The translations under genes and the position numbers were made by a program. The notes below the pieces were generated by a model. The model saw nothing but the letters and a program-made list of their open reading frames with translations, made no database searches and was not told where the DNA came from. DNA of 16,471 nt, taken from positions 320 to 16,790 of the forward strand of contig JBMFMB010000025.1 in NCBI GenBank assembly GCA_049970895.1. The letters are read 5' to 3'. Source of the stretch: Candidatus Bathyarchaeia archaeon (GTDB taxonomy: Archaea > Thermoproteota > Bathyarchaeia > Bathyarchaeales > Bathycorpusculaceae). Every line of letters begins with the position of its first letter. Within the stretch, counting starts at the first letter, position 1. This document shows, piece by piece, positions 1-16,471 of the stretch.

Positions 1-157
1 ACGTCGTGGAAGGCTGGAGTAAAATACCATAATAGTGCTTCTTAAGCCTGCACCTAAGCCTGAAAGCCCTGTAAATTGTTGGGTTCAGCGACAGTTTGAA
101 CCGTTTACGCTCTATAAGCCTCTTTCCAAACGCTTCAAAAGGGCCCGATTCAGCCAC
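1..157 (-). CDS. Ribbon-helix-helix-like small DNA-binding protein (3' end runs off window)
   Basis: Not in the ORF track. GTG at 157-155 follows a GGGGAGGG SD-like run and the frame is open to the window edge: MAESGPFEAFGKRLIERKRFKLSLNPTIYRAFRLRCRLKKHYYGILLQPSTT. The alternating strand RFKLSL followed by a helix resembles RHH proteins. Confidence 0.5.
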   Translation of the reverse strand, partial: MAESGPFEAFGKRLIERKRFKLSLNPTIYRAFRLRCRLKKHYYGILLQPSTT

Positions 158-173
158 CCCCTCCCCTTCGGCT

Positions 174-407
174 TCAAGGCTTTTCCCTGCGGGCTTTCGC
201 CTCCTCAATCAGCTGGTCCAACAGCCGCAGGTCCTCCTGGAACTTTGTAGCCTCGTAACTGCTCGCCAAACTGTTCATCACCTGGGCTATGTAGCCGGCA
301 AGCCGGGCTGCTTTAGCATCTCCCTTCCCAGCCCATTCACTGGCGATTTCAAAAAGCTCTTGGAGGCTCTGCATAAGCTCCCTGCGAAGCCTCTGCGTGT
401 CCACCAA
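174..407 (-). CDS. Small all-helical hypothetical protein, probably mobile-element associated
   Basis: 77 aa with amphipathic helical pattern (TQRLRRELMQSLQELFEIA...AGYIAQVMNSL...DLRLLDQLIEEAK); tightly packed and co-oriented with both neighbours. Confidence 0.7.
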   Translation of the reverse strand: MVDTQRLRRELMQSLQELFEIASEWAGKGDAKAARLAGYIAQVMNSLASSYEATKFQEDLRLLDQLIEEAKARREKP

Positions 408-447
408 TAAGCTTTTCAGCTACAACAACCTAAGCGAAACAGCATCC

Positions 448-630
448 TCAAACGACGTCATCAGCTTTGTGCCTCGCCTTAACGTGCAAATCTAAGTCCT
501 GCTTTGATGCGAAGAGCATGGTTCTGCCCTGTTCTGCGCAGAAATCGCATTTTAGAAATCCTCGGGGAATCGGCGATTCGCTGAACTGCCGATTTTCTGA
601 AGCTTTTCCCTTCGGAGAAGCTTTAAACAT
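448..630 (-). CDS. C2H2 zinc-finger protein (possibly the C-terminal remnant of a longer gene)
   Basis: CDFC-x9-F-x5-L-x2-HVKARH C2H2-like pattern; reading frame stays open upstream to about 687. Confidence 0.6.
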   Translation of the reverse strand: MFKASPKGKASENRQFSESPIPRGFLKCDFCAEQGRTMLFASKQDLDLHVKARHKADDVV

Positions 631-1008
631 GCCTATAATTGGATTGGAAATCGGCGGCCGCGTTGTGAAATGGAAAAGTAGATGATTTTAATAGTAATCT
701 TAAATTTTCTTCATTCATTTTTAACATTAAGTATAACGAACGGAGAAAGGTTAAAAGTCTCTATAGATCCGGAGAAGAAACGGATAACATACCAGAAAAT
801 GTAAAAATGAGCTAAATCCCTTCAAAGAGTCAGTCCTGAGTTTTCCTACAAGTTTAGACTTAAAACTGGGAGTTTTTATCGGTTCTGTTATGCCTTGATA
901 TTGTGCTCCATGATGAGAAGTTTAAAACTTCCACTTTTCAACAAAACTTGGAGCTTTCAAACGTTAGAAAAAACTTTTAGAGTTACTCTTATAGAAAGAA
1001 GAGTGTTT

Positions 1009-2955
1009 TTATAGCATTTTTATTATTTCCTCTTGGAGATTGCTGGGTGTTAGTTTTATTATTTTTATGTGTTTTGCGTCCGCCGCTTCGACTATGTCTT
1101 TAATGTAGTTTGGGGTGAATAAGTTTTCGGAAACATCGATTACCGCCATTTGGGCGCCCGTTCTCTTTAATTCTCCGCAGATGTCTGTTATTTCTTGTCG
1201 GATTTCTCCGCCTAAAGAAACGTTTGCTTTGCCGTCTGTTATTAGGACAACTAGTGGTTTGATGTTTTTTTGTTTCATCTTCTCCATTTTTATGATGTTT
1301 AATGTTGTGAATAGGGCATGAGGTAGAGGGGTTTTTCCTCCTGTTGGCAGTTTTCTAAGAGCCTCTTCTGCGAGTTCAATGTTGCCTGTTGGTGGGAGCA
1401 AAATTTCAGCGGTTTTTCCGCGGAAAGCTACAAAGGCAACTTTATCTCTACTGATATAAGCATTGTTGAGAAGTCCTAAAACAGCTCCTTTTGCAGCCTC
1501 CATCCTTTTTTTGGCAGCCATTGAACCGCTTGCGTCGACAACAAGAATTATTAGCGAGGAACTTTTAAATAGTCTGACCTTTTCGCGGAGGTCTTCTTCG
1601 CTAATGCTGAGTGGTGTTTGTCCGTTGCTCGCTGCCCTTGCCGCCGCAGCTCTTATGGTTGCGTCGATAGCTATGTCTATTGGTTTATCTTTAGGCATAG
1701 TGCTATAAATGTATGCTCCCTTCTTACTTCCGATAGATTTTATGCTTGATGCTTTTCCACTGGATCTGAAAATTCTTTGTTTCTTTTGCTGTTTAATGTC
1801 GATGAATATGGGAGAATTTGCGTTGAATATTTTCTCTTTAAACTGTTGGCTTGCCGTATCATGGTTGTTACGTTGACTATTTTTCTCTCCATTCACCGCT
1901 TTAGGGTTTTCTCCCGCGCTCCTTAAAAGGAGTTCTTCTAATGTTTCACGAGGAATTTGTGGTCGTTCAAAGGGTTTTTTCCTCATGCGGTGGTGTAGGG
2001 CGAGTTCCATGGCTTCTAATACGTCTTCCCCATTTACTGTTTCGCGTTCATTGAAGGCTGCGATTGTTTTGGCTGTTCGCGTTATAACTATGGGTGCCCT
2101 GTTGCTTATTGCTAGTTTTGAGCAGACATTTACAATTTTGTAGAGGGTGTCTTCTGGCACTTGGACTTTTGGCAGAATTCTCTGAGCCTTCTCAATTTTG
2201 GTTTTTAAGTCGTTTTGAGCTTGTTGATATTTGGCTATGAATCTTTCCGGGTTTGTCTCGAACTCCTCAACTCTCTTTACGATTTCAGCCTGGAGGACTG
2301 GATCGGTTATGGGTTCAACTTCAACCTGAAGCCCAAACCTGTCAAGCAATTGGGGTCTAAGCTCGCCTTCTTCAGGGTTCATTGTGCCTATGAGGATGAA
2401 GCGGCTTGGATGCGATACCGAAACGTTTTCCCTTTCAACTATGTTCACTCCACTGGCCGCCGCATCGAGCAGTATGTCGGCCACATAGTCGTCAAGCAGA
2501 TTAACTTCATCAATGTATAGTATGCCCCTGTTCGCTTCAGCAAGGAGCCCTGGATCAAGAGCCTTTATCCCTTCCTTTAACGCTTTCTCTATGTTAAGTG
2601 TCCCTGCAACTCTATCTACTGTTGCGTTAAGAGGCAGGTTTACTATCCTAACCTTTCTTTTAATCCATTCGAGCTTCTCTCCACTTTTATACCTCTCATA
2701 GCAGGAATCGCACATTTCAAGCGGGTTTTCAGGATTACAGTTAAACGGGCAGTCCTTTACGACTTTTATTTCTGGTAGAAGTTCCGCTAACGACCTAACA
2801 GCTGTCGATTTTCCTGTGCCCTTCTGTCCGCGTATCAGGACCCCGCCTATCCTTGGGTTTATAGCGTTTAACAGCAGAGCTTTCTTCATCTTTTCTTGAC
2901 CAACTATCGCAACAAAAGGAAAAGTGAATCTTATATGATGCGGCATAGTTCTCAT
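1009..2955 (-). CDS. chlD: Class I chelatase ATPase subunit, ChlI-type AAA+ domain fused to VWA domain (ChlD/ChlID-like)
   Basis: [10 protein letters not shown] start motif, Walker [10 protein letters not shown], Walker [64 protein letters not shown]. Confidence 0.92.
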
Positions 2956-2958
2956 CCA

Positions 2959-5900
2959 TTATTCTTCTGATTCAAGAATCTCCTCGGTCTTTAGATATTC
3001 ATCTTCAAGCCTTTCAAGGGTTTGCTTATCAGCCTTCCAATATCCACGCTTAGCTGCCTCAAGGAGTTTTCCAATGATTTTTCGAAATGCCCAAACATTT
3101 GCATCCTTTATTCTTTCCGCTCTTTCTTTGTCAAATATGAGGTTTTCAGCCACTTTGCTCCACATCCAGTCTTCGACTCCTCCGAGCGTTGCTGATAAAC
3201 CGAGCATATATTCAACCCTGTCAGCTATTTTAGTTGCCCCGTTAAAGCCGTGCTTAATCATCGCGTCCAACCATTTAGGATTAATGGTCCTCGTAACTAT
3301 GCCCCTTTTAACGGATTCGCCTGCATCCTCCACCTTTGTAGTTTCCCTAGTTGTGTCCGCCACAAGAACTAGTGGACGCTTCCCGCTTCGGCTCTCAACA
3401 GCTTTCGTTAACCCGCCTAAGAATTCATAATAATGGTCTAGATCGGTTATTTCGTAGTCCACCGTGTCCCTTATCTGCGTAACTACCTCAACATTTGACA
3501 ACAGCGAATCCAGCAGCTTTTCAGCCTCAACGCTTCGTCTTTTTTCACCATATGCAAATTTCATGCTTTCCATGTAGGCATTTACAAGTTCAGCTTCACT
3601 CTTCCACTCTGAAGACTCTATCAGCTTAGTTAAACTTGTCGCGTATAAGCCCTCAGGAGGACCAAAAATTCTAAGAGACGCGTCTTCCCCGTAAACGCTT
3701 TCCATTTTGCGGATGTTAGCCTTAACATAGTTCATTTCTTCCGGCTCCTCAAGCGTTGCTACATGTCGAACGGCCTTGTCTAGAAGTTCAACAAGGTTAT
3801 AGAATGTGTCGCGGAAAATTCCGCAGATTGTGACTACCACGTCTATTCTAGGCCTTCCAAGCTCTGAAAGCGGTATAACCGCTAAATCCCTTATGTATAT
3901 GCTTTTCCAAACGGGCTTAACGCCTAGAAGGTGAAATACAGCTGCAATGGTCTCCCCTCCAGTCTTCATGGTTTCAAAAGCCCATAACACCACGCTAACA
4001 ACCTTAGGATACTTTCCATGCTTTTTGTAAAAGTTTCTAAGGTAATCCTCAGCTATTTTTCTTCCCCTTTCCATCGCAACCTCCGTAGGTATGTTTGTAG
4101 GGTCAAGCTGGTACGTATTCCTCCCCGTTGGGTAAACTTCAGGTGTTCTGATGAAGTCCCCGCCTGGCCCCGGCTCCACAAACTTTCCCTCAAGAGCCTT
4201 TAACACTACACCGATTTCATCAGAAGATACAATTCTCCCATAAACATCTTTTAGGAAGTTAAGTGTCTTCAAAACCTCATTCATGTTCACATTATTCAGC
4301 TTAGGCGTCGAACCATTTTGGATATATTCAGTTATAAGATTCTTAACCATTTCCTCCACATCGCTCAAAACCTCAGAGTATCTTCTTCCATCATGGGACA
4401 TGTTGCGAGGTTTCTCAAGAACCTCTGCATAGTTCAGCCCCTTAGACTCTAAAATAAGTCTGTGTAAGCTTCGGATTTCACCCCTATCATATCTTGACAA
4501 GAACGTTAGGTAGGCGATAACTTCGTCCATTGATGGCTTATCTCCGAGAACATGCAACCCTTTGGGAATTATTGAGCGCTTAAAATCCTGTATTTTGTCG
4601 TAAATTTCCTCAACACTTGATCCTAACCCGTACTTTTGCGCTTTCTCCAAAACTCTTCTCGCAACCTCATATGCCCTATCTTTGCCATATTGTAGAGAGT
4701 CAAAATACTCGATTGTAAGCCTCTCTAACTCCTCAAATTCCCCGTATAACCCGCTGGTCACCATGGGCGGACTGGCATGGTTTATTATTGTGGCGTAGCT
4801 GCGTCTTTTTGCTATTGAGGACTCTGAAGAATTAACCGCGTGGTAAACGTAAATGTTTGGAATGTCGGCTATCAGAATGTCTGGGAAGCAGTCTGATGAA
4901 AGGCCAACTTCTTTTCCGGGTAGAAACTCCAGTGTGCCATGTGTTCCAAGATGGATGATGGCGTCTGCTCCAAATTCGTCTTTAACCCAACCGTAGAAGG
5001 CGACATATTGATGGTGTGGAGGCAAATCCTTATCGTGATAAATTTTGGAGGCGTCTTCATGGACACCTCGAGAAGGTTGAAGACCGACGAAGACGTTTCC
5101 AAAAATTACGCCAGGAATTATTAGAGATGACTCATACACCATTATGTCTCCAGGAGGAGGCCCCCATTCCCTTAGTATGGCGTTTCTGGGTTTCTCAGGA
5201 AATCCTTCCAATATTTTATAATATTTTTCTAGAGACATTTTGATCATTTCATCGAGTTTTGTAGGAGTTTGTATCCATTCTCCAGAATTAACAAGCCCCC
5301 TTGTGATGAAGATATCCTTCAGATCTTTGCCTGATGGCGTATCTGTTACATGGTATCCTTTTTCTTTCATTGCCTTCAAAAGCCTTGATAAGCTTTCAAA
5401 GACGTCCAGGTTGGCCGCTTTTCCAATGTTCTCTTCTCCAGGAGGGTAGTTGTAAAGGATTATCGCTATCCTTTTTTGACTGTTTGGTTTTCTTCTGAGG
5501 TTGACCCATTTTGCGGCTCTCTGCGCTAGCTTTTCAACACGATCTTCGATAGCAACATATTCCTCAAGCTTTACGCCCTCGGTCATTTTCTTTTTGACTG
5601 CATGGGTCACCACCGGCTCGTTTCTGCCGTCCAGCTCGGGCAGAATAACCGTTGTGACCACCTCTACTGGGGGTAAACCGTGCTTTGACTCAAACCATTC
5701 ATCCACAGTATTTGAAGATAGATGCACGCCATGCAGAGCAGGAACATTCAACCTCAAAAGCAATTCTTTAGTTGTATCGTGGTCCCCGCCGATAGGTCCT
5801 CCCGCAAGCCTAAACCATAATAAATCGATGAAAGCTTCAACAATGGGCTTTCCATCAAGAAACATGAACTTTTCTATTGCAAGATAATACCTTAAATCTG

Positions 5901-6705
5901 AGCAGAATATTGGAACGGCGCCCAAACCAAGCTCTTCAAGTTTTTCTGTTAAAAGTTTTGCCGCAGGATATGATTGATCATAATGATAACCGCCGTAGAA
6001 GAGTATGGCAACCAATGGGCGATCGCTGAACTCATACGATTGCAAGTAACGCCTTACGTCAGTATAGATTTCCTCGGTCTTGAAGTTTTTAATCCCCATC
6101 GAAGGCATAACCACAGGTTCAGGAACATCGACGTCAATCCTTGCCTTGCAATACTCTTTCAACAATAAAAGAAGCATCGCGTAATAGTTCTGAAATGACG
6201 GCATGTCATAATATTTAAGAAGTAGACTGTAGTTTCTGGCGTGTTTAAGCATTCCTGCAGGCAATGCCCCGCCAAGTTTTTCAAACCTTTCACGCATTTT
6301 CAGGATTGTTCCATAATCTACCTTGCTTTTCTTGAAAATCCATCTAAACAGAGGTTTCTCTTTCAGACCCGCAAACCTACTTAAAGAGAAACTTCCAAGC
6401 CTTGTAAGATTGATTATTTCTGGAGAGCCCCCGACAAAAACAACAACCGTATTTTTTAAACCTTTAAGCTCCTCGCAAATTATTTTGCTCACAGCATCGC
6501 CGCCCCTAACATCTAGCAAAACCACTGAAGAGCTCCTCAGATCCTCAACAAATTTTTGAGCGTCAACAAGTCCACCGTCAACATCATATGTATTGTAAAA
6601 TCTGAAATCAAGAACCCCTCCCAAGACCTCATTAACCTTTCTAACGGCATCCAGAAGACATGGTCTAAACTGATAACCAACCATAACGATTTTGTGCCTA
6701 ACCAT
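2959..6705 (-). CDS. CobN/magnesium chelatase subunit H family protein (ChlH/BchH-like)
   Basis: 1248 aa with ILPELDG, YNYPPG, GNVFVGLQP, PPHHQY, HLGTHGTLEFLPGKE, AKRRSYA, PTGRN, LGRPRIDV, CGIFRD, DLDHYYE and NPKW...GFNG motifs. Confidence 0.95.
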   Translation of the reverse strand: MVRHKIVMVGYQFRPCLLDAVRKVNEVLGGVLDFRFYNTYDVDGGLVDAQKFVEDLRSSSVVLLDVRGGDAVSKIICEELKGLKNTVVVFVGGSPEIINLTRLGSFSLSRFAGLKEKPLFRWIFKKSKVDYGTILKMRERFEKLGGALPAGMLKHARNYSLLLKYYDMPSFQNYYAMLLLLLKEYCKARIDVDVPEPVVMPSMGIKNFKTEEIYTDVRRYLQSYEFSDRPLVAILFYGGYHYDQSYPAAKLLTEKLEELGLGAVPIFCSDLRYYLAIEKFMFLDGKPIVEAFIDLLWFRLAGGPIGGDHDTTKELLLRLNVPALHGVHLSSNTVDEWFESKHGLPPVEVVTTVILPELDGRNEPVVTHAVKKKMTEGVKLEEYVAIEDRVEKLAQRAAKWVNLRRKPNSQKRIAIILYNYPPGEENIGKAANLDVFESLSRLLKAMKEKGYHVTDTPSGKDLKDIFITRGLVNSGEWIQTPTKLDEMIKMSLEKYYKILEGFPEKPRNAILREWGPPPGDIMVYESSLIIPGVIFGNVFVGLQPSRGVHEDASKIYHDKDLPPHHQYVAFYGWVKDEFGADAIIHLGTHGTLEFLPGKEVGLSSDCFPDILIADIPNIYVYHAVNSSESSIAKRRSYATIINHASPPMVTSGLYGEFEELERLTIEYFDSLQYGKDRAYEVARRVLEKAQKYGLGSSVEEIYDKIQDFKRSIIPKGLHVLGDKPSMDEVIAYLTFLSRYDRGEIRSLHRLILESKGLNYAEVLEKPRNMSHDGRRYSEVLSDVEEMVKNLITEYIQNGSTPKLNNVNMNEVLKTLNFLKDVYGRIVSSDEIGVVLKALEGKFVEPGPGGDFIRTPEVYPTGRNTYQLDPTNIPTEVAMERGRKIAEDYLRNFYKKHGKYPKVVSVVLWAFETMKTGGETIAAVFHLLGVKPVWKSIYIRDLAVIPLSELGRPRIDVVVTICGIFRDTFYNLVELLDKAVRHVATLEEPEEMNYVKANIRKMESVYGEDASLRIFGPPEGLYATSLTKLIESSEWKSEAELVNAYMESMKFAYGEKRRSVEAEKLLDSLLSNVEVVTQIRDTVDYEITDLDHYYEFLGGLTKAVESRSGKRPLVLVADTTRETTKVEDAGESVKRGIVTRTINPKWLDAMIKHGFNGATKIADRVEYMLGLSATLGGVEDWMWSKVAENLIFDKERAERIKDANVWAFRKIIGKLLEAAKRGYWKADKQTLERLEDEYLKTEEILESEE

Positions 6706-6709
6706 ATGC

Positions 6710-7216
6710 TCACCCTAGAGCAATCTTCCGCAGTGTCTGCCTATACTTTAACGCGAGCAAACTGCCAGGAACGGTCAATAATGTACTTGGTATACCTACA
6801 ACTATGAACCAAATCCACCAAGAAGTAAAAGGTAAACCGAAAAAAGTGTAAAGCGCGAATATCACAATCATCGTCCCATAAAATGACAACATACCGGATG
6901 TGACAACGCATTTTTTACAACACAATTTATGATGACTTAGAAAGAAATATAAGTCAAAAATCCCACCGCGGACAAGATGCACAACAGGCGAGAGAGGTGA
7001 GCCGAATATAAAGCCGTTTATTATTCCCACCAATAGCCCAATTACTGTTGGAACTCCCAGCTTATCCGTTATGCCATAAGACGTTAAGTAGAGGAAAGTA
7101 ACCACTATTGCCCCTATTGTAGGATGGCCAACCCACGCAATCATGTGAGCGAAAGCGCTGCAAACAGATATAATCGCAACGAACACTACAATTACAGCGA
7201 TGTATCTGGAATTCAT
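6710..7216 (-). CDS. Integral membrane protein, ECF S-component-like
   Basis: 168 aa with about 5-6 hydrophobic segments; K-x-G-x-x-T-x-x-G-L-x-x-G and G-x-x-x-DL patterns as seen in ECF S components; HHKLCCKKC loop; stop codon 4 nt before the chelatase ATG, overlapping a GGGTGA SD. Confidence 0.6.
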   Translation of the reverse strand: MNSRYIAVIVVFVAIISVCSAFAHMIAWVGHPTIGAIVVTFLYLTSYGITDKLGVPTVIGLLVGIINGFIFGSPLSPVVHLVRGGIFDLYFFLSHHKLCCKKCVVTSGMLSFYGTMIVIFALYTFFGLPFTSWWIWFIVVGIPSTLLTVPGSLLALKYRQTLRKIALG

Positions 7217-7226
7217 TTACATAAAG

Positions 7227-7275
7227 GTATTGCAAGTAAATATATAAGTATTACGAAAGTAAAAAAAAGTATTAC
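7227..7275 (-). promoter_or_regulatory. TATA box (7240-7247) flanked by three GTATTRC boxes; putative repressor operator
   Basis: GTATTGC 7227-7233, GTATTAC 7248-7254, GTATTAC 7269-7275. The minus-strand TTATATAT lies 24-31 nt upstream of the ATG at 7216, suggesting a leaderless mRNA. Confidence 0.75.
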
Positions 7276-7498
7276 AAAACTATTAAAGCCTCACTCGTAG
7301 GCGCTGATTCATGCATGACGAGACATTAACATTGTTAGATTCTTCCGGAGAAAATAAAATTCTTTAATACAATCACCAGTTGAACTTGCTTTTTGCTGGA
7401 ATCATAAATTGTTCTCTTAGTCGCTGTTAACGCAGATTTGAAGTCATGTTCTATACACCACGTTACTAATAAAAAAGGCGTAAAGTAGAGTTAAGTTC

Positions 7499-7918
7499 TT
7501 AGATGGCAAGTAGCAAAACGCCTGTGAAGATTAGCGTTCCAGCTAGGGCGGTTTTGAGGGTTATTTTTTCGCCTAGGATTAATGCGGATAATATTAGCAC
7601 AAATAGTAGGCTTGCTCTGTCTACTGGTGCAACTTTTGAAGCGTCAGCCATTTTTAGGGCGGCAAAGTATAGTAGCCATGATATGGCGCCAACCACTCCA
7701 GAAAGTACAATGTAAATCATGTCGCGGCTTGTTAGCTGTGTTAATTGGGGGCCCTTGCCCATGGCTACTACAAAGCCAACTATGAAAACGACCATAACGA
7801 TGGCTCTCACAGCGGTAGCAACGTTAGAGTCGACACCTTGAAGCCCAATCTTTGCGAAAATTGCAACCATCGCCGCGAAAAACGCGTCCAAAACAGCCAA
7901 AATAAACCAATCCACCAT
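7499..7918 (-). CDS. EamA/DMT family transporter (single domain)
   Basis: AIFAKIGLQGVDSNVATAVR, LSG..GAISWLLYFAALK, ASKVAPVDR, LILGEKIT; 5 TM segments. Confidence 0.93.
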   Translation of the reverse strand: MVDWFILAVLDAFFAAMVAIFAKIGLQGVDSNVATAVRAIVMVVFIVGFVVAMGKGPQLTQLTSRDMIYIVLSGVVGAISWLLYFAALKMADASKVAPVDRASLLFVLILSALILGEKITLKTALAGTLIFTGVLLLAI

Positions 7919-8160
7919 TAACCACCAAATCCTAAATTGCGCTGTAACAGTATATTACTCTTAACAAGCTTTGCAGGAAAGCAGCAAGACTTATTACAGC
8001 GTAATGTAAGGCATGAAAGTTGGTTTGCCGTTTTGTTTGATCTTACAAAGACACAACAGTCTTCAGATTATGTAGATATTTGGTAGCATTGGAAAACTCT
8101 AAATTGAGGTGTTATTATAAATTTGTTGCTTTGCATCGCGTTTGTTGAAGGTGTTAGCGA

Positions 8161-8865
8161 TTGGAGAATGTCATTTTGAGAGTTGAAGGTTTAAGTGTAA
8201 GGTTGAATGGGGAGGATGTGCTAATGGATTTGTCTTTTAACGTATATGAAGGGGAGGTTTTGGCGATTTTGGGGCCGAATGGTGCGGGGAAAACAACTTT
8301 GTTGAAAGCGTTGCTTGGCATAGTGCCATATGAGGGAGTGGTTGAGTGGCGGGAGGGTGTTAAGGTTGGTTATGTTCCGCAGAGGTTGCCTTTTATTAAG
8401 GATGTGCCTTTAAGCGTTAAAGAATTTTTCCGACTAATGAATGCTTCTGAAAGGAAAACAGCGGAAATTTTGAATTCTATTGGTTTAGGCGAGGAAATTT
8501 TGGAAAGGAGAATTGGTGATTTATCATCTGGCCAGTTTCAAAGAATCTTGATAGGTTGGGCTTTAGCTTCAGATCCTAATGTTCTGCTTTTTGATGAGCC
8601 TTTGGCGGGCATTGACATTGGTGGTCAAGAGTCAGTTTATAACTTTCTTGAAAGGTTAAAGGCGGAGAAGAATTTAACGATTCTATTTGTTACTCACGAG
8701 TTATCAATAGTTTACAGGTTAGCCGACAGAGTTCTATGCTTGAACAAGAGGATGTTATGCAGTGGTGCACCAAAAGAAAAGTTAACTCCAGAGGCAATTT
8801 CAAATCTTTATGCAAGTCCGGTAAAGTTTTATCAGCATAAACATGAAGAAGGTGAAATATCGTGA
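8161..8865 (+). CDS. znuC: Metal (Zn/Mn) ABC transporter ATP-binding protein, ZnuC-like
   Basis: GPNGAGKTT, VGYVPQR, LSSGQFQR, LLFDEP, VTHEL, VLCLNK, His-containing tail YQHKHEE; TTG start after AAGGTG. Confidence 0.9.
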   Translation: MENVILRVEGLSVRLNGEDVLMDLSFNVYEGEVLAILGPNGAGKTTLLKALLGIVPYEGVVEWREGVKVGYVPQRLPFIKDVPLSVKEFFRLMNASERKTAEILNSIGLGEEILERRIGDLSSGQFQRILIGWALASDPNVLLFDEPLAGIDIGGQESVYNFLERLKAEKNLTILFVTHELSIVYRLADRVLCLNKRMLCSGAPKEKLTPEAISNLYASPVKFYQHKHEEGEIS

Positions 8866-9623
8866 GCCGGTTTCTTCTTAGTTTGCTTGCTGGGATTTTT
8901 ATTGGAGGAGCTGCTGGTTTCTTAGGTTCATTGATGTTGCCGAAACGGATGTCCTTGGTGGCTGGTCCTTTAGGTCATTTAGCCTTGCCTGGAATTGCCT
9001 TAGCTTTGATTTATGGCTTTAACATCTCCTTGGGAGCTTTCCCATTTGTTATTTTAGGAATAGTTCTGATTTGGCTTTTTGAGAGGAGAACAAAACTGCC
9101 GACTGAGGCTTTAACCGCTGTCGTGTTTGCTACAGGCGTTGCCATTGCCTTTTTCTTTTTGCCAATTGAACAGGCAGAAGCAGCCTTAGTCGGAGACATT
9201 TCAAGCATACAACTTGATGATGCAGTTTTTTCCATCGCCCTGTGCATGCTCGTCTTTTTCGTTGTCGAAAAAATCTATTCTAAAATGACTTTGATAAATA
9301 TCTCTGAAGACTTGGCGAAGTCTCAAAAGATTAATGTTGAAAAATACAATTTGGTTTACCTTTTACTGATTGCTTTGATTGTTGCTTTGGGAGTGAAGGT
9401 TGTTGGTGGACTCCTAACTGCGGCTATTGTGGCGATACCCGCTGTTACGTCAAGGAATTTGGCTAAAAACCTCGCCCAATATAAATTTTTATCCTTGAGC
9501 TTTGGCATTACAAGCTCAGCCGCTGGGATTATTCTTTGGCATGTAACATCGTTGCCGGCAGGGCCGTTAATCATAGTTGCTGGCGCCATTCTGTTTGTAA
9601 TTTCCACAATCTTTAAAAAATGA
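8862..9623 (+). CDS. znuB: Metal ABC transporter permease, ZnuB/ABC-3 family
   Basis: KRMSL..PLGHLALPGIA, LVGDI, KVVGGLL, IPA, LPAGPLII; GTGA overlap with the ATPase gene. Confidence 0.9.
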   Translation: MSRFLLSLLAGIFIGGAAGFLGSLMLPKRMSLVAGPLGHLALPGIALALIYGFNISLGAFPFVILGIVLIWLFERRTKLPTEALTAVVFATGVAIAFFFLPIEQAEAALVGDISSIQLDDAVFSIALCMLVFFVVEKIYSKMTLINISEDLAKSQKINVEKYNLVYLLLIALIVALGVKVVGGLLTAAIVAIPAVTSRNLAKNLAQYKFLSLSFGITSSAAGIILWHVTSLPAGPLIIVAGAILFVISTIFKK

Positions 9624-9632
9624 TTAAGGATG

Positions 9633-9977
9633 TTACTGTTGAGGGCTTCCTTCAAGTTCTCGGGGAACTATGTATATGGGTCTTCCTTCGCTGATGGCTT
9701 GGGCTGTTTTTCTTCTGGCTCTTTGGACGAGGCGCCAAACTGTTCCTCTAGAAACTCCCATTCTTTGTCCAGCCTCTTCTTGTGATAGTCCCTCTAAGTC
9801 AACTAGCCGGAAAGCTTCAAGTTCAGCTAATTCCAAGAATATTGGGTCTATGTTTCTGGGAGGGTTTGGGATGAAGCCATTAATTGGCGGCGTTGTTCCT
9901 AGCATCACTGGTTTTGGGAATCTTCCCCTTCTGCCGCATCTAAACCTTTGTCTCCACATGTCTGTGTCATCCTTCAT
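9633..9977 (-). CDS. DUF134 (UPF0251) family HTH DNA-binding protein
   Basis: GRFPKP, ELEAFRLVDLEGLSQEEAGQRMGVSRGTVWRLVQRARRKTAQAISEGRPI is the characteristic DUF134 pattern. Confidence 0.92.
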   Translation of the reverse strand: MKDDTDMWRQRFRCGRRGRFPKPVMLGTTPPINGFIPNPPRNIDPIFLELAELEAFRLVDLEGLSQEEAGQRMGVSRGTVWRLVQRARRKTAQAISEGRPIYIVPRELEGSPQQ

Positions 9978-9981
9978 TTTG

Positions 9982-10167
9982 TTAATATGTAAGCGGGGTG
10001 TCAGCCTCCTCCAAGACCCATAGCAAGGCTTGTTTTATGGCTTTTCTTGCAATGTTCTCCCGCTCTGTGAATGGGCCTTTGGTTTCTCTTTCCTTTTCAA
10101 GGATTTCAATCCATTTTCTAATCTCTTCTTCCTTTCGCATTTGCACAGCCCTCCTGTCATACTTCAT
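9982..10167 (-). CDS. Small helical hypothetical protein
   Basis: KEEEIRKWIEILEKE...ARKAIKQALLWVL; stop codon 4 nt before the DUF134 start. An AGGAGGG SD suggests the true start is at 10146 or 10140. Confidence 0.7.
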   Translation of the reverse strand: MKYDRRAVQMRKEEEIRKWIEILEKERETKGPFTERENIARKAIKQALLWVLEEADTPLTY

Positions 10168-10188
10168 TTAATGTTTCTGGGAGGGAAA

Positions 10189-10240
10189 GATTTATATATT
10201 TCTGTGCTTTTTCACATAATTAAAATGTGCATAAGCACAA
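10189..10240. promoter_or_regulatory. Divergent promoter: TATA element and two palindromic operators
   Basis: TTTATATATT 10191-10200; TGTGCTTTTTCACA 10203-10216; TGTGCATAAGCACA 10226-10239. Confidence 0.7.
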
Positions 10241-10252
10241 AATAGAATAGAG

Positions 10253-10585
10253 GTGAAAAAGAAAATGGCATGGGGTTGGAGAGGTAGAGGTGGAGGATGG
10301 GCTGGACCTTGGCCTGGAAGAGGTCCTTTCAGCTATTTGCCGCCTTGGCAGAGACCGGGATGGCTTTTCGGTTTTGGCAGAGGATTCGGCAGATGGCTGT
10401 GGGGCTACCCATATAACCCTTGGGTTTGCGCTAGGTTTCCGTGGCTTCCAAGATGGTGGTGGGCATATCCGCAATACTGGTATTGGCCCTCATATGCTGG
10501 TTATGCATGGCCCTACACAGCCTATAGCTGGGGATTCTATGGATATCCATACTGGCTTCTAACGCCTTACATGCCATATTGGTGA
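10253..10585 (+). CDS. Trp/Gly/Tyr/Pro-rich protein resembling the DUF5320 N-terminal region
   Basis: GRGGGWAGPWPGRGPFSYLPPWQRPGW and WVCARFPWLPRWWW; GAGGTGA SD at 10250-10256 suggests the start is ATG 10265. Confidence 0.8.
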   Translation: MKKKMAWGWRGRGGGWAGPWPGRGPFSYLPPWQRPGWLFGFGRGFGRWLWGYPYNPWVCARFPWLPRWWWAYPQYWYWPSYAGYAWPYTAYSWGFYGYPYWLLTPYMPYW

Positions 10586-10597
10586 GAGTGAATTAAG

Positions 10598-10912
10598 ATG
10601 ACATGGCCTTGGCCTAGAAGATACAGACGATGGTGGGCTTATCCACCTCAATATCCATACTCTTACCCGCCACCGCCACAGCAGTATCCATATATGCCGT
10701 ATGCTTATCCGCCGATGTATCCACAATATCCGCCGCCAGCACCGCCTATGCCACAGTCTTTAGAAGATGAGCTATCAGCCTTAGAAGACTACAAGAAGGA
10801 GCTTGAAGATGAGAAAGCCAGCATAGAACAAGAAATAAGCGACGTAGAAGCAAGAATAAAAGAGTTAAAGGCTATGCTTGAAAAGGGCGGAGGACAACCG
10901 CCGGGACCGTGA
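10598..10912 (+). CDS. Pro/Tyr-rich protein with acidic coiled coil, resembling the DUF5320 C-terminal region
   Basis: YPPQYPYSYPPPP repeats followed by EDELSALEDYKKELEDEKASIEQEISDVEARIKELK heptads. Confidence 0.85.
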   Translation: MTWPWPRRYRRWWAYPPQYPYSYPPPPQQYPYMPYAYPPMYPQYPPPAPPMPQSLEDELSALEDYKKELEDEKASIEQEISDVEARIKELKAMLEKGGGQPPGP

Positions 10913-11112
10913 AAAGTTTGAGTTTGCCAATGAAGCGTTTTCAATGCGCCAATTGCGGGCAAATAATTGAGATCCCTCAGGGAATCCCAAAACCAGCCAA
11001 CTGTCCAAGGTGTGGAGCACCAGCAATGATGATCCACAGGCTGGATAAGGGTCCGCCTGGAGGAAGACGCGGAAGGGGCGGAGGACCTCCATGGCAACGC
11101 ACTCTGCCATAA
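10909..11112 (+). CDS. Zn-ribbon/rubredoxin-like small protein with Gly/Arg tail
   Basis: FQCANCG...CPRCGA, then IHR and GGRRGRGGGPPW; GTGA overlap with the upstream gene. Confidence 0.82.
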   Translation: MKSLSLPMKRFQCANCGQIIEIPQGIPKPANCPRCGAPAMMIHRLDKGPPGGRRGRGGGPPWQRTLP

Positions 11113-11166
11113 TCTTCCCTTTTTAGTTTTACAATTTTGCCTAATTTTTAAGAGGTGATTTAAGAT

Positions 11167-11514
11167 ATGGGAGAGTTGAAGATGGCTGTTCCAACAAAAG
11201 CCTACGGTGGCCTAGAAGATGTTGTTTCAGAAGTTTTCGGCAAAGCTAAAACTTTCACCATAGTAGAGGTTGAAAATGGTCAGATCAGAAATGTGCAGGT
11301 AATTGATAACCCTGCCGCATCTTATGATTATGGTTCTGGGCCGGTCGCCGTGAAAACGCTTGCAGACCTTAAAGTAGATTTTGTATTGGCTGCAGAGCTT
11401 GGCCCAGGAGCTTCAGGACTGCTTGAGCACTATCATATAAGAAAGGTTTCGGTGAAACCAAACACAAAAGTTGCAGACGCCATAAAGGAGAGCTTGCCAA
11501 AACTAAAAGTTTAA
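11167..11514 (+). CDS. NifB/NifX family (dinitrogenase FeMo-cofactor biosynthesis-like) protein
   Basis: MAVPT..GLEDVVSEVFGKAKTFTIVEV, NP, GSG, VD.VLA.ELGPGA; GAGGTGA SD. Confidence 0.9.
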   Translation: MGELKMAVPTKAYGGLEDVVSEVFGKAKTFTIVEVENGQIRNVQVIDNPAASYDYGSGPVAVKTLADLKVDFVLAAELGPGASGLLEHYHIRKVSVKPNTKVADAIKESLPKLKV

Positions 11515-11532
11515 AAGTTAACGTGATTTGAT

Positions 11533-11865
11533 TTGGAAATAAGCCGCAGAAAAGCTCGAGAGCAAATTCTTAACCAAATTAAGTATATTAAAACCTGTGT
11601 TTTAGCTCGGGAGCTTTGTCTACTTATTCGAACAAATAGGGCGGTGCTTGAAAAAGAAGACATCCATCAATGGTGCAATTTTATTGCCAAGCTATGTATG
11701 GAAGCAGGCTGCGCTGAACCAAGCGATTTATGCGCAAAAGCCGCCGAGGCAGTTCTAAAAAGCGAAGAAAAATATTTGGAGCTTTGCGAGCAAAGCTGCA
11801 GAAAATGTGGCGAGCAAAGACAGCCTAGAAGGCAGCCTCCTCAAAGGACATTGTATGTTGCTTGA
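11533..11865 (+). CDS. Cys-rich helical hypothetical protein
   Basis: 110 aa with 9 Cys, including C-x6-C pairs and a CEQSCRKC motif. Confidence 0.75.
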   Translation: MEISRRKAREQILNQIKYIKTCVLARELCLLIRTNRAVLEKEDIHQWCNFIAKLCMEAGCAEPSDLCAKAAEAVLKSEEKYLELCEQSCRKCGEQRQPRRQPPQRTLYVA

Positions 11866-11879
11866 CGAACCACCTTAAA

Positions 11880-11896
11880 ATGTGAGTTGTTCACAT
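11880..11896. promoter_or_regulatory. Palindrome ATGTGA-N5-TCACAT upstream of the HTH regulator
   Basis: ATGTGAGTTGTTCACAT directly follows CCTTAAA in the intergenic gap. Confidence 0.45.
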
Positions 11897-11940
11897 GAAT
11901 ATTCAAGAAACAAGCTTTTCCGGCGTGGAAGGCGTTTGAA

Positions 11941-12396
11941 TTGAAGCCTCCATGTTTAGTTGTGGTGCGATACCTTTTGCCTTCTATAAATGCGCGTATT
12001 GCAATGGAGCTTATAGAGAAGCATGGAATGAAGAGAAGCGAGGTTGCCAAGAAAATGGGTATAACACCAGCAGCTGTCACACAGTACCTTAACAGTCTCA
12101 GAGGGGATGCAGCAATGAACTTAATTGAAAGATCTGAGGAAGCTGTTAAAATAATTGAGAAAATAGCCAGCGATTTGGCAAACGGCAAACCTTCAAATGA
12201 TGTCATAGAAAACATTTGTACAGTTTGCCATGCAATAAGGTCCAGCGGCCTAATCTGCAAGATACACAAAGATATGATGCCAAGTCTAAAGGGAAGGAAC
12301 GAATGTGAAATTCCGCCTGAGCTTTGCCATCTGCTAAAAAGAATCTCAACGAAAACGAAATTGCAAGAAAAAGGCGGGAAACAGGAATTCATTTGA
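11941..12396 (+). CDS. Archaeal HTH transcriptional regulator (COG2522-like) with Cys-rich C-terminus
   Basis: KPPC..VV.YLLP.I.A.IA.EL, EVAKKMGITPAAVTQYL..LRG; CTVCH, ICKIH, CEIPPELC. Confidence 0.85.
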   Translation: MKPPCLVVVRYLLPSINARIAMELIEKHGMKRSEVAKKMGITPAAVTQYLNSLRGDAAMNLIERSEEAVKIIEKIASDLANGKPSNDVIENICTVCHAIRSSGLICKIHKDMMPSLKGRNECEIPPELCHLLKRISTKTKLQEKGGKQEFI

Positions 12397-12457
12397 TGTG
12401 TTCTTTTTAGAATGAATAAAAACCTTAGCCTTATATTGTCTATTCTTAAGTGTATCT

Positions 12458-12979
12458 TTGGAGTTGCGAGGTATGTTTCTTTCGCTTAAGCCCATAGGAA
12501 CAGTTCATGTAGATTTTAGTGATAACGAGGTCAGAGCAAGCTTGGATGAAGGAGTTGAAGGCATCATAGAAGTTCATGAAGAGTTCATGGATGGACTAGG
12601 CGGCATTGATGGATTCTCCCATTTAATCATTATCGCTTTTCTTGATAGAGTTTCCGAAGAGCAGCGCAAGGTTCTCAAAGTCAAGCCTAAGCGTTTGAAA
12701 CTTTTTGGATTCAGCATAGAAAAGTTACCTGAAGTAGGCGTATTCTGCACTGATTCTCCGCATAGGCCAAACCCATTAGCTTTAACCATAGTAGAACTAG
12801 TCAAAAGGGAAGGAAGATATCTCAAAGTTAAGCATCTGGACTTGTTTAATGGAACACCTATACTCGACATAAAACCGTATACTCCATCAAGGAGAATAAA
12901 CGAAATTAAACTTCCAGTATGGTATCAGAAAATTTTAGAAGAAGCAAAAGCAAAATATCCACAGCTTAGAGATTTTTAA
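12458..12979 (+). CDS. tsaA: TrmO/TsaA (YaeB) family SAM-binding tRNA methyltransferase-like protein
   Basis: LKPIGTV, GL.GIDGFSHL, GVFCTDSPHRPNPL, LDLFNGTPILDIKPY. Confidence 0.92.
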   Translation: MELRGMFLSLKPIGTVHVDFSDNEVRASLDEGVEGIIEVHEEFMDGLGGIDGFSHLIIIAFLDRVSEEQRKVLKVKPKRLKLFGFSIEKLPEVGVFCTDSPHRPNPLALTIVELVKREGRYLKVKHLDLFNGTPILDIKPYTPSRRINEIKLPVWYQKILEEAKAKYPQLRDF

Positions 12980-13074
12980 ATGGCATGTTTTAAGAATCCA
13001 AGAAACTCTTTGACAGTAACATTTTGAACCAATCGATGTGAGGTTCAGGGTCTCTTTTAAACTCAGTCAAGGTT

Positions 13075-13100
13075 TTTATATTATTTTGTTAATAATCACA
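13075..13100 (+). promoter_or_regulatory. TATA box plus operator copy
   Basis: TTTATATT 13075-13082 followed by TGTTAATAATCACA 13087-13100 (11/14 identical to 10226-10239). Confidence 0.55.
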
Positions 13101-13116
13101 CAAAAGATGACATGGA

Positions 13117-13662
13117 ATGGGGCGTTCAACAAATTTTGGATTTCACACTCATAAAGAATGTGCTAGCTTTAGTAGTGGCTTCTGCATAATGAGTGGCATC
13201 GTCGTAGATCCTAATGGAACTGCTTGCCCAAATTTTACGCCAAAACGCATGATAACAACGCCTCATTCAGCAAGAGCGTTTCCTCAAGCTCAACAAACTC
13301 GATGGTTGCCACCGTACTTCTCAGAGTCAACTCGGCAATTCTATTATTCGCCTGGCTACATCCCAAACTTGTGGGAGATGTACAGCTACCAAATTTATCC
13401 CTGGAACTCATATGAATACTTTGATTATCTCATGATGCTGTGGTTAAATTTTCCGTTGTCATATGCGGAGTATTGTCGTCCAGCATATGTTTACGGATAC
13501 CAGCCATACTATGTGTTTACACATTCTCATCAACTTCCTCCACAAACACCTTATGAGGAGTTAATCATGTTAGAAGCCTATAGGAGGGAGCTTCAAGCTG
13601 AAATTGAAGAACTTGATGCAAGAATCAGAAAGCTTAAACGATGGGTTGAAATGGAACCTTAA
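13117..13662 (+). CDS. DUF5320-like Tyr/Pro-rich coiled-coil protein with N-terminal His/Cys motif
   Basis: HKEC...FC...CPNF N-terminus, Tyr/Pro-rich middle, EELIMLEAYRRELQAEIEELDARIRKLK coil similar to that of 10598-10912. Confidence 0.7.
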   Translation: MGRSTNFGFHTHKECASFSSGFCIMSGIVVDPNGTACPNFTPKRMITTPHSARAFPQAQQTRWLPPYFSESTRQFYYSPGYIPNLWEMYSYQIYPWNSYEYFDYLMMLWLNFPLSYAEYCRPAYVYGYQPYYVFTHSHQLPPQTPYEELIMLEAYRRELQAEIEELDARIRKLKRWVEMEP

Positions 13663-13679
13663 TACTTGGGGCATAAGTT

Positions 13680-14096
13680 ATGGAGGATGATGAAGAACTT
13701 AAAAGAATACGAGAAATGAAATTGAGGCAAATGATGGAAAAGATGCGTGAAACAGGAAGAAGAGGGAAAATTGCTCTGAATAAGCCAATAGTTGTGACTG
13801 ATGCAACATTTAATGAGGTGATAAGTGGGCATCCGCTTGTGGTGATTGATTGTTGGGCTCCTTGGTGTGGGCCATGTCAAATGGTGGCTCCCATACTCGA
13901 AGAGTTGGCAAGGGATTACGCTGGAAAAATCATCTTTGGAAAGCTGAACGTTGACGAGAACCCTATAACTGCCATGCAATTTCAGGTTATGAGCATTCCG
14001 ACACTTTTGGTTTTTAAATATGGAAAACTTGTGGATAGAGTCGTAGGCGCAATGCCGAGGCAGAAGTTGGAACTACAGATAACGCGTTACCTTTAG
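13680..14096 (+). CDS. trxA: Thioredoxin with N-terminal helical extension
   Basis: WAPWCGPC, KLNVDEN, SIPTLLVFK.G, GA; DEELKRIREMKL extension. Confidence 0.96.
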   Translation: MEDDEELKRIREMKLRQMMEKMRETGRRGKIALNKPIVVTDATFNEVISGHPLVVIDCWAPWCGPCQMVAPILEELARDYAGKIIFGKLNVDENPITAMQFQVMSIPTLLVFKYGKLVDRVVGAMPRQKLELQITRYL

Positions 14097-14107
14097 ACCT
14101 GATAAAC

Positions 14108-14299
14108 ATGACGACCATTGAGATAAAAATAGACTATGCTAAATGCGTCGGATGCGGAGAATGCGTTAAAGCTTGCAGCTATGGTGTGTTAGAGTGGCTT
14201 GACGAGAGGCCCGTGGTGGTGAATCCTAAAGATTGTGCATTTTGCTTAGAATGCGAGAAAAACTGTCCCGTTAACGCGATAACCCATAAGGAAAAATAA
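14108..14299 (+). CDS. 2x[4Fe-4S] ferredoxin
   Basis: CVGCGECVKACS and CAFCLECEKNCP. Confidence 0.95.
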   Translation: MTTIEIKIDYAKCVGCGECVKACSYGVLEWLDERPVVVNPKDCAFCLECEKNCPVNAITHKEK

Positions 14300-14344
14300 C
14301 AAGAGGTGTAAATCAAAGAATAAAAGCTTAGATATGGGATGCGT

Positions 14345-14551
14345 ATGTGTCTTTTAAAGGTTTACGTTGATAATGGAAAATCGGGTAGAAAGCTTGTTGC
14401 TGAAGGAATAGCTTTGGTCGCCAAAGAAAATGGTAGAATTAAACTTAAAAATTTGGAGTTAAAAGAGATAAGTTTGGATAATGCTGAAATCGTTTCCATC
14501 GATACACTAAATTCGGTGCTGCTTCTAAAAAGGAGGCGTGCCCAAACTTGA
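14345..14551 (+). CDS. cooT: CooT family nickel-binding protein
   Basis: MCLLKVY N-terminus (Cys2) when started at the second ATG; small beta-rich protein ending AEIVSIDTLNSVLLL; adjacent to cooC. Confidence 0.8.
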   Translation: MCLLKVYVDNGKSGRKLVAEGIALVAKENGRIKLKNLELKEISLDNAEIVSIDTLNSVLLLKRRRAQT

Positions 14552-15309
14552 AAATAATGGTTTGCGGAAAAGGTGGTTCAGGAAAATCTGTGGTTTCGGT
14601 TCTAATGGCTAAGGTGTTAACCAGAACCCATAAAGTGTATTTGATAGACTCCGACGAATCCAATGTTTTACTTCCCAAACTGCTAGGCGTAAATCCGCCA
14701 AAACCACTTGTGGAATATCTCGGAGGGAAAAAGAATCTCTTTTCAAAAGGTGAAGTGAACATTGTGAAGGCTTTAGCAAAGGCTGGCAAAGGTGTCAAAC
14801 TGGATAATTTGCCTTCGGAATATGTTTCCACGTCGCATGAAGGAATTAAACTTGTAACCATAGGCAAAGTCAGAAACTTCGGCGAAGGTTGCGCATGCCC
14901 ACTAAACTTTCTGACAAAAACGTTGCTCAAAAATTTAACACTAAATAAAAATGAAATAGTGTTAGTGGACACTGACGCTGGAATAGAACATGTTGGGAGA
15001 GGAGTAGAAGAAGGCTGCGACGCTATACTGGCTGTTGCAGATCCAACAGCTGAAGCCTTAACTTTGGCAAAAGTTCTGAAGGAAACATTTCAGAGTCTCA
15101 ATAAGAAATTTTGGCTCGTGTTGAATAAAGTGGCTCCTAAAATAATAAAGCCTATGAAGGAAAAAGCAGAGAATATGAAACTTGAAATCACTGGAGAAAT
15201 CAGATTTGATGAGGAAGTTTTTGAATCTTGCATGGATGGGGGAGTTTTACATTCAAAAGAAGCCTTAGCTGATGTAGAGAAAATCTTGAAAAACATTGGA
15301 CTAATCTAA
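14548..15309 (+). CDS. cooC: CooC-type nickel-insertion ATPase (CODH/ACS maturation)
   Basis: CGKGGSGKS, IDSDESN, GEGCACP (CxC), VDTDAGIEHVGRG, VLNKV; TTGA overlap with cooT. Confidence 0.92.
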   Translation: MKIMVCGKGGSGKSVVSVLMAKVLTRTHKVYLIDSDESNVLLPKLLGVNPPKPLVEYLGGKKNLFSKGEVNIVKALAKAGKGVKLDNLPSEYVSTSHEGIKLVTIGKVRNFGEGCACPLNFLTKTLLKNLTLNKNEIVLVDTDAGIEHVGRGVEEGCDAILAVADPTAEALTLAKVLKETFQSLNKKFWLVLNKVAPKIIKPMKEKAENMKLEITGEIRFDEEVFESCMDGGVLHSKEALADVEKILKNIGLI

Positions 15310-15415
15310 ACTCTTTTAACTGTCTTGATAAGCCTTGATTTGGATGGTCGTTATAACCTTAATAAATGAGTCCCCCATTAAAAGGATTATTGGACATAAG
15401 AGTGTAGTGATCGTG

Positions 15416-15823
15416 ATGAATGAAGAATTGATTAAATCGTTTTTGGATAAGCGAAACGTTTTTGCAGTGGTTGGGGCTAGCCGTGATCCTCGAAAATATG
15501 GTTATCAAGTGTATAGAGACCTTAAAGATGCTGGTTACAGAGTGTACCCTGTAAATCCTAATGCGCAGGAAATTCTGGGCGACAAGTGTTATTCAAGCTT
15601 AGAGGAGTTGCCTGTAAAACCCGATGTTGTTAATGTTGTGGTTCCTCCGGAAGTAACAGAGCGTATAGTCGAAACTTGTAAGAGACTTAGAATAACAAAA
15701 GTGTGGATGCAGCCAGGCTCCGAATCGGAAAAGGCAATAAGATTCTGTGAGAAAAATGATATAAAAATCGTCCATGGAGTCTGCGTTATGATTGAAAGGA
15801 AAAGAAGACGACAGCAGCCTTAA
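15416..15823 (+). CDS. CoA-binding protein (YccU-like)
   Basis: AVVGASRDPRKYG, VYPVNP, VWMQPGSES, CVMI; probable start ATG 15416 rather than the track's 15335. Confidence 0.92.
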   Translation: MNEELIKSFLDKRNVFAVVGASRDPRKYGYQVYRDLKDAGYRVYPVNPNAQEILGDKCYSSLEELPVKPDVVNVVVPPEVTERIVETCKRLRITKVWMQPGSESEKAIRFCEKNDIKIVHGVCVMIERKRRRQQP

Positions 15824-15824
15824 T

Positions 15825-16471
15825 GTGGAGCATGTATTTGACGCTTATGCAGAAAAATATGATAGGTGGTATGAAAAACCTTTTGGCATGTCAGCTTTTA
15901 ACTTGGAAAAAGCCTGTATAAAATCTGTTTGTAAAAATTTGGAGGCGCCCTTTCTTGAGATAGGTGTTGGCACGGGAAGATTTGCGGAGGCCTTAAAAAT
16001 AGAGTATGGAATTGACGTATCTGCTGGCGTGTTAAAGTTTGCAAAGAAACGTGGAATAACAGTTATCCGTGGAGGGGGCGAAAATTTACCGTTCGCCGAC
16101 AACTCTTTCGGAGCTGTCTTCATCATAGTTACCATATGCTTTGTTAATAATCCATTAAAAGTTTTGGAGGAGGCTAAAAGAGTTTTAAAGAATGATGGAA
16201 GCATAATTCTTGGGCTAATTCTGAAAGAAAGCCCATGGGCGAGCTTCTACAAGAAAAAAGGTGAAATGGGGGGAAACGTTTTCTACAGAGTTGCCAAATT
16301 TTACAGCTTTAAAGAATTAAAAGCCATTATAAAGAAAGCCGAGCTTGAAATTGAAGATGTAAGCTCCACGATTTTTCAAGCTCCAACAGAGGATCTTCAT
16401 TTCGAGTTTCCAAGGAAAGGCTATTACGAAAAAGCAGGATTTGTAGTTATAAAACTTGGCAAATCAACTCT
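15825..16471 (+). CDS. Class I SAM-dependent methyltransferase (stop codon beyond window)
   Basis: Not in the ORF track. GTG at 15825: MEHVFDAYAEKYDRWYEKP...LEIGVGTGRFA...GIDVS...ENLPFADNSF...TICFV...EAKRVLKNDG; open to the window end. Confidence 0.92.
   Translation, partial: MEHVFDAYAEKYDRWYEKPFGMSAFNLEKACIKSVCKNLEAPFLEIGVGTGRFAEALKIEYGIDVSAGVLKFAKKRGITVIRGGGENLPFADNSFGAVFIIVTICFVNNPLKVLEEAKRVLKNDGSIILGLILKESPWASFYKKKGEMGGNVFYRVAKFYSFKELKAIIKKAELEIEDVSSTIFQAPTEDLHFEFPRKGYYEKAGFVVIKLGKST

Follow-up and report, generated by a model that had tools for sequence, protein, structure and literature searches.

The DNA analysed here, a window of 16,471 nt, comes from a Bathyarchaeia metagenome-assembled genome (MAG; 97% complete, 79 contigs) from a hot spring. 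Three minus-strand open reading frames are separated by gaps of 4 nt (TGA-GCAT-ATG) and then 3 nt (TAA-TGG-ATG), behind one candidate promoter region (7227–7275) with a repeated GTAATAC motif (Table 1). The first-pass annotation had described three tightly coupled genes, as the measured gaps bear out, and had seen no cobalamin or chlorophyll genes in the window, where none of the 20 other ORFs scanned belongs to such families. It had also taken nearby cooT and cooC genes as a hint at nickel. Our family scan does find CooT and a CooC-like CbiA-family ATPase at 14339–15309, but the promoter box described below does not occur there, and the weight of this neighbourhood is circumstantial.

Table 1. 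Genes and predicted operators of the chelatase operon
Feature	Position	Strand	Description
P0001	6710–7216	-	168 aa, membrane protein, first gene of the operon
P0002	2959–6705	-	1248 aa, CobN/ChlH-family large subunit
P0003	1009–2955	-	648 aa, ChlI-ChlD fusion
O1	7248–7275	-	predicted NikR-type operator, GTAATAC-N14-GTAATAC
O2	7227–7254	-	overlapping second predicted operator, GTAATAC-N14-GcAATAC (13/14), spans TATA

The large subunit and its motor

P0002 matches the PF02514 profile over its full length with 1164 bits, and the motifs RLAGGPIGGDH, ILPELDG and HLGTHGTLEFLPGKE singled out earlier are all present, at residues 299, 354 and 585, respectively; the core motif HLGTHGTLEFLPGKE and a further stretch, NSSES, can be aligned to the body of ChlH. 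The BchH model TIGR02025 is matched with 983 bits (cutoff 829), whereas the CobN model TIGR02257 reaches 729 bits, below its cutoff of 822. Among the relatives in the PDB, Synechocystis ChlH scores best (654 bits, residues 85–1246 aligned), ahead of CobN (538 and 450 bits) and HmuS (371 bits). The suggestion that the protein is closer to Mg-chelatase H than to CobN is thus upheld. Placement within CobN, together with a late-insertion B12 pathway in the genome, would have told against the earlier reading of the operon; P0002 does not score as a CobN. It is the sole CobN-family gene product of its genome, and no TM-like segment was found in it. The BchH-like clade to which it belongs comprises at least 717 proteins, mostly archaeal, and its relatives carry the automatic names 'magnesium chelatase subunit H' or 'cobaltochelatase CobN'. 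Judged from its sequence, P0002 is a soluble protein of this archaeal clade, the large subunit of a class I chelatase. In P0003, profile searches identified a ChlI-type AAA+ domain followed by a VWA domain, with Walker A at residue 43, Walker B at residue 145, the MIDAS motif DASGS at residue 474 and a four-Cys insert at residues 69–85; its best profile, TIGR02442 ('putative cobaltochelatase'), gives 734 bits, just under the cutoff of 779. The motifs of both motor and large subunit are shown here to be intact, as far as sequence can tell.

Three known systems invite comparison. With the Mg-chelatase BchH/ChlH, BchI and BchD, the operon shares its best large-subunit profile, its best solved relative, a soluble large subunit and an AAA+ plus VWA/MIDAS motor; here, however, the I and D subunits are fused in one polypeptide, the operon opens with a gene of S-component fold behind a NikR-type operator, and neither a porphyrin nor a chlorophyll pathway exists in the host. 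The CobN-CobS-CobT and CobN-ChlID systems have the same class I architecture and the profile that tops the P0003 matches, and orthologues in cobamide-producing relatives lie within cbi clusters behind cbiMNQ. Yet P0002 stays below the CobN equivalog cutoff, whereas true CobN paralogues of the same archaeal family (34–35% identical) exceed 1000 bits on that model, and the late-insertion pathway is missing from the host. HmuS/BtuS of Bacteroidota likewise combine a CobN-family protein, a tetrapyrrole auxotroph and a metal-acquisition gene set with importers, but HmuS is the weakest solved relative of P0002. HmuS is described as membrane-anchored, independent of ATP and lacking a ChlID partner (PMC12583661), unlike the present operon, which retains the motor and whose large subunit has no TM segment.

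The membrane protein and the ECF module

By sequence, P0001 has no match in Pfam, NCBIfam or the PDB. It has 17 relatives, and its linkage to the chelatase genes, on which the earlier reading depended, persists in them. Its topology comprises six helices; H24 and H31 in outer loop 1 and H80, R83 and D88 in helix 4 are invariant, and an HHxLCCxxC motif (residues 95–103) falls in a cytoplasmic loop of the predicted topology. When the AF2 model (pLDDT 89.2) was used as a query, the best 8 rows from Foldseek and the best 15 rows from the VIA structure search were all S components, the latter being solved structures with Z of 16.3–8.6. The best match (Z 16.3, rmsd 2.9) covers 161 of 168 residues, and CbiM (Z 9.9), NikM (9.8) and BtuM (8.6) are also among the matches. 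The S-component likeness noticed earlier is therefore borne out by the fold, which is confidently predicted to be that of an ECF S component.

P0001 differs in sequence from the S components that it resembles in predicted six-helix fold (CbiM/NikM, CbrT, solitary BtuM and BioY): Trep_Strep was matched by 10 of 16 family members (best E 0.013) and ABC_cobalt by 2 of 16 (best E 0.0011), all below the cutoffs. Unlike them it has His/Cys motifs of its own and shares an operon with a chelatase; the long N-terminal metal-binding segment of CbiM/NikM is missing from it. It founds a small, His/Cys-rich family, new here, and is homologous (hhalign 95.1%) to a second S-fold family that likewise lies behind a NikR box. 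A stand-alone EcfA-EcfA'-EcfT module is encoded elsewhere in the host genome, and EcfT was found in all four genomes carrying P0001; such separation of the S gene from a shared module is as in group II systems.

A NikR-type operator and its regulon

The proximal half-site of O1 abuts a TATA-like TTATATAT (7240–7247), about 31 nt 5' of the ATG, and together O1 and O2 form three half-sites with a 21-bp period. The third half-site also lies upstream in the near-identical record L002 (O2 is at position 7963 of L025, score 13), and none was found in the promoters of L026–L033. The exact box occurs at 5 sites in the 1.34-Mb host genome, every one with N14 spacing; in a control over spacings N8 to N21 on both strands (358 half-sites), N14 gave 10 hits, N11 gave 2 and the other 12 spacings none. 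Elsewhere in the host it is located between nikR1 (NikR_C, 98 bits) and a paralogous S-component gene, 5' of an FmdE-PBP-FecCD-ATPase operon that is the only FecCD-type importer of the genome, and between two small membrane-protein genes (98 and 121 aa) adjoining nikR2. Both NikR1 and NikR2 retain the H...HxHx5C ligand pattern, with the ligands assigned as in E. coli NikR.

Among related loci, 14 of 16 carry the box 56–74 nt upstream, and it has been kept while the proteins diverged to 50–75% identity. G465 has three exact boxes (none with the reversed pattern as control), which lie 5' of the chelatase operon, a PBP-FecCD operon and the 98-aa gene; G724 has one, 5' of nikR. In metagenome relatives one uninterrupted stretch holds nikR2, the 98-/121-aa pair, the FmdE-FecBCD operon and P0001-H-ChlID, with a box on each. 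At more distant orthologues a score of 13/14 is reached at only 4 of 29 loci, the strict box being absent from most.

The architecture is that of the published NikR signal, GTGTTAC-N13/14-GTAACAC (PMC545781), which, with its occurrence 5' of nikR and enrichment only at N14, substantiates the earlier impression that the operator pattern suggests nickel. As in the nikABCDE and nikMNQO regulons, two 7-bp half-sites (GTRWYAC) with 14-bp spacing lie 5' of nikR itself and of uptake genes; the members differ, being here a class I chelatase, two unnamed S-fold families, the FmdE/FecBCD-type importer and the 98-/121-aa pair, and the host regulon has neither nikMNQO nor nikABCDE. The shared box, the recurrence of box and gene set in relatives and their position side by side with nikR place the operon in a conserved predicted NikR regulon. 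This link to NikR, which probably acts as a repressor, is new, and the puzzling chelatases of non-photosynthetic archaea thereby gain a first testable connection to nickel handling.

Metal, macrocycle and direction of the reaction

Profile searches of the 97%-complete MAG gave no match to HemC, CbiX, CbiB, CobS or MCR and one weak match to tetrapyrrole methylase (TP_methylase). The near-identical genome G358 likewise lacks HemC, CbiX, CbiB and CobS, and 7 of 9 genomes with an orthologue of at least 55% identity have no HemC and just one TP_methylase match. By its gene content, then, the host is shown here to be in all appearance unable to make tetrapyrroles, and any macrocycle must therefore be imported. 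It encodes two CODH, three NiFe hydrogenase large subunits and two B12-binding proteins; no NiCoT was found in the genome, and its only CbiM match has an internal stop.

In other genomes, a 69% orthologue (G568) lies in a cbiM-cbiN-cbiQ-H-chlID operon within a cbi cluster, genes for an EcfA-like ATPase and a CbiQ-like protein precede a 49% orthologue, and the orthologue in G719 is followed about 150 nt downstream by a CbiX gene; clade members in G619, G641 and G661 are also in or beside cbi/hem clusters. FecBCD-type chelate importers have been linked to the chelatase three times independently, in L029, in G624 (ChlID within the importer operon) and in G544, where ChlID is followed by a PBP gene and the cassette by an AhbD/NirJ-like radical SAM gene.

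The cbi clusters of cobamide producers, behind cbiMNQ, lead us to lean, tentatively, towards a coupling of metal import with insertion of the metal into a tetrapyrrole obtained by salvage, a possible reading in which an S-fold importer and a class I chelatase act together within the NikR regulon. When its effector (Ni2+ by homology) is plentiful, NikR would sit on O1 at the BRE/TATA and keep the operon off; when metal is scarce, the operon would be transcribed as a single unit. P0001, probably energised by EcfA-EcfA'-EcfT, would import a divalent metal, either Ni2+ or possibly Co2+, with its conserved outer His residues as ligands, and pass it through the HHxLCCxxC loop to the H-like subunit, and the ChlID motor would drive its insertion into a macrocycle, for which the co-regulated FmdE/FecBCD-type system is the candidate importer. 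The metal, the macrocycle and the forward direction are thus suggested; direction and a metal-ion co-substrate are favoured by the contexts of G568, the 49% orthologue and G719, and by the ATP-dependent family members characterised to date, which to our knowledge all insert metals. Several points weaken this proposal. Inserting scarce nickel during nickel starvation makes little physiological sense, we know of no Ni-tetrapyrrole product or user in the host (the MCR search was negative), and, if the metal is cobalt, canonical NikR control has no explanation. Metal-free macrocycles are not, as far as we know, common objects of salvage, the strict box is missing at most of the more distant orthologues, and the three FecBCD links would be better explained if a preformed metal complex, not a free ion, were imported.

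Such a complex could instead be taken apart. A nickel macrocycle (F430-type or another Ni-porphyrinoid from neighbours) would then enter through the FecBCD-type system or P0001, and P0002 with ChlID would pull out the nickel for CODH and hydrogenase maturation, as a nickel counterpart of HmuS. We consider this rather unlikely, although published NikR regulons serve nickel acquisition, host demand for nickel is high while NiCoT and an intact CbiM are missing, the chelatase is repeatedly linked to organic-chelate importers, and the host cannot make the macrocycle itself. A CobN-family dechelatase has been described (PMC12583661), and BtuM, an S-fold protein, is reported to ligate the corrin metal via Cys (PMC6072759). 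HmuS, however, is the most distant solved relative, and its ATP-free, membrane-anchored mode contrasts with P0002; the orthologues of cobamide producers belong to biosynthetic clusters and lie behind metal-ion importers, and the radical SAM protein of G544, otherwise suggestive, has no close host counterpart (best 27% identity). Nor do we know of any ATP-dependent dechelation by a ChlID-type motor. Unlikely, too, is an archaeal CobN-ChlID-type cobaltochelatase that uses Co2+ brought in by P0001 to re-metallate or complete corrinoids taken up by the cell: cobalt-free corrinoids are rare, and a host without CbiB or CobS could not finish an incomplete one. The NikR-family regulator would have to sense cobalt, or to shut a Ni/Co-promiscuous importer at high nickel, but both paralogues keep the canonical nickel ligand pattern, and the CobN equivalog score is too low. 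Such salvage would nevertheless suit the clade members near cbi/hem clusters, a host with B12-binding proteins and no CbiB or CobS, and the box at its sole FecCD-type importer, which is a BtuFCD-like candidate; it has been proposed for the haloarchaeal cobN-chlID pair (PMC8305020).

Import coupled to insertion also has to be set against readings with no salvage at all. The absence of tetrapyrrole synthesis from the host, the similar gene content of 7 of 9 relatives and the His/Cys-rich cytoplasmic loop of P0001 would agree with ATP-driven metal trafficking, in which the H-like subunit and motor strip nickel from the S component or a non-tetrapyrrole nickelophore and hand it to maturation factors. 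This is very unlikely in our view, as the ChlH body aligns with both HLGTHGTLEFLPGKE and NSSES, the surrounding clusters of other lineages belong to tetrapyrrole pathways, and all characterised CobN/ChlH-family members known to us act on a tetrapyrrole. An ordinary Mg-chelatase or late cobaltochelatase, with B12 pathway genes missed in a 79-contig MAG and the repeat a mere promoter element, would accord with the automatic names of relatives, but it is hardly credible: HemC, CbiX, CbiB and CobS are missing at 97% completeness, with G358 in agreement, and the box is specific to N14, lies 5' of nikR in two genomes and has outlasted the divergence of the proteins.

A class I chelatase and its motor

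Three genes on the minus strand of the window encode, in order, a membrane protein (P0001), a large subunit of the CobN/ChlH type (P0002, here the H-like subunit) and a ChlI-ChlD fusion (P0003, or ChlID). The first-pass annotation had described these genes as tightly coupled, with gaps of 3-4 nt, and the measured gaps are indeed 4 nt and 3 nt; the large-subunit motifs that it named are found in P0002, and its statement that the window contains no cobalamin or chlorophyll genes agrees with a scan in which none of the 20 other ORFs fell into such families. Its view that the large subunit is closer to Mg-chelatase H than to CobN also holds in the curated models: P0002 scores 983.4 bits against TIGR02025 (BchH), above the equivalog cutoff of 829, versus 729 against TIGR02257 (CobN), below the cutoff of 822.05. 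The match to PF02514 (CobN-Mg_chel; 1164.2 bits) is full-length, with residues 164-1230 covering profile positions 2-1090, and among solved proteins P0002 reaches 654 bits with ChlH, 538 and 450 with CobN and 371 with HmuS. Its core motif HLGTHGTLEFLPGKE, as well as an NSSES stretch, can be aligned with the ChlH body.

Sixteen relatives were scanned with both models. The BchH model was best for all those at 37-76% identity (12 of the 16; 828-1001 bits), while the other four, paralogues of 34-35% identity from the window's own archaeal family, matched the CobN model best (1013-1066 bits). Because the relatives split in this way, P0002 would lie outside CobN proper, and the profile and PDB bit scores place it in a separate, BchH-like archaeal clade. 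At E<=1e-50 it comprises at least 717 proteins, of which those with a name are annotated as 'magnesium chelatase H' or 'CobN' and stem from Thermofilaceae, Nezhaarchaeales, several Asgard lineages, Pyrodictium, Thermococcus and ANME-1; a relative is carried by 55 of 401 genomes sampled from the phylum. P0003 contains a Walker A motif (GQKGTGKS at 43), a Walker B motif (ILYIDE at 145), a MIDAS motif (DASGS at 474), the AAA_lid_2, Mg_chelatase and VWA_2 domains and a four-Cys insert at residues 69-85. It thus has the features of a ChlI/ChlD AAA+-VWA motor, and chelatase and motor both look intact from their motifs.

HmuS is characterized by membrane anchoring through terminal helices, by ATP independence (PMC12583661) and by hmu operon partners, none of which P0002 is predicted to share. 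The gene for its ChlID motor follows after 3 nt, no Hmu partner gene was seen among the 20 window ORFs scanned, and neither P0002 nor P0003 has a TM-like segment (no 19-residue window of P0002 exceeds a hydropathy of 1.6). The enzyme is therefore predicted to be cytoplasmic, unlike HmuS.

Coordinates and contexts of the features discussed (window positions unless a genome or locus handle is given; percentages are identities of the orthologue)
Feature	Location	Strand	Description
P0001	6710-7216	minus	Membrane protein, 168 aa
P0002	2959-6705	minus	Large chelatase subunit, 1248 aa
P0003	1009-2955	minus	ChlI-ChlD fusion, 648 aa
Predicted operator	7248-7275		GTAATAC-N14-GTAATAC, upstream of P0001
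Host box, nikR1			On G000:C8, between nikR1 (NikR_C 98 bits + RHH) and a divergent operon
Host box, FecCD operon			On G000:C9, before FmdE-zf, Peripla_BP_2 (384 aa), FecCD and ABC ATPase, the host's only FecCD system
98/121-aa pair with host box, nikR2	G000:C28:359-1564		Divergent 98- and 121-aa membrane genes adjoining nikR2, box between them
Host box, fifth exact	G000:C15:4742-4769		GTAATAC-N14-GTATTAC; CoaBC-like gene end, HtrA-like gene ~590 nt away
98/121-aa pair in a relative	L026:6001-7195		Same arrangement
Deletion variant	L029:7902-9433		P0001, then C-terminal third of ChlID
CbiM/NikM-family gene	G000:C17:26367-26861		In-frame TGA
Orthologue, G568 (69%)			cbiM, cbiN-sized ORF, split cbiQ, H-like gene and chlID on one strand
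Orthologue, G719 (60%)			CbiX ~150 nt downstream
Orthologue, G419 (49%)			Duplicated EcfA-like ATPase and CbiQ-like gene upstream
Orthologue, G624 (41%)			chlID with ABC ATPase, FecCD and PBP in one operon, divergent from H-like gene; two boxes between
Orthologue, G544 (76%)			After ChlID, at L089:16505-19415, BtuF/IsdE-like PBP (weak matches) and AhbD/NirJ-like radical SAM/SPASM gene
Orthologue, G724 (59%)			FmdE-zf nearby
ZnuC-like ATPase, ABC-3 permease	8161-9623	plus	ZnuB-like permease
TrmO_N (TsaA-like) gene	12458-12979	plus	Few kb from the cassette
TrmO_N gene, rearranged locus	L037:8748-9179		Few kb from the cassette
Ferredoxin-CooT-CooC row	14108-15309	plus	Tight row after thioredoxin
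W/Y/P/G-rich ORFs	10253-10585, 10598-10912, 13117-13662	plus	Three ORFs

A predicted NikR-type operator and its regulon

Upstream of P0001 lies a predicted operator of the NikR type, hereafter the box, whose proximal half-site abuts TTATATAT 31 nt 5' of the ATG and which is followed 14 nt further on by a third half-site, GcAATAC. Its architecture equals that of the NikR signal GTGTTAC-N13/14-GTAACAC, in either orientation, which PMC545781 derives for delta-proteobacteria. A search of the host genome with GTRWYAC-N14-GTRWYAC gave five sites. When the spacer was varied from 8 to 21 on both strands, over a total of 358 half-sites, 10 counts were obtained at N14, 2 at N11 and none elsewhere, and the reversed pattern gave 2. 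Mononucleotide shuffles (N13-15) yielded 0-10 counts against the 10 observed and were uninformative because the real half-sites are about 4-fold depleted, so that the spacer and reversed-pattern controls were used instead.

Three of the other host boxes accompany nikR genes or a transport operon (table). The operon divergent from nikR1 encodes a 176-residue membrane protein, FmdE, an MBL-fold protein, DUF1893, thioredoxin and DUF2148. No regulated gene is evident for the fifth box, on contig C15, which may be a chance occurrence. Both host NikR paralogues retain the H...HxHx5C pattern, whose residues we take, from E. coli NikR, to be the metal ligands. The 98- and 121-residue proteins next to nikR2 belong to no known family; their arrangement is kept in relatives at 83-90% identity and in G465, a genome from another family of the phylum.

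The box accompanies the operon in most of its close relatives: 14 of 16 P0001 loci have it at 13-14 of 14 positions, 56-74 nt upstream of their first gene. Of the remaining two, L039 has half-sites at N15 and L037, where the H-like gene precedes a P0001 of 37% identity, has no box. In G465 the box occurs as an exact match three times (reversed control 0), once upstream of the chelatase operon, once upstream of a PBP-FecCD operon and once next to the gene orthologous to that of the 98-residue protein. G724 contains one before its nikR and a 13/14 box that separates its divergent genes for the H-like subunit and ChlID. Upstream of P0001-H-ChlID, six metagenome loci carry the nikR2 orthologue (62-80% identity, 77-80% in five) and/or the 98/121-aa pair (83-90%), L035 having the pair only, and in L029 an FmdE-PBP-FecCD-ATPase operon (70-80%) immediately precedes P0001. 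In these metagenome loci nikR2, the pair, the FmdE-FecBCD operon and P0001-H-ChlID each have a box of their own. Further away the box fades: it is missing from most orthologues at 42-69% identity, occurs in 4 of 29 loci overall, and was not found at 13/14 or better upstream of nine loci at 34-37% identity, seven of them CobN-type. The operon is thus part of a conserved regulon, the operator of which is found before nikR as well, and the two 7-bp half-sites, spaced by 14 bp (13-14 bp in the published signal), adjacent to nikR and conserved across genomes, mark the box as a putative NikR-regulon operator. NikR would repress the operon by covering BRE/TATA, with nickel as the likely effector. No link between NikR and a class I chelatase was found in the literature searched, which did not include the main census of archaeal NikR sites (Rodionov et al. 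2006, J Bacteriol 188:317), where sites close to chelatase genes may already be recorded.

The membrane protein and the operon in relatives

P0001 matched no Pfam or NCBIfam family at default thresholds and nothing in a PDB profile search, and among S-component families its family gave Trep_Strep and ABC_cobalt matches only, all of them sub-threshold. The suggestion that it is a lone ECF S-like protein is supported at the level of the predicted fold, since structure prediction, proposed as a check at the same time, yields a six-helix S-component fold. In an exhaustive structural alignment the confident AlphaFold2 model (16-sequence alignment; pLDDT 89.2, pTM 0.85) matches 5edl_A at Z 16.3 and rmsd 2.9 over 161 of 168 residues, followed by FolT, ThiT, PanT, RibU, BioY, CbiM (9.9), NikM (9.8) and BtuM (8.6); all of the top 15 matches are S components or BtuM, and unrelated proteins appear from Z 8.0 down. 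Foldseek against the PDB likewise placed ECF S components in its top eight rows, at weak E values (from 0.014) and TM-scores of 0.55-0.67, and the language-model atlas agrees with this fold. Hydropathy and the positive-inside rule predict six helices with both termini inside. The family is invariant at H24, H31, N67, R83, D88, H96, C99 and C103 and nearly so at H80 and C100; H24 and H31 would be placed in outer loop 1, and HHKLCCKKC would face the cytoplasm in the loop that joins helices 4 and 5.

The 176-residue protein beside nikR1 appears to be of the same kind. Its family (at least 131 proteins, the source-named members all from Bathyarchaeia, and one, a fusion to a PDGLE domain, named 'cobalt/nickel transport protein' by its source) is homologous to that of P0001 (hhalign 95.1%, E 3e-8, 151 columns), and its model (pLDDT 93.6) has S components in the top 14 structural rows, at Z 15.9-9.6. 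The host EcfA-EcfA'-EcfT operon (L048) stands alone, the inspected stretch containing no S gene, and EcfT is present in all four genomes carrying P0001.

P0001 has 17 relatives among 5.8 billion clustered proteins, and among 401 genomes of its class a close copy occurs only in the near-identical G358. The linkage of the membrane gene to the chelatase, which the first-pass annotation had wanted checked, persists in relatives. Among 15 metagenome loci with a relative of P0001, the H-like gene lies immediately 3' of it in nine (one being the window's own sequence, and one showing only the first 40 residues of the H-like gene before the contig end) and directly upstream in L037. In three others P0001 is truncated, with no chelatase in the remaining 430-750 nt, and in one the contig ends. 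The last, L029, is a natural deletion variant from which the H-like gene is gone. ChlID comes next wherever the contig is long enough, and identity to the window copy is 50-75% for P0001 and 71-76% for the chelatase. The same three genes occur in G465 and in G544, both of which belong to other families of the phylum, and a search of three genomes from the same genus as the window found no match to P0001; the cassette is therefore mobile across hot-spring Thermoproteota. Beyond nikR, the 98/121-aa pair and the FmdE-FecBCD operon, the metagenome neighbours are not conserved.

The contexts of orthologues in other genomes differ (table). The G568 operon is flanked by CbiB, a CobT-like gene, CbiC, CbiD and a methylase, and CbiX is also present. 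In G544, which has no HemC, the AhbD/NirJ-like radical SAM/SPASM protein (148 bits) has its best matches among tetrapyrrole side-chain enzymes, namely AhbD, NirJ2, AhbC, NirJ1 and NirJ, all far below cutoff; it was ruled out as a core component, the host genome having no close counterpart. Seven of nine genomes with orthologues of at least 55% identity lack HemC and have one TP_methylase match, and among 11 genomes tested B12-binding proteins were found in all and CobS in three.

Host metabolism and the possible substrate

The host genome (1.34 Mb, 79 contigs, 97% complete) has one CobN-family gene, and the window stretch is present in sequencing runs labelled hot springs metagenome. Searches of the genome found no HemC, CbiX, CbiB, CobS or MCR, and the one weak TP_methylase match (73 bits) is probably diphthine synthase. 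Two CdhA-type CODH genes, three NiFe-hydrogenase large subunits, two proteins with B12-binding domains and one FecCD-type permease are encoded, and no NiCoT was found in the genome. The only CbiM/NikM-family match is interrupted by an in-frame TGA and stands without CbiN, CbiQ or CbiO as neighbours, which may reflect the decay of a canonical Ni/Co importer or an error in the assembly. From this gene content the host needs nickel, can make neither tetrapyrroles nor B12 and is left with no canonical Ni/Co importer that is intact. A macrocycle used by the chelatase must therefore be imported, and the enzyme must act on something taken up. We consider it likely that the operon is a NikR-regulated module in which an S-component and a class I chelatase act on an imported substrate.

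Tentatively, we favour the insertion of a metal into a salvaged macrocycle, because an orthologous cbiMNQ-H-chlID operon lies inside a cbi cluster and because, to our knowledge, all ATP-dependent members of the family characterized to date are metal inserters; P0001 would bring in the metal ion, as its metal-like His/Cys motifs suggest. The opposite reaction, although rather unlikely, is possible: under nickel starvation the cell would import Ni tetrapyrroles (F430-type or Ni-porphyrinoid) from hot-spring neighbours, and the chelatase with its AAA+ motor would run in reverse, supplying the mined nickel to CO dehydrogenase and hydrogenases. NikR regulons serve acquisition, the chelatase is tied three separate times to importers of organic chelates, and no Ni-tetrapyrrole user is known in the host, all of which would fit such harvesting. 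Cobamide salvage, with cobalt or a corrinoid as substrate, appears doubtful, even with the cbi contexts of the clade, the B12 auxotrophy of the host and the speculation about salvage in PMC8305020 in its favour. A role outside tetrapyrroles seems more doubtful still, and an ordinary biosynthetic enzyme is highly improbable. For all its likeness to BchH/ChlH, P0002 resides in a host that shows no protoporphyrin IX or (bacterio)chlorophyll pathway by HemC, TP_methylase and the window genes; nor does this host, with no HemC, CbiX, CbiB or CobS and one TP_methylase match, have the corrin pathway that would supply CobN with hydrogenobyrinate a,c-diamide.

Hundreds of ChlH/CobN-type chelatases exist in archaea that make neither chlorophyll nor aerobic B12. 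PMC12583661 and PMC9227772 call these homologues unexplained and their role unclear; an older proposal made them F430 nickel chelatases (PMC3087415), an idea that lapsed after the small chelatase CfbA was found (PMC8179277). The window adds the NikR operator, the S-fold families and the clustered regulon, and the locus offers a regulator whose operator is open to footprinting, a dedicated membrane partner of the S fold with a substrate that is measurable and a host unable to supply the macrocycle, so that a question of annotation comes down to a few assays. It also points to unrecognized routes of nickel (or Ni/Co) acquisition in those hot-spring archaea that rely on CODH and hydrogenases. Should nickel indeed be harvested, the enzyme would be the first reverse chelatase to be driven by a motor and would do for nickel what HmuS does for haem iron; the orphan 'Mg-chelatase' genes found in many non-phototrophic archaea would then be accounted for.

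Neighbouring genes in the window include those for an EamA-type protein, a ZnuBC-like ABC pair, DUF134, NifX-like and TrmO-like proteins, thioredoxin, ferredoxin, CooT and a CooC-like ATPase. An Rfam scan gave no family at the gathering score, hence no riboswitch is recognized in the window. The ferredoxin (2x[4Fe-4S]), CooT (27.9 bits, cutoff 27) and the CooC-like CbiA-family ATPase form a tight row with no NikR-type box before it, despite these genes being nickel-insertion factors. The ZnuC/ZnuB-like pair, separated from the chelatase promoter by the EamA-family gene, has no binding-protein gene in the window. A TrmO_N gene lies near the cassette both here and in the rearranged L037, which may be coincidence. 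Three further ORFs, with no Pfam family over cutoff and a weak, sub-cutoff Tektin match in one, encode proteins in which W, Y, P and G are extremely abundant, as in WGWRGRGGGWAGPWPG and PPQYPYSYPPPPQQYPYMPY; a charged, coiled-coil-like tail ends two of the three.
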